Shown here piece after piece: positions 1 through 64,000 of a stretch of DNA of 64,000 nucleotides. This stretch comes from Vulcanimicrobiota bacterium (GTDB lineage Bacteria > Vulcanimicrobiota > Vulcanimicrobiia > Vulcanimicrobiales > Vulcanimicrobiaceae). The first letter of the stretch is position 1; each line of letters opens with the position of its first letter. The translations under genes and the position numbers were made by a program. The notes below the pieces were generated by a model that ran no database searches, was not told the DNA's origin, and worked only from the letters and a program-made list of their open reading frames with translations. The stretch is taken from positions 1,952,001 to 2,016,000 of the forward strand of contig OY970223.1 in the NCBI GenBank assembly GCA_963714015.1, written 5' to 3'.

Positions 1-717
1 ACCTTCTCCGAAGCTGCGCCGCCGCCGTCGATTGACTTCGAAGCGCTTCGCGCCGAAGCGGAGCAACTGGTCGAAGACGCTTCGCGTGACGCGCAAGCGC
101 TCGTTCGGGACGCCCAAGCCCGCGCAGTGGCGCTGCTGGAAGACGCCGAGCGGCGCGTCGCGCAAATTGAAGGTGAAGCGAAAAACCGTGGCCTCGAACA
201 GGGCGTCGCCGATGGACGCGCCGCGGCGCAGGCCGAGATGGACGAGATGCTCGAGACGATGCGCGGTTTGGTGCAGATGGCGCTGGCGGAACGTCACAAG
301 ATCATCGAGACTGCCGAACCCGAGATCGTCCGGCTCTCGGTCGCAGTCGCGGAGCGGATTCTCAATCAGCACATAGCCTTGGATCCGCACACGGTTCTGG
401 AGATGGTCAAGTCCGCCGTCATGCGGCTGGTCAACCGTGAGAAGGTGACCGTTCGCGTTAATCCGTCGGACATCGAAATCATGCGCAGTCAGCGCGAGCA
501 GCTGATGGCGATGAACGACATCGACAACATGCGGATCATCGAGGATCAGCGCGTCGATCGCGGAGGCATCGTCATCGATACCGACGCAGGAACGATCGAC
601 AGCAAGATTTCTACGCAATTGCGGGAGGTTCGCCGGCTCCTGGCGGTGGACGATTCGCTGACAGTGCCGGCCTCCGCCGGCCCGGCGCTCGTGAATCCGC
701 CCGCCCAGGCCAGTTGA
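1..717 (+). CDS. fliH: Flagellar assembly protein FliH (5' truncated by window edge)
   Basis: Frame is open from base 1. GxxxG repeats (GLEQGVADG) and a FliH C-terminal region (VRVNPSD...RGGIVIDTDAGTID); directly precedes fliI. Confidence 0.9.
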   Translation, partial: TFSEAAPPPSIDFEALRAEAEQLVEDASRDAQALVRDAQARAVALLEDAERRVAQIEGEAKNRGLEQGVADGRAAAQAEMDEMLETMRGLVQMALAERHKIIETAEPEIVRLSVAVAERILNQHIALDPHTVLEMVKSAVMRLVNREKVTVRVNPSDIEIMRSQREQLMAMNDIDNMRIIEDQRVDRGGIVIDTDAGTIDSKISTQLREVRRLLAVDDSLTVPASAGPALVNPPAQAS

Positions 718-722
718 GTTCC

Positions 723-2046
723 ATGTCCACGAAGTCTTCCGGTCTTCTGCGCGGACCGCTATATCGGCGCGCTCGACTCAGCCGATCTGATGCGCCAAAA
801 CGGCAAGGTGCGCCAGGTGATCGGCGTGGTGATCGAGTCGATCGGTCCGAACATGGCGGTCGGCGAAACCTGCCACATTCAGTACAAGCGCACTGCCGAA
901 CCGGTGCTTGCCGAAGTCGTCGGATTTCGGGATAACAAAGTGCTCATTATGCCGCTCGGCGACTTGATGGGCATCGGCGCGGGCAGCGAAGTCGTGAGCC
1001 TTGGCAAGCCCCTCGAAATCGGCGTAACGGATCAATTGCTGGGACGCGTTCTCGACGGGCTCGGCCGTCCCATCGACGGAAAAGGCCGCATCTTTGCCGA
1101 GAAGCGCGCTCCCATTACCGCCGCGCCGCCCGACGCGCTCACGCGCAAACGCATCTCCCAGCCGCTCTCGATCGGCATTCGCGCGATCGACGGAATGCTC
1201 ACGTGCGGCAAAGGCCAGCGCGCCGGCATCTTTGCAGGCAGCGGCGTCGGAAAATCGACGATTCTCGGTATGATCGCGCGCAACACGGCCGCCGACGTGA
1301 ACGTCATCGCGCTAATCGGCGAGCGCGGCAAGGAAGTTCGCGACTTCATCGAGCGCGACTTGGGCGAGGAAGGGCTGCGGCGCAGCGTCGTCGTGGTTTC
1401 GACGAGCGATCAGCCGGCGCTCGTGCGCATCAAAGCCGCCTTCGTCGCGACGACCATTGCGGAGTACTTTCGCGATCAAGGGCTCGACGTGATGCTGATG
1501 ATGGACAGCGTGACGCGGTTTGCCATGGCTCAGCGCGAGGTAGGTTTGGCGATCGGCGAACCAACGACGACCCGCGGCTATACGCCTTCGGTTTTCGCGC
1601 TGCTGCCCAAATTGCTGGAGCGCGCCGGAACCTCGCATACGGGGACGATCACGGGCCTTTATTCGGTGCTCGTCGACGGCGACGACATGAACGAACCGGT
1701 CGCGGACGCCGTGCGCTCCATTCTGGACGGTCACATCGTTCTCTCCCGCAGACTTGCCGCGGCGAACCAGTATCCCGCGATCGACATCCTTTCCAGCGTC
1801 AGCCGCGTCATGCCCGACGTCGTCGACCAGAATCAGTCCTCTGCGGCATCCGCGGTGCGCGACGTTCTCGCAACGTACCGGGATGCCGAAGATCTCATCA
1901 ACATCGGCGCGTACGTCCCCGGAAGCAATCCGCGCGTCGATCTGGCCATCTCTAAAATAGAAGCGGTGCGTCACTTCCTCAAGCAAGGCATCTACGAGAC
2001 GTCCGACTTTGCGCTAACGCTGAATCAACTTGTGAGCGTGGCATGA
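723..2046 (+). CDS. fliI: Flagellar export ATPase FliI (probable +1 indel near 745-750; main ORF 790..2046)
   Basis: Walker A GSGVGKS, ALIGERGKEV, MDSVTRF, DGHIVLSR. The in-frame DRYIGALDSADL upstream of 790 has no start codon, so the true start is probably ATG 723 in another frame. Confidence 0.93.
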
Positions 2047-2080
2047 TCTTTTCGAGAGCCTGCCCGAGGACGCCGCGGAG

Positions 2081-2536
2081 ATGAGATCGTTTAAATTCAT
2101 GCTAAAGCCGGTGCTCGATCAACGGGAGCGCATCGAGGACGAAAAGCAGCAAGCTTTTGCGGCGCGGCAAACGGAGCTCAAGGCGGCTCAGGACGAGCTG
2201 GCGCGTTTGAACGGAGAGTTCAAACGCTATTCGGTCGCGCTGCGTGAGGGTCATGCGACACTCACGAGTGAGGAGCTGCGCCGGCATTACGCCCATCTTG
2301 AGTATCTGGACCGTTGCATGGTGATGCAGCATGCCGCCATTTCGCAGCACAAAATCGCCGTCGAGAAGGCTCGCAAGGATCTCGTAGGGGCAAGCAAAGA
2401 CCGCAAAGTCATCGAGAAACTCAGAGAAAAACGGTTCGAAGAACATCAAGCCATGGAGGCTGCGTTCGAACAAAAGGAGTTGGACGACAGTAACGCCCGA
2501 CGTCGCGAAAAGACCGGGCAAGGGAGTCTGCTATGA
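2081..2536 (+). CDS. fliJ: Flagellar export protein FliJ
   Basis: MRSFKFMLKPVL...EQKELDD coiled-coil, 151 aa, follows fliI. Confidence 0.9.
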   Translation: MRSFKFMLKPVLDQRERIEDEKQQAFAARQTELKAAQDELARLNGEFKRYSVALREGHATLTSEELRRHYAHLEYLDRCMVMQHAAISQHKIAVEKARKDLVGASKDRKVIEKLREKRFEEHQAMEAAFEQKELDDSNARRREKTGQGSLL

Positions 2537-3147
2537 TCGTTACCCGCCGCCGCCGTAAACCGTTTCGCTGGAAGCGCGTCGCCGTCCCCGCCGTCGTTGC
2601 GGTGCTGATTGCCGCTGTTTTCGTGTGGACGCCATCCCGCAATTGGGTGGCAAACCAGCCTGCCCTGCGCCCAGTCGAGCGGCCGTTCAACGTTGCCGGA
2701 CAATTGCAAACGATCTCCTCACAGAACGCGCAAATCGCAGCGCTTCAGAAGCAGCTGTCGGATGCGCGTGGAGCGATTGCGGATCGCGACAAGCAGATCG
2801 GTGACCTGCAAACGCAGCTGAACAGCGCTCAAGAAGAAGCCGCAACGGCGAAGGCTGCGAAGGTTGGACGCAGCGCGCCGGCACCGGCGGCGCAGAGTGC
2901 CGGCGAGACGATGGTCGGTCAGTCCGATCTCGCTTCGCAAGCGACTCCCGACCTGCGCCGCACCGCCTCAGTCTGGGCCGCCATGGATCCGGACGCCGCC
3001 GCCAAGGTCGTTCAGCGTTTGCCGGACGACTACGTCGCGCGCATTTTCGCAATAATGCCGCCGGACGCAGTCGGTGCGATTTTGGAGACTTTGCCGGCCC
3101 CCTACGCGGCACGGCTAACCGAGGACCATCCCGAACTCAGTCACTGA
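2533..3147 (+). CDS. YlxF/MotE-like flagellar protein (TM, coiled-coil, MgtE-N-like domain)
   Basis: N-terminal TM and repeats AMDPDAAAKVV / MPPDAVGAILE; same position as Bacillus ylxF after fliJ. Confidence 0.7.
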   Translation: MIVTRRRRKPFRWKRVAVPAVVAVLIAAVFVWTPSRNWVANQPALRPVERPFNVAGQLQTISSQNAQIAALQKQLSDARGAIADRDKQIGDLQTQLNSAQEEAATAKAAKVGRSAPAPAAQSAGETMVGQSDLASQATPDLRRTASVWAAMDPDAAAKVVQRLPDDYVARIFAIMPPDAVGAILETLPAPYAARLTEDHPELSH

Positions 3148-3184
3148 CGGAAGGTAAGCGGCAGGTGCCGCTAAACTGACGGGT

Positions 3185-3766
3185 ATGGGCCCGGATCTGA
3201 TCAGCGCATGGGCCTCGCTGGGTACCGCCTTCGTGATCGGAGCAAGCGCTATCGCAGCGCTCATACAGCTTCGTCACATGCGTGCGGGCAACCAGCTCGA
3301 GGCGCTCCTTTCACTGGAACGCGACTTCCGTGCGCCGGACGTTCAAGCTGCGCTGCGGTACATTCAGGCGGAGCTCCCGGAACGGATGCAGGAGCCGCGT
3401 TACCGCTCCGAGCTCGAGACGATCGGCTACGTCGATCCGGACGTGCATTCCGAACTCATCGTCTGCAACTGGTTCAACGAAATCGGCACGCTCGTCAAGC
3501 ACCGGCTGGTTTCGGAAGACGCTTTCATGGACTTGTTCGCGCGGTTGATAGTCTATTGCTGGCGCCTAGTCGGTCCGGCGGTTGCGGTCATGCGACGCAC
3601 GCGCGGCGACTTCCAGTACCACGATTTTGAATATCTGGCTCTGCGGGCGCAGACGTGGCTCGAGCGCCATCCTCGCGGAATTTTCCCTTTGGCATCGGCT
3701 CGCAAGCCGCTCTCCGACCCCTGGAAAGAATTGGATAAACGCCGTGTCGACGAGGTAACTGCATAA
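3185..3766 (+). CDS. Membrane-anchored hypothetical protein (DUF4760-like)
   Basis: N-terminal TM followed by a CNWFNEIGTLVKHRLV...FEYLA pattern. Confidence 0.6.
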   Translation: MGPDLISAWASLGTAFVIGASAIAALIQLRHMRAGNQLEALLSLERDFRAPDVQAALRYIQAELPERMQEPRYRSELETIGYVDPDVHSELIVCNWFNEIGTLVKHRLVSEDAFMDLFARLIVYCWRLVGPAVAVMRRTRGDFQYHDFEYLALRAQTWLERHPRGIFPLASARKPLSDPWKELDKRRVDEVTA

Positions 3767-4242
3767 TGTTTCGACTGCTCGCTGCGGCGCTCGCCGCATC
3801 CCTGATCCTTACGGCCTGCAAAGGCTCCTCGACGTCCGCGCCCCCAGCGTATTCGAACATCTCCGGCGATTACTCCGGAACGATGCAGGATGCGCAGCTC
3901 GGCAGCGGTACAGTCGTGGGCACGCTGGCGCAGCACGGTTCGTCCGCAGGCGGTCAAATGACCGAGACTACCGGCGGCGGCGCTCAGAATTTCCAGTTTT
4001 CGGTGACAATAGATACGTCGAATAACATCACCGGCGCCATGGTCATCGACGAATCGTCCGGAACGACGTGTACGTTCAGCACGACCGGAGTGTACGATCC
4101 CTCGAGTAATGCGATTTCAGGAACGTACACGGCCGTCACGAATTGTTCGGGTGATACCGGCACGTATACGCTCGCGCAACAATGCTTCGACACGGTCACC
4201 AGCCATGGTAAGCGCCGTATCCTCGGCGTGCGCAAGTGTTAG
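3766..4242 (+). CDS. Ser/Thr/Gly-rich lipoprotein
   Basis: Lipobox LTAC after a hydrophobic signal; beta-rich mature part with paired Cys. Confidence 0.7.
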   Translation: MFRLLAAALAASLILTACKGSSTSAPPAYSNISGDYSGTMQDAQLGSGTVVGTLAQHGSSAGGQMTETTGGGAQNFQFSVTIDTSNNITGAMVIDESSGTTCTFSTTGVYDPSSNAISGTYTAVTNCSGDTGTYTLAQQCFDTVTSHGKRRILGVRKC

Positions 4243-4270
4243 CGGCTGCGGCGGCGCGGGGCTAGCAATC

Positions 4271-7003
4271 TCAGGATGACAAGCGCAGTGCGTCGGATTC
4301 GGAGAGACGCCGGCCTTCGTCCCTGAGACGCGCGAACGCGCCGGCGGGGACGCAGCTTTCGAGATGCTGCGCGATGTGTTGAAACGCGATGTCGTCCGCC
4401 GCGGTGCGTGCCCAGTTCATCGCTCGCGTGCGGGCGTCGGCGTAGCCGAATAACCGCACTGCTTCTTCGGGATTCTTTTTTGCGTGCTCGGGCGAGCAAA
4501 ACGCCATGGCGAGCGCTGCGATGAGCTCGTGGCCCGCGTCGCGTGCCAAACGAAGCGCCTCGCGGGCATAAGGTATCGCGCCTTCGACGTCGCCAATCGT
4601 GAACGAGTAGAGAGCAAGATTGCTGCACAGGTACATGCGCGTGTCCGAATCGGCGCAGCTGAGCGCTTCGACGGAAAGATCGATGGCGTTCCGGTAGAAG
4701 CCGGCGGAGGCTTCGGCTTCGGCCCACCATTGCCGAACGAGGCATGCTTCCTGCGGATCGCGCAGCGAGTCGAGTGCGGCGAGCGCTTCAAGGAATTGCG
4801 CGCGGGCATTCTCTATTTGATCCGGCGGCAGCGCGAAAGCGCAGCGCCGCAGAACGTGCGCCAACAGGTGTGAATCACCCGATTGCCGGGCTCGCTGCAG
4901 AGCTTCTTCCGCGTAGGGTTGAGCCTGCGCGTAGCCTTGTCGACCGGCGTAAAGCTGCGCGGCCTGAGAGAGCGCGCGAGTGAGCGCGCGATCGTCGCCG
5001 GCCTTCCGCGAGAGTTCTACGGCGCGCAGCGCGCAGGGAAGCGCCGATTCGTGTGCCTGCTGATTCGTATAGAGCATGGAAAGCCCGTACTCGAGACGCG
5101 CCGCCGTATCGGACGGCAGATCTTCAGTCCGTTCTCTTGCCGAGTTGCACCACGCAATGCCCTCGGAAAGAAGGGAAAGCCGAAGGAAGATCGGCGCCGT
5201 GTTTGCAGCAATCGCGGCACCGAGGCCCGGATCGCGCTTTTCGTCGAGCGACCAGCGCAGCGCCGCGCGGAAGTTGTCGAGATCCGGCATGAGCTCCGCG
5301 AGCCAATTTTCCGGCGGATCGGCATCGAACTGGGCATAAGCCGTTTGCGCGCGCCGGGCGTAGTACAGTGCGTGGCGCTGGTACAAGCTCGACGCCTCGC
5401 CGGCCTCGTGCAGACGGTTCTGCGCGTATTCGCGAATTGCCGTGAGGACGGTGTAACGCTCCTCGCCCGGCGGTTCGGTGTCTTGCAATTTTTGCTTGGC
5501 GTAATCCTGAATGCTTTCCAGCAGATGATATCGCTGCTGGGCTCGATCGACGTCTGCTACGATAAGGGACTTGTCGACGAGCGAGGATAGCAGATCCAGG
5601 ATCGTCCATTCGTCGAGCGACTCGTCGCTGCAGACGCCGCCGGCAGCTTCGAGCGAGAAGCTTCCGCTGAAGACGGCAATTCTCCGAAAGAGCGCCTTCT
5701 CGGAGGCATTGAGAAGTTCGTAACTCCAGTCGATCATCGCGCGAAGCGTCTGCTGTCGCGGAAGAGCGGTGCGCGTGCCGCCGGTAAGGATCCGGAAGCG
5801 CTCGCTGAGCCGGCGAAGCAGCTCTTCCAACGAGATGGCGCGCACTCGGGCGGCGGCAAGTTCGATTGCCAGCGGTATGCCGTCCAAATGTCCGCAAATC
5901 CGATCGATCGCCGGCTGGTTCTCAGCCGTTGCGGCAAAGCCGGGCAGAGCGCTCCGCGCGCGCTGAACGAAGAGCCGCACCGAATCTTGCCGGTCGAGCG
6001 GCGGCAAGCGATAAACGGACTCGCCGGGCAGGTGCAGCAGTTCGCGGCTCGTCGTAAGAATCGTGACGCGAGGGCATCGTTCTCGAATCGAAGCGACGAC
6101 TCGAGCGGCGGCCTCGATGACGTGCTCGCAGTTGTCCAGCACGATCAGCAGTTCGCGGTTGCGCAGGTAGGTGACGAGTGTCCCGACAGCATCGTCCCCT
6201 TCTGCCGGAGCTTCAAGTGCGGTTAGTATCGTCGCCGGAACCAGCTGCGCATCGGCGAGCGGAGCCAGATTCACGAACCACGCTCCGTCCGGCATTCGAT
6301 CGATCGCATCCGCCGCGCACTGAAGCGCGATGCGCGTCTTCCCCACGCCGCCGGTTCCGGCGATTGTCACCAGCGTGCTGTCTGCAAGCAATCTGCGCAC
6401 GTTGACGACGTCTTCCTCTCGTCCGATGAATGCAGTGGATTGGGTCGGCAGATTGTTCGGAATCGCGTCCAGGGTGCGCAGCGGTTTGAAATGCGTGGGA
6501 AGATCCGGCGCGACGAGCTGGTAAATCCGTTCGGGGCGTTCGAGGTCCTTGAGATGAAACGTCCCGAGCGCGCGCAGCGAGATTCCGGGCGGAAGCGAAT
6601 TCCCGGCGGCGTCGGCGAGGGTGCCGGATGCGACTACTTGGCCGCCGTGCGCCGTGCCGAGTATCCGCGCTACGCGATTGAGCGGGGGTCCGAAAAAGTC
6701 GCCCGCGCGTGCTTCCGCTTCGCCCGCGTGGAGCGCCATGCGCACGCGCAGTCCATCGACGGCAGACCAATCTTCCGCCAAAAGCGAACGCTGCGCCTCC
6801 AGCGCCGCTCGCAGAGCATCCTCCGGTGAATCGAACGTAACGCAAAACGCGTCGCCGACCGTTTTGAAAACGCGGCCGTTGTTGGCGTTCATCGCGGACC
6901 GGAGAAGCTCGTCATGCCGGTTCACCGCCTGCTGCATCATCGCAGGCTTGGCTTCCCAGCGGGCCGTGCTGCCTTCGATGTCGGAAAAAAGAAAGACCGG
7001 CAT
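4271..7003 (-). CDS. Class III adenylate/guanylate cyclase - STAND (NB-ARC-like) ATPase - TPR protein
   Basis: LFSDIEGST, FKTVGDAF, NRVAR; P-loop GTGGVGKT, LDNCEH, LDGIPLAIELAAAR; helical repeats at the C-terminus. Confidence 0.9.
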   Translation of the reverse strand: MPVFLFSDIEGSTARWEAKPAMMQQAVNRHDELLRSAMNANNGRVFKTVGDAFCVTFDSPEDALRAALEAQRSLLAEDWSAVDGLRVRMALHAGEAEARAGDFFGPPLNRVARILGTAHGGQVVASGTLADAAGNSLPPGISLRALGTFHLKDLERPERIYQLVAPDLPTHFKPLRTLDAIPNNLPTQSTAFIGREEDVVNVRRLLADSTLVTIAGTGGVGKTRIALQCAADAIDRMPDGAWFVNLAPLADAQLVPATILTALEAPAEGDDAVGTLVTYLRNRELLIVLDNCEHVIEAAARVVASIRERCPRVTILTTSRELLHLPGESVYRLPPLDRQDSVRLFVQRARSALPGFAATAENQPAIDRICGHLDGIPLAIELAAARVRAISLEELLRRLSERFRILTGGTRTALPRQQTLRAMIDWSYELLNASEKALFRRIAVFSGSFSLEAAGGVCSDESLDEWTILDLLSSLVDKSLIVADVDRAQQRYHLLESIQDYAKQKLQDTEPPGEERYTVLTAIREYAQNRLHEAGEASSLYQRHALYYARRAQTAYAQFDADPPENWLAELMPDLDNFRAALRWSLDEKRDPGLGAAIAANTAPIFLRLSLLSEGIAWCNSARERTEDLPSDTAARLEYGLSMLYTNQQAHESALPCALRAVELSRKAGDDRALTRALSQAAQLYAGRQGYAQAQPYAEEALQRARQSGDSHLLAHVLRRCAFALPPDQIENARAQFLEALAALDSLRDPQEACLVRQWWAEAEASAGFYRNAIDLSVEALSCADSDTRMYLCSNLALYSFTIGDVEGAIPYAREALRLARDAGHELIAALAMAFCSPEHAKKNPEEAVRLFGYADARTRAMNWARTAADDIAFQHIAQHLESCVPAGAFARLRDEGRRLSESDALRLSS

Positions 7004-7004
7004 A

Positions 7005-8351
7005 TTGCTGCGCGTTTACCGTACGAGGGAAGGGCGCCCAATCCCGCTCGCGCAATTACGGCGCATCATTTCCGCATCGAACAGCCGCACCATTGCCGCG
7101 GATACGCTCACGCCCATCTCGGCCTATCGCGCCCTCGCGACGACGGGAGCTTCATGCTTGCTCGAGAGCGTCGAAAGCGGCGGCCGCATTTCGCGTTACT
7201 CGTTTATCGGCATCGACTACTTGGACGCCAAATCGTTTGACGACGACGGCTCGCTGATCGAAAACGTGCGCGAGTTCGTGAAGGACACCGGACTCGACGC
7301 CCTGGTCGCGTTTTCGTATGACGCCGCCAGGACGGCTGCGCGATTGAAGGCGCGCGAGCCCTCGCAACCCTTCATGCCCGCGGCCTACGTCGCCATTCCG
7401 CGCACCTGGCTGATCTTCGACCACTTCACGGACCGGCTTTCGATTACGAGCGATTCGCCCGCACGGATCGACTCGTGCCTGGAGCAGCTGCTCGACTCGC
7501 ACGTCTGCCTTCCGCAGGAGGTTCGTGCGACCAGTGCGATGCAAGCCTCGCTGGATCGAACCGGCTATCTGCAGCGCGTTGCGCGCGTTAAGGAATTCAT
7601 CCGCGACGGCGAGGTCTACCAGTTGCAGCTGGGAATTCGCTTTAGTGCGGAGTTTTCAGGAAGCGCGCTGGACTTGTATCGCGCGATTCGCTCCCGCAAT
7701 CCGTCGCCATACATGTTTTTCGTCGATTCGCCGTTCGGACAATTGCTCGGTGCGTCACCGGAATTTCTCGTGCGCCTGGAGGGACGGCGCGCGCGGATCC
7801 GTCCGCTTGCCGGTACGCGTCCCCGCGGCGGCAACGAAGCCGAAGACGCCGAGATCGCGCAAGAGCTGTTGAGCAATCAAAAAGAACTCGCCGAGCACGT
7901 GATGCTCGTCGATCTCGGGCGTAACGATTTGGGCGCCGTCTGCGTTTTCGGAAGCGTGCGCGCTACGGAGCTCCTGCAGATCGAACGCTACAGCCATGTG
8001 ATGCACATCGTATCCGATTTGATCGGCGAACTGCGTCCGGAGTGCGATGCGCTCGATTTGTTCGCGTCGGGGTTCCCGGCGGGCACCGTAACGGGCGCGC
8101 CCAAGATTCGCGCCATGCAGCTGATCGACGAATTGGAGCCGGCAGCGCGCGGCTTCTACGCCGGCAGTGTCGGACGCTGGGCCGCCGGGGGCGATTTTGA
8201 CTCGTGCATCACGCTGCGCAGCGTGCACGTCGAGCGCAATACTGCCTACTGGCAGGCCTCGGCCGGAATCGTCGCCGACAGCGATCCGGACGCGGAATAC
8301 GACGAGGTGATGCAGAAGACGCGCATCGCCCGCACCGTTTTAGGATTATGA
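7005..8351 (+). CDS. trpE: Anthranilate synthase component I (start uncertain, about 7005-7070)
   Basis: DTLTPISAY, LLESVE...RYSF, NPSPYM, ASPE, IRPLAGTR, AEHVMLVDLGRND, PAGTVTGAPKIRAM. Confidence 0.85.
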   Translation: MLRVYRTREGRPIPLAQLRRIISASNSRTIAADTLTPISAYRALATTGASCLLESVESGGRISRYSFIGIDYLDAKSFDDDGSLIENVREFVKDTGLDALVAFSYDAARTAARLKAREPSQPFMPAAYVAIPRTWLIFDHFTDRLSITSDSPARIDSCLEQLLDSHVCLPQEVRATSAMQASLDRTGYLQRVARVKEFIRDGEVYQLQLGIRFSAEFSGSALDLYRAIRSRNPSPYMFFVDSPFGQLLGASPEFLVRLEGRRARIRPLAGTRPRGGNEAEDAEIAQELLSNQKELAEHVMLVDLGRNDLGAVCVFGSVRATELLQIERYSHVMHIVSDLIGELRPECDALDLFASGFPAGTVTGAPKIRAMQLIDELEPAARGFYAGSVGRWAAGGDFDSCITLRSVHVERNTAYWQASAGIVADSDPDAEYDEVMQKTRIARTVLGL

Positions 8352-8358
8352 TGACGCG

Positions 8359-8973
8359 GTGAAAACTCTGAAAGTCTTGTTCGTCGACAATTTTGACTCG
8401 TTCACGTACAACGTCGTGCATCTGCTCGCGACGCAAGGCGCCGAACCCGAGGTCGTACATAACGACGATCCGCGCCTAACCGCCGGAGTTCTCGATTCCT
8501 TCGACGCGATCGTGGTGGGGCCGGGCCCCGGGAATCCCGCGCAGACGCCTCAAGTCGTAGAACTGATCCGCGAAGCAGTCCGGCGCAAAATGCCGGTATT
8601 CGGCGTATGCCTCGGACTGCAGGCGATCGGCGAAGCTTTCGGCGCGTCCGTCGTTCATGCGCCCGTACCGATGCACGGCAAGGTCTCGACCATCGCTCAC
8701 GACGGAAGCGGACTGTTTGCCGGGATCGATCGGCCTTTGCGCGCGACCCGCTATCACTCCCTTTGCCTGGACGCGTCGACGATACCGGAGGACCTCGAGG
8801 TTACCGGGCGCAGTGAGGACGGCGTGGTTCAAGCCGTTAGTCACCGCTATCTGCCGGTCAGCGGCGTGCAGTTTCACCCCGAGTCGGTGTTGAGCGAACA
8901 CGGCGATCGGATCGTCCGGAACGCCCTCCGGCTTGACAGGGCTGACGGCTCGATGCTATTGTCCCAGCAATGA
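8359..8973 (+). CDS. trpG: Anthranilate synthase component II (glutamine amidotransferase)
   Basis: DNFDSFTYN, GPGPG, GVCLG, RYHSL, QFHPES. Confidence 0.88.
   Translation: MKTLKVLFVDNFDSFTYNVVHLLATQGAEPEVVHNDDPRLTAGVLDSFDAIVVGPGPGNPAQTPQVVELIREAVRRKMPVFGVCLGLQAIGEAFGASVVHAPVPMHGKVSTIAHDGSGLFAGIDRPLRATRYHSLCLDASTIPEDLEVTGRSEDGVVQAVSHRYLPVSGVQFHPESVLSEHGDRIVRNALRLDRADGSMLLSQQ
8933..8962 (+). promoter_or_regulatory. sigma70-type promoter inside the trpG 3' end, driving the leader peptide and aroF
   Basis: TTGACA (8933-8938), 18 nt spacer, extended -10 TGcTATTGT (8954-8962), then 7 nt to ATG 8970. Confidence 0.65.
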
Positions 8974-9038
8974 CTCTCTCGGCCGCGCGCTATTCCTATT
9001 GGTGGTATGTTACCGCACTTGCAGTGCCGGTGAGTTGA
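8970..9038 (+). CDS. Attenuator leader peptide MTLSAARYSYWWYVTALAVPVS
   Basis: 22-codon ORF with a Tyr-Ser-Tyr-Trp-Trp-Tyr cluster, upstream of a terminator hairpin and DAHP synthase; ATG overlaps the trpG stop. Confidence 0.75.
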   Translation: MTLSAARYSYWWYVTALAVPVS

Positions 9039-9073
9039 GCGCGCGTTTCCGAAGATAGTCTCTAAAGAACTTC

Positions 9074-9109
9074 AGAAGGCCGCCCTTACCGGGGCGGCCT
9101 TCTTGTTTT
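9074..9109 (+). terminator. Intrinsic terminator / attenuator hairpin
   Basis: AGAAGGCCGCCC-ttaccg-GGGCGGCCTTCT, a perfect 12-bp stem followed by TGTTTT. Confidence 0.8.
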
Positions 9110-9138
9110 GGTACCACAAGCCGGAAATGGATGAAGCG

Positions 9139-9963
9139 ATGTACACGCTTGCGAGCAAACAGAAACAGTCGAACACGGTCGTCATGGTTGAGGACGTGCC
9201 GTTCGGCGGCGGCGGCTTCACGATGATTGCCGGACCGTGTTCGGTAGAGCACCGCGCTCAAATCGAAAGCTCCGGGCATTTCGTCGCGGCTTGCGGCGCG
9301 CGCATGCTGCGCGGCGGTGCATATAAGCCGCGCACCTCGCCTTACGCGTTTCAAGGTTTGGGTGACGAAGGGGTCGAGCTCATCGCGCAAGCCGGCCGGC
9401 TCGCAAGCATCCCCACCGTCGTGGAGGCGCTGTGCGATGCGAATCTGCCTTTGCTCAGCGAGCGCGTCGCAATGATTCAAATCGGCGCGCGGAATATGCA
9501 AAACTTTTCGCTCCTCAAAGCCGCAGCGCGGACCGGAAAACCGATTCTGCTCAAGCGGGCAGCCTCCGCAACGCTGGACGAAGTACTCTATGCAGCCGAG
9601 TACGTTTTGGTCGAGGGGAATCCCAACGTGGTCCTGTGCGAACGTGGAATCCGCGGGTTCGATCCGCAGACGCGCAACGTGTTCGACCTCGGCGGTGCGC
9701 TGCGCTTAAAGGAACTGACCCATTTACCGGTTATTGCCGACCCCAGCCATGCTTGCGGCCGGTCGAGCCTGGTGGAGCCGGTCGTTCTGGCGGCTGCCGC
9801 GGCCGGCTTGGACGGCGCTATCGTCGAGGTACATCCCGAGCCTTCGCGAGCGCTGTCCGACAAGGAGCAGGCGCTCGATTTTCCGGCTTTCGAGCGCCTG
9901 ATGCGCCGCCTGGGCGCCCTGCTGGGATCCGAGGCTAACGTTCCGCTCGCAGCCTGCCGATGA
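9139..9963 (+). CDS. aroF: DAHP synthase type I-beta (3-deoxy-7-phosphoheptulonate synthase)
   Basis: IAGPCSVE, RGGAYKPRTSPYAFQG, QIGARNMQN, LLKR, CERGIR, DPSH, EVHP. Alternative ATG at 9127. Confidence 0.9.
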   Translation: MYTLASKQKQSNTVVMVEDVPFGGGGFTMIAGPCSVEHRAQIESSGHFVAACGARMLRGGAYKPRTSPYAFQGLGDEGVELIAQAGRLASIPTVVEALCDANLPLLSERVAMIQIGARNMQNFSLLKAAARTGKPILLKRAASATLDEVLYAAEYVLVEGNPNVVLCERGIRGFDPQTRNVFDLGGALRLKELTHLPVIADPSHACGRSSLVEPVVLAAAAAGLDGAIVEVHPEPSRALSDKEQALDFPAFERLMRRLGALLGSEANVPLAACR

Positions 9964-9971
9964 CCTGATTA

Positions 9972-11450
9972 ATGACATCTCAAATTGCAGCTATCGGAGC
10001 GGCAATCGCGTCCACCGGACGAGCGCTTCCCATTGCGGGTCAAGGGCTACGCGGTCTCGGTAAGGGACTCGAATTTGCCGGCGAGCTGGATAAGAAGCTG
10101 CAGAGCGGTTTGAGCAAACAGAGCATTCTGAATGAGATTGCAGCACTGCTTCAATCCGGAACTCCGTTAGCGTCAGTGATCGACGGCATTGCCTCGAAGC
10201 TCTCGAGCGCTTTGATCAAGGCGACGGGAAATGCCGGTGACGCAAACGCGCAAAGTACGCTCAAACGCGCGCTGGCATCAGCGTTGGCGCCTCCGGGCAC
10301 CAGTCCACCGGGCAGCGGCACCGAACAAGCCGAAGCCCTCGCGCAACAACTCACGAACATCGTGAACAGGTTGGCGGGGGTGACGAATACTGCAGGGCAG
10401 CAGAGCGAATTCCCGGGAGCAAACTTGGACGCCGAAACGGCGAGAGAAACCCCGGCCCAGCAGACGAAACCCACGACCGCCCAACCCGATCAGGGTGCCG
10501 CGGCCGCTCTTAGCGCATTCGTCGAATCGCTCTTGAACGGTGCAGCTTCCGGTGCGGCAAAGGCAGCGGCCGACGCATCGGCGGGCACGCAGCCCGCGCA
10601 AACGGCACAAACGGCCCAGTCCATTCCGCCCGCGCAACAGGCGGCATTGCCGGACTTTCTTACGCGTATGCTGACCCGAGCGGCGAACGCAGAGGCGCAA
10701 CGCGGGGGCGATACGCTTGCGGGCGCAGTGCAGCCCGGTGCCTCGTCGCACCAATCGAGCGCAACCGGTGCGCCGGTCCCATCCTCAGCGATGCTCTTCG
10801 AACGGTTGCTCGCGATCGTCGCGGAGCAGCAAATGGGTTCGCAGTCCGATGGGGACGCCAAGGATCAGCAAGATTCTTCGGGCGGCGCAGCGCCGCAAAC
10901 GCAAACCACCAACACCGCGCAGACGCCTATTGCAGCGCAGAGTGCAAGCGTACCGGCGGCATCCGCGCAACCGACGGCACAACCGGCTTCGGCCTCGTCG
11001 TACACGACGATCGACCCTCAAGCGGTCATCGAACAAATCGTCAAGGGGATCTCGCTCCAGACGACCGGCAGCACCTCACAGATACAGTTGCGTCTTCAAC
11101 CGGAGCATTTGGGCGACGTTTCGCTCAAGATCACGGTTACAGGCAACACGATCAATGCGAACCTCGTAGCGCAAAACGGGGCCGTGCGCGACGTGCTGCT
11201 CTCCAATCAACAACATCTTGCACGCTCGCTAGCCGAAGCGGGACTTTCACTCGGAAAGTTCTCGGTCGACGTCTCCGGCGGAAATGCCGGATTCACCCAG
11301 CAGCAATCGCAACAGCACGCCCGGTTCGGCCGCTCCATCACGGCCGGCGGGTCGCTGCTCTCGCAGCAAGACGAACCCTGGGAAGATCAGCGGTACGGAC
11401 CGTCGCTCGTCACGAGCGCCGGGTCGCTGGTTTTCAACTATCTGGCTTAA
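9972..11450 (+). CDS. fliK: Flagellar hook-length control protein FliK
   Basis: Low-complexity A/Q/S/T/P region plus C-terminal LRLQPEHLGDV...LAEAGLSL; precedes flgD. Confidence 0.85.
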   Translation: MTSQIAAIGAAIASTGRALPIAGQGLRGLGKGLEFAGELDKKLQSGLSKQSILNEIAALLQSGTPLASVIDGIASKLSSALIKATGNAGDANAQSTLKRALASALAPPGTSPPGSGTEQAEALAQQLTNIVNRLAGVTNTAGQQSEFPGANLDAETARETPAQQTKPTTAQPDQGAAAALSAFVESLLNGAASGAAKAAADASAGTQPAQTAQTAQSIPPAQQAALPDFLTRMLTRAANAEAQRGGDTLAGAVQPGASSHQSSATGAPVPSSAMLFERLLAIVAEQQMGSQSDGDAKDQQDSSGGAAPQTQTTNTAQTPIAAQSASVPAASAQPTAQPASASSYTTIDPQAVIEQIVKGISLQTTGSTSQIQLRLQPEHLGDVSLKITVTGNTINANLVAQNGAVRDVLLSNQQHLARSLAEAGLSLGKFSVDVSGGNAGFTQQQSQQHARFGRSITAGGSLLSQQDEPWEDQRYGPSLVTSAGSLVFNYLA

Positions 11451-11462
11451 GGAGAACAACAA

Positions 11463-11939
11463 ATGGCAGGCATCGGCTCCCTTCTCGGGAGCACTCAGCC
11501 GACGACGAGCGTCTCGAATTCTTCGACGCTGGGATCGGCCGCAAATCAACAGTTGGGAGCGAACGAGTTCCTTCAGCTGCTTACCACGGAGCTGCAAAAC
11601 CAAGACCCGACGCAGCCGGTCGACGACACGCAATCCGTCGCCCAACTCGCACAGTTCTCGGCATTGCAGGCAACCGACGAACTCAATCAGTCGTTCCAAA
11701 ACTTCCAGTCGAACTTCGGCGTACTGCAGGCCAGCACGCTCATCGGTAAATCCGTGAGTGTCGAGGTTTCCAACTCTTCCACCGGAAACTCGTCGAGCAT
11801 CTCGGGTACCGTCACGGGGATTCAAGTACAGAACGGTCAACCGTATTTTACGATGAACAACTCGTCAGGACAGCCGATCGACGGCGCCAACGGTCAGCCC
11901 GAACTGTTTTCGACCTCGCAAATCGTTCAGATAGGATAA
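11463..11939 (+). CDS. flgD: Flagellar hook capping protein FlgD
   Basis: FLQLLTTELQNQDPTQPVD...QLAQFSAL; SD AAGGAG. Confidence 0.92.
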   Translation: MAGIGSLLGSTQPTTSVSNSSTLGSAANQQLGANEFLQLLTTELQNQDPTQPVDDTQSVAQLAQFSALQATDELNQSFQNFQSNFGVLQASTLIGKSVSVEVSNSSTGNSSSISGTVTGIQVQNGQPYFTMNNSSGQPIDGANGQPELFSTSQIVQIG

Positions 11940-11943
11940 GGGT

Positions 11944-12357
11944 GTGGACTCCAAGGATTTGAACGCCGTCAACCGCAGCACTCCGGGAATCATTCCGGGG
12001 CCGGCGCCGCGTCCCGCGGGCACGCCCGTCCAGATTCCGCCGACTTCGGGGCAGAGTTTCCGTTCGCTCCTCGAGCAGCAGCAGGGCGCGACGGCGGCGC
12101 AGCCGCTCAAATTCTCGGCGCACGCGATGCAGCGTCTGCAGTCGCGCAACATTCAGCTCAGTCAGGACGACATCTCGCGCATGAACGTGATGGCCGACAA
12201 GGCGGCGCAAAAGGGCGCGAAACAGTCGCTCTTCATGATGCGGGACGTTGCCATGGTGGTCAGCATTACCAACAGAACAGTCATAACCGCGGTCGATCAA
12301 GATTCGATGAAAGAAAACGTCTTCACGAACATTGACAGCGCGGCCGTCATCAACTAA
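11944..12357 (+). CDS. Flagellar operon protein (TIGR02530 family)
   Basis: LKFSAHAMQRL...KGAKQSL...NRTVITA...VFTNIDSAAVI, located between flgD and flgE. Confidence 0.8.
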   Translation: MDSKDLNAVNRSTPGIIPGPAPRPAGTPVQIPPTSGQSFRSLLEQQQGATAAQPLKFSAHAMQRLQSRNIQLSQDDISRMNVMADKAAQKGAKQSLFMMRDVAMVVSITNRTVITAVDQDSMKENVFTNIDSAAVIN

Positions 12358-12373
12358 CGACAAATCATCTCTC

Positions 12374-12430
12374 TCGAGGTGGACCGCTGGGCGGAGCCTC
12401 GACGCGGCGCGGACCGACAGACGCGCTGCG
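12374..12430 (+). ncRNA. Candidate two-hairpin cis-regulatory RNA in the flgE leader
   Basis: TCGAGGT-gga-CCGC-tgg-GCGG-a-GCCTCGA followed by CGCGGCGCG-gaccgacaga-CGCGCTGCG, just upstream of the flgE SD. Confidence 0.5.
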
Positions 12431-12454
12431 AACCGCTAGGAAAGGTCAACAACC

Positions 12455-14233
12455 ATGGGATTCATGAACTCGATGTACACCGGGATCTCCGGTATGAATG
12501 CGTATCAAACGCAGATCGACCAGATCTCCAACGACATCGCCAATGTTGGGACGACCGGCTATAAGGGCCAGGACATGACGTTCTCCGACATGTTTTATCA
12601 AAACACCGGCTTTGCCAGCGGCCCAAGCCAAACGTTGGGCGGCGTTAATCCTCAGCAGATCGGCCTGGGCGTCAAGGTGGCCGACATCTCGACGAACTTC
12701 TCGCAGGGCGGCTTCGACACGACCGGCGTCAACACGAACCTCGCAGTCAACGGCGACGGGTTCTTCGTGCTGGGTAACACCGACGGCAGCGGAATTCCGA
12801 CGTACACGCGCGACGGGAACTTCTCGCTCAACTCGAACGGCCTGCTTTACGATCCGGCAACGGGCTTGGCGGTCCAAGGATACATGGCCAATTCGCAAGG
12901 CGTGGTGCAAGCGAACGGACAGCTCGGAAACATCACGGTGCCGATCGGTTTGACCTCGCAAGCGACCGCAACGGGATCCGGCGCCAAGGTCGGCCCCTCC
13001 GGCGATAACGTCTTCGACGTGCAGATGGGCGGAAATCTGGATCAGAGCCAGTGGCAGCTCGAAGAGCAAGGCATCATCAACGGCAACGGCCCCGGCCAGG
13101 GTCAGAGCGACACGATCTCCACGACGATTTACGACTCGCTCGGCAACGCGCACCAAGCGTACATCACGTATGTTCCCGATGCGACCGGTGCGACGCCCGC
13201 AGCAGTTGCGAGCGCCGGTGCGGCCGACACGTCGGGCGCCGTAACCGTTGCGACCGGCACGCCGCAGAACGACATCATCACGGTCACGGCTAACGCCGCG
13301 GGAACGCAGGCGACCATTACCGACACGAACGGCTTCAATCAAACGTTCAACGCCGGGCAGCAGGTTACAGTGGGCGGCGCAACGTTCACTTTGGCCACTC
13401 CGCTTCCGTCCAACGGTGTGCAGACGATTACCGTTACCGGCGCGACCACCGGTCTTCCGGCGAGCGTAAACAATTCTCAAGGCAGTGCCGTCACACCGTC
13501 AACGCGTTGGAAGGAAGAGGTTTACTTTACCGACGGTACGATGGTCAACGGCCAGCCGGCGACGTCTTCGAGCCCGGCAACGCTAGGCTACGCCTACTAC
13601 GATCAAAACGGCCAGTTCATCAACACCTCGAGCAGCCTGGGCGTTCCGGGTACGGCTCTGACGACGAACCTGCATAAGGCAGGGGCGCAACCGTCCACCG
13701 CAGCGGGCGACGCGCTCAGCATTACGAACTGGGGCATCGCGAACGGCAATCAGCCGGCGCCTGCGACGATTGGTTTGGATTTCGCGGACGTGACCTCGCT
13801 GGGAGCGACCAGCGCCAGCGGCAGCGGCTACACCGCTACAGTGGTAACGCAGAACGGTTATCCGGCCGGCACGCTCTCGAACATCACGGTCGGCCAAGAC
13901 GGCTCGATCACGGGCGCGTTCACGAACGGTCAGAACAAGACGATCGGTCAAGTAGCGCTCGCGACGTTCCAAAATGAAGGTGGTCTGCAGCGCGTCGGTT
14001 CCAACGGGTTCGAGGCGACTGCGGCTTCGGGTCTCGCGCAGGTCGGTTCGGCCGCCGCCGGACGTTTCGGCACGATCGAATCGGGTCAGTTGGAAGAGTC
14101 CAATGTTTCGCTCGCCGACGAGTTCACGAAGATGATCGTCGCGCAGCGCGCCTTCGAAGCGAATACGCGCGGAATCGACACCGCCGACCAGAACATGCAA
14201 GACGTTCTCGCCATCCGCGGCAGCGAGAACTAA
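12455..14233 (+). CDS. flgE: Flagellar hook protein FlgE
   Basis: SMYTGISGM...NDIANVGTTGYK, LAVNGDGFF, YTRDGNF, LEESNVSLADEFTKMIVAQRAFEAN. Confidence 0.95.
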   Translation: MGFMNSMYTGISGMNAYQTQIDQISNDIANVGTTGYKGQDMTFSDMFYQNTGFASGPSQTLGGVNPQQIGLGVKVADISTNFSQGGFDTTGVNTNLAVNGDGFFVLGNTDGSGIPTYTRDGNFSLNSNGLLYDPATGLAVQGYMANSQGVVQANGQLGNITVPIGLTSQATATGSGAKVGPSGDNVFDVQMGGNLDQSQWQLEEQGIINGNGPGQGQSDTISTTIYDSLGNAHQAYITYVPDATGATPAAVASAGAADTSGAVTVATGTPQNDIITVTANAAGTQATITDTNGFNQTFNAGQQVTVGGATFTLATPLPSNGVQTITVTGATTGLPASVNNSQGSAVTPSTRWKEEVYFTDGTMVNGQPATSSSPATLGYAYYDQNGQFINTSSSLGVPGTALTTNLHKAGAQPSTAAGDALSITNWGIANGNQPAPATIGLDFADVTSLGATSASGSGYTATVVTQNGYPAGTLSNITVGQDGSITGAFTNGQNKTIGQVALATFQNEGGLQRVGSNGFEATAASGLAQVGSAAAGRFGTIESGQLEESNVSLADEFTKMIVAQRAFEANTRGIDTADQNMQDVLAIRGSEN

Positions 14234-14283
14234 TCCGTAGCCTTTTACTCAACGCGCGCAACGACACGGAGGTCGTACCTGTG

Positions 14284-14310
14284 GGCCGGGCGGGGAACCG
14301 CTCGGCCTTC
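14284..14310 (+). terminator. GC-rich hairpin after flgE (possible terminator or stabiliser)
   Basis: GGCCGGGCGG-ggaa-CCGCTCGGCC followed by only TTC (weak U-tract). Confidence 0.4.
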
Positions 14311-14440
14311 AGCGTAACCAATCATCGCGGCAGCGTCGGGGAGGTGATGGTTTGATCGAATCTACACGCGCCATGAGGAAAATGGGGGCCCCATCGGTTA
14401 CGATGGGGGGCGCGCAGGCAAGGCCGGAGCGCCTTTTAAC

Positions 14441-14635
14441 GTGATTCAGCTTCTGCGGCTCAATGGGCAGCCCATCATGGTGAACGCGGATTTGATTGAA
14501 TCGGTGGAGACCACGCCGGACACGGTGATCACGCTGGTCAGCGGCAACAAGCTCATCGTGCGCGACTCGATGGAGACGATTCAGGCCCGCATCATCGAGT
14601 TCAAACGAAAAATTTACGGTTCCCCGAGCGCTTGA
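14441..14635 (+). CDS. flbD: Flagellar protein FlbD/SwrD
   Basis: MIQLLRLNG...NADLIESVETTPDTVITL, located between flgE and motA. Confidence 0.88.
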   Translation: MIQLLRLNGQPIMVNADLIESVETTPDTVITLVSGNKLIVRDSMETIQARIIEFKRKIYGSPSA

Positions 14636-14748
14636 TCGCGCTCGATCCCCAGCCGTTTTAACGGGCGCTCCATCATCCGCAGGTCGGCGCCGCCCGACGG
14701 CAAAGCCGCCGGGTCCCCGCATCTCCTGCCGTTAGAGCGTAACGCCAT

Positions 14749-14775
14749 TTAAGGTTGGCCCGGTCCCGCCGATAC
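14749..14775 (+). promoter_or_regulatory. sigma28 (FliA/SigD)-like promoter of motAB
   Basis: TTAAGG...GCCGATAC compared with consensus TAAA-N15-GCCGATAA. Confidence 0.6.
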
Positions 14776-14783
14776 AGTTAGGG

Positions 14784-15620
14784 ATGGACTTCGCCACTCT
14801 GCTCGGCCTCATTATAGCTTTTGGGGCTATCTTCATTGCCGGCTGGGTCGGCCACACGGATGCGCACGTGCTTTTCGGACGCTGGGAGGCGATCCTATTG
14901 ATCGTCGGCGGCACCATCGGCGCCACGATGACGTCCTTCCCGCTGCGCACGTTCACCAAAGGGTTTTTCGGCGGGTTCAAAACGGCGTTCACCGAGCCGG
15001 TATATCACGAGCGCGACGTTATCGCCACGCTTGTTTCCTTTGCGGAGAAAGCTCGGCGCGAAGGTTTGCTCGCGCTCGAAAACGAGGCGGCGGCGCTGGA
15101 AGACGACTTCATGCGCAAAGGCATCCAACTCGTCATCGACGGCCGCGACACCGACGTCATCCGGAAAGTTCTGGAAACGGAAGTCAGCTACGTGCAGGAA
15201 AAAGGCACCAAGGCTGAAGCCGTGTTCACGAATCTTGGCGGGTACTCTCCCACGCTGGGCATCATCGGAACGGTTCTTGGTCTAATCGGCATGCTCAAAG
15301 GCCTTGCCGGCATGGGCGGAAGTTCGAATGTCGCCGGCGGCATCGGCACCGCTACCGCGCAAGCTTTCGTGGCGACTTTTTACGGCATCATGTTCGCAAA
15401 TCTGCTGTGGCTTCCGCTCGCGAACAAGATCAAAGAACGTTCCGGCCAGCTGCTGCTGCTGCGAGAGATCATGATTGAGGGCATTCTCTCGATCCAGGCC
15501 GGGGACAATCCGCGTCTGCTCGAGGAGCGTCTGCACGCCTTCCTCGATCCGCAAGAGCGCGAAACCGAGATCGAAGAAGGCGGAGCCGTCGCGGAGCAGC
15601 CCAGCTACTCCCCAACGTAG
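14784..15620 (+). CDS. motA: Flagellar stator protein MotA
   Basis: ARREGLLALE, SPTLGIIGTVLGL, ATFYGI...LPLANK, GDNPRLL. Confidence 0.95.
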   Translation: MDFATLLGLIIAFGAIFIAGWVGHTDAHVLFGRWEAILLIVGGTIGATMTSFPLRTFTKGFFGGFKTAFTEPVYHERDVIATLVSFAEKARREGLLALENEAAALEDDFMRKGIQLVIDGRDTDVIRKVLETEVSYVQEKGTKAEAVFTNLGGYSPTLGIIGTVLGLIGMLKGLAGMGGSSNVAGGIGTATAQAFVATFYGIMFANLLWLPLANKIKERSGQLLLLREIMIEGILSIQAGDNPRLLEERLHAFLDPQERETEIEEGGAVAEQPSYSPT

Positions 15621-15628
15621 CGACATTC

Positions 15629-16396
15629 ATGAGCCAGCCGATTAAGACGGCCGCGCGCGCCGCCGAAAGCAAGTTCCGCAAGAAGACCGAGGACACCAAG
15701 GTCGAGACGGCCGGCATGATGCGCTGGCTGCTTACCTATGCGGACATGATCACCCTCATGCTGGCGCTCTTCATCATCCTCTTCGCGATGTCGAGCATCA
15801 ACCGCGTAAAGTTTCAGGAATTCGCGCACGACGTCTCCGGCGGATTCGACAACGAGTGGGCGGTCAACCAACCGCCGAACGGCGGGCAGAACGGCACGGA
15901 GCCGTTTTATTCAAATTCGAACATTCCCGCGATCCAGCGTGACCTTCAGCGCTATGTGGTGCGCAACCACCTCCAGGACCGCATGCAAGTCGAGATGAGC
16001 AAGCGGGGCCTGGTCATCACTTTACTCTCCGATAACAGTTACTACGATTCGGGCAGCGCGCAGTTGCGGCCCGAGACTAAGAAAATTCTCGATGAAGTCG
16101 ATGCTTTCTTAAGAAAGAACGACAACCTCATTCGCGTCGAGGGCAACACGGACAACGTGCCCATTGCTACGGCAGATTATCCGAGCAACTGGGAACTGTC
16201 CACGGCGCGTGCCGTCAACGTCGTGCGGTATCTGGTGGAGCAAGACCACGTGGATCCCGAACGAATCTCGGCGGCGGGATATGGACAGTATCATCCACGG
16301 ACGGATAACAGTACGCCGGAGAAGCGGCAGCAAAATCGCCGGGTCGACATCGTACTGCTCAATGCCAACCTCTCACGAGCCGAAAAGGGGCAGTAG
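15629..16396 (+). CDS. motB: Flagellar stator protein MotB
   Basis: WLLTYADMITLMLALF; OmpA-like domain NWELSTARA...NRRVDI. Confidence 0.95.
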   Translation: MSQPIKTAARAAESKFRKKTEDTKVETAGMMRWLLTYADMITLMLALFIILFAMSSINRVKFQEFAHDVSGGFDNEWAVNQPPNGGQNGTEPFYSNSNIPAIQRDLQRYVVRNHLQDRMQVEMSKRGLVITLLSDNSYYDSGSAQLRPETKKILDEVDAFLRKNDNLIRVEGNTDNVPIATADYPSNWELSTARAVNVVRYLVEQDHVDPERISAAGYGQYHPRTDNSTPEKRQQNRRVDIVLLNANLSRAEKGQ

Positions 16397-16402
16397 TCCG
16401 TC

Positions 16403-17395
16403 ATGTCCAGTCTCTCGCAAGAAGAAATCGATGCGCTCATAAATCAACTTGCCACCGAGCCCGCGGCGCGCGACGCCGCTCTCGAAGACAAGAAGATCAA
16501 GTCATTCGATTTCCGTTTCAACAAGCGTCTCGACAAGTTCTCCAACAACCAGCTCCAAACGCTTCGCACGCTCCACGAGAACTTTACCCGCCTGCTGAAC
16601 AACTCGCTCTCCGTCTATCTGCGCACCCGCGTGGAGGCAACGATCGTCTCGATCGAGCAGATCAGTTACGGCGATTTTATCGCGTCGATCGGCATCCCGT
16701 CCATCCTGTCGATCTTCTCGATGGACCCGCTTCCGGGAAGCGGCATCGTTCAGGTCGATCTCAATTTGGTCTTCTCGATCATCGATCGTCTGCTGGGCGG
16801 CCCGGGATGGTTTCCGCAGAAACTTCGCGATTTGACCGACATCGAGCGCACGCTTATGCAACGGTTCATGGCGCGCATGCTGAACAGCTACCGCGAATCC
16901 TGGAACTACTTGCTGACGCTCTCGCTCAAGATCGAGGCGCTCGACTCCAATCCGCAGTTCATTCCGCGCATCATTCCGCTCGACCAAATCGTCGCGTACG
17001 TTTCGATGGAGCTGAAGGTCGGCGAGATGACCGGAGTCATGAACTTCTGTCTGCCGTATCTCGTGCTGCAGTCCATCAGTACGCAGCTTACCGATTTTCA
17101 ATGGTCGCCGACGGTCATCGCGGGCCGGGGCATGACCGAACAAGATATTCAGCAACTCGCGCGCAACGTCGAGCGCGCGCCGGTAGACGTTCAGGTCGAG
17201 CTCGGAAAGACGATGGTTTCGCTGCGTGACCTCGTCGCGCTGCAGCCGGGTGACGTCATTCTGTTCGACAAACCCACGGATGCGCCGCTGGTCGCCCGAA
17301 TCAACGAACGCGAGAAGTTTCGCGTCTATCCCGGAGTGCACAAAGACCGCCTGTCCGTGCAAGTTGCCGACGTCATCGAAAATGAGGATCAATAA
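16403..17395 (+). CDS. fliM: Flagellar motor switch protein FliM
   Basis: LSQEEIDAL CheY-binding motif, IDRLLGG, C-terminal SpoA domain. Confidence 0.95.
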   Translation: MSSLSQEEIDALINQLATEPAARDAALEDKKIKSFDFRFNKRLDKFSNNQLQTLRTLHENFTRLLNNSLSVYLRTRVEATIVSIEQISYGDFIASIGIPSILSIFSMDPLPGSGIVQVDLNLVFSIIDRLLGGPGWFPQKLRDLTDIERTLMQRFMARMLNSYRESWNYLLTLSLKIEALDSNPQFIPRIIPLDQIVAYVSMELKVGEMTGVMNFCLPYLVLQSISTQLTDFQWSPTVIAGRGMTEQDIQQLARNVERAPVDVQVELGKTMVSLRDLVALQPGDVILFDKPTDAPLVARINEREKFRVYPGVHKDRLSVQVADVIENEDQ

Positions 17396-17400
17396 GCGCC

Positions 17401-18297
17401 ATGGCCGACATTCAACAACTCACTAACACTATGCTGGGGGCCGCCGGCGCCGTTTTGGGACGCCTCGTGGACCAGCCGATAACCGCAAGCGCCGCATCCC
17501 GCAACGATCACGAAGGCTCGATCAAGATCGATGCCGGCGAGCTCGTCACGTGTGCCGATGTTCCTTCGCTCGGGCTCAAAGTCGTCGTGCGTTTCTCCAG
17601 CGCCGACGTGGCGCAGGTCGTCAATCTCATGCTCGGCGGCGGAGACGACGGTGCCGAGATGGGCGCAATGCAACTCTCCATCGTTTCCGAAACGGTCACG
17701 CAAATCGCCGGCGCAATGGCCGAGGAACTGGCCAAAGGGCTGAACGTCGATTGGTCGGGCATTCGCGCGGACCTTTGCACCGACGCGACCAACTTGCCGC
17801 CGCCGCCGTTTGCTTCTTACGAAGGAACCGTTCAAGTCGGCGCCGATGTTGCAGCGCGCGTAGCCATAGATTTCGACGGCATCGCGGTCTCAAAGATCGG
17901 CGGCGCGGGCGCTGCGCCCGAACCTGGACCGCCGGCGCCCCGCGTCGCACCAGCATCGCCCCCGGCACCAGCACGCCGTCAGGCTCCTGCGCCGGCTGCG
18001 CAGCCCGTTTCGTTTGCGCCGATGGCGCCGACGGCGGCGCGGGCTCCGCTGGGCGGAAATAACTTGGATCTCGTTCACGACGTGCCGCTGCAGATCAGCG
18101 CGGTGCTCGGAAAGACGGCTCTGACATTGCGCGACGTCGTGACCCTTTCGTCCGGCAGCGTCTTCGAGCTCGACAAGCTCTCGACGGATCCAATCGACTT
18201 GTACGTGAACAACATCCTGATCGCCCGCGGAGAGGTCGTCGTCGTAGACGACAAATTCGCGGTGAAGATCAGCGAGCTGAACCCGAGCGTCGAGTAA
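17401..18297 (+). CDS. fliN: Flagellar motor switch protein FliN with N-terminal CheC-like domain (FliY-like)
   Basis: C-terminal DVPLQISAVLGKT...ARGEVVVVDDKFAVKI; Pro/Ala linker; N-terminal domain with NLMLGG...SETVTQ. Confidence 0.85.
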   Translation: MADIQQLTNTMLGAAGAVLGRLVDQPITASAASRNDHEGSIKIDAGELVTCADVPSLGLKVVVRFSSADVAQVVNLMLGGGDDGAEMGAMQLSIVSETVTQIAGAMAEELAKGLNVDWSGIRADLCTDATNLPPPPFASYEGTVQVGADVAARVAIDFDGIAVSKIGGAGAAPEPGPPAPRVAPASPPAPARRQAPAPAAQPVSFAPMAPTAARAPLGGNNLDLVHDVPLQISAVLGKTALTLRDVVTLSSGSVFELDKLSTDPIDLYVNNILIARGEVVVVDDKFAVKISELNPSVE

Positions 18298-18303
18298 CCG
18301 CTG

Positions 18304-18654
18304 ATGGGTTTTGCCGGCCAGTATATCCTGGCTTTGCTTGTAGTTGCCCTCATGCTGTTCGGGCTGTACAGCGTGGTAAGAGCACTTGGCCGCGGCCGCT
18401 TGGTGACGTCGACGGACCGACGCCTCATCACGGTCGTAGAATCGACGTTTCTCGCTCAGAACACGACGCTGCACGTCGTGAAGGCGGGCGAACGTTACTT
18501 CCTAATCGGCGGCGGCAGCGGCCACGTCTCGAACCTGGCGGAAGTTCCCGCAGGACAGGTCGAGCCTTGGCTGCAGGAACAACGGAATCTGTTCGCTGCG
18601 CAAACGCAGTCCATCGCCGGCTTCCTCAAACAACTGCGCAAGCCGCAAACGTAG
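18304..18654 (+). CDS. fliO: Flagellar biosynthesis protein FliO/FliZ
   Basis: N-terminal TM, LHVVKAGERYFLIG; located between fliN and fliP. Confidence 0.8.
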   Translation: MGFAGQYILALLVVALMLFGLYSVVRALGRGRLVTSTDRRLITVVESTFLAQNTTLHVVKAGERYFLIGGGSGHVSNLAEVPAGQVEPWLQEQRNLFAAQTQSIAGFLKQLRKPQT

Positions 18655-18660
18655 AATAAC

Positions 18661-19467
18661 ATGATAGCTTTCTTCAAGCGCTTGTGGTCGAGGCACCAAG
18701 CCTTCTTGATCGTGAGCGCCGTGGCGATAACGTGCCTCTGGGTGATTCCGGCGGTGGCACAAGCCCAGAGTGCGCCGGCTGGTCCGTCCGTGCCGATCCC
18801 GCAGTTCAACTTCGGCGTTGCACAGGCCAAAAATCCTAAAGACGTCGCCAGCGCGCTTCAGATTTTGCTGCTGCTGACGGTCTTGGCGCTCGCGCCGACC
18901 TTACTCGTGCTGGTGACTTCGTTTACGCGCGTCATCGTCGTGCTTTCATTCGTGCGTACGGCGCTCGGAACGCAGACCGTTCCGCCCAACCAAGTGTTGG
19001 TCGGACTCGCTCTGTTCCTGACGTTCTTCATCATGGCGCCCGTCGTGAAGGACGTCAACCAGAACGCGCTGCAGCCGTATCTGAAAAACCAGATCAGCCA
19101 GAGCATTGCCTTCGACCGCGCGTCCCAACCGCTGCGCAAGTTCATGTTCAAGCAGACGCGCGAGAAGGACTTGCAGCTCTTCTATTCGCTCTCGAACGAA
19201 CCGCGGCCCGCAACGCAGGCCGATGTGCCGACCTACATTCTGATTCCGGCGTTCGTCATCTCGGAGTTGAAAACGTCGTTCGAGATCGGCTTCGCGATTT
19301 ACGTGCCTTTCATCGTCATCGACATGGTGGTCGCAAGCATCCTGCTCTCCATGGGCATGATGATGATTCCGCCGGTGATCATCTCGCTGCCGTTCAAGAT
19401 TTTGATCTTCTTACTCGTCGACGGATGGAATTTGACGGTGAACGCCATCTTCCAGAGCTACCGGTGA
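18661..19467 (+). CDS. fliP: Flagellar export gate protein FliP
   Basis: TSFTRVIVVL, PPNQVL, PAFVISELK, MGMMMIPP, VDGW. Confidence 0.96.
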   Translation: MIAFFKRLWSRHQAFLIVSAVAITCLWVIPAVAQAQSAPAGPSVPIPQFNFGVAQAKNPKDVASALQILLLLTVLALAPTLLVLVTSFTRVIVVLSFVRTALGTQTVPPNQVLVGLALFLTFFIMAPVVKDVNQNALQPYLKNQISQSIAFDRASQPLRKFMFKQTREKDLQLFYSLSNEPRPATQADVPTYILIPAFVISELKTSFEIGFAIYVPFIVIDMVVASILLSMGMMMIPPVIISLPFKILIFLLVDGWNLTVNAIFQSYR

Positions 19468-19472
19468 CTGTC

Positions 19473-19628
19473 AGGGGTTCCGATGTTTCGTCCGGCAATC
19501 GCTGTCGAACTTCCCCTCCTTGGGAAGTTCGCCGCTACGCCGCATTTTCGCGAGCGCTAAGCGCTGAAGAAACCATCCTGGTTTGCGCGAAAATGTCGGA
19601 GTTTGCCGCACGAAACATCACAACCCCT
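19473..19628. repeat. Nested inverted-repeat / multi-stem element between fliP and fliQ
   Basis: Outer arms AGGGGTT/AACCCCT and GATGTTTCGTCCGGCAA/TTGCCGCACGAAACATC enclose further hairpins (CGAACTTCCC/GGGAAGTTCG; CATTTTCGCG/CGCGAAAATG; AGCGC/GCGCT; AAACCA/TGGTTT). Confidence 0.75.
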
Positions 19629-19704
19629 CGCATGACGCCCACTCGTAGATGGCGAGCACCGAGGGCGAGTGCGCTTGTGATGTTGCGATTGGAGGCTGCC
19701 CAGC

Positions 19705-19974
19705 ATGCAATTCGGTGATGCAATAAGCCTCGGGCGGGACGCGATCTTCGTCTGCTTCATGGTCGCCGCGCCGGTGCTGCTGATCTCCATGGTAATCGGC
19801 CTGGCGATCTCGATCTTCCAAGCCGTTACGCAGATTCAAGAGCCGACGTTGACGTTTATTCCCAAGATCATCGGGTCGTCGCTTGCGATTCTGTTCTTCG
19901 GTCCGTTCATGCTTGCGATCCTCACGGACTTTCTGAGCCGGATACTGCTGCACGTCAAAGACTACGTACATTAG
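19705..19974 (+). CDS. fliQ: Flagellar export gate protein FliQ
   Basis: FQAVTQIQEPTLTFIPK; SD GGAGG. Confidence 0.96.
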   Translation: MQFGDAISLGRDAIFVCFMVAAPVLLISMVIGLAISIFQAVTQIQEPTLTFIPKIIGSSLAILFFGPFMLAILTDFLSRILLHVKDYVH

Positions 19975-20756
19975 TGCTCGACCTCTTCAACATCCACCAG
20001 GGCCAGTTCGAGACGTTTCTGCTGATCTGGCTGCGGACGTCGACGATGCTGTACGTCTTCCCGGTGTTCCAGGCCCAGCAGATCCCGACGTTGGTGCGCA
20101 TCGGCCTGGGGATGCTCGTCTCGTTCGTGCTGTTTCATGCCGTGCCGACGATGCATCCGCTGCCGGATCTGGGCGCTCTGGTCGTTGCGGCCGTCAGTCA
20201 GGTCGTGCTTGGCCTCATCGTGGGATTCGTCGCGTATCTGGTGTTCATGGGCATCCAGTACGCGGGCGAAATACTCGATACGCAGATCGGCTTTGCCATC
20301 GCCAACGTCATCAATCCCGCGACGCAGCAGCAAGTCAGCGTCATCGGTGAACTCGAGCTGACGCTCGCGACGCTTCTCTTCCTTATCACGAACTCGCACT
20401 TGCTGTTTTTGGAGGGCATCGGCGGGTCGTTCCATCTGGTGCCGCTTCCGTATATCAACATGGACCCCGTCCTCGTCGGCGGCGTCGTTTCGATCATGCA
20501 GCAAGCGTTTCTGGTCATTCTCAAGATTGCGGCGCCCCCTGCCGTCGCGCTGTTCATGGTGAACATCGGCCTGGGTCTGATGTCCAAGGTTGCCCCGCAG
20601 ATGAACGTCTTCGTCGTAGGTTTCCCGCTGCAAATCGGCGTCGGTCTGATGATGATGGCCGTCAGCGTTCCGCTGCTGGGCTATGTAGCGCCGCAGTTAT
20701 TCAATCAGACCGCGCACCAAATGGACGCCGTGATGCGCGCTCTCGCGGTTCATTAG
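19974..20756 (+). CDS. fliR: Flagellar export gate protein FliR
   Basis: AGEILDTQIGF, KVAPQMNVFVVGFPL. Confidence 0.94.
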   Translation: MLDLFNIHQGQFETFLLIWLRTSTMLYVFPVFQAQQIPTLVRIGLGMLVSFVLFHAVPTMHPLPDLGALVVAAVSQVVLGLIVGFVAYLVFMGIQYAGEILDTQIGFAIANVINPATQQQVSVIGELELTLATLLFLITNSHLLFLEGIGGSFHLVPLPYINMDPVLVGGVVSIMQQAFLVILKIAAPPAVALFMVNIGLGLMSKVAPQMNVFVVGFPLQIGVGLMMMAVSVPLLGYVAPQLFNQTAHQMDAVMRALAVH

Positions 20757-20810
20757 GCGAGAATTTCTCCGATTGGCGGACTGAAAAAGCCCTAGCGCGA
20801 AGCTTCCGCC

Positions 20811-23606
20811 ATGACGACTCGGACCCAAGCCGAGGCGCTGTCGCGGTCTCGCCCTAGCGGCACCGTCACCTTTCTGTTTTCGGATATCGAGGGCAGCACC
20901 GCGCGCTGGGATGCCGACCGCATCGCAATGGCATCGGCGTTGTCTCGCCACGATTCACTAATGCGCGCGGCGCTCGACGCTCACGGCGGCTACGTCTTCA
21001 AAACGATGGGCGACGCTTTCTGCGCGGCTTTCCGCACAGCTTCGGATGCTGCTGACGCGGCACTGGAGGCGCAGCGGGCTCTTCGGTTCGAGGATTTCTC
21101 CGCGGTCCATGGGCTGCGCGTGCGCATGGCGTTACATAGCGGGACGGCGGAAGAACGCGATAGCGATTATTTCGGCCCGGAGGTTAATCGCATCGCGCGG
21201 TTGCTCGCGATTGGACACGGAGGGCAAATCCTCGTGTCGGCAGCGGCCGTGGATCTTTTGCGCGATGCGATGCCCTCGCAAGCGAGTTTGCTCGACTTGG
21301 GCGCGCATCGGCTGAAGGACCTTACGCGTCCCGAGCAAGTGTTTCAACTCGCCGCGCCGGATCTCTCTGCGGAATTTCCGCCGCTGCGATCGCTCGAGCA
21401 TTTGACGAACAATTTGCCGGCGCAGCTTACAACGTTCGTCGGACGCGATCGCGAGATCTCGGAGATCGTCGCGCTCCTCGCGGAGCACCGGCTGGTTACG
21501 TTAACCGGTGCCGGAGGTGCAGGCAAGACGCGATGTGCGATCCGGATCGGCGCCGATCTGCTGAACGGCTGGAAGGACGGAATCTGGCTCGCGGAGCTGG
21601 CACCGCTAGCGGATTCGGCACAAGTCGCAAACGCGATCGCCCAAGTTTTGCACGTGCAAGAGCAGCCGAACAGCGCGTTGCTCGACACCATTGTCGCTTA
21701 CCTCAAGCACAAACGTTTGCTGCTGCTTCTCGACAATTGCGAGCACCTGATCGAGCAAGCGCGACGCGCAGCGTCCGCCATTTTGCGCGATTGCCCAGGC
21801 GTACGCATTTTAGCAACGAGCCGCGAGCCTTTGAATATCTCCGGTGAGGCGGCGTATCGCATGCCCTCGCTGGCCGTTCCGCCCAACGCAGAGATGCTCG
21901 TGAAAGAGGGAACATCCGCTTATGGATCGGCGCAGCTCTTTCTCGATCGCGCGCTTCTGAGCAGCAGCCGGTTTACACTGTCGGATGAGAATGCGTCGTC
22001 CGTTGTGGAGTTGTGCCGCAGGCTCGATGGAATTCCGCTCGCAATCGAGCTCGCTGCTGCTCGTGTAAAAATTCTCTCGCCGCAGCAGCTCGTGCAGAAA
22101 CTCGACGAACGCTTTCGCGTCCTGACCGGGGGCGATCGCCGCGCGCTGCCGCGTCATCAGACCATGCGTGCACTGATCGACTGGAGTTACGACCTGCTCT
22201 CGCCCGAAGAGCGCGCGTTCTTCAGGAAACTCTCTATCTTTGCGGGAGGATTTACGCTCGAGAGCGCGGCCGCGGCCAATGCGAGTGCGGACGAGATCGA
22301 CGTGCTCGATCTGCTTTCTTCACTCGTCGACAAGTCGCTCGTGCAGGCGGAACTTACGGAGAGCGGCACGCGCTACGGCTTTATGGAATCCACGCGCCAG
22401 TACGCGCGCGAGCGCCTAAGAGAATGCGGGGAGGAGCAAGACGCCGCGCGCGGCCACGCTTTTGCCTTCGGCAAAGCAGCCTCGCAAATCGATAACATGT
22501 GGGAAACTCTGCCGGATAGCGAGTGGCTTGCGCGCGTCGGGCCGGAGATGGAGAACTACCGCGCAGCACTGCATTGGGCGTTCGGCGCACAGGGTGACGT
22601 TACGCTCGGGCAACGGTTGTCCGCGGCTCTGCGAAAGGCGTGGATATCGTTCGGCGTGACGGAAGGACGGCGGTGGCTGAAGACCGCTCGGGAACGTTCC
22701 GGCACGGAGACGCCGGCGGAGGTCGTTGCCGCACTGGATCTGTCCGAGGCAAGCCTGGCTTCCGGGTTCCATCAATTCGAAACGACGCTCACCTGCGGCG
22801 AGCGCGGCTTGGAAACCTACCGCGAACTTGGCGATCCGCAGGGCCTTGCGCTGGCGAAGGAAATCGTCGGAGACGCGCTCGTAACGGTTGGGAAAATTGA
22901 AGAAGGCACAGTACTGCTGCAAGAGGCTCTCGCCGAACGCCGTGCGCTCGGAGCTCGCAAATCAGTCGCGGGCCTGCTCGTCCTCGTTGCGCAAGCGCGC
23001 TGGTTCGCCGGCGACACGCCTGAAGCACGCAAGCTCTTCGCTGAGGCCTTGACGGCTGCGCGCGCTGCCGGCGGCAAACGTCTGTCGGCAATCATCGCGA
23101 GCAACTTTGCCGAATGCGAATTTGACGCCGGCGACGGCGTGGCGGCCGTGCGGCTGGTACGGGAGGCGGCAACTATACTTCGCGAAATCAACGACGCGCA
23201 ATTGCTTCCCTTTGCGCTCACGAACGAGGCTGGATATCTGCTTGCGCTGCAGCGCTATGACGAAGCCCGCTCGAGCGCAATAGAAGCGCTGGCCTTCGCG
23301 CGCGATTTGCAGTATGCCGTGCCGCGGCTGCTTGCGCTGCAGCGGCTCGCCGCCGTCGCAGCGTTGCGGCCGGACGACAACGCGCAAGCGCTCGAGAACA
23401 TGCGCTGCGGTGCCCGCTTGTTCGGTTATGTCAACGCGGGCTTTGCGCGGCTCGAAGAATCGCCCGACGAAACCGAGCGCATGCAGAACGACTCGGCCGT
23501 CCCCGTACTGCGCGACGCATTGGGAACCGAAGAGGTCGCGAACCTCATGCACGAGGGCAGCTTCTGGACGGAAGATCGGGCGCTCGCGGAAGCGATGCAG
23601 ATCTAA
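20811..23606 (+). CDS. Class III adenylate/guanylate cyclase - STAND ATPase - TPR protein (paralog of 4271..7003)
   Basis: PSGTVTFLFSDIEGST, FKTMGDAF, NRIAR, GAGGAGKT, LLDNCEH, LDGIPLAIELAAAR, RHQTMRALIDWSY. Confidence 0.9.
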   Translation: MTTRTQAEALSRSRPSGTVTFLFSDIEGSTARWDADRIAMASALSRHDSLMRAALDAHGGYVFKTMGDAFCAAFRTASDAADAALEAQRALRFEDFSAVHGLRVRMALHSGTAEERDSDYFGPEVNRIARLLAIGHGGQILVSAAAVDLLRDAMPSQASLLDLGAHRLKDLTRPEQVFQLAAPDLSAEFPPLRSLEHLTNNLPAQLTTFVGRDREISEIVALLAEHRLVTLTGAGGAGKTRCAIRIGADLLNGWKDGIWLAELAPLADSAQVANAIAQVLHVQEQPNSALLDTIVAYLKHKRLLLLLDNCEHLIEQARRAASAILRDCPGVRILATSREPLNISGEAAYRMPSLAVPPNAEMLVKEGTSAYGSAQLFLDRALLSSSRFTLSDENASSVVELCRRLDGIPLAIELAAARVKILSPQQLVQKLDERFRVLTGGDRRALPRHQTMRALIDWSYDLLSPEERAFFRKLSIFAGGFTLESAAAANASADEIDVLDLLSSLVDKSLVQAELTESGTRYGFMESTRQYARERLRECGEEQDAARGHAFAFGKAASQIDNMWETLPDSEWLARVGPEMENYRAALHWAFGAQGDVTLGQRLSAALRKAWISFGVTEGRRWLKTARERSGTETPAEVVAALDLSEASLASGFHQFETTLTCGERGLETYRELGDPQGLALAKEIVGDALVTVGKIEEGTVLLQEALAERRALGARKSVAGLLVLVAQARWFAGDTPEARKLFAEALTAARAAGGKRLSAIIASNFAECEFDAGDGVAAVRLVREAATILREINDAQLLPFALTNEAGYLLALQRYDEARSSAIEALAFARDLQYAVPRLLALQRLAAVAALRPDDNAQALENMRCGARLFGYVNAGFARLEESPDETERMQNDSAVPVLRDALGTEEVANLMHEGSFWTEDRALAEAMQI

Positions 23607-23611
23607 CGAGT

Positions 23612-24924
23612 TCAGCGGCTGTCGAACCGCCCCGCATAAATGACGCCGGCTTGCTCGGCTGCCGAATTTTCACACTGCATCGCGACGAAGTTTCCCGACC
23701 TCAAGACGCGGAAAAGCGATCCGCAGTGCGCCGGATAACGTTGTGCCTTGTCCGTGAGAAGGTCGAGAACTTGGATCGTCGCGCCGTCGCTTACCGCTAT
23801 CGTGTCGTCCGTTTGCACGAGCGCCGGTTCGTTCAGGGACGGGTCGTACTCGTACGCCATAACGCGCCGCCGAATCGCCCGATCGCCTTGAAGGCGAGTA
23901 GCATAAAGTCCATCGCCGGTCTGGGTATACAGCTCTCCGCGGCGGAAAGCCATCAATGTCCCGGCACCTTGAACGCGCACAGGCAACTGCAAGAACGGAG
24001 CAGTATCGAGGTTGTAACGGTAAATTGAATCGCCCGTTTGAAACGCAACCTCGCTGCCGTCGACGATCGGATTTGCTATTCCCGTATCGGGACCGTACAG
24101 TGCCGAATCGGGCCGGTACGCCCAGTCTTTTTGAATTTGACCGGTTTGTGAACTTAGCCAATGGATGCGCGTGAGCGCGTAACCGTCTTCATCTATGGTC
24201 GCTGAACTGGCCGACGCATGCACGAGTACCGCTTTGCCGCGGATTCCAAGAATGCGCGCAATACCTGCAGGCTTTCCGGGATCATCGCCCGTGTGGGCGT
24301 TACCGGATGCGGCGTCGATGACCACTATCGACTCTTGAATCGGTTCACCTTCAGCAACTGAAACAAAAACAGACGCAGGGGCGACGAGCTGGTTAGCTCG
24401 TCCGGTTTGTGCCTGCCAAAGAATTTTGCCCGTACGAGGGTTCAGGCGCGTTACATTCTCTCCCCGAACGAACAGCATGCCGCGGATCTCCGAGAGTGCA
24501 GATTTCCGGGGTCCGAAACGCTACTTCGCCAGAGCAGCGTGCCCGATCTCTTGGCGAGCGCGAAGACCGTGCGATTCGGACCGATTGCGTAAACTCGATC
24601 TTGGTCCACAATCACGTCACCGAACGTCGTTGCGCCGGCAGTTTGCCAGCCGTCGCGTCGAGTGACCACATTTCGCTCTGCGACCTGGCCGCCGGCAGAA
24701 ACGGCGTAAAGCAGGTTTTGGTCCAGCGCCGGCGTGCTATCCGGTGAAACGGATGATATCGTGTCGAGCACTTGCCTGAGCGGCGGCGATGACGGCGGTG
24801 CGTCTTTTACTAGGACCGTAATGGAATGCTCGGTCCGGTAGCCGCCGGGCACGGCGCCGGACTTCGGCGCGAATCCCGCGGCAAAAAGTCCCGCTATTAG
24901 AGAAAGCGCCGCGACCTTGCGCAT
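23612..24924 (-). CDS. Secreted PQQ/BamB-like beta-propeller repeat protein (frameshift near 24480-24500)
   Basis: Signal peptide MRKVAALSLIAGLFAAG; repeats VFALAKRSGTLLW, LNPRTGKILW, IDAASG; split across ORFs 24451..25248 and 23612..24478. Confidence 0.65.
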
Positions 24925-24935
24925 CCGGTGCGGAT

Positions 24936-25958
24936 CTAAAAGTAGGTGAACTGCCCGATCTTGTTGGCCGCTTGCTCGACGAAGTAAATCTTGTCGTCCG
25001 CTCCCAGGACCATGTTCGCGGGCGAAGATTTGGCGGTCGGAATTTTGTATTCGGCGACCTTCAAGGTGGTCAGATTGAACGAACCGATCGCGTTGTTCAC
25101 GGGGTCGGTGAAATAGAGATTGTTGTCGATGCCCACCGTCAGTCCCAGAGCGCTGCCGGCTCCGCTGAGCGGATATTCCGTGAGCGATTGGGTGCTTGGC
25201 ACGAGCCGGCCCAACTTTGGTGCGGCGGGGTTGTCCTCGGTGAACCAAAGCGCGTCGTCCGGTCCGAGCACGATCGTCGTGGGGTAGGCTGAGCCGGCGG
25301 GCAGCGGCACTTCCAAATCGACGGCGCTCGTCAGCGGGTTGAACCGGCCGATCTTAGCGGCACTGCGCTCGGTGAACCAGACGTCGTTGTCGGGCGCCGC
25401 CACTAAGCTGGACGGCCCCGCGTTGGCCGTCGGGATGGCATACGGCCCGGCCGCGACCTCGACGGTGGTGCTGATCGTTCCGATGGCGTTTAGCCCCGGC
25501 TCGGTCAGGTACAGGGTGGAACCCGGGCCCGGCGCAATCGCGGTCGGCGCCGCGCCGGCGGGAAGCCCGAACTCGGTGGAGGCGCCCGAAACCAGCGTGG
25601 CGACCTTATCGCCGGCAGTCTCGACGTACCAAATGTCGCCGTCAGCGCCCGTGGTGATACCGGTGGGCTGGGCGGCCGACGTCTTTGGCAGGTAGCGATT
25701 GAACGTGTTGGCCGCGACGTTGTAGGCGGTAATGGCCCCGGCCGTCTGGTCGGTGATATAAAGAAGGCCGTCGGTGCCGAGGGTGATACCGACGGGTCCC
25801 GCGTCCGCGACGGTGTTCGGGAACTCGGCGCTGACTCCGGTGGGGTTTGGCGTCGGGGTAGGGGTGGCGCTGCTGCCGATCAGCTGCCCATGACCGCACG
25901 CAGTCAGGCACAATGCCGCGACAACCCCACCTAAACCAAAGCCAACCTTGAGCCGCAT
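24936..25958 (-). CDS. Vgb (virginiamycin B lyase)-like beta-propeller lipoprotein
   Basis: Lipobox LTAC; repeated P.GIT.G.DG.IW.TE...KIG units. Confidence 0.8.
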   Translation of the reverse strand: MRLKVGFGLGGVVAALCLTACGHGQLIGSSATPTPTPNPTGVSAEFPNTVADAGPVGITLGTDGLLYITDQTAGAITAYNVAANTFNRYLPKTSAAQPTGITTGADGDIWYVETAGDKVATLVSGASTEFGLPAGAAPTAIAPGPGSTLYLTEPGLNAIGTISTTVEVAAGPYAIPTANAGPSSLVAAPDNDVWFTERSAAKIGRFNPLTSAVDLEVPLPAGSAYPTTIVLGPDDALWFTEDNPAAPKLGRLVPSTQSLTEYPLSGAGSALGLTVGIDNNLYFTDPVNNAIGSFNLTTLKVAEYKIPTAKSSPANMVLGADDKIYFVEQAANKIGQFTYF

Positions 25959-26092
25959 ACCTCTCCTTTAGAAAAAGGCGCGCCCCGCCGGCACGCGCGC
26001 AGTCCGCGGTATTCGTCGCCCCGGGGGAGGGTCCCGCCGGTGTTAGACGGGGTTAGGCGGCCTTGCTCGGGGTTAAGACTCCGTGCATTGCT

Positions 26093-26119
26093 GTAACACT
26101 TAACGTAAGCGGCCGATGA
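26093..26119 (+). promoter_or_regulatory. sigma28-like promoter candidate upstream of flhB
   Basis: GTAAC...GCCGATGA with the same spacing as the motA candidate. Confidence 0.45.
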
Positions 26120-26149
26120 TAGGTCTAGACGCCTGAAGGGGCGTTTCTT

Positions 26150-27214
26150 ATGCCTAGACCGGAGCAAACCGAAAGAGCCACTCCGAAGCGCCGGGAAGAG
26201 GCGCGAAAGCGTGGCCAGATTGCGAAGAGCCAGGATCTCGCCGGAGCAGCGGTCTTTCTTGCGGGTGTCTTTGTGCTGCACGCAGTCGCGGGCATCACGT
26301 TCCGCAACGTCTCGACAGCCATGGAAGCCGTGCTCTGGAGCACTCACCAGCAACAGGATTTGACCGTTCGATCCGTCTGGATGGTCTTTGCGCGCGCCTT
26401 CGGCGCCATATCGCTTGCGATGATCGCGCTCTTCGGCGCCGCCATCGTATCGGCGATAGGAACGAACGTGCTGCAGACCGGCTTTTTGATAACGCTCCAG
26501 CCGCTGAGCCCCAGCTTCGCCAAGATCAATCCGGCCCACGGCTTGCAGCGGCTGTTTTCCAAGACGGTGCTGGTGAATCTCGGTAAACAGCTGCTCAAGC
26601 TGGGCGCCGTGATGGTGATTCTTTACACGAGCGTGATGGCCAATATCAACACGCTCTTTATGTTGGGCCAGATGTCTGCCAGCCAGATCGTCGGCTTCAC
26701 CGGCGATTTGATCTTTTCGATCGGTTGGAAATTCGGGTTCTTGCTCGTCGTGGTTGCGCTCATCGACTACGCCTACGAACGCTGGCAGTACGAAGAGAAC
26801 CTCAAGATGAGCAAACAAGAACTCAAGGACGAATACCGGCAGAGCGAAGGGAACCCTGAGATCAAAGGCGCGGTCAAACGGCGTCAGCGCGAATTCGCCC
26901 GCCGCCGGATGATGGCGGCCGTTCCCCGTGCCACGGTCGTCGTCACGAACCCCACGCACTTCGCCATCGCCCTGGAATGGGACGAATCCAAGATGGACGC
27001 GCCGGTCGTCACGGCCAAAGGCGCCGACTTGGTAGCCAAACGCATTCGCGAGATCGCCAAGGAACATGGCGTCCCGATTATGGAGAATCCGCCGCTCGCG
27101 CGCACACTTTACGCTAAAGTCGAACTCGATCAAGCGATTCCGCCGAATATGTACGCGGCAGTCGCGCAGGTGATCGCGTTCGTCTTCAAACTCAAACGGA
27201 AGACGATAGCATAG
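26150..27214 (+). CDS. flhB: Flagellar export protein FlhB
   Basis: [28 protein letters not shown] autocleavage site, [10 protein letters not shown]. Confidence 0.96.
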
Positions 27215-29353
27215 TGGCAACCGCTCAGATCGCCCGGACCTCCGGCAGTATCGCCCAGCGCATGAGCGCAACGGCCCCGGTATTCGTTGCCGGCGCATCG
27301 GTCATGCTGGTCATGCTGATGATCGTGCCGATCCCTTCGGTACTGCTCGACTTCCTGTTGTCGATGAACATCATGGTGGCGCTGCTGATCATCGGCGTCT
27401 CGCTCTACGCGGAGAATGCGCTGGCCTTCAGCGTCTTCCCCACGCTGCTGCTTATCGTGACGCTCTTCCGGCTCTCGCTGAACATCACGGCGACACGGCA
27501 GATTTTGCTGCATGGCTATGCCGGCGAGGTCATCAACTTCTTCGGGCAGATCGTCATCGGCGGCAATTACGCGGTCGGCTTCGTCATCTTCTTGATTTTG
27601 ATCGTCATTCAGTTCGTCGTCATCACGAACGGTGCGGGCCGCGTCGCCGAAGTTGCGGCTCGCTTTACCCTGGACGCCATGCCCGGCAAGCAGCTCGGCC
27701 ATCGATGCGGATCTCAACGCCGGTCTCATCACCGAGGCCGAAGCCCGCCAGCGCCGGCGGGACATTCAGCGCGCGGCCGACTTCTACGGCGCTATGGACG
27801 GCGCGAGCAAGTTCGTGCGGGGCGACGCCATTGCGGCGCTCATCATCGTCGCGATCAACACCGTCGGCGGCTTCATCGTCGGCGTGGCGCAGGAGCATAT
27901 GACGCTGCTCCAGTCGCTGCAGCACTTCACGCTGCTGACGGTCGGCGAAGGCATCGTCACGCAAGTCCCCGCGCTGCTGATTTCGACGGCGACCGGTATC
28001 GTGGTTACGCGCGCGGCTTCCGAAGGCGATTTCGGCGCGGATCTGACGCGACAGCTCGCCGGTCAACCCAAGGCCATTTTGATCGCGGCGGTCATGACCG
28101 CTCTGTTCGGACTCGCGCGGCTTGCGCCGTGGTTCATGCTGCCGCTCTCGGCCGGACTCTTCATCTATTACTTCCGCACGCGCAACCTCAAACCGGATCA
28201 GCGCACGGGTCAGGCTGCCCTGGCCGGTCAGCAGACTGCCGTCACCGGTGGTTCGGGGACTCCGGCAATCAAACCGGCCGAGTCGGTCGTGCCGCTGCTC
28301 TCGTACGATCCGATGGAACTCGAGATCGGCTTCGGACTCATTCCGCTGGTGGACACGACGCAAGGCGGCGATCTGCTCGAACGCATCACGTTGATCCGCC
28401 GTCACGCTGCGCGCGATTTAGGGATCGTCGTTCCGCCGATTCGCGTTCGCGACAATCTGCAGCTCAAGCCCAGCACCTACGTCGTAAAGATTTACGGTTT
28501 GGAAGTCGCATCGGCAGAAGTCATGGTTAGCCGTCTGCTGGCGATGAACCCCGGCACCGCAATGGCGCCAATCGACGGCATTCCGACGACGGAGCCTGCG
28601 TTCAATCTGCCCGCGCTCTGGATTCCCGAATCCGGAAAGGCGGAAGCGGAAATGGCGGGCTACACGGTCATCGATCCGACGAGCGTCATTGCAACGCACC
28701 TCACCGAGCTCATCAAGAGCCATGCGCCGGATCTGCTTGGGCGGCAAGAGACGTCGGCGCTGCTCGACAACGTCAAATCGCACTACCCCGTCGTCGTGGA
28801 AGAGCTGGTTCCGAATCTCTTGACCGTTGGCGAGGTGCAGCGCGTGCTGCAGAACCTGCTGCGCGAGCGCATACCGATTCGCAATTTGCTGATGATCCTG
28901 GAGAGTTTGGCGGACGCCGCGCGCGTGAGCAAGGACATCGATTTCCTAACCGAGCGCGTGCGTTCGGCGATGGCGCGCCACATCTGCGCGGAATACTCGG
29001 AGGACGGATTGCTCTCCGTCATCACCGTCGATCCGCGTTTGGAAGCGCTGCTCGGCGAAGCGGTTCGCCGCGGCGAGGACGCGTACGCACTGCTCGATCC
29101 GAACACTGTGGCCAAGATTTACACGTCCTTGACCAAACAGATGCAGGCTGCGCAGTCCTCGGGTCTGCATCCCATCGTGCTCTGCTCTCCGTCGGTTCGT
29201 CTTGCGCTCAAACGGCTCACGGAACGTGCCGCACCGCAGCTCGTCGTGCTCTCGTACTCGGAGATCGCGCCGGGGCTGCGCGTCGAGTCGATCGGTCAGG
29301 TCAATACGACCGATGAAACGACCGCGCCCCAGATGGAGCCGGCGGCCAGATGA
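27214..29353 (+). CDS. flhA: Flagellar export protein FlhA (+1 indel near 27695)
   Basis: [16 protein letters not shown] in ORF 27214 continues as AIDADLNAG...[16 protein letters not shown] in ORF 27632. Confidence 0.95.
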
Positions 29354-30018
29354 TCTTCAAGCTCTTCAAGCCCGCGCCGAAGAAGCCGGCCGTTGCCGAA
29401 GAGAAGCTGCCGGTGCTGAACTCGTTCGTCGACGTGACGATCCCCGGGCGAGCCACGCGCTCGGTCCCCATCGAAGGCGTGAGCGGGCGGGAGATCGTCG
29501 TTCGGGACGTCGTCGGCCGAGCGGGGGACCGGGCCTCGTTCGTTTACGAAACTCCGGCCGGGAGGTTTCGCTTCGGCGCCACGCTGATTGCGCTCCGCAA
29601 TGGAATGAGCGTTTTCGGAATGCCGGCGCGTATCGAAACGGTCGCCGGCGGAGCGCAAAAACGCTCCAGCGTTCGCATGGACGTTCTGATAACCGGCGGC
29701 TGGCGCTTTGCGCCCGGCGGAGTGCCCGTCGGCGACTTTTTGCGTGCCAACATCCGCGACATCAGCCGCGGCGGATGTGCGCTCATCATCGATCGCCAGT
29801 GTAAAGTCGGACAGATGCTCGAAGTGCGAGTCAATCTGCGGGGCAATACGCCGCCTCTGACGGTGCTGGCCGAGGTGAAGCGTTCGAAGCAGATTCCGAC
29901 ATCCGGCAAGTTTTCGCACGGTTTACGGTTCCACGGGCTGCGTCCCGACGAAGATCAGACTATCCTGGAATTCATCAATACGAAAACGGCCGAACTGCGG
30001 AACCGAGGTCTAGCGTGA
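29350..30018 (+). CDS. PilZ-domain c-di-GMP effector (YcgR/MotI-like flagellar brake candidate)
   Basis: QKRSSVR (RxxxR) and DISRGG (DxSxxG); coupled to flhA by an ATGA overlap. Confidence 0.8.
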   Translation: MIFKLFKPAPKKPAVAEEKLPVLNSFVDVTIPGRATRSVPIEGVSGREIVVRDVVGRAGDRASFVYETPAGRFRFGATLIALRNGMSVFGMPARIETVAGGAQKRSSVRMDVLITGGWRFAPGGVPVGDFLRANIRDISRGGCALIIDRQCKVGQMLEVRVNLRGNTPPLTVLAEVKRSKQIPTSGKFSHGLRFHGLRPDEDQTILEFINTKTAELRNRGLA

Positions 30019-30106
30019 GCCCGGAGCGCCCGCCGGCTCCTAATGAAAATCGCCCCTCCGGCCGATTCCACACAAGAGACCTTTCTAAGAACTTTGGGAG
30101 CGCGTA

Positions 30107-30469
30107 ATGAGCAAGCGGGTCCTGATCGTCGATGACGCCGTCGTCATGCGAATGATGATCAAAGGGATACTGAGCAAGAACGGATTCGACGTCGTCGGTG
30201 AAGCCCAGAACGGGCTTGAGGCCGTCGACAAGTACAAGGCGCTGAATCCGGATCTCGTCACAATGGACATGGTCATGCCCGAGATGGACGGAATTAGCGC
30301 CGTCCGGCAGATCATCAGTCACGATCCGGGTGCAAAGATCATTATGTGCACCTCGATGGGACAGCAGGCTTTGGTCGTCGAGGCTATTCAAGCCGGCGCC
30401 AAGTCATTCATCACCAAGCCGTTCCAACCGCCGAAAATCCTCGAAACCATCAACAAGGTGCTCGCGTGA
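30107..30469 (+). CDS. cheY: Chemotaxis response regulator CheY (Bacillus/Thermotoga type)
   Basis: VLIVDD, TMDMVMPEMDG, MCTSMGQQ, KPF. Confidence 0.93.
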   Translation: MSKRVLIVDDAVVMRMMIKGILSKNGFDVVGEAQNGLEAVDKYKALNPDLVTMDMVMPEMDGISAVRQIISHDPGAKIIMCTSMGQQALVVEAIQAGAKSFITKPFQPPKILETINKVLA

Positions 30470-31077
30470 GTACGCAAACTCTGAATCTCAACGAACTGCA
30501 GAAAGACGCGCTGAAAGAGGTCGGGAACATCGGTGCGGGTCACGCAGCGACCGCGCTCTCGCAGCTGCTCAACGCAAAGATCAACCTGAGCGAACCGCGC
30601 ATCGACGTTATTAAGTTTCGCGATCTCGCCACGCGCGTCGGCCACGAGAACCGCATGGTTGCCGCACTGCACATGTATATCCGCGGCGAAGCGCCCGGAC
30701 AAATCGTCGTTCTATTCGATCGGGAACAGGCGCTGGACTTCGTCGCGACGTTCCTCAAGCGCGTCATCGGCGACATCCAGATCTTCGACTCGATCTCCGA
30801 TTCGACGCTCAAAGAGATCGGCAACATCATCGCCGGCTCGTATCTGTCGGCAATCAACAATCTGACGGGACAGAACGTTCTGCCTTCGGTTCCGACGCTC
30901 TCGTACGGCACGATTCAGGCAGCCTTCCGGACCCTGATGTCGATTCTTCCCGATCAGGACGTGTTCTTGATCGAGAGCAGCTTCCTCGACAAAGAGAAAG
31001 AAGTCTCGGGCCAGTTCATCCTGATCCCCGAAACCGGTTCGCTCGGACCGTTGCTCGCCGTCTTCGGAGTCGAGTGA
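30466..31077 (+). CDS. cheC: CheY-P phosphatase CheC
   Basis: DALKEVGNIGAGHAATALSQL and STLKEIGNII (two ExxN sites); GTG overlaps the cheY stop. Confidence 0.92.
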   Translation: MSTQTLNLNELQKDALKEVGNIGAGHAATALSQLLNAKINLSEPRIDVIKFRDLATRVGHENRMVAALHMYIRGEAPGQIVVLFDREQALDFVATFLKRVIGDIQIFDSISDSTLKEIGNIIAGSYLSAINNLTGQNVLPSVPTLSYGTIQAAFRTLMSILPDQDVFLIESSFLDKEKEVSGQFILIPETGSLGPLLAVFGVE

Positions 31078-31104
31078 GCGCGCCGCCGAGGCGGCTTAGG
31101 TCTC

Positions 31105-33118
31105 ATGTCCGACGATTTATTCGATAGAAGCGAGTTCGTCTCGTACTTCCGCGACGAAGCGGAGGAACTGCTCCAGCAAATCGACGCCGATCTGCTTCAG
31201 CTCGAGGACTACGTCGCGTCCGGACGGGCAGACGACGAACTGGTCAACTCGCTCTTCCGCGCGCTGCATACGATCAAAGGCAGCTCCGGCATGCTGCAGT
31301 TCACCGACGTTCAAGCCTTGGCGCACAAGTTGGAGAACCTGTGCGATCTGCTGCGCAAGGAGCGCATGCCGCTCTCGGAGAGCTGCGTCGACATCCTCTT
31401 TGCAGGACGAGATTTTCTAACGGATCTTATCGAGTCGGCGATCGGCGCGAAAGAGCAGCCGTCGGGGCTCGGCGAATATTCGTCGCGGCTCGATTCATTC
31501 GTCGCGATCTACGAAGAGACCGCGAACGTCATCGAAGGCAAGTCCGCCGAATTGGTGTTTGCAGAAGCGGCCGCCGGAGAGCATGGGGGCCGGCGAACAG
31601 CAAGTCGCGGCGTTCGAAGCGGAGGTTGCGCGCATGCTCGAGCAGGCGCAGCTCGCCAAAGAATCCGCTCCGGCGCAGGTCGACAGCGCAGAAGCGCTCG
31701 ACGCCCTGACGCAGGAAGCCCTTTCCGGTTTGGTGAGCGCGCAAATCGAATTGCAGGCGGATCCGGCCAAAGCCGACGTCCCTCCCCCGCCGCCCGAAGT
31801 CGAAATGCCGGCAGCACCGAAAGCCAAAGATAGTAAAGACGGCAAGGAGCGCCGGGGCGCCGCGCATCAAACGATTCGCGTCGACATCGAGCGTCTGGAT
31901 CTGCTGCTCAATCTCGTCGGCGAACTCGTGATCAACCGCACGCGGATTTCGGATATCGCCGGCACGCTGGAGCGATCGCTCACCGGCAAGAACGGCGCAG
32001 CAGCGCATCTGAACGGCCACGCCAAAGACTTCATTCCTCTGGCGAAGGAACTAGCCGACAGTTCCGCATTGCTTGCGCGCACCACGAACGAAATCCAAGA
32101 GTCGATCATGAAGGTGCGGATGGTGCCGATCGGCCAGGTGTTCGATCGGTTTCCTCGTCTGGTGCGCGACGTCGCCAAAGCCCGCGGCAAAGAAGTGCAG
32201 CTGATGATCTCCGGCGCCGAAACGGATCTGGACAAGACGATCGTCGACGAGGTCGGCGAGCCGCTCATGCACTTGCTGCGCAACTGCGTTGACCACGGCA
32301 TCGAAACTCCGGATGAGCGCGAAAAACGGGGCAAGCCGCGACACGGTACGATTTCGCTCAATGCGTACCACGAAGGCAACCAGATCATCATCGAGGTCAG
32401 CGACGACGGCAACGGCATCGATTTGGAGAAGGTGCGCGCGCGCGGCGTCAAGCAGGGGCTCATCGGAGCCGAAGACCGCCTCTCCGACCGCGAGATCGTC
32501 GAATTGATCTTCACGCCAGGCTTCTCGACGGCCGAGGTAGTCAGCGACGTCAGCGGACGCGGCGTCGGCATGGACGTCGTCAAAAAGAACATCACCCGCC
32601 TCAAAGGCGTCTTCGACGTCAACACGGTCCCGGGCGCCGGCACGGCATTCACGATTAAACTCCCGCTGACGCTCGCGATCATTCAAGCGCTGCTGGTCCG
32701 CGTCGTGAACGAACTCTACGCGATTCCGCTGGACTCCGTCATCGAGTCGCAGCGCATCGAGATGCCCGACGTGCGGACCGTCCACGGAAATGAAGTGATC
32801 ACCCTGCGCGGGCAAGTGGTCCCGCTGGTGCGCGTTGCCGACTTTTTCGGTTTGGGCGGCCGGCGCGATCCGGAGAAGGTGATGATCGTCATCGTCGGTC
32901 TTCAAGGCCGTCAGGTGGGCCTGGTCGTCGACTCTTTTCAGGGCGAACAGGAGATCGTCATCAAGCCGCTCTCCGACGTCGTAGGCCGCATTGCCGGCAT
33001 CTCCGGCGCGACGATTCTGGGCAATGGGTCCATTTCGCTGATCATCGACGTTCACTCACTCGTTTCCGAAGCGTACAATAGCGGGCGCGTCGCGCGCGCC
33101 GAGTTTTCGGGGGTTTAG
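31105..33118 (+). CDS. cheA: Chemotaxis histidine kinase CheA (+1 indel near 31560-31590)
   Basis: Hpt FRALHTIKGSSG; LLNLVGELVI; HLLRNCVDHG; DDGNG; PGFST...SGRGVGMDVV; CheW-like P5 domain. Confidence 0.94.
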
Positions 33119-33121
33119 GCC

Positions 33122-33625
33122 ATGCAGACAATGGAACACAGGGACAAGACGCAGCTCTCCGGCGAGGTTGTGCAAGTCGTCTCTTTCCGGCTTGGGAATG
33201 AAGAGTACGGCGTCGACATCTCGCAGGTCCAAGAGATCATTCGCATGGTCGAGATCACGCACGTGCCGCGGGCGCCCCGCTTTATGGAAGGCGTCATCAA
33301 TCTGCGCGGCCAGCTGATTCCGATCATCGACTTGCGCACGCGCTTCGGCATGGCGCGCACGGAGCACACCAAGAGCACGCGCATCGTGGTCACGGAGATC
33401 GGGAGCAAGCGCGTGGGCATGGTCGTCGACAGCGTTTCGGAAGTGCTTAACATCCCCATGGAGCACGTCGAGGATGCCCCGGACATGATCGCCAGCGTGG
33501 GGACTGAGTATATTCAAGGCGTCGGCAAAGTGAACGACCGCCTCATCATCCTCCTCGACCTGACGATGGTCATCAACGGCGAGGAGAAGGCCCAGCTGGA
33601 GTCGGTCGAAACCTCAGCGGCTTAG
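33122..33625 (+). CDS. cheW: Chemotaxis coupling protein CheW
   Basis: FRLGNEEYG, VPRAP, GVINLRG, VDSVSEV. Confidence 0.95.
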   Translation: MQTMEHRDKTQLSGEVVQVVSFRLGNEEYGVDISQVQEIIRMVEITHVPRAPRFMEGVINLRGQLIPIIDLRTRFGMARTEHTKSTRIVVTEIGSKRVGMVVDSVSEVLNIPMEHVEDAPDMIASVGTEYIQGVGKVNDRLIILLDLTMVINGEEKAQLESVETSAA

Positions 33626-33646
33626 CTTCGCCGCTCCCGGGGGACC

Positions 33647-33704
33647 CTTAATTCCTTAGTTGACAGAGTGCCTCCCAGGAGGTATAGTCTACTAAGGAAT
33701 TAGT
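33647..33704 (+). promoter_or_regulatory. sigma70 promoter flanked by two putative BlaI-family operators
   Basis: TTGACA (33660-65), 17 nt, TATAGT (33683-88). TAATTCCTTAGT (33649-60) and ACTAAGGAATTA (33691-702) are perfect reverse complements; site core ACTAA-N4-TTAGT. Confidence 0.8.
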
Positions 33705-33718
33705 TTAGGAGGACACCT

Positions 33719-34102
33719 GTGGCCCGGAAGAAGTCGTCTACTCTAACAGAGGCGGAGTTGCGCTTGATGGAGGTGCTTTGGAACAAAGGACGGGCAACCG
33801 TCGCCGAAGTGACCGAAGCGCTGCCCCCGCCGCCGCTTGCCTACAACACCGTTCTCACCACCATGCGCATATTAGAGCAGAAGGGCTACGTCAGCCATAA
33901 GGAAGACGGGCGGGCGTACGTTTACCAGCCGCTCATCCAGCGTGACGATGCCGCCAATTCGGCCGTCGGCAATATTTTGCAACGGTTTTTCGGAAACAAA
34001 TCCGGAGCTTTGGCGCTACGATTAGTCGAAGAGAACCGCCCCAGCGACGAAGAGCTGGCGCGGCTGAAACGCCTTATCGAACAATACGAGGACGAACGGT
34101 AA
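33719..34102 (+). CDS. BlaI/MecI/CopY family transcriptional repressor
   Basis: LTEAELRLMEVLW, LAYNTVLTTMRILEQKG, GRAYVYQP, RFFG; SD AGGAGG. Confidence 0.92.
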   Translation: MARKKSSTLTEAELRLMEVLWNKGRATVAEVTEALPPPPLAYNTVLTTMRILEQKGYVSHKEDGRAYVYQPLIQRDDAANSAVGNILQRFFGNKSGALALRLVEENRPSDEELARLKRLIEQYEDER

Positions 34103-36292
34103 TGTTTTCCATGCTGAGCGCGCTCGAGCCCATTGCGGGAATCACTGTGGCAACGCTGTTCAACAGCTTGTGGGAAGCGGCGTTGCTGGCATTGATCGTT
34201 TGGACGATCTTGCGCATTGCGCCGAACGTCAGTGCGACGACGCGTTATGCGGCGTGGGCTTTCGCGCTGGCCGCCTCAATGCTGCTTCCGCTCGCGACCG
34301 CGATTCCGCAAATACAGATGCGGCATGCGGCCGCGCAGACGCCTGCGCGAACGACGGTGCAGCAACCGGCGCAGCCTGCGCATGTCGCGCGCCCGGCAGC
34401 GGCCGAGACGCAGTCGCGTCAAAGCGCAGCCTGCGCCCGTTCAGAACGTCGCGCCGGACTCCGCGGCGCGTTCGGTAAGCCTGCCGCTGCGCTTCCACTT
34501 CTCGGTTCCCGGATACGTGGCGCTCGGACTCTTTGCCGCATGGGCGCTTGCCGCCCTGGCGCTGCTCGTGCGCTTGGGAATCAGTCTTTACCGCTTGGAG
34601 CGTTTGAAGACGGACGCGCTGCCCTTGCCCATCGACTATCGCGAGCGTTTAGCGAAATGGGCTGCCGCCGACAAGGGCGGACGCGAGGTGCGTCTATGCA
34701 TCTGCGATCAGATCGAAGTTCCGGTTGCCGTGGGATTGTTCGATTCGATGATCCTGATACCGCAGCATCTGCTCGACACGCTCTCGCAAGACGAGATCGA
34801 TCAGATCATGCTGCACGAACTGGCACACTTGCGCCGCGCCGACGATTGGACGAACGGCGTACAGCGACTGATTCAAGCCTTATTTTTCTTCAACCCCGCT
34901 ATGTTGTTCATCGCGCAGCAACTCGATCTCGAGCGTGAAGTCGCTTGCGATGATTGGGTCGTGCGTCAGACGTCCAGCGTGCGTCCGTACGCGTCGTGCT
35001 TGACCAAAATGGCCGAGGTTACCGCGTGGCCGCATCGCGCAATGGCCGCACCAGGCGTCTTCGTAACGCGCCGCGGCCTTTCCGTTCGCGTCGAGCGTCT
35101 GCTTCGGGCAGGCCGCGACATCCGCACGAGCATTTCCTTTGGACCGGCCGGGACGGTCGTGGCGGCATTCGTCGTGCTGTTCTTCGTGCTGCAGACCGTT
35201 GCGCCGAGCTTCGCCTTCACGCAAGAAGACGTCGTGATTCCGGCCCAGCACGTGCAGGTTCCCGCGGAGACGATCAAACTGCCCGCGCGCGACGTCACGA
35301 CGGCCAAAGGCCGGCGCGTGCACGTTGCCGCCCAGACGATTCACGTGGGCGGGAGCACGCTCGACATTCCGCCGCAGCACCTTCACGTCGCGCGCCAGGT
35401 CTCTCAAGTCTCGCCGCCGGAGGTCACGATTCCGGGCCGTCGCTACAGCTCGCATAGTTCTTCGCGCACCACGTACGTTGAAGTTCCGAATCCCAACGTG
35501 CGCGTCAACGTACCCGCGGATCTGGGCGTGAACGCGGCAAACGTCGGAATGGAAGCCGCTAGTCAAGGTCTGCGCCAAGCGGCGCAGGCGCTCCAACATC
35601 GTGGCGATTCGCCCGCTGCGTGGCGATCGTACTCACAGGCGTATTCGCGCGCATTCTCGCACGCCTTCTCAAACGCATACGCGCATAGTGAAGCACAGGG
35701 CTTTAACTGCGTCGGCTGCGATTACACCAACCAGAACTTGGCCGGCAAGAGTTTCCGGGGTCAACGCTTCAACGGCGCCGATTTCAGCCACGACGATCTG
35801 CATGGTGCGGATTTCACGGGCGCGGTGCTGACCGGAGTCGATTTCAGCGACACCAACTTGCGCGGTGTGAGCTTCCGCGGTGCGAAGATGACGGGCTGCG
35901 ATCTTTCGCACGCGGACATCACCAATGCGTCGTTCGACGGCGCGGACGTGACCGGATGCGACGTCGACGCACGGTCGCTCGCTCCCGATCAAGCCGGACA
36001 ATGGCTGCGGACGTGCCGTAACGGGTGCGATTTCAAAGGAGCGAATCTGCGCGGGCAAGATCTGCACGGGCTCGATCTGACGGGCGTCGATCTTTCGAGC
36101 GCGGATCTGACGGGCGCGAATCTGGAGAATGCAAAACTCAGCGGCGTCGATTTCAGCGATGCGAAACTGGATGACGCAAAGCTTAGCGGCGCGGAGTTCG
36201 TCGGGTGTGACTTCAGCCGCGTTAATCTCGGTAACGTCGATATGAGCAACGCCCGCTTCACCGGAGACAAATTCGACGACAGCAGCCGGTGA
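34102..36292 (+). CDS. BlaR1/MecR1-type M56 peptidase fused to C-terminal pentapeptide repeats (+1 indel near 34420)
   Basis: N-terminal TMs, LHELAHLRRAD (HExxH), FFNP, EREVACDD, a further TM, then A(D/N)(L/F)xx repeats with CxxCD caps. Confidence 0.85.
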
Positions 36293-36393
36293 CGGGCGCT
36301 AATACAAACTAACACCATTTAAAAACCAAGCCCGATTCACTGCTCGCGGAGCGCGGGCTTGGTTTCCCGCGGCCTGGGACTGGGAGAAACGAT

Positions 36394-37059
36394 ATGACGG
36401 AAAGACTGAAAACTCTCGTATACTTGTTCTGCGCGCTGCTTGCAGCGCCGGCCCTGGCGCCGGTTGCGGTCCTTGCCTCGACCGGCGGCGTCCCGGCGAA
36501 CTGCACCGGTTGCGATCTCTCGCACATGGACTTTCAGGGGCGCGACCTGCGCAGCGTGACGTGGACGGGTGTCGACCTGCAAAACGCGGACTTGCGCGGT
36601 GCGGATCTGCGCGGCGCGCATCTCGTCGGCGCCGACATGGAACACGTTCGTATGGCCGGCGCGAAGGTCAACGGAGCCAAACTGGTCGGAGCCGACATGG
36701 AAGACTCGGATCTACGATCGCTCGATTTTACCGGCGCCGATTTGATCGGTACGGACTTCGAACGCAGCAATCTCTCCGGAACCACGTTCGCCGGGGACAA
36801 GATCGTCGGCGCTTCTTTTCGCGACAGTCTCTCGCAAAACGTAAATTTTAGCAATACGACGCTCTGCTTCCGGAATCGCGACGGCCGCGTTGCGTGCAGC
36901 GATTTCCGCGGCGCGGATCTGCGCGGCGCGAACTTCCAAGGCGCCCAAATCTGCGATTCGCACGACGACGAAGACGATCCGGCGCATTGCTGGGCGCTCG
37001 ACGCGGCAACGCTGCGCAGCGAAGGCCACGCCAATCTGGCAGGGGCCCGCGGGATCTAG
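36394..37059 (+). CDS. Secreted pentapeptide-repeat protein
   Basis: Signal peptide, NCTGCDL, then ADLRG/AHLVG/ADME repeats. Confidence 0.88.
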   Translation: MTERLKTLVYLFCALLAAPALAPVAVLASTGGVPANCTGCDLSHMDFQGRDLRSVTWTGVDLQNADLRGADLRGAHLVGADMEHVRMAGAKVNGAKLVGADMEDSDLRSLDFTGADLIGTDFERSNLSGTTFAGDKIVGASFRDSLSQNVNFSNTTLCFRNRDGRVACSDFRGADLRGANFQGAQICDSHDDEDDPAHCWALDAATLRSEGHANLAGARGI

Positions 37060-37101
37060 AATTCCCAGGGACCGGGGCGCTCGCAAGGTAACGTTGGCGG
37101 C

Positions 37102-37855
37102 ATGGTTTCTCGCCCTGCCGCCGCGTTGCTGATCGCCTTAGCCGTCCCCTCGCCCTCGCCCACGCCGCTAAAGACGATAACGCACGTGCGCGCGCAGCGA
37201 TTGTGCATCGGGCTCAAACGTGCGGTCTATCCGGCAGTTGGGCGCGTGCTCCAAGACGACCAGCTGATCGCTCAAAGCCGCCCGTTCTTCCGCGATTACG
37301 TCAAGCAGTCCGCGTCCGGCAATCATAGCGGAGTCGACCTCGACGTTGCACGCCTGGAACGTTACATCACCCCGCTCGTTCAAAATACCAAAGACGCCGA
37401 ATCCTATTTGAACGATTCGGTCTTTCCGCGCGTGCCCGCATCGAGCGGCGATCGCGATCTACTGGCAATTCGGCATGAGTTGCAAGAAGCGATCGCGCAG
37501 CAGAAGCTGGCTTTGAACCTCATCGGCGGCTTTACGGATACGCAGCAACTCGGTGAGTTGCAGCAGGAAGGCGAAGAATACCCCTCCGCTCCCGAAGGAG
37601 AAAGAGGGAGCTTCGCCGCCGCCGCAGCCCGCACCCAGCGAATCACCGAACGAGCTGCTGAACGCGGGCATTCCCAATCCGCAACGCTCGTCCGATCCGC
37701 GCTTCTCCACGACGAATTCCCTGGAAGGCTACAATCCGTTAAACGGCTTCGATCGGCAGATGGATACCTATCAGCAGAAAATCTCCGCAACCGAAGACGG
37801 CATATCGAAGGCGATTTTCAAAGCCGTCACCGAGTGCGGGGGAAAGGCACCGTAG
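37102..37855 (+). CDS. Secreted hypothetical protein (+1 indel near 37575-37610)
   Basis: Signal-like start and PSPSPTPLKTITHV; continues into ORF 37553..37855. Confidence 0.55.
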
Positions 37856-37914
37856 CGCCGTGGCATGGCCGTAAAGTTCAGCTTCCGCGTCTTGAAAACG
37901 CTGCAGTTTGACCG

Positions 37915-38363
37915 TCAATCTGCGGGGATTTTCCAAGTAAAGCCGGCGTAGTTTGCCAGTTCGCCGAGCGCGCCGTTCTTTTTGAACGCGCGCCGCCAAA
38001 CCCGCCGGGCATGGGCAACGTAGCGATCCCGATCGCGCCGCGCGCGCAGGGCAACGATATCGGCTTGGCATTTAACGGCCTGTTCTGCGAGCACGATGCA
38101 GTCGTGCGCGCAGCCGAGCTCGTCGGTCATTTGCGAGAGGAACTCCGCGACCGGCTGCAACTGCGGCAACTGTTTCTGAACCGCTCGATTGCAAAGCGAA
38201 GACGCTTGCACGCCAAACGAAAGGCGTGCATGGCTTCGCCGTCTTCGGCGAAAAGTGCGGGCTGAAGCTCCAAACACTCGGCAAACCGGACGCTCAGCAG
38301 CAGTGAAATCGCCTCATCGATACTCTGCGCGCCGTCGAAGCGCAGCGCTCCGTCCCTGCTTCA
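37915..38363 (-). CDS. CHAD-domain protein, second half-domain (frameshifted)
   Basis: Manual translation gives EAMHAFRLACKRLRFAIERF, then MTDELGCAHDCIVL in the next frame. Confidence 0.65.
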
Positions 38364-38804
38364 CGGCCGCAGATCCTGCGAAGTGCTCGGCTGATCGGGT
38401 CGCCGGAAGTTTGCGCCGCGCTTTTTTCCGGCGTTTGAGCAGGCGCCGTCGACGGCCTGCAGTTGTTCGCATTCCCGACCGAACGACATCTTCGCGAATA
38501 CGTGCTCCACGCGCTCGCGCAGGACGTCGGCGTCGCGAACTTTGCCCGCCCGCTCGTGCAATTCGTGAACGCGCTCCCGAAACTCGGGAGCAATGCCGGC
38601 GAGAGGCCCGAGATCGTCGAGCGCGGCGCGCAGACGCGCGAGTTGCTTGCGCGCGCTATGCAGCCGTTTCGCCGACCGCGGCTTTTTGCAATAGGCGGCA
38701 AGGGCCTCGACCCGCTTGCTTGACCTGGAAGCGGATGACTTCTTGAGCCCAAATTTCCAGTGCCCGGACTAGGGTTGCGCGGCGTCCACACGGCGATGCT
38801 TCAC
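38361..38804 (-). CDS. CHAD-domain protein, first half-domain (frameshifted, start uncertain)
   Basis: Manual translation gives KRLHSARKQLARLRAAL...AGKVRDADVL. Confidence 0.6.
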
Positions 38805-38835
38805 CGCCCCGGTCCAGGACCCCGCGAAAAGGCTA

Positions 38836-38864
38836 TTGACATCGAACATACGTTCGATTAGGAT
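38836..38864 (+). promoter_or_regulatory. sigma70 promoter with a Gram-positive-type LexA (Cheo/SOS) box in the spacer
   Basis: TTGACA (38836-41), CGAAC-ATAC-GTTCG (38843-56), TAGGAT (38859-64), 17-nt spacer. Confidence 0.88.
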
Positions 38865-38873
38865 CGTGGTCCC

Positions 38874-39626
38874 ATGGATGTGCAAACCGATTCCCGACCC
38901 ACCTTCGCGACCCTCAAGGCGGGGCTGGACGTGCGCGCCGCCGGGCGCATCGTGGCGGCTCGAACGGAGGCGTTTTCGACCGGTTTTCCGCAATTGGACC
39001 AGGCGCTGGGAGGCGGGTTTCCGAGAGGCGCCTTGGCTACGCTCGAAGGCGGTCCCAGCTCCGGACGAACGGCGATTCTGGCCGGCGTGCTGGCGCGGGC
39101 GACTCACTGCGGGCTGGCGGCAATCGTCGACGACGGTACGCTCTATCCGCCCGATCTCGAGCGCTCCGGCGTCTGTCTGGATCGCGTGCTCGTCGTGCAG
39201 GCTCAGGGACCCTGCGCAATTGCGCGCTGTACCGACATTTTGCTTCGTTCTCGCGTCTTTGCCGCGGTTGCGATGCCGGCGGTCTTACTGCGCGCAACGG
39301 TCTGGTCGCGGTTGTGCGGGCTCGCGCAAAAAGCCGGAACCGTGCTCGTTGCACTGGGGGCGCATGCTGCGATGGAGCTGGCCTACTTTGCCTCGACGCG
39401 CGTGCGGTGCGCCATCGAACGGGTTTCCTGGTCGCCCGCGTCGGGCGTGCTCCGTGAACTGTCCGGTTATGACGTCTGCGCGCATGTGCTCAAGCATCGG
39501 CGCGCTGCACCGGGCGCCGTTGCCCACATCCGGATCTCGGCAGAAGAAAGCGGCGCGCCTCTAAGGGGTGGACGCGCCGCAGTCCCTGCCGCCCGTCCGC
39601 TTCGCCTGGCGGGGGCAGGAGGGTGA
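38874..39626 (+). CDS. imuA: ImuA-like RecA-fold mutasome accessory protein
   Basis: STGFPQLDQALGGGFPRG, degenerate Walker A GPSSGRT, LYPPDL; first gene of the cassette. Confidence 0.8.
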   Translation: MDVQTDSRPTFATLKAGLDVRAAGRIVAARTEAFSTGFPQLDQALGGGFPRGALATLEGGPSSGRTAILAGVLARATHCGLAAIVDDGTLYPPDLERSGVCLDRVLVVQAQGPCAIARCTDILLRSRVFAAVAMPAVLLRATVWSRLCGLAQKAGTVLVALGAHAAMELAYFASTRVRCAIERVSWSPASGVLRELSGYDVCAHVLKHRRAAPGAVAHIRISAEESGAPLRGGRAAVPAARPLRLAGAGG

Positions 39627-39679
39627 GATGGATCAAGTTTACGCCGGAGCGTTTGCGCCGACATGGAGTTTTGATTAAA

Positions 39680-41104
39680 ATGCTGCTCTGCGTGCACGTG
39701 CCGGCATTCCGTTTGGCCGTGGCGCGGCGCGAACGCCCCGACGTTCCTGCAGACGAACCCGCGGTGCTCGCCGACAAAGCCGATCGCGGCCGCGTGATCG
39801 AACTCGATCCGCGCGCCCGGGCGCTTGGCGCGCGTATCGGGCAGACGGTACTGCAGGCGCGGGCCGCGTCGGGCGGGGTGCACGTGCTGGTGCACGATGC
39901 CGGACGTTCCCAGCGCGTGTGGAGCGATATGCTCGACGCGCTCGACGCGGTCTCACCCTTAATCGACGACAGCGGCGAGGGAACGGCGTATCTCGAAATG
40001 CGCGGCGCCTCCGGCGATGCAAACGTCTGGAAGAGCGGTGTGCAGTGCGCCCTGGAGCGTTTCGATCTGCCGGTGCGCACGGCGACCGGATCCAACAAGT
40101 TCCTGGCGCGCGCGCTCACGTACGCACCGGACGGCTGCATCGAACGTTTGCCGATCGACATCCTGCAGATAGAGCCGCGCATCGTCGAACGGTTGCGCTT
40201 GCTGGGCGTGCGCACGCTGGAAGATCTGGCGAAGCTGCCGCACGGACCGTTCGTCCGGCGTTTCGGCAAGGCCGCAGCAGAGTGGCACGAACGAGCGCGC
40301 GGCATCGATCCCACGCCGCTTCGTCCGCGCGCCCACGAACTGCAGATCGATGCGGCCGTCTTTGGTGAAGGGACCGCCGAACAAGAGGAGCAGGTGTACT
40401 TCGCAGTGCGCGTGCTGGCCGAGCGCATCTGCGCCGATCTGACCCGCGCAGGTAAGGCTGCAAGTTTGGTTCGCCTGACGTTCGAATGTGAAAACGGCGA
40501 CGTACGCGAGATCGACACCGGTTTTGCGCAGGCGACGGCCGATCCGCGCATGATGCTCGACGTCATGCGCGCGAAGCTGGAAGGCGCCGCGTTCGATGCA
40601 CCGATCACCGGTTTGCGCATGCAGGCGATGCGGCTCGAAGAGGGCGGCGCGCCGGCGGCACTCTTCGGGCAAAACGAGGTCGACCGCCAAGCCTTGGCGG
40701 TTGCGCTCGCGCGATTGCACGCCGCAACGGGAAGTGTGCCGCTGCGCCCTCACGTGCGCGCAGCAGCGAATTTCGAAGAGCGCTTCCGGTACGAGGGTTT
40801 CGATCCGTCGTTCGATCGGCTCTGCCCTTCGAGGCCGGTCGCCATGACCGGGGGGGCGAAAAACGTGGTGCCGCAACTGCGGCTTCTGACGGTACGAGAA
40901 GTTGCCGTGACGATGCGCGGCAACGCTCCGGAAAAAGTCGGCACTCGCGCAGTGCTCGACTGCGCGGGACCCTGGCGCGTCGACGACGGCTGGTTCGAGT
41001 CGCCGGTCGTGCGCGACGAGTTCGACGTGCTGCTCGACGACGGAATGCTTTGCCGCATCTATCGTCAAGGAGAGCATTGGTATCTGCGAGGTGCATATGA
41101 TTGA
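39680..41104 (+). CDS. imuB: ImuB, inactive Y-family polymerase homolog
   Basis: Y-family fold without canonical catalytic acids; LLGVRTLEDL, RRFG, C-terminal GPWRVDDGW...WYLRGAYD. Confidence 0.85.
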   Translation: MLLCVHVPAFRLAVARRERPDVPADEPAVLADKADRGRVIELDPRARALGARIGQTVLQARAASGGVHVLVHDAGRSQRVWSDMLDALDAVSPLIDDSGEGTAYLEMRGASGDANVWKSGVQCALERFDLPVRTATGSNKFLARALTYAPDGCIERLPIDILQIEPRIVERLRLLGVRTLEDLAKLPHGPFVRRFGKAAAEWHERARGIDPTPLRPRAHELQIDAAVFGEGTAEQEEQVYFAVRVLAERICADLTRAGKAASLVRLTFECENGDVREIDTGFAQATADPRMMLDVMRAKLEGAAFDAPITGLRMQAMRLEEGGAPAALFGQNEVDRQALAVALARLHAATGSVPLRPHVRAAANFEERFRYEGFDPSFDRLCPSRPVAMTGGAKNVVPQLRLLTVREVAVTMRGNAPEKVGTRAVLDCAGPWRVDDGWFESPVVRDEFDVLLDDGMLCRIYRQGEHWYLRGAYD

Positions 41105-44100
41105 GCGGCTATGCCGAACTCCATTGCCGGTCGAATTTCACGTTTCTCGAGGGCGGCTCGCATCCGGAAGAACTCGTCGAGAATGCTGCGAGGCTTCGTC
41201 TTGACGCCCTAGCGATTGCCGACCGCGACGGCCTGTATGGCGCGGTACGCTTTGCCAAAGCCGCGGCGGAGCGCGGCATTGCCGGCATCATCGGCGCCGA
41301 TCTGCGGTTCGAAGACGGACGAACCATAACGGCGCTGGTCGAGAACGAAACCGGATACGCGAACCTGTGCGAGATTCTTTCCGCGGGACAACTGCGCGGC
41401 AGCAAGACTGGAGCCGCGTCTGCAATATGCAGACTTGGACGGCCGGACCGGCGGCCTTATCGCGCTCTGCAACGAGCCGGATACGGCGTTCGTCGAAATG
41501 CTGCGCGAGCGGCTCACCGGAGCGCTTTACGTCGAATTGCAGCATCATTTACACGCGGCCGACGCGCGCCGCTGCCGGGAGCTGCTTGCAATCGCGGAAC
41601 GCAGCGGCTTACCGTACGTGGCTACCAACGGCGTGATGTACGCGCTCAAAGAGCATGCGCGGCTTGCCGACGTTCTGCTTTGCGTCAAGAACAAAACGAC
41701 GCTGACTCAAGCGCGCGAAGATGCCCTGCTGCGTCCCAATGCCGAGTACCATCTCAAACCGGCGCGCATGATGGCGCAGATTTTCTCCGGTTATCCGCAG
41801 GCAATTCGCAATACGCTCGTCATCGCGGAGCGTTGCGCGTTCCGCCTGGATAAGCTGGCCGGACAATTTCCGCTCTTTCCGGTGCCGGAAGGGTATACGC
41901 GCCAAAGCTATCTGCGCGAACTGGTGTACCGAGGCGCGGCCGGGCGTTACGGCAATCCGCTGGACTCCAAAGTGGAACGCCAATTGGAGTACGAGCTCGG
42001 CATGGTCGCGCGCATGGACTTGGCGGGCTATTTTTTGATCGTTTGGGATATCGTTCGCGAGGCGGGCGCGCAGGGCGTCCTCTGTCAAGGCCGCGGATCG
42101 GCGGCGAACTCTGCGGTCTGCTACGCACTAGGCATAACGGCAGTCGATCCGATAGGCATGAACCTGCTGTTCGAGCGTTTCATGTCGGAGGGGCGCGTGG
42201 AGATTCCGGATATCGACGTCGACTTCGCGCATCAAGACCGAGAGAAGATCATTCAATACGTGTACGACCGCTACGGGCGCACGCACGCCGCCATGGCGGC
42301 CGAAGTCGTGACGTATCACACGCGATCGGCGATTCGCGACATCGGCAAAGCCATCGGTCTGACGCTCGCGCAAGTGGACACCGTGGCAAAGGAATACGAC
42401 GCGCGCGAGTCGTTGGCGGGCGCGGCCGGCGTTGCAGGTGAGGCAGAGCAGCCCGATCCCGACATGCCGCCGCGGGGGGAAGCGCGCAAGCCGCGTTTAG
42501 GTCACGCCCATGACTATCACGGTTTTTACGATCGCGACTATGGCGACGATCCCGATCCGAACATCAAAGCGCCGCTGGAAGGAGAGATCGGCCGGCGGTT
42601 GTTCGCACTTTGCCGGCGCGTCGAAGGCTTTCCGCGCCATATGGGAATTCATTCGGGCGGCATGGTGATCACGCGAGATCCGCTCGTGCGCGTTGCCCCG
42701 GTCGAATGGGCGACGATGCGCGATCGCACGATCGTGCAGTGGGACAAGGACGATCTCCAGGACCTCGGCCTGATCAAAATCGATTTGCTGGGCCTGGGCA
42801 TGCTCTCGCTTTTGCGCGAGGCTTTTTCACTGCACAAACGCTGCCTCGAACGCGCCGATACGGGGGTTGAAGGCAACGCTCCGCTTGCGCTCCATACGAT
42901 ACCTCAAGACGACAAGCCGACGTACGAGATGATTCAGAAGGCGGACACGATCGGCGTATTTCAGATCGAGTCGCGGGCGCAGCAGTCGATGCTTCCGCGC
43001 ATGAAGCCGGCGTGTTTTTACGACATCGTCATGCAGGTCGCTATCATTCGTCCGGGACCGATTCAAGGCCAGATGATCCATCCGTTTCTGCGCCGGAGAT
43101 CCGGGATGGAGCCCGTAACCTTTCCGCATCCCAAACTCAAGCCGGTGCTCGAGCGAACGCTGGGCGTGCCGCTGTTTCAAGAGCAGGGTATGCGCATGGC
43201 GATCGAGGCGGCCGGATTCTCGCCGGCCGAAGCCGATAAGCTGCGCCGCGCGATGGGACACAAACGTTCGCACGAGCGGATGCAGCAGATCTATCCGAAG
43301 CTGGTTCAGGGTATGGTCGACAACGGCATCGAACGGGGAGCGGCCGAGCAGCTCTTTCACATGCTCGAAGGTTTTGCGGACTACGGATTTCCCGAATCGC
43401 ACGCCGCAAGCTTTGCGCTGCTCGCGTACGAGTCGGCGTACATGAAGTGTCGTTTCCCCGCGATTTTCGCCGCGGCGATTCTCAACGTGCAGCCGATGGG
43501 CTTTTACTCCACTGAAGTGCTCGTCAATGACGCTCGCCGGCACGGGGTGAAGGTGCTGCCGGTGACGGTGAACGCGAGCGAGTACTGGAGCTTCGTCGAG
43601 CCGGACGGTGCGCTGCGCTTGGGATTTCACTTGATTCGCGGCCTGGGCGAGGCGCAGCGCGAGCAGCTGCAAAACGCAGTAGCGCAGGGAACGTTTGCGG
43701 ATCTGCGGGATTTTGCGCGGCGCACGCAACTCGAAAAGGAAGCGATGGAGAACCTAGCGGCAGCGGCCGCGTTTACCCCGTGGTTCTCATCGCGGCGGGA
43801 GGCGATGTGGGCGCTGCGCGGTTTGGACGAGCGTGAAACGCGCGGCGAACTGGGCCGCATGATGGACGTCGACGAACCGCAGGCGGAGTTCGCGGCAATC
43901 TCGGCGCGGCAAGAAACGGCGTTCGATCTGTGGTCGACGGGCGTTTCGCCGAACGTTCAGCCGATGGCGTATCTGCGCGAAGAACTCGATCGCCGCGGCG
44001 TGATCCCGGCGGAAAAACTCAGCCGGACCCGGCATAACGCGATCTGTAAGGTCGGCGGGATGGTCATTACCCGCCAGCGGCCGGGAACGGCCAAGGGTTT

Positions 44101-44320
44101 CGTCTTCCTAACGCTCGAGGACGAAACGGGCCTCGTGAACGTGATCGTCCGGCCGGACGTCTACGAGAAATATCGCCGCACCGTCCGGCAGGCGATGTCG
44201 GTCATCGTCGAGGGACAGCTGCAAAAGGAGAGCGGCTGCATCGACGTGCTCGCGCGGCGCATTTGGCAGTTCGATGCGAGCGACGTCACCGGCGGCGTGC
44301 GTTCCCGCAATTTCCAGTGA
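41101..44320 (+). CDS. dnaE2: Error-prone DNA polymerase DnaE2/ImuC (+1 indel near 41407)
   Basis: YAELHCRSNFTFLEG, GRGSAANS, PDIDVDF, KIDLLGLG, YGFPESHA, QPMGFY, C-terminal SRNF. Confidence 0.95.
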
Positions 44321-44330
44321 AGTAATCGAA

Positions 44331-45368
44331 CTAGTGTGTCAGCGCGAGCGCAGCGGCGTCGTTCAGCGGCGTCGTGCCGTACGTCGTCAGCGTGAAAGTG
44401 TTCGAATCCGCTCGCACTGCACCCCTACCGTCGACGAACCACAGATCGTGCGTGACGGGATCGATGGTTAACGAATTCGCGGTGTTCTTGAGCAAAATCG
44501 TATGAATGAGTTGATTCGTCATCGTGTCGATCACGAAGATCTCATCCGCACCGGCCGCGACGTAGAGACGGTGCGCTTGCGCGTCTCCAACCATGTCGCT
44601 GGGAAAGTTTCCCCCCAGGCCGATCGTGCTTACCACGGCGTGACTGAGCGTATCGACGACGCTCACTGTCGTCAGGTTTGAGGGTTTATACCCGAGCACG
44701 TAGAGGCGGCGGCCGTCCGCGGATACCGATACGCTGTATGGTTGCGATCCCGCCGGATATTCGCCCACTTCAGCCAAAGTCGACGTATCGAGAACTCTGA
44801 CGCCCGAACCGTCGGCATTATACAGAAACTTTCCGTCGGGAGAAACGGCGGCGGCATGACAGAAAGAAGTGGTAACCAGCCCGGTGGACCCGCGCGCCAC
44901 GATTCGGCGGCTGTTCGGATCGATCTTGTACGTGAAGTCTGCACCGCCGGCGTAGAGGAAATGACCGTACGGAGAGATCGTAAGAACGTCCATGTCTGCC
45001 CGCGGCGGCAACTGTATCTGCACGACCGACTGCGTGCCGGCGTTGATGACGGCGATCTGCTTGACGTAGCCGCCTTCATTTAGCGGAACGTAGACGCGCT
45101 GGAAGTACGGCCCCGCGATCGGCGGTGGGCCGCCGAAATTCAAATCAAACGTGTGCAAAACGCTGTGCGTAGCCGGATCGAATTCCGCCACTTGATTCTG
45201 CGACTGCGGAATGCCGTAGTTTATTTCAGCCCAGATCAACGGTTGACCGGCCGCGCGAACGGATTCGGAGAACGAATCGCTTGCCCCCGGGACGAGTCCG
45301 CCGGCGTTCGAGCAACCCGCAAGCACGGCGCAGAAAATAAGAATAGCCGAAGCGGCAATAGAGCGCAT
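44331..45368 (-). CDS. YncE/YVTN-type beta-propeller lipoprotein
   Basis: Lipobox LAGC; repeats VSPDGKFLY, VSADGRRLYV, VSVVDT. Confidence 0.75.
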   Translation of the reverse strand: MRSIAASAILIFCAVLAGCSNAGGLVPGASDSFSESVRAAGQPLIWAEINYGIPQSQNQVAEFDPATHSVLHTFDLNFGGPPPIAGPYFQRVYVPLNEGGYVKQIAVINAGTQSVVQIQLPPRADMDVLTISPYGHFLYAGGADFTYKIDPNSRRIVARGSTGLVTTSFCHAAAVSPDGKFLYNADGSGVRVLDTSTLAEVGEYPAGSQPYSVSVSADGRRLYVLGYKPSNLTTVSVVDTLSHAVVSTIGLGGNFPSDMVGDAQAHRLYVAAGADEIFVIDTMTNQLIHTILLKNTANSLTIDPVTHDLWFVDGRGAVRADSNTFTLTTYGTTPLNDAAALALTH

Positions 45369-45484
45369 TGGCTAAGTATGTCGCCGCGTTCGACGGCTTT
45401 CAATGGTACTTTGGGGAACCGCTTGCTTAAATGGTAATCAGCATTGTCTTCGATGGGGCGCCCGTGACGACGACACGGTTCCGT

Positions 45485-46298
45485 TCAGTCGCGGGCAATA
45501 GGGCAGGTCAGCAACTGCGCCAAGTGCCGCAAGCAAAAGGCGATCAGCGGATGAACGTTCGTTCCCGGCGTCAATTCAAAATCGGGCATCGGCGTGGGCA
45601 GTGGGATGTGCTCGATGTGCAGCAAGAACGGATCTTGCGAGGGCAGGTACCGCAGCGGCCAAGGGACCAGTCCCGTTTCCGTGGTTCCGTCGGCGTACTC
45701 GACCCAGTAGCGGACGTAATAGTAATCGTAGCCGGCGCTGCGCCACGATTTGCCCGGAACCGGTTCCAGCAATCCTTCTTGCACTGGTCCGGTTGTGACG
45801 CTGCCGAAAGCATTGAAGTGGTAGCGCTTGATCGCCTCGGGCGCCGCGTTGGCCCGAGCGACGCTCAGCACGAGGTTGTTTTCCATTCGCAGCTTCGCGA
45901 TGGTTTTTTCGAACTGCCGCTGCTGCGCTTGAGTGTCGATCTGCGGAAGATCGATCGGCTCTCGCCGGGTGGGCAGCTTCACCGAAGCGCGGGGATTGAT
46001 GCGAGCTGAATTCGCGCGGGGGCGCTGCCGGCGGTTTTGGACGCGCAATGGGGTGCGGCGCAGGCCGCGGCTGCAGTTGCCGGCGCACGACCGGCGGGGT
46101 TTGAGGGTGAGGCGGCGCCGGACGCACGCGCCGAGTGAGCCGCAAAGCCGACGACCGCGCGACATAGACGACTTCCTGAGGCCCCGGCACTTTGCTGCGG
46201 CCGCCGAAAAGCCAGACGAACAGCGGTCCGAGCGTGAAGTGAAGCAGAAGCGAAAGGACGATACACCCGAGCAGCAGCCGCGAGACTCGATGATGCAC
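45485..46298 (-). CDS. TonB/TolA-like membrane-anchored Pro-rich protein (frameshift near 46010)
   Basis: TM with SLLLH and a Pro-rich linker; C-terminal domain continues in ORF 45485..46165. Confidence 0.5.
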
Positions 46299-47092
46299 TA
46301 CCTGCTTATACGACGCGGGTGCGTGAAGTATCTCACGCCGGCTTGCTCCAAGATCGGGCGCCCCGGACCGTTCAGCACGAATTCGATGAATTTTGCGGCG
46401 GCGGCAGGGTGCGGGGCGTCCGGAAGTTGTGCTATTGCGTAGGCGATCTTGCCCGAGAGGTTGGCGTCGGCGGGCAGTTCAAGGAGACTGAGACCTCGCC
46501 GGGGCGTCTCCGTAGAATAGAAGAAGCCCGCATCGGTCTCGCCGCTCTCTACGCGCACGGCCAAATCTTCCTCGGGAAACATCTCCGACTTTTGCAGCAC
46601 TTCCTGCGCAAGTTGCGGCTGGTGAAAATGTTTCCCCAGCAAGCGCAGTGAGACGATCGTCCGTTCGCCCTTTGGATCGAGTGCCGGATCGGTGCGGCCG
46701 ACGCGTACCCGAGGATCGGCTAAGGCCGAGAGAAGCGAACCTTTGCCGCTGCGGACGGCATCGAAGAGAGCATGCTCCGGCGACTCGGGCGAGTATGCGA
46801 CGAGCATCCGGGCCGATCCGAAAATGACGCCCGGCGCAATCCCGCGCAGCAGCCCCGGATCCGCGGTAATGAAGACGTCCGCCGTGCGAAGACCGGCGGC
46901 GACCAGATGCGCCAGCGCTTTACTGCCCTTCCCCTCACCCGAAAAATCCAGGCCCGTATGACGGCGGAGCGAGACGGCCAGCGGCCCTTCCATCACGCGC
47001 ACCAGGCTCCCCGCGTAAAGCACCGAGACGGTCGCCGCTGAATTGGGTACGAGGCCCACCGTTAGTGCGAGGACCAATGCGAGCGGCTTCAT
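46298..47092 (-). CDS. Molybdate/tungstate ABC substrate-binding protein (ModA/WtpA family)
   Basis: Signal peptide, VLYAGSL, ADVFITAD, GRTDPALDPKG, GETDAGFFY, IAYAI. Confidence 0.8.
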   Translation of the reverse strand: MKPLALVLALTVGLVPNSAATVSVLYAGSLVRVMEGPLAVSLRRHTGLDFSGEGKGSKALAHLVAAGLRTADVFITADPGLLRGIAPGVIFGSARMLVAYSPESPEHALFDAVRSGKGSLLSALADPRVRVGRTDPALDPKGERTIVSLRLLGKHFHQPQLAQEVLQKSEMFPEEDLAVRVESGETDAGFFYSTETPRRGLSLLELPADANLSGKIAYAIAQLPDAPHPAAAAKFIEFVLNGPGRPILEQAGVRYFTHPRRISR

Positions 47093-47166
47093 GGCGTTTG
47101 CGTTGCGCCATGTATGGGAGCGATCCCTAGCGAAGATGTGTGCGTCCCCGCAGGAGTAGGAGAGCT

Positions 47167-47421
47167 TTGACGCAGGTGCAGCAGACGAACGAGACACCCG
47201 GAACGAACGGTCAGCCGCCGAGCGGCGATCGCGACGGAAACATTACGCGCGCGCTCGTATGGATCGGCGTCGCAGGGCTTTCCGCGGCGCTGGCATTCAC
47301 CGTCGTTCGTGCAATGCTGGCGCGCCAACCCGCCGATCCGACCAGCCGGCGCATCCAGCAACTGATCGACGAGGCGAATCAACTCCTCAAGACGCTTGAC
47401 GACCAAAGACACACGGGATAA
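47167..47421 (+). CDS. Small membrane-anchored hypothetical protein
   Basis: SD AGGAG, TTG start, single TM and helical tail IQQLIDEANQLL. Confidence 0.6.
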   Translation: MTQVQQTNETPGTNGQPPSGDRDGNITRALVWIGVAGLSAALAFTVVRAMLARQPADPTSRRIQQLIDEANQLLKTLDDQRHTG

Positions 47422-48893
47422 CTCCGCCACACCGCCGCTGAAAGCCGGCGCCGAAGTCGAAATGGGCTTCAGCGACCTCTTAGCCAACGGCCAAGCAGTC
47501 GGAAGAACCGGCGGAATGGTGGTGTTCTGCTTCGGGCCGCTTCCGCACGAGCGGGCGCGTGTCCGCATCACGACGGTAAAGCAGAAGTACGCCGTTGCCG
47601 ACTTGCTTTCGCTAACGAAACGATCGCCGTACCGGGCACAGCCGTTTTGTCCGGTGTTCGGCGTCTGCGGCGGCTGCCAGGTGCAGCATCTGAGCTATCC
47701 GGCGCAGCTCGGTTGGAAACGTGACGTGGTCAAGAACGCGCTCGAGCGCATCGGCGGCTTTAGCGACGTGGACGTCCGCGATCCCGTCGGTATGATCAAC
47801 CCGCGCAATTACCGCAACAAGATGTCGCTCGTGGTCTCTTCCGGTCCGCGCGCCGCGCGAGCGTTAGGATTTTACAAGCAGCGATCGCACGACGTGGTGC
47901 CGTATCGACGGCTGCCCAATCGTGCTGCCGCAGCTCAACGCGCACATCGCAAAGCTGAACGAGAGCCTGGGGAGGCCCGCGCTCGCGCCGGCTTTCGAGG
48001 ATGCCCTGCACATCGTGGAGCGCACGGCAAAGGCTACCGATCAAACCGTGGTGACCTTTACGACGACGCACCCTTCGGCGCCGCTCGCAGAGCGCGCTCA
48101 GCAGCTGGTCAACACGCTGCCCGGGGCGGTCGGCTTGACCAATTCGTTCGATCTCTCCAGCCAAAACGCAATCGTCGGACGTAAGCATCGCGTGCTTGCC
48201 GGAGAGCCGCAGATCGAGGAGCAACTGGGCGGCGTGCGCTACCGCGTATCCGCCGGATCGTTTTTTCAAGTGAACGTCGAAATCGTCGGCCGGATCTTCG
48301 ATTTCATGCGCCCGGGCCTGGACGTTCCGCGCAAGATCGTGGATCTGTATTGCGGAGCCGGAACTTTTTCGCTGTTCTTCGCGAAGCTCGGAAGCGAAGT
48401 GCTCGGAGTCGAAGAGAGTCCGCACGCAATCGATGAGGCAAAGGAGAACGCGGCGCTCAACGAGCTGACGGGGATGGCGCGGTTTCTTTCGGGGAAGGTC
48501 GAAGATCTGGTTCGCCGCCCGGACGTCGCGAGCGCGCTGAGCGAGGCCCAGATCGTCTTCCTCGATCCGCCGCGCAAGGGCAGCGACGAGGTAACGCTGG
48601 CAGCCGTGGCGCGCAGCGGGGTGCCGAACATTTGGTACCTGTCGTGCGACCCCGCCACGTTGGCCCGGGATTTAAAGTTTCTGGCATCCAAAGGGTATGG
48701 TTTGGGCGTCGTGCAGCCGTTCGACATGTTTCCGCAGACCGGTCACATCGAGACGCTGGTCACGGTGCATCTCAAGACGGCGATGCACCAGCAGATTATC
48801 CAGCAGGCGTTCAAAGATGCCCCCGTGCCGGCGTGGCCGACCGGCGAATTTTCCGAAGATCCGCAGGAGTATCCCGAGTTTGTCATCCGATAA
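47396..48893 (+). CDS. rlmD: 23S rRNA m5U1939 methyltransferase RlmD/TrmA family (+1 indel near 47903)
   Basis: TRAM domain, CPVFGVCGGCQ, YRNK, SFFQVN, DLYCGAG, DPPRKG, YLSCDPATLARD, DMFPQTGHIE. Confidence 0.9.
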
Positions 48894-49176
48894 AATCGAC
48901 GTCCGCTACGTGGCTAAACTGGCCCGTATCGCACTGACCGACGAAGAGGTCGAGCGGTTCGGCGTGCAGCTGGGCAATTTGCTCGAGCACGTAAACGTGC
49001 TTTCCGAGCTCGATACTGCATCGGTGGCGGCGACCGCCCAAGTCGTCGAATCGCGTAACATCGAACGCGAAGACACCCCGCAGCCGTGCCTCGACCGCGA
49101 GGCGGTACTTGCGATGGCCCCGCAGCGGCAAGGCCCGTTCTTCCGCGTTCCCCGCATCATTGCGGAGGCTGAGTGA
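48880..49176 (+). CDS. gatC: Asp/Glu-tRNA amidotransferase subunit C
   Basis: VRYVAKLARI...REDTP...FFRVPRII; SD CAGGAG before TTG. Confidence 0.92.
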   Translation: MSSDKIDVRYVAKLARIALTDEEVERFGVQLGNLLEHVNVLSELDTASVAATAQVVESRNIEREDTPQPCLDREAVLAMAPQRQGPFFRVPRIIAEAE

Positions 49177-50663
49177 TGCACGAACGCATTTCCCGGAGCG
49201 CGGCGGAAACGGCGCGCGCGGTGAACGGCCGTGAATTCTCGGCGAGAGAGATGACGGACGTGGTGCTCGAGCACGTGGACGCGATCGACGGTGCGGTGGG
49301 TTCTTACCTTACGCCGCTGCATCAGCTCGCGCGCGAATACGCTGATAAAGTGGACACGCGTGTGCGCGCGGGTGAAGAACTGCCGCTTGCCGGGGTTCCG
49401 CTGGCCGTCAAGGACAACATGTGTCTTGCGGGGACGCGCACGACGTGCGGTTCGAAGATCCTCGAGCATTGGATCGCGCCGTACACCGCGACCGCCGTTG
49501 CGCGGCTGATCGAGGCGGGCGCGATTCCGATCGGCAAGACCAACATGGACGAATTCGCAATGGGCAGCTCGTGCGAGAACAGCGCCTTGGGTGTAACGCG
49601 CAATCCGTACGGCTTGAACCGCGTGCCCGGCGGCAGTTCGGGCGGATCGGCGTCAGCCGTTGCAGCGCACGAAGCTGCAATCGGCATGGGGAGCGATACC
49701 GGCGGATCGATCCGCGAGCCCGGCGCGTTCTGCAATTTGATTGGATTCAAACCCACCTACGGTCGCGTTTCGCGGTACGGGCTCGTCGCATTTGCTTCCA
49801 GTCTGGATCAAATCGGGCCGCTGACGCGGACGGTCGAAGACGCGGCGCTTGCCTATGACGCCATGGCCGGTCACGATCCGATGGATTCGACGAGCATCGA
49901 CCGCGCCGTCGAACCTGCTGCTTCGGCGTTGCGGCGGGATCTCAAAGGGATGCGCATCGGGATCGTCAAGGAATTCGTTACCGGCAAGCTCGGCAGGCAG
50001 ATCGACGAACTGTATCAGCGCGCTTACCGGGAGCTCCGGGACTTGGGCGCGGAGCTGGTCGACGTTTCGCTCCCGACGGCGGATTACGGCCTTGCGACCT
50101 ACTATCTCATCGCGCCGGCGGAGTGCAGCAGCAACCTCGCGCGTTTCGACGGCGTGCGGTACGGGCTGCGCGTCGAGGGCGCGGACGTCGGGCAGATGTA
50201 CGAGAACACGCGCGCTGCGGGCTTTGGTCCGGAGGTCAAGCGGCGCATTCTGATCGGCACGTATGCGCTCTCGAGCGGCTATTACGACGCATATTACGTC
50301 AAGGCCCAGAAAGCGCGAACGCTCTTTTCGCGGGACTTCCGGCAGGCATTCGAGCGATGCGATTTGATTGCGTCGCCCGCAGCGAGCTCGCCCGCATTCG
50401 AATTCAACTCGAAGAGCGATCCGTACAGCATGTATATGATGGACTATTACACGATTCCCATGTCGCTCGCCGGGCTGCCCGCCCTGTCGGTGCCGTGCGG
50501 TTGGATCGACTCGATGCCGATGGGCTTGCAGCTTGCCGCGCCGCTCTTCGAAGAAGCCAAATTGCTCGGAGCCGCACATGCCTACGAGCAGGCTACGAAG
50601 CATGCTGCGGAAGTCGACGTTTGGGCGCGCTTGGAAGGCGCTCGCACCGGTGCCGGAGCTTAG
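49173..50663 (+). CDS. gatA: Asp/Glu-tRNA amidotransferase subunit A
   Basis: GKTNMDEFAMGSS, GGSSGGS, SDTGGSIR, EVKRRILIGTYALSSGYY. Confidence 0.96.
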   Translation: MMHERISRSAAETARAVNGREFSAREMTDVVLEHVDAIDGAVGSYLTPLHQLAREYADKVDTRVRAGEELPLAGVPLAVKDNMCLAGTRTTCGSKILEHWIAPYTATAVARLIEAGAIPIGKTNMDEFAMGSSCENSALGVTRNPYGLNRVPGGSSGGSASAVAAHEAAIGMGSDTGGSIREPGAFCNLIGFKPTYGRVSRYGLVAFASSLDQIGPLTRTVEDAALAYDAMAGHDPMDSTSIDRAVEPAASALRRDLKGMRIGIVKEFVTGKLGRQIDELYQRAYRELRDLGAELVDVSLPTADYGLATYYLIAPAECSSNLARFDGVRYGLRVEGADVGQMYENTRAAGFGPEVKRRILIGTYALSSGYYDAYYVKAQKARTLFSRDFRQAFERCDLIASPAASSPAFEFNSKSDPYSMYMMDYYTIPMSLAGLPALSVPCGWIDSMPMGLQLAAPLFEEAKLLGAAHAYEQATKHAAEVDVWARLEGARTGAGA

Positions 50664-50666
50664 ACA

Positions 50667-52143
50667 ATGACCGTTGCACAGGATGTCCGTACCAAATATG
50701 AAGCGGTGATCGGCATCGAGTGTCATGTCGAGCTGAAGACCCGCACGAAGATGTTTTGCGCGTGCCTGAACGAGTTCGGCGGCGAGCCGAACACGAAAGT
50801 CTGCCCGGTGTGTCTGGCGCTCCCGGGTGCGCTTCCGGTAGCGAATAAAGAAGCCGTCCGGCACATGATCGCGGCAGGGCTGGCGTTCGGAGCGCATATA
50901 CCGCCGTTCTCGAAGTTCGACCGCAAGAACTACTTCTATCCCGACATGCCCAAGGATTATCAGATTTCGCAATACGATATGCCGCTCACCCAAGGCGGCG
51001 TCGTGCGCTACTGGCTGGAAGACGGAACCGTTAAAGAATGCCGTTTGACGCGCATTCATTTGGAAGAAGACACCGGCAAGTCGACGCACGCCGGAAGCGG
51101 CGACGGCCGCATTGCCGGCAGCACCTTTTCGCTGATCGACTTCAACCGTGCCGGCGTCCCGCTGATGGAATGCGTCTCGGAGCCGGACATCCGCAACGCC
51201 GATGAAGCGGTCGGGTATTTGGAGGCGCTCAAACGCGCGTTCGTGCAACTCGGCGTAAGCGACGTGAAAATGGAGGAAGGCTCGCTCCGCTGCGATGCCA
51301 ACGTCTCCATCCGTACCGCCGGCTCGAAAGAGTTCGGCACGAAGACGGAGATCAAGAACATGAACTCGTTCCGCTCGGTGCATCGCGCGATCGAGAGCGA
51401 GATCGAACGGCAGATCGAGGTTCTGGAGTCGGGCGGACGCATCGTTCAGGAAACGCGCGGGTGGGACGAAGTGCAAGGCGTTACGCACAGCATGCGCAGC
51501 AAAGAGCAGGCCCACGACTACCGCTACTTTCCGGACCCGGATCTGGTGCCGATGCAGATCGATCCGGCGGATGATCGACCGCATCAAAGCTTCCCTGCCG
51601 CTCCTGCCTATCGCGCGCTTCGACCGGTATCGCAGCGAATACGGATTGGACGTAAAACAGGCGACGCAGCTCATCGACAATGCCCCGCTAGCCGATTACT
51701 TCGACGCGTGCGTTCAGGCGAGCAAGAATCCGCAGCAGTCCATGAATTTCGTTCTCGGCGAACTCTCGCGTTTAGCCAACGAATCCGGCACGGCCGCTTA
51801 CCAGTCGCCGGTTACGCCGGCGCATCTGGCCGAGCTCATCGCACTGGTCGACGCCAAAACGATCAATTCGAAGATCGCAAAAGAACTGCTTACACGCATG
51901 TGGAACGGCGAGGGCTCCCCAAGAGCGATCGTCGAGAACGAAGGCCTCGCGCAAACCAGCGACGCCGGCGCGATTGAGAAATTCGTCGACGAAGTGCTGG
52001 CCGCAAACCCGAAAGCGGTTGCGGATTATAAAGCCGGCAAAACGAACATTCTGGGATTCCTTACCGGCCAGGTGATGAAGGCTTCGCGCGGCAAGGCCAA
52101 TCCCGCGCTGGTTGGGGAGTTGTTGACCAAGAAACTTGGCTGA
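50667..52143 (+). CDS. gatB: Asp/Glu-tRNA amidotransferase subunit B (+1 indel near 51570)
   Basis: [41 protein letters not shown]-terminal [13 protein letters not shown] in ORF 51571..52143. Confidence 0.96.
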
Positions 52144-54478
52144 GTTAGCCGACGCCCGGACCCTCGAGACGCTGGACTTTGCGGGCGTCCGCGATCGCGT
52201 TGTTGCGAACACGCGCACCGAGCGCGGGCGCCGTCTTGCGGAAGACTTGGTTCCGTTCGTCGACTTCGAACGCGTGCGGCGCGAGCAAACGGCTACGGCG
52301 CACGTTCGCGACCTCATCGCTTCGGCCGATATGCACGTGCTCCCGGCCATCGACACGGCTGAACTAACGCAGCGCGCGGGCGCCGGAACGGCGCTCGGGT
52401 CGAGCGAGATCCGTGCTGTGGGCGAAGCTATCGCTGCCGCCGCGGCAGCGTACAATAAGACGCGCGAACAGCCGAGCGAGGTGCTGGACGCAATCACCGC
52501 CGCGTATCGTCCGCTCAAAGACGTCCAGAATGAGATATTCGAGGCAATCGACGAGCGCGGAACGGTTTTGGAGCGTGCGTCGCCGGCGCTTGGGCGTATC
52601 CGCAAGAATCTGCAGCACGCGCAGGCGGAAGCGCGCGATCGGGTCGGCTCACTGCTGCGCAGCGCCAAGTATTCGAAAGCGATTCAAGACTCGGTCGTGA
52701 CGATTCGCGAGGGACGCTTCGTCGTGCCGATCAAGGCGGAGTTCAGCGGCGAAGTGCCCGGCATCGTGCACGACACCAGTTCGAGCGGTCAAACGCTCTT
52801 CGTGGAGCCGCTCGCCGCGCTCGAGGCAAATAACCGCGTGCGAACGCTGCGTTTGGAAGAAGAACGCGAGATCGCGCGGATACTGGCGCAGCTTTCGCGC
52901 CTCATCGGATCGTCGGCGGGGCAGATCGAAGCGAACGTCGAGATGCTCGCGCAGCTCGACCTGCTCGTCGCCAAGGCGCAACTCGCTGCGGCGATGGACG
53001 CGCGCCAACCGGAACACGTCCAGACCTCGACGCTATGCATCACCAATGGCCGCCATCCGCTGCTGGGCGACCGTGCCGTACCGCAGTCGCTGGAGATCGA
53101 CGAGCAGACGCGGCTTATCGTGATCAGCGGTCCGAATATGGGCGGCAAGACCGTCGCGCTCAAAATGGTCGGGCTCTTCGTCTGCATGACGTACTGCGGC
53201 TTGCAGATTCCGGCCACTCAGGGGAGCCGCATCGGACACTTCACGCGGATCTTTACGGACATCGGCGACGAACAATCGATCGCCGAGAACACGTCGACGT
53301 TCTCAGCTCATCTGCGGCGGATGCGGGAGATCATTTCGCAGGCCGGTGAACGATCGCTCGTGCTGGTCGACGAGATTGGGGGCGGCACGGAGCCGACCAG
53401 CGGCGCAGCGCTCGCGATAGCCATGCTCGAGCGGCTGAGTCGAGTGCGGGCCGGCGGCATCGTAACGACGCACGCGACCGAATTGAAACTCTTCGCGCAT
53501 CAGACGCCGGGCGTCGCGAACGCCAGCGTGCGTTTCGATCCGAACACGTTCGCGCCGACGTATCACTTGGACGTCGGCATGCCCGGGCAATCGCTGGCCT
53601 TTCCGCTAGCGCGTGCCTTGGGGATTCCGGGCGAGATCATCGAGCGCGCCGACGCGCTGCTGGGATCGCGCGAACGCGATTATGAGAGCGCGCTTGCGGA
53701 GCTTTCATCGCTGAGCGCGCAGCTTCAGGCTGAGCGCGACGGGGTCCAGCGCGAACGGCAGCACGTCGATCGCTTGCAAGAGAACCTGCGTTCGCGCACC
53801 GAGGCGCTGGAACGCGAACGCCGCGACTTCTCCGACAAAGCTGAGGCGCGTATGCAAGAGGCGCTGCGGGAATTCAGCGCAGAGCTCGCGCGCCGCGCCG
53901 CCGAGAACCAAGCCGCGCGACCGAAAGTGACGACCGCTCAAAGTGCGCTGCTGCAGCGAACGATCGAAGATATGCGCCGCGATTTGGGCGTCAAACCCGA
54001 AGCGCCGAAGACGGCAGACTCCGGAAGATTCGAATCCGGCGATTGGGTGCGCGTGCTTTCTTTCGGACAGGAGGGCAGCGTAATTGCCGACAACGGGGAC
54101 TCGCTGCTAATCGCGATCGGCCCCATGCGAACCGTCGTGGGAAAGAGCGACGTGCAGCGCGCGGGCTCGGGTGAGAAAGTGCGCCGCGGCAGCACCGGCG
54201 GCGGCGGCGCGGCGAAGATGGAGGCCGCCGCACGCACGATGAGCGAGCTCGACGTACGCGGCAAACGCTACATCGAAGCGGAGCCTTTGGTCGATCAATG
54301 GATCGACGAAGCCGTCCTTGCCGGCAACTCGCCGCTGCGCCTAATCCACGGCAAAGGCACCGGTATGCTGGGGCGCGGTCTTCAAGAGTTTCTGCGAAAT
54401 CATTCCAGCGTAAAAAACGTCCGCTACGGTGACGAAAACGAGGGCGGCGGCGGCGTGACGATCTTCGACCTGCGTTAA
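52136..54478 (+). CDS. mutS2: Endonuclease MutS2
   Basis: GIVHDTSSSGQTLFVEP, GPNMGGKT, DIGDEQSI, TTH, C-terminal Smr IHGKGTG. Confidence 0.95.
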   Translation: MAELADARTLETLDFAGVRDRVVANTRTERGRRLAEDLVPFVDFERVRREQTATAHVRDLIASADMHVLPAIDTAELTQRAGAGTALGSSEIRAVGEAIAAAAAAYNKTREQPSEVLDAITAAYRPLKDVQNEIFEAIDERGTVLERASPALGRIRKNLQHAQAEARDRVGSLLRSAKYSKAIQDSVVTIREGRFVVPIKAEFSGEVPGIVHDTSSSGQTLFVEPLAALEANNRVRTLRLEEEREIARILAQLSRLIGSSAGQIEANVEMLAQLDLLVAKAQLAAAMDARQPEHVQTSTLCITNGRHPLLGDRAVPQSLEIDEQTRLIVISGPNMGGKTVALKMVGLFVCMTYCGLQIPATQGSRIGHFTRIFTDIGDEQSIAENTSTFSAHLRRMREIISQAGERSLVLVDEIGGGTEPTSGAALAIAMLERLSRVRAGGIVTTHATELKLFAHQTPGVANASVRFDPNTFAPTYHLDVGMPGQSLAFPLARALGIPGEIIERADALLGSRERDYESALAELSSLSAQLQAERDGVQRERQHVDRLQENLRSRTEALERERRDFSDKAEARMQEALREFSAELARRAAENQAARPKVTTAQSALLQRTIEDMRRDLGVKPEAPKTADSGRFESGDWVRVLSFGQEGSVIADNGDSLLIAIGPMRTVVGKSDVQRAGSGEKVRRGSTGGGGAAKMEAAARTMSELDVRGKRYIEAEPLVDQWIDEAVLAGNSPLRLIHGKGTGMLGRGLQEFLRNHSSVKNVRYGDENEGGGGVTIFDLR

Positions 54479-54502
54479 ACGAGGGCGTCCCGGCCGCGCT
54501 CG

Positions 54503-57248
54503 CTACAGCCGGTATCGCAGCCTAAGCTGAATGCTGCGCCCCATCGGGTAACTCTGCGGCACGTAGCCGGCGCGTCCGTACGTCCACGGAACGGACTGCG
54601 TGCGTCCGTTGTTCGTGGGCACGCCGTTTCCGAGCGTATACGGGACGGAATATCCTCCGGCCGCTTCGTATGCGGCGGCGTAGAATGGATTACCGCCCGC
54701 ATATCCCGGCGGTCCGATCAAGTACGGGTTGCCTTGTAGCGAGGTAGGTGCAAAATTTCCGAGCAGATTCACGACGTCCAAGATCGCAGTCAATTTGGAC
54801 GTCACTTCCTGCTCGGCATGGACGTTAACGTACGTTTCCGGAGCGGCATAAAGCGTGTCGGGCGTCGAACCTTCGTGCGTTCCCAGCGAACCGATATACG
54901 GGTTCCTCAGCGAATCGTACGGCTGCGACGGATTACGAAGGAAGTAATAATTATAGCCGGGATCGACGTAGTTGTCGTTGGGGACCTGCTGCGGTTGGTG
55001 CGTCGCCGGATTGAAGATCCAGACCGCTGTGCCGTTTCCGTAAGGATACCCCGACTCGAAGGATAGCGAAGGTATGACCCGCAGCCGGCGGTTGCGCGAG
55101 TCGAATTCGCGCGAAAGATTCGCCGAAAACTTCGGGAGATAACTCACTGGGAAGAGCTGCCCGGCAGCAGCGGCCGCCGCGTTGAGACCGTTGTAGGCGA
55201 ACTGCGAGGCGCTCGACGAGTACGCCCGGACGTAATTTGCATCGACCGTCAATCCGCCATGGCTCAACCAAAGCTCGAAGCCTCGCGCGCGAAGGTCGCC
55301 GATGTTCGTGGGAACGCCGACGCCGCCCGGGGCAAGTCCGGATTGCAGCGCCGATCGAAAGTTGTACGGCAGCACGTCGATAAGGTTGGCCTCGTTGACG
55401 TTGTAGAGTGTCGCTCGAAATTCAAAAGGCGCCGCTCCCTCGAGGGAATAAGTGACGTCGTTCGCCGTTTGCGGCGCGAGTTGCACGAACGGCGCGGGCC
55501 TTCCATTAGGCACGTTGCCCGAATCGACACGATCTGCCTCGAGCGGCAATGGAGCGACGGTAATGCGATCGTAGCTCGCGCGAAACGCGATGCTGCCGAG
55601 GCGATAGACGCCCGAAAGATGCGGATCGAGTGCGCCGGCGTCGTAAATCGACCCGGAGCTCGGAACGACGTGCGTGTCGGTATAACGGGCGGTTGCCATG
55701 AGGTCGATCCGCGGCGTTGCGTGCCACGTGTCGCCGAAGTAGCCGAGATACGAAATCAGCGTAGGATTGGATGTTACGAATTCGCCGGCGGTCGGCACGA
55801 CCTGGTTGAGGAAAGAAGTGTTCGTGCGGTACTCGGCGCCGAATCGCAGATCGTCGTTTGCCGTAAGGTCCTCACCGTCGTAGCCTAGTCCCGCTTCACG
55901 ACTGCCTTGCGCCTGCGAGAGCGATATCGAGCCGTCGGGCCAGCCGTTCTCGTCCCAAAATGGACCGCCGGCTCGCGAGCCGTATTGCGACTGGTAAATC
56001 TGCACGCGCGAAAGCGAGTGGGGAGCGGAGTGAAGCCATTGCGCTTTCAAAATGTCATACGAACCGCGAACGCCCGACGCGAAAGCGACAGGCGCGTTTG
56101 CATTGACTTCACCCGGATACGTCGTGGAGCGACCGTCGAACTCTCCAATCGTCTCGCCGGCGTACGGCGAGCCGTACTGCTGATACGCAGCCTGACCGGC
56201 CAGGCCGAGGACGGAGACGTCGTCTTGACGGTCGACTCGAAAATGAACGTTGGATTCAAGCGAATACTCGCCGCGATTCTGCAGCGCCAGACCATACGTT
56301 GCAGCCTCGGAAGGATAGAACGTGCGTCCGTCCCCGTAGTCGAAGTACTGGCCGGCGGCCGTGGCGGCGAACGCGTAACGCCAGCGCAGATCCGGCGTAG
56401 CGCCCAAGATTTGCAGCGAGTTCCGTTGGAACTGCCCGCCACCTAGTCCCACTCCCGATTCGAGCGTTGCGCTCCCGGGATACGTGCCGGCAGCCGGAAT
56501 TTCGTCGATGACGCCGCCAAGCGCATTGTCACCCTGCGTCGTGTATCCCGCGAGCGTCGCCGTCGTAGAAGCAACCCCCGTCGTCGGGAGCTGCGCTCCA
56601 ACGATATTGCCGCCGGGCTCTGCGATGAGTCCTTGAGGAATCGGCACGGAGTCGTAGTCGAAGATCGCATCCGCGACCTTACCGCCGCGCAGAATTGCGT
56701 TTGCGAACTGATCCAAAACGACCCCCGGCACCGATGCAATCGCGCCCTGCACGGTTCCGGCGATGTAGCCCGAAAGTCCGGAGGACGATACCGGAGGAGA
56801 GATTGCGCGAGCCCCAGCTCCACTGACGGTGAAAGCGTCTGCGGCGTTTCCGATCGTAAAGGCCTTATTCGTCGCGCGAATGTTTGCGATCGTATGGATT
56901 TGACGAACCAGACGAAACACCAAGTACAGTGATTGTCCGGGCAGAACCGCCACGCCGCTTTGCATTGCGGCTTGGTATCCGTTCGCTTCTACGGAAACCG
57001 CGTAGTCATCCGGAGTTACGCCCAGGATGTTGAAGCGTCCATGGGCGTCTGAGGTCGCAGTATAGACACCGGAAGGGGACGACACCCTGATGCGTGCATT
57101 GGCGACCGGTAACCCGTCGCCGCTCACGCTGCCGACGATCGTCCCGGTCGTCGCTTCAGCCGCTTCGACCGATGCCGCAGCAAGAGTCTGCGATAAGAAC
57201 GACGAGGAGGAGCGCGAAGCTCATTCGCGCCGAAGATGGAAGCTTCAT
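54503..57248 (-). CDS. TonB-dependent receptor-like outer membrane protein with N-terminal carboxypeptidase-regulatory-like domain (indel in the signal region near 57170)
   Basis: TTGTIVGSV...SDAHGRFNILGVTPDDY, plug-like region, G/Y/N-rich barrel, C-terminal IQLRLRYRL; ATG 57248 with TAGGA upstream. Confidence 0.75.
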
Positions 57249-57299
57249 GAACGGTCCTAGAGAACGCGCAGGGCGTCCGGACGCTGAGTGAGGAGATAT

Positions 57300-57955
57300 T
57301 TAAGGAAGCGTCGGGAGAAGCGGAGGTGCGCGTTCACCTAGCTGGTGAACGTGAATAGCGCTACGGCGAAATGAGGCCGGCTCGGCATAATGACCGGCCA
57401 AAATCGGACTGTTTTCATGAGAGAAAGCATCGGACAAGTATTGCAGTGAAGTCGAACGAGCGTAGCGCACCGCTTGACGATCGAGCGCATCGCGCGCGCG
57501 AGCAGAATCGTACAAACCATTCCTAAAGCCGCATGCGCGGGAACGCTGAACCAGACGGGACCGCCAAGCCATACTCCGCCCCCAAGAAGCGTGCCGCCGG
57601 AGAGCAGTTGTTCAGTGCTTTCCATCGCGTAAAGCGCGGCGAACTGCAGCACGAGAACGTACGGCAGGTCTTGCAGCGGCGATCGTGCGCAGACAAGCGC
57701 CGCCGTTTCAACCAGCCGGTCTTTGTGCCGGCCCGGCCCGCGAAGAAGCTGGAGGCAATGCCTGCAAATCAGCAGGAGCGCCAGCACTGCGCCTGCGAGG
57801 AGGGTCGGGATCACGCTCAAGTGATCGTTATCGGCATATCCTCGCGCAATGAGGCCGCTGTTGGAGACCGTTTCGACCAAAGGGTCACCGAGCGCCGCGG
57901 CAATGAGCGCAACGGCGATAAGGAACGGTAGTCGGGTCCCGGCATCTCTATGCAT
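57300..57955 (-). CDS. Multi-TM membrane protein with a C-terminal RAPP motif (indel near 57450)
   Basis: About four hydrophobic segments in ORF 57338..58012 (from ATG 57955). The adjacent frame (ORF 57300..57572) ends HVHQLGERAPPLLPTLP*. Confidence 0.65.
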
Positions 57956-58025
57956 CGTCTGCGTCACGGCTCGTAATCGGCAATTGTCGTCCCGCGGGGT
58001 ACCTGCCTGCATGCTTTGCAGGGTC

Positions 58026-58442
58026 CTAGCGTGGTCTACCTGTTTTCGGTATACGACCGGCTAAGGCTTGCGGCGTCGCGGACTTCGCAGGTTTCACTCC
58101 GCCGCAGTTCGGGCAGCGGCGGGACGGCGAGCGATCCAGACGCGCGGCAAAGCGGTAACCTTTCTTGGCAACAGTCACGACGTATGAATGGCTTGCGACG
58201 CCATCTCCCAGCGCGCGGCGTAACGCAAAGATATGCTGTCTGAGGGTTCCGTCGGTCACCGATTCGTCAGGCCACAACCGTTGGAAGAAAACGTGCCGCT
58301 CGACGACCGCGCAGTCGGCCTCCAGCAACAGCCGCAGAATTTGGAAAGTTTTTTCACTGAGCTGTTTGACGGACGTGCCGTGCGTGAGAAGCCGCCGGGA
58401 AAGATCGAGCCGGTACGGCCCAAATCGATACATCTCAACCAT
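58026..58442 (-). CDS. Stand-alone OmpR/CadC-type winged-helix DNA-binding protein
   Basis: YRFGPYRLD...LWPDESVTDGTLRQHIFALRRALGD...TVAKKGYRF. Confidence 0.85.
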   Translation of the reverse strand: MVEMYRFGPYRLDLSRRLLTHGTSVKQLSEKTFQILRLLLEADCAVVERHVFFQRLWPDESVTDGTLRQHIFALRRALGDGVASHSYVVTVAKKGYRFAARLDRSPSRRCPNCGGVKPAKSATPQALAGRIPKTGRPR

Positions 58443-58449
58443 CACGCAT

Positions 58450-59182
58450 TCAATGCATGATTGGTGCCGGCGATCCGTCGGACCAGTGAGAGACTGGGAC
58501 GAAAAAGAGCGTCCACGGCTCGGGATTGACACGATGACCGTTATCGAAGATCACGGGAGAACCGGGCTCGTCGGCTCCCCAACTCGCACCGTCGTTTGCC
58601 GTATCCGCCTTAGGCGAATAGAACATGACGTGCGGCATCCACGCCTTGGCGGCGTCGGTGAGGTGCTGGTCTTTGGACATCATGTAGGCCATGGAGCCGG
58701 GTGCCGCTGCCGGAAGTTCTTTGGCCGCGACGGCAGCCTTGATGCGATCGTAGATTGCCGATTCCGAAAGGCCCGCCAGAACCATGCCCGTGCGTTTCAA
58801 CGTGTAAGGAAGAACCGTGCGGGAAGCCTCAGGGTTGTAGCAAACCGGCGCGCGCATCTTCCAATCCCAAAACTCGGAGTCTGTCGAACGGGTTCATCCA
58901 CGAACGCTCCACCAAGCACGTGAAGCCGTTGCTGCCCGTCTGGACAACGCGGTATCCGCTCGAGGTTAGGACCAGAACCGTCGCGTGGAGCGAAATCGAG
59001 GACGGCGCCGCGCTTCGGGCAAGGGCGATCTCCGCTCGACTTTGCGGCGTTAGATACTGCGCTAGCGGTGCCATCCGCGGATAGAGGGTGTCTTTGGCCT
59101 CGCCCTGAGCGCACGCGGCCGCCACGGCGAGCGATACAGCGGCAATAGCCGCGGCCGCATGAAATCCCGCTCGAGTCATCAT
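58450..59182 (-). CDS. Secreted hypothetical protein (frameshift near 58875)
   Basis: Signal peptide, EIALARSAAP...NGFTCLVERSW, continuing as RAPVCYNP...YMMSK...PHVMFY. Confidence 0.65.
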
Positions 59183-59375
59183 AAGTGCCTCCGTTCGGGT
59201 TGTTTTAGTACAACGTACTTGCTAAAAACAAGGCAACGGACCGGTTTGTGACCGGCGCGTCCGCGTTTGACAAAATTTGACGGGCTCGAGCCGTCACCGG
59301 CGGCCGGTTCGCTTCGTTTACCATGCGGCCCTTGCAAATTGCAAGTTCGGTAGCACTTTTAGATGGAGAGCCGGC

Positions 59376-59684
59376 GTGACGCACGTGAGGCAAATCGTAT
59401 TCGGTGACTTCGTGCTCGACGTGTCCGGACGAATGCTGCGGCATCGTTCGACGCCGGTTTTGCTTCGTCCCAAGGAGTTCGAGCTGTTGCTGCTGCTCGC
59501 GCTCTCCCGCGGTGCGGCCGTCAGCAAGGAGGCAATCATCGACGTGGTTTGGCATAGCGCGGACGTAAGCGACTCCGCAATTACGCAGAGCATCTACCGG
59601 CTGCGTCAAACGCTGAGCCGTCACGACCCGAATACCAATCATATCGCCACCATTCCCGGTCGCGGTTACCGATTCGCGTCATGA
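59376..59684 (+). CDS. Stand-alone OmpR/CadC-type winged-helix DNA-binding protein
   Basis: FGDFVLD...PKEFELLLLL...VSDSAITQSIYRLRQTL...TIPGRGYRF; SD GGAGAG. Confidence 0.85.
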   Translation: MTHVRQIVFGDFVLDVSGRMLRHRSTPVLLRPKEFELLLLLALSRGAAVSKEAIIDVVWHSADVSDSAITQSIYRLRQTLSRHDPNTNHIATIPGRGYRFAS

Positions 59685-60413
59685 AAATCGACGAGCGCGC
59701 CCCGGAAGCGCGCCTGCGTGAGGTACTCGGCGACGTCGATTTGAGCAACGCGCGCCCGATCAAAATTACGCGGAATACCGGATTGTTGTGCGCCGGTTCA
59801 AACTTCCTTGGTGCGGCTAAAATTCTGCCGGACATACGATGGTCGCACAGCATCAGCGTCACGCTTGCGTCCTCTCCACAGTCCGATCTTATCGCGGTTC
59901 TGCGCACTAAAGCGTTGGATGCCGATCAGCGGCGCATCTTCGATCGCCCGACGATCCCTGCGGACGGTTTGGCGGCGCTGTTGCGGCTTGCGGCAAACTG
60001 CGCGAGCGACGAGCGGTTTGAGTCGATCATCTTTGAAGCGTTCCAACTAGCCTCGCGCCGTTCGATGGATCACGCCGCGGCGAAGCCGTTCACTGCGTAT
60101 GCAGCGTCTCAAGCGTTTCATCGAACAGGAGTGCCACCGCGATCTGACCTTGGAACGCATGGCGTGCGTAACCGGCCTATCGACGTTTGCTTGTCTGCGG
60201 CAGTTCAAAGAAGCGACCGGGGCGACGCCGCATGCCTATCTCCTGCAATGCCGGATTCAAAAGGCACTGGGGCTGCTGTGCGTTCATGGCGCGAGCGTTG
60301 GTGCCGTCGCAATTGCCGCCGGCTTTACCGATCAAGCACACTTTGCTCGGATGTTCAAGAGATCGACGGGGATGACGCCGATGCAATACCGCGCTGCAAA
60401 CGCGCTTGGATAA
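59681..60413 (+). CDS. AraC family transcriptional regulator (+1 indel before about 60099)
   Basis: C-terminal LTLERMA...FKEATGATPHAY...GFTDQAHFARMFKRSTGMTPMQYR in ORF 60099..60413. Confidence 0.8.
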
Positions 60414-60590
60414 AATTGCCCACTTTGGCTTTGGAAAGCCCGTAAAGCGTGTGGATGTTAGGACTTTGCCGCCGTTTTTCCGTCACAGTGATTTCACCGG
60501 ACTACGGCCGCGGTAAACTCAGGCGTCGGAAACAAGGAAACAACGCCACCGGCTGCAGCGCGTCGCCCGGCAACGATAGGAGTAACAACT

Positions 60591-63500
60591 ATGCAGTCAA
60601 CCCTTAGCCGTGCGCGGCGACGGGCGGTTGCGGCATGCTCGGCGATTTTGCTTACGCTGAGTTTGTTCTCGACAACCCTCGCGCCCGCAATCGCGGCAGG
60701 CGGCGTGCAAGGAAACTTGACCGGGTCGGTAGTCGACACGAGTACGCAAGCACCCCTTGCCGACGTTCACGTAGCCGCCCAGTCGCCCTCGGGCAGCTTT
60801 TCAGCCAATCACGGACGCCGGCGGCCACTTCACGATGCTTGGTCTTCCGGCGGACACGTATACCGTGTCCTTCACCAGATCCGGGTACGATTCCATCTCC
60901 CAACCCGGCGTGGCGGTGTTCGGCGACGAAACAAACAGCGTCGGGAACGATTCGAATGAGCAAATCGCTCAAGACCATCGTTCACGTCAACGCACGGGCG
61001 CGCAACGGCGCGTTCCAGCCGACGCAAACGCAAGACGTCACCACGATCAGCGGCCAGCGCATCACGCAGGCGCTGGGCAATGCCACTTCGCGAAACGAGC
61101 AAAACCTTATCCTTGCTGCCCCGGGCGCAATGTTGGATTCGCAGGGCAACATCACGGTTCGCGGCTCGCTCAACGTCGAATTGGGCTATCAGTACGACGG
61201 CGTGAACTTCACGATTCCGTTCTTCGACGGCAACGGCGGCGGCGGTGCAAAACGGCACCGGCGGCTACCTGAACAACCTCGCGGGCGGTTCGGGCGGCTC
61301 GCTGCAAGTCGTCTCCGGTTCCGGCGACGCGACCCAGGGCAACATCGGCGCCGGCGTGATCAACATCGTTCCGCCGCGCGGAACCTACCCTGCGTCGGGA
61401 ATGTTCAACACGGAAGTCGATTCGCCGTACTACGGTCACAAATTCGACGTGAACTACGCATGGGCCACGCCGAACAACCGGCATCAGCGACTACTTCTCG
61501 TACGACGGCTCGCGTGACGTTCCGGAGTACGCGCCGTTCGGCATCGACGCGGCGACGATCGGCGAGTACAATGGACCTACTGCATCAGCCGAATAGACCA
61601 CGACGACCTTCAGAACAACTTCGTGTTTCGCTTCGGCCACAACAACAATATGTCCGCTGCAGTGGCTGATGCGTGTCTCGAACCAAAGCGAGTTCGGCAA
61701 CTACGGCGGTTTAGGGCAGGCATCGTACTACCCGTACAATCCCATCGCAAGTGCGCCGTGGAGCCAAACCTATCCAGGCGTAGTCGATCAAAACGGCAAT
61801 GTCATTGAAACACCCGCCCAGGAGTACGCAGCGACGGTGGGGTTGCTTCCCGGCAGTCCCGTCAACGGACGTTCTCCCCACGACGCCGAGCAGCTGTTCG
61901 CGACGCCGCTCACGTTCAACAAAATCGGTTACACGTGGAATATCAATCCCACGACATTCCTGAACCTGAACTGGGCGAATTTCTACAACCAGACGACCCA
62001 GCATTTCAATACCGCCGCGGAATACCAGATGACTGAGGAACAGGTCGGAGGTCAGCGCGTCTTCGGCGAAATGGATCTCACGCATCAATTCGGTGCGAAC
62101 CACACGACGACGCTCGCCGTTCGCTACCAAGACGACCTTCCGCGTTGGAACAATCAGTCGCCATGGTTTGCATCCGACACGCTGGGATATACCGGCGCCG
62201 CCGTCAATCAGGGCAGCCTCGCCAACGGCGGCGCTGCATATCTGCCGGATATTTCCGACTGGTATCTCCCGCCCAACACCACCGCGCCGGTAAGCGCGGC
62301 CAACCCATGCCCCAATTACCCCGGCAGTTCGACTGCGGGATCGTGCTACATCTACAGTTACATGATGGCGCACGGTCTATGGAACGGTATCGGTTCGCTG
62401 CCGCGGATTCCGAACGCAAGGACTCGACTACCACCATGCAATCTTCCACGAGTCGGGCATCGGTCTTCGCGATCAGTGGACTGTCAATTCGCGTCTGCAC
62501 CTGGATTACGGTCTTCGTCTAGACGCCGACAATTTGGACTGGGGACAGAACCCTTACAACTTCACGTCGGAAGCGCTCTCGAATCCGTCGGACGTGGATC
62601 CGTCGACGAAACTCGGGAATGACTTCCTGCGTCCGCGCGATTGGCAGCCGCGTTTGGCGGCGTCGTACCAACTCGGCGCGGACGACGCCCTGCGTTTTTC
62701 GTACGGGCGCTCCGTGAACTTCTTCTTTGCACAAACGGCCGGTACACCGTTTAACCTCTCGAACGTTCCGTCGTTCATGTTCCAAATGCCCGCGAAGGAT
62801 TCGACCGCGCAACCCGGATGCGGCAGCGGCTGGAATTCGTCACTGCCGGGCGGTCCGGCGTATAACGGTCCGGGCAATTTTTACAAGTGCCCGAACTACG
62901 CGGATTCCCTGTACTGGCTCGGCGATCAGAACTTCGATGCACCCGACCTGGGCGGTTACGGTCCGCCGACGTACAATAACTGGGATCTCCAGTGGTCGCA
63001 TCAGTTCGTAGGGGGACCGGTTAACGGCTTCGGGATGAAGCTTACGGCCTTCGATCGCCGCGGCTACAACGTGGAAGAAAACACGCTGCTGGCCAACGGT
63101 CCGCCGAACCCGATCACCGGTCAAACGGCGGCGTCGGTCTTTGCGACCGAAGCGAACGGCGTCGAGAAGACGTCGGGTATCGAGTTCATGCTCACCGCGC
63201 CGGATCGTCCGACGGGCCTGAGCGGATTCCTGACGATGAACTACATCAGCGAGTTCTCGTCGACTCCACCGGTCGATGCCACGAACTATGCGAACGATCA
63301 GCTGCCGATCCTGTTCCAGGACGAATTCAGCACCGGGCAGCTCTATCGCAGCGCATTCTTGCCGCCGCTTCAAGGGCGCTTGGGGCTCTCGTTCAAGACC
63401 GCCGGCGGATGGAAGATCAATCCGATCTTCGCATTCGACGGAGGCTTCCCGACGGGGGTCGGTTCGCAAACTTATGGGGCAGTGAACGGTCAATATCTCT

Positions 63501-63985
63501 GGATTCCGGAGACGAATTTCGGTGCGGCGACGCCGCTTGGCGGTCCGCAAGGTCCGGGTAATCCGTACAACGCCTCGTACTTCGTCGATCCGGCAAATCC
63601 GGGGAACTATCTCTCGCCGAACATCGCCGCTTCACGCGGCTATCCGGAACCCGCGCTCCCCGGTAACGCGTTGACGAAGGCGCACGGAAGTCTGGATCTC
63701 GATCTCGAGTATTCACCGCCCAGCTCGCCCTGGACGATGGGCGCGTATATTTCGAACGTGTTCGACAACCACTACGGACTGTGGTATCCCAACCAGCAGT
63801 ACCAGCCTGTTGCAACCGGCGTGTCCGGTCCGCAAACGGGAACGTTCGCGAGCGCTTATCCAGGCACACCATTCTACCTCAACGGCGCTCGGGATAATTA
63901 TCTGGGAACGTATGCCAACGGTCCTTTCCAAGTGCCGTATAACGCAGGTACGACGTTCCAGTTCTATCTGCAGCGGAAAATCTAA
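60591..63985 (+). CDS. TonB-dependent receptor-like outer membrane protein (multiple indels)
   Basis: SD AGGAG, signal peptide, GNLTGSVVD...LPADTYTVSF, plug-like VRGSL...YQYDG, GVINIV, barrel segments PRLAASYQL/RFSYGRS, C-terminal FQFYLQRKI; split over at least 6 ORFs. Confidence 0.75.
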
Positions 63986-64000
63986 GCGGCGCTCGTCGCT

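Follow-up and report, generated by a model that had tools for sequence, protein, structure and literature searches.

A family of predicted four-TM leader proteins with a C-terminal RAPP motif upstream of envelope genes in Eremiobacterota: a candidate translational switch

The leader gene and its receptor-like neighbour

Within the window, i.e. the whole stretch of 64,000 nucleotides that was analysed, a gene for a small membrane protein with a C-terminal RAPP motif is located on the minus strand directly upstream of a gene for a secreted receptor-like protein (Table 1). The RAPP codons CGC GCA CCT CCG occupy positions 57332..57321 and the frame ends ...HVHQLGERAPPLLPTLP, with TAA at 57302..57300, which leaves a spacer of 51 nt up to the receptor start ATG at 57248. 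The start codon of the leader is uncertain, as ATG 58012, GTG 57967 and ATG 57955 are all candidates.

As assembled, the leader is broken. A frame of 224 aa (58012..57338) ends in FTFTS and a stop codon, the frame that encodes RAPP opens at 57572, and the family profile described below matches both frames, at profile positions 4-171 and 155-213, with the homology of the assembled leader frame stopping at residue ~188. The preliminary description had proposed an indel near position 57450, and this indel is indeed real: the Logan contigs of the public run X1 (depth of ~3; this run may represent the same sample as the assembly) contain an extra C inserted behind 57451, and they also lack base 57187. 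With the X1 differences the leader has 218 aa from ATG 57955 without internal stops, and it matches the family profile over positions 4-213 of 215 with 210.5 bits, as compared to 183.5 bits for the assembled version. The receptor, whose signal peptide lies in a different frame in the assembly, likewise becomes a single 914-aa frame from ATG 57248 once base 57187 is omitted as in X1, and the frame of the signal peptide is thereby restored. Nothing from the runs X2 and X3 aligned to this part of the window. The genome consists of one contig with a marker completeness of only 89.6%, which fits residual indel errors. The two frameshifts in the assembly are therefore most likely indel errors, and this is relevant to the annotation of this genome.

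The receptor contains a CarboxypepD_reg domain (PF13620, E 2.4e-13) together with a signal peptide, as is the case for Acidobacteria-type receptors. The beta-barrel domain PF00593 was without a match in the 874-aa frame of the window (E <= 0.1); it was found in the orthologues L030 (74% identical, E 5e-18) and L022 (60% identical, E 4e-18), and not in L023 and L027. The ESM Atlas clusters nearest to the window receptor carry PF00593 and Plug, and Plug (PF07715) gave no match in the window receptor at E <= 0.1 or in four orthologues at E <= 1. A second receptor-like gene in the neighbourhood (60591..63985) is broken up over several frames. The Trans_reg_C regulator gene upstream of the leader was considered as a part of the system and rejected, because such a gene adjoins the leader in no related locus (E <= 0.01). 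A scan of 54300..58800 for promoters and terminators gave nothing above the shuffled expectation. Altogether, this genome has three leader-receptor pairs of such a kind, and for the two other multi-TM RxPP leaders homology to the family was not established (hhalign probabilities of 8% and 45%).

Table 1. Positions of the genes, RNA elements and apparent assembly errors at the leader locus (positions refer to the window).
Feature	Position	Strand	Basis or remark
Secreted CarboxypepD_reg protein with putative TonB-dependent-receptor-like beta-barrel	54503..57248	-	Domain matches, orthologues, X1 contigs
Extra assembly base in the receptor signal-peptide region	57187..57187	.	Missing from run X1 contigs
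RBS-side helix strand TGCGCGTTCTCTAG	57257..57270	-	Overlaps SD-like TAGGA of the receptor (57259..57255)
Leader gene, predicted four-TM membrane protein with C-terminal GERAPP plus 6 residues	57300..57955	-	Frame, profile, homologues
Leader stop codon TAA, six codons past RAPP	57300..57302	-	Read from the sequence
Putative arrest module I-H-V-H-Q-L-G-E-R-A-P-P	57321..57356	-	RAPP part at 57332..57321
Candidate anti-RBS strand CTAGGTGAACGCGCA, L-G-E-R-A codons	57327..57341	-	Would be covered by a ribosome that has stalled on Pro-Pro
Local hairpin CGTTCACC (57351..57344)-agcta-GGTGAACG (57338..57331)	57331..57351	-	Competes for the anti-RBS strand
One base apparently missing from the assembly	57451..57452	.	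One more base in run X1 contigs; frame and profile test
Winged-helix Trans_reg_C regulator, CadC/HilA-like, without receiver domain	58026..58532	-	Upstream neighbour of the leader

The leader family, its C-terminal motif and its partner genes

The leader belongs to a real and conserved family without a name that is predicted to have four TM helices. The family occurs in one class of the Eremiobacterota, where it is found in 77 of the 201 genomes of the phylum. Eremiobacterota is a soil phylum that is known almost only from metagenomes. Pfam and NCBIfam contain no credible match to the leader, the only ones being Phage_holin_10 (E 0.014) and 7TM_transglut (E 0.02), which are far below the cut-offs. 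Neither a sequence relative in the PDB nor a Foldseek match for the leader model at E <= 0.001 was found (best E 0.6), and the nearest ESM Atlas clusters beyond those of the family itself are hypothetical proteins of 208-218 aa from Actinomycetota. An AlphaFold2 model of the homologue L003 (52% identical, pLDDT 86.1) shows four TM helices, and the motif lies in its C-terminal tail, which is disordered. The leader is probably a polytopic inner-membrane protein with an N-in/C-in topology.

Of the 150 best cluster representatives, 143 carry the pattern R-[AGSP]-P-P within their last 30 residues (117 RAPP, 22 RGPP, 3 RSPP and 1 RPPP), and it is also present in all 45 distinct homologous loci. The C-terminal conservation of RAPP/RGPP, for which the preliminary description had suggested a test, thus holds. 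Among the seven representatives without the motif are the broken frame of the window itself and entries that are truncated. The motif is mostly located 4-6 residues from the end, and in the window 6 residues separate it from the stop. Across alignments of 18 and 139 sequences, Pro-Pro is invariant and the Arg is almost so, and the consensus of the putative arrest module reads P-x-x-x-[RQ]-[IL]-G-[EG]-R-A-P-P. A conserved Trp before TM4 is separated from the motif Arg by 76-80 residues in 132 of 137 sequences, the sequence of this linker not being conserved, and the tail beyond the motif is variable and predicted to be disordered. D42 (the Asp of DNDHL) and H142 (the His of PAHAA) are almost invariant in the family alignments. 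RAPP and RGPP occur less often than expected in an approximate ORF set of this genome, with observed-to-expected ratios of 0.55 and 0.45, as compared to 1.23 for AAPP and 1.0 for AGPP.

The gene downstream of the leader is located on the same strand, 23-109 nt after the leader (29 loci). The usual partner in the family is a LytR-CpsA-Psr (LCP) gene, which was found in 24 of 45 loci, and a receptor partner is the mark of a subclade (15 of 45 loci). The linkage to a receptor that had been expected from the window is therefore true of the window's own subclade, where the receptor is kept at 59-77% identity in 13 of the 13 loci L021-L033, but not of the family as a whole. It should be noted that these 13 loci come from a genome scan with a profile of the four closest rows, which is biased towards the receptor subclade, and that 4 of them are duplicates of loci already in the set. 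Since the family is linked mainly to LytR-CpsA-Psr genes rather than receptors, a logic of metal uptake is not implied. The switch between LCP and receptor partners also speaks against a simple metal-uptake feedback.

Pairing between the stall site and the downstream ribosome-binding site

When re-read on the minus strand, the RAPP codons, the spacer, an RNA helix and a local hairpin all lie where they had been placed before. The helix is formed by CTAGGTGAACGCGCA (57341..57327), which is complementary to TGCGCGTTC-TCTAG (57270..57257), and it consists of 9 perfect pairs, a bulge and then CTAG/CTAG, with an overlap of 3 nt with the weak SD-like TAGGA (57259..57255). It represents the predicted MFE structure of 57236..57360 (-35.7 kcal/mol, z = -3.73, 0 of 200 shuffles as good), and its mean pair probability is 0.975, as compared to 0.023 for the local hairpin, which has an energy of -12.4 kcal/mol alone. 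The SD of the window receptor is weak, with -3.9 kcal/mol versus -6.6 to -11 in relatives of the receptor clade.

Across 29 loci, the pairing between the stall footprint and the downstream RBS was stronger than the mean of six control windows from the same gene in 22 loci, and no better than this mean in the remaining 7 (mean energy of -15.4 versus -12.3 kcal/mol, Wilcoxon p-value of about 1e-4); in 14 loci the footprint beat all six controls. The stall-site stretch also fits its own RBS (-19.4 kcal/mol) better than the RBSs of other loci (-15.2). None of 20,000 permutations gave a locus-specific fit as good, and this result holds without four near-duplicates. Most relatives pair via the two or three codons that follow Pro-Pro, and the window, which pairs via the LGERA codons, differs in register. 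The helix of the preliminary description thus holds in part as a conserved feature: a pairing of the stall site with the RBS is family-wide and specific for each locus, but conservation does not extend to the particular helix that involves the LGERA codons.

Hairpins like the local one of the window recur in relatives, with a register that varies between loci. In 10 of the 29 loci, the hairpin 5' of RAPP belongs to the most stable tenth of the windows of its own gene, where about 3 would be expected, which is only a moderate energy signal. Masking of the footprint in silico increased the unpaired probability of the RBS from 0.33 to 0.41 in the receptor clade and from 0.36 to 0.45 in the LCP clade, with values of 0.34 and 0.37, respectively, for mock footprints. 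This opening is only modest, and it counts against a model in which the stalled ribosome unmasks the RBS, as do the 7 loci without better pairing than the control mean and the deviating register and weak SD of the window.

A possible arrest switch, its alternatives and its relation to known systems

The arrest peptides SecM, for secA, and MifM, for yidC2, regulate the translocation machinery that pulls on them. A Sec- or YidC-monitoring substrate of the kind of SecM, MifM, VemP or ApdA/ApdP/ApcA was rejected as an identity for the leader, because its downstream gene encodes a receptor or a LytR_cpsA_psr protein and not a component of Sec or YidC. We consider it probable that the leader turns on its downstream gene by way of a stalled ribosome that unmasks the RBS, i.e. 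by a switch of the SecM/MifM/CutF type. The last ~12 residues before the short tail would constitute a RAPP-type ribosome arrest module, and we infer from the published work on RAPP/RGPP motifs that the ribosomes of this organism stall on reaching Pro-Pro. A ribosome stalled in this way would cover the L-G-E-R-A codons in the window, or two or three codons past Pro-Pro in most relatives. In the absence of such a ribosome the footprint stretch would pair with the RBS of the next gene, and stalling would therefore leave the RBS open and allow translation of the downstream gene, which encodes the receptor-like protein here and an LCP enzyme in most relatives. A quick resolution of the stall would let the helix re-form and silence this gene. 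Release of the stall could come from a pulling force that TM3-TM4 exert as they insert or fold.

RAPP or RGPP arrest motifs have been reported for leaders that precede a variety of genes (Fujiwara et al., EMBO J 2025, PMC12992588). Those described in the parts of that survey considered here share with the present family a length below 300 aa, membrane-localisation signals, an R-A/G-P-P motif few residues before the stop and a position directly upstream of the presumed target, but they differ from it in lineage, which is Eremiobacterota here, and in partners, which are an LCP enzyme or a CarboxypepD_reg receptor here. Some of them have four TM helices as well: the Streptomyces lividans proteins SLIV_18480, SLIV_27375, SLIV_33595 and SLIV_33605 were tested as arrest peptides, and the corresponding reporter table lists a large effect of an Arg-to-Ala change (PMC12992588). 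The arrest Arg has a comparable position, being R225 in SLIV_33595 and about R210 here. The Actinomycetota clusters mentioned above are the only lead towards a possible homology with these Streptomyces proteins. In the same parts of the survey, nearly every leader that precedes a TonB-dependent receptor is said to carry a signal peptide rather than several TM helices, and a role as metal or envelope sensor was proposed for the RAPP/RGPP arrest peptides on the basis of conserved His/Cys residues (PMC12992588). Signature strings and names of the present family were absent from the portion of the survey's RAPP list and supplement that was searched, which is weak evidence of absence.

CruR of Bordetella pertussis, a DUF2946 (PF11162) protein, is a RAPP leader upstream of a TonB-dependent transporter gene, and expression of this gene requires the motif (Roy et al., mBio 2022, PMC9426467). 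As far as the sections of that paper considered here go, the present leader has in common with CruR the C-terminal RAPP few residues before the stop, the position upstream of a gene for a TonB-dependent transporter or, in the window, for a protein resembling such a receptor, and a conserved spacing between a sensor element and RAPP. It differs in its four predicted TM helices, where CruR has a single N-terminal export signal, in its spacer of 51 nt versus 162 bp, and in an RBS helix that points to translational rather than Rho-dependent control. In CruR, a CXXC is conserved about 45 residues before RAPP (PMC9426467), and neither a conserved CXXC nor any conserved Cys is present among the invariant or almost invariant columns of our alignments of 18 and 139 sequences. 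The kinship with DUF2946/CruR that had been considered for the leader was not borne out, as PF11162 matched neither the frames of the window (E <= 0.1) nor any of 18 family members. In the CutF-cutO system of Rhodobacter capsulatus, the RBS of the downstream gene has been described to be hidden by an mRNA structure, which a stalled ribosome melts (Ozturk et al., bioRxiv 2025). Unlike the leader studied here, CutF belongs to DUF2946 and has a proline-rich motif; what CutF, SecM and MifM would share with the mechanism proposed here is a stall that unmasks the RBS and a nascent chain that is engaged with the membrane while stalled. The polytopic arrest sensor for a receptor, which according to the preliminary description may be undescribed in this lineage, is less of a novelty than had been supposed, because RAPP/RGPP leaders before TonB-dependent receptors (2022) and four-TM RAPP arrest peptides (2025) are in print.

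The body of the leader is well conserved with a confidently predicted fold, and it may thus perform its own function, the helix providing for no more than translational coupling. In this case, the four-TM protein would be a working membrane protein that, for example, acts together with the downstream envelope protein, its RAPP tail would be structural or used for binding, and any passing ribosome would open the RBS helix and thereby fix the product ratio. The helix would enforce such coupling with or without stalling, and the occurrence of three leader-receptor pairs in this genome is also in line with it. We nevertheless regard coupling without regulated arrest as unlikely, since, according to the sections of the 2025 survey considered, bacterial proteomes avoid RAPP/RGPP and these motifs cause robust stalling in a wide range of sequence contexts (PMC12992588), the spacing from the motif to the stop is short and constant and that to TM4 is constant as well, and the variable, predicted disordered tail past the motif is unlike a binding motif. 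Less probable again is an action of the stall on transcription, in which Rho cannot load in the spacer as long as the ribosome is stalled, transcription of the downstream gene is limited to the time of arrest, and the RBS helix is secondary. This is how CruR, the best studied RAPP leader before a TonB-dependent transporter, is described to work (PMC9426467), and several spacers of the receptor clade have a GC-rich hairpin right before the SD that could be a pause site. However, the spacers of the family are short as compared to that of B. pertussis, no terminator-like site was found between leader and receptor, and a complementarity of the stall site to each locus's own RBS is not required by a Rho mechanism.

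It is also conceivable, but highly improbable, that the two genes are a decaying pseudogene pair and that the RAPP frame owes its existence to chance, as an out-of-frame reading of GC-rich DNA. Both genes are frameshifted in the assembly, as is the split receptor-like gene nearby, and GC-rich genomes yield many spurious ORFs with RAPP-like ends. Yet the second leader frame matches the family profile, neither frameshift is present in the run X1 contigs, with whose differences both genes are full length, and the marker completeness of this one-contig genome fits residual indel errors.

With respect to what may control the arrest switch that we favour, it is speculative, and in our opinion rather doubtful, that a periplasm-facing group of conserved acidic/His residues (E28, D42, E113, E116 and H142) makes release depend on an envelope signal. 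More tentative still is the idea that the four-TM body acts as a co-translational sensor, in which these five residues would set the speed of insertion and folding of the TM3-TM4 hairpin and hence the length of the arrest at RAPP, 78 +/- 2 residues past the loop before TM4, and that the family was re-wired between an LCP glycopolymer ligase and a TonB-dependent-like receptor while reporting a common envelope signal, such as the supply of divalent cations. If this sensor reading were true, it would be the first case in which an arrest peptide controls the attachment of cell-wall polymers, and it would come from a phylum of which very few members have been cultured.

RAPP-tail arrest peptides have recently been proposed for many processes beyond protein export, and few of them have clear comparative support. 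The present family offers a near-universal motif at a fixed distance from a TM helix, an anti-RBS stretch in the predicted stall footprint that co-varies with the RBS, and two envelope partner genes. The leader family is a new candidate example of a type of control that has been described only recently, and it represents a concrete and testable case in which outer-membrane receptors and cell-wall ligases of Eremiobacterota would be controlled at the level of translation.

Reading frames of the locus

Three consecutive genes on the minus strand encode a winged-helix regulator, a membrane protein with four transmembrane segments (TMs), here called the leader, and a large secreted protein resembling TonB-dependent receptors. 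The leader's RAPP codons and stop codon, the receptor ATG and the TAGGA before it are all as stated in the preliminary description. The upstream Trans_reg_C regulator is not kept beside the leader in related loci.

Features of the leader locus and of the adjoining plus-strand region (window positions)
Feature	Position	Strand	Remarks
Winged-helix regulator	58532..58026	-	Trans_reg_C, E 2e-14
RAPP codons of leader	57332..57321	-	
Leader stop codon	57302..57300	-	
Receptor ATG	57248	-	weak SD-like TAGGA before it
Large secreted protein (receptor)	downstream of leader	-	CarboxypepD_reg, E 2.4e-13
Second Trans_reg_C regulator	59277..59684	+	E 1e-18; adjoining operon
AraC-like helix-turn-helix ORF	60099..60413	+	judged by eye; between two receptor-type loci

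As assembled, both the leader and the receptor are broken. One leader frame (58012..57338) ends in FTFTS, and a second opens at 57572 and terminates in HVHQLGERAPPLLPTLP at 57300; the receptor's signal-peptide frame from its ATG meets a stop, and the long frame opens only at 57127. In the assembled leader frame of 224 residues the match to homologues ends at about residue 188, and the family profile matches the window in two frames (profile positions 4-171 and 155-213). Logan contigs of X1, one of three public sequencing runs, span 56900..57665 (depth about 3, 95-100% identity); this run differs there from the assembly by exactly two length changes, a C inserted behind 57451 and one base absent at 57187. 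The indel previously proposed near 57450 is thus present in X1, which may be the same sample as the assembly and is therefore not independent proof of either indel. With the additional C, the leader is an uninterrupted frame of 218 residues from ATG 57955 that matches the family profile over 4-213 of 215 positions (210.5 bits, versus 183.5 as assembled). Without base 57187, the receptor is a single frame of 914 residues, within the 907-927 residues of its orthologues. Residual indel errors are the simplest reading of the broken frames, because both differences are located where homology predicts them, because the genome, although one contig, has a marker completeness of only 89.6%, and because a neighbouring receptor-like gene is also split. 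The coding sequence of this secreted receptor-like gene (60591..63985, plus strand) is divided among at least five frames in 3.4 kb, which suggests either numerous indel errors in that stretch of the assembly or decay of the gene. Three other family members (L007 on G013:C3, L016 on G004:C90, and G083:C5:201083-201681) appear to be frameshifted or to carry an in-frame stop, most likely through further assembly errors in metagenome-derived genomes.

The leader family and its C-terminal motif

Whole-genome searches found a leader relative in 24 of 41 related genomes and, in a sample of 201 genomes spanning the phylum, in 77. These all belong to three families within a single class (62 of 113, 2 of 3 and 12 of 15 genomes); 73 genomes of 18 other families of the phylum yielded none. 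Related public loci are labelled Eremiobacterota/Vulcanimicrobiota, Baltobacteraceae or Vulcanimicrobiaceae, with a few under other labels. Of 1.84 billion cluster representatives searched with the family profile, 480 matched at E ≤ 0.001 (302 at E ≤ 1e-10). In the source databases the family is named only 'hypothetical protein' and has no precomputed Pfam domain. Pfam and NCBIfam gave no credible match, a sequence search of the PDB found no relative, and Foldseek had no match at E ≤ 0.001. The expected C-terminal RAPP/RGPP is kept: R-[AGSP]-P-P occurs within the last 30 residues of 143 of the 150 best cluster representatives (117 RAPP, 22 RGPP, 3 RSPP, 1 RPPP), mostly followed by 4 or 6 residues, and in all 45 distinct homologous loci. 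The remaining seven representatives consist of the window's broken frame and of entries with an early-ending profile match or a differently read tail. One locus from an unpublished genome (L006, from G010) forms one row of the family alignments A1-A3 and one locus in the RNA and partner counts; the public record L033 is identical to it in the compared region, and no conclusion rests on L006.

The AlphaFold2 model of homologue L003, built from 139 aligned sequences (mean pLDDT 86.1, pTM 0.78), contains helices at residues 2-32, 48-73, 81-91, 94-119 and 135-191; the motif is in a tail of about 27 residues modelled with low confidence. By the positive-inside rule both termini are probably cytoplasmic, since Arg is abundant at the N-terminus, in the TM2-TM3 connection and behind TM4. 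The invariant or nearly invariant residues (E28, G34, D42, P50, Q105, E113, E116, W130-L-G-x-P134 and H142) would, from their position along the helices, all be placed near the outer side of the membrane. They include the Asp of DNDHL (D42) and the His of PAHAA (H142), both singled out previously. Before the motif, P at -8, R/Q at -4, I/L at -3, G at -2 and E/G at -1 recur. In 132 of 137 sequences, W130 and the motif Arg are 76-80 residues apart, with a poorly conserved linker sequence. Since the ribosome exit tunnel hides 30-40 residues, TM4 would just have emerged when Pro-Pro is reached.

Predicted pairing between the putative stall site and the ribosome-binding site

The predicted fold of 57236..57360 reaches -35.7 kcal/mol (z = -3.73; none of 200 shuffles was equally stable). 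At the core of this predicted fold lies the anti-SD helix proposed earlier, in which the stall-site codons 57341..57327 pair with 57270..57257 (pair probability 0.975). The proposed competing hairpin (57351..57331) would cost only 3 kcal/mol if enforced, but has a pair probability of 0.023; hairpins with the G-E-R codons as 3' arm are recurrent among relatives, not universal.

Twenty-nine non-duplicate loci were compared over the end of the leader coding sequence, the spacer and the start of the next gene. The predicted 30-nt footprint of a ribosome stalled on Pro-Pro pairs with the downstream ribosome-binding site (RBS) at a mean of -15.4 kcal/mol, versus -12.3 for six control windows drawn from the same gene, and surpasses the control mean in 22 loci and all six controls in 14. 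In most loci the first paired base lies 10-13 nt past the start of the Arg codon, and the pairing stretch comprises the last base of Pro-Pro plus two or three further codons, often Leu-Leu as CUCCUN. SD-flanking bases change together with tail bases, for example CUCCUUCA with UGAAGGAG, GCUCCUCUU with AAGAGGAGC, and UACCUGUUCG with CGAACAGGUA. Stall-site stretches pair with their own RBS at a mean of -19.4 kcal/mol, versus -15.2 for swapped loci, a fit unmatched in 20,000 permutations that holds after removal of four near-duplicates. The loci are related, so that these figures overstate independence, but relatedness alone does not create complementarity. The window ranks 2nd of the 29. Masking the footprint in silico raised the mean unpaired probability of the RBS from 0.33 to 0.41 in the receptor clade and from 0.36 to 0.45 in the clade preceding LytR-CpsA-Psr (LCP) genes, a small rise that argues against a strong switch. 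In many receptor-clade spacers (L002, L003, L004, L022, L023, L024, L026, L027, L029, L031) a GC-rich hairpin directly precedes the SD, and in L022 TTTT comes after it; this hairpin is a candidate pause site, processing site or stabiliser.

Downstream partners and relation to known arrest leaders

The proposed linkage to a receptor holds in the window's subclade and not family-wide. A receptor follows the leader only there (L002, L003, L004, L006, L007, L013), including all 13 loci fetched with subclade-specific patterns (59-77% identity; four duplicate others in the set). LytR_cpsA_psr enzymes were 11 of 14 downstream genes scanned, and 45 distinct loci comprise 24 LCP, 15 receptor and 6 unclassified partners, 9 of the 15 receptor loci coming from the search biased to this subclade. 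CarboxypepD_reg is the window receptor's sole Pfam domain; two of four orthologues scanned reach TonB_dep_Rec_b-barrel (E about 5e-18), and the Pfam scan found no Plug domain in any of the five. The nearest ESM Atlas clusters of the window receptor are TonB-dependent-receptor-like.

Two further multi-TM ORFs of this genome, outside the window, precede receptors. The first (G000:C1:3228611-3229120, plus strand; L035, L068), of 169 residues and ending in SRPPPLFA, is followed after 79 nt by a complete TonB-dependent receptor (CarboxypepD_reg, Plug and beta-barrel); the sequence around the stop codon of this ORF, CTTAAACGC, is perfectly complementary to GCGTTTAAG, a stretch directly adjoining the receptor SD. 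The other (G000:C1:996680-997243, plus strand; L067), of 187 residues and ending in SKRGPPL, lies directly upstream of a 902-residue CarboxypepD_reg and Plug receptor. In hhalign they match the leader family with only 45% and 8% probability, respectively. Together with the window pair, this makes at least three predicted polytopic RxPP leader-receptor pairs.

The best-supported reading is that the leader is a putative RAPP-type arrest leader, as judged from its anatomy and conservation, with stalling taken from published work. PMC12992588 reports that RAPP and RGPP arrest ribosomes robustly and in a manner refractory to EF-P, and that proteomes avoid them; in a rough ORF set of the present genome, O/E is 0.55 for RAPP and 0.45 for RGPP, versus 1.23 for AAPP and 1.0 for AGPP. 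PMC12992588 and PMC9426467 describe CruR, a DUF2946 protein upstream of a TonB-dependent receptor, as stalling in vitro and requiring RAPP for downstream expression. In the enrichment table of the former, a 2025 survey, 'TonB-dependent receptor' is the largest downstream class (5,450 RAPP cases); leaders in this position almost all have a signal peptide, and four-TM RAPP proteins of Streptomyces lividans were tested as arrest peptides. RAPP leaders preceding TonB-dependent receptors are thus already known, and the family belongs to a known kind. It is distinct from DUF2946: Pfam gives no match, no Cys is conserved, and the protein has four TMs where DUF2946 has a single export signal. What is new is the LCP partner and the lineage: the survey's top-30 downstream table contains no LCP class, the searchable part of its RAPP list lacks the family's signature strings, and a full-text literature search found no paper joining LytR-CpsA-Psr with arrest peptides. 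With L003 as query, the nearest ESM Atlas clusters beyond its own are Actinomycetota hypothetical proteins of 208-218 residues (score 0.96), a possible link to the Streptomyces peptides.

A ribosome stalled at RAPP would keep the RBS of the next gene open, compare SecM-secA, MifM-yidC2 and CutF-cutO. Insertion of TM3-TM4 may release the stall, perhaps modulated by the outer-face acidic/His cluster; such a release would fit the fixed spacing from TM4 to RAPP. That the partner alternates between LCP and receptor genes argues against plain metal-uptake feedback and favours a more general envelope signal.
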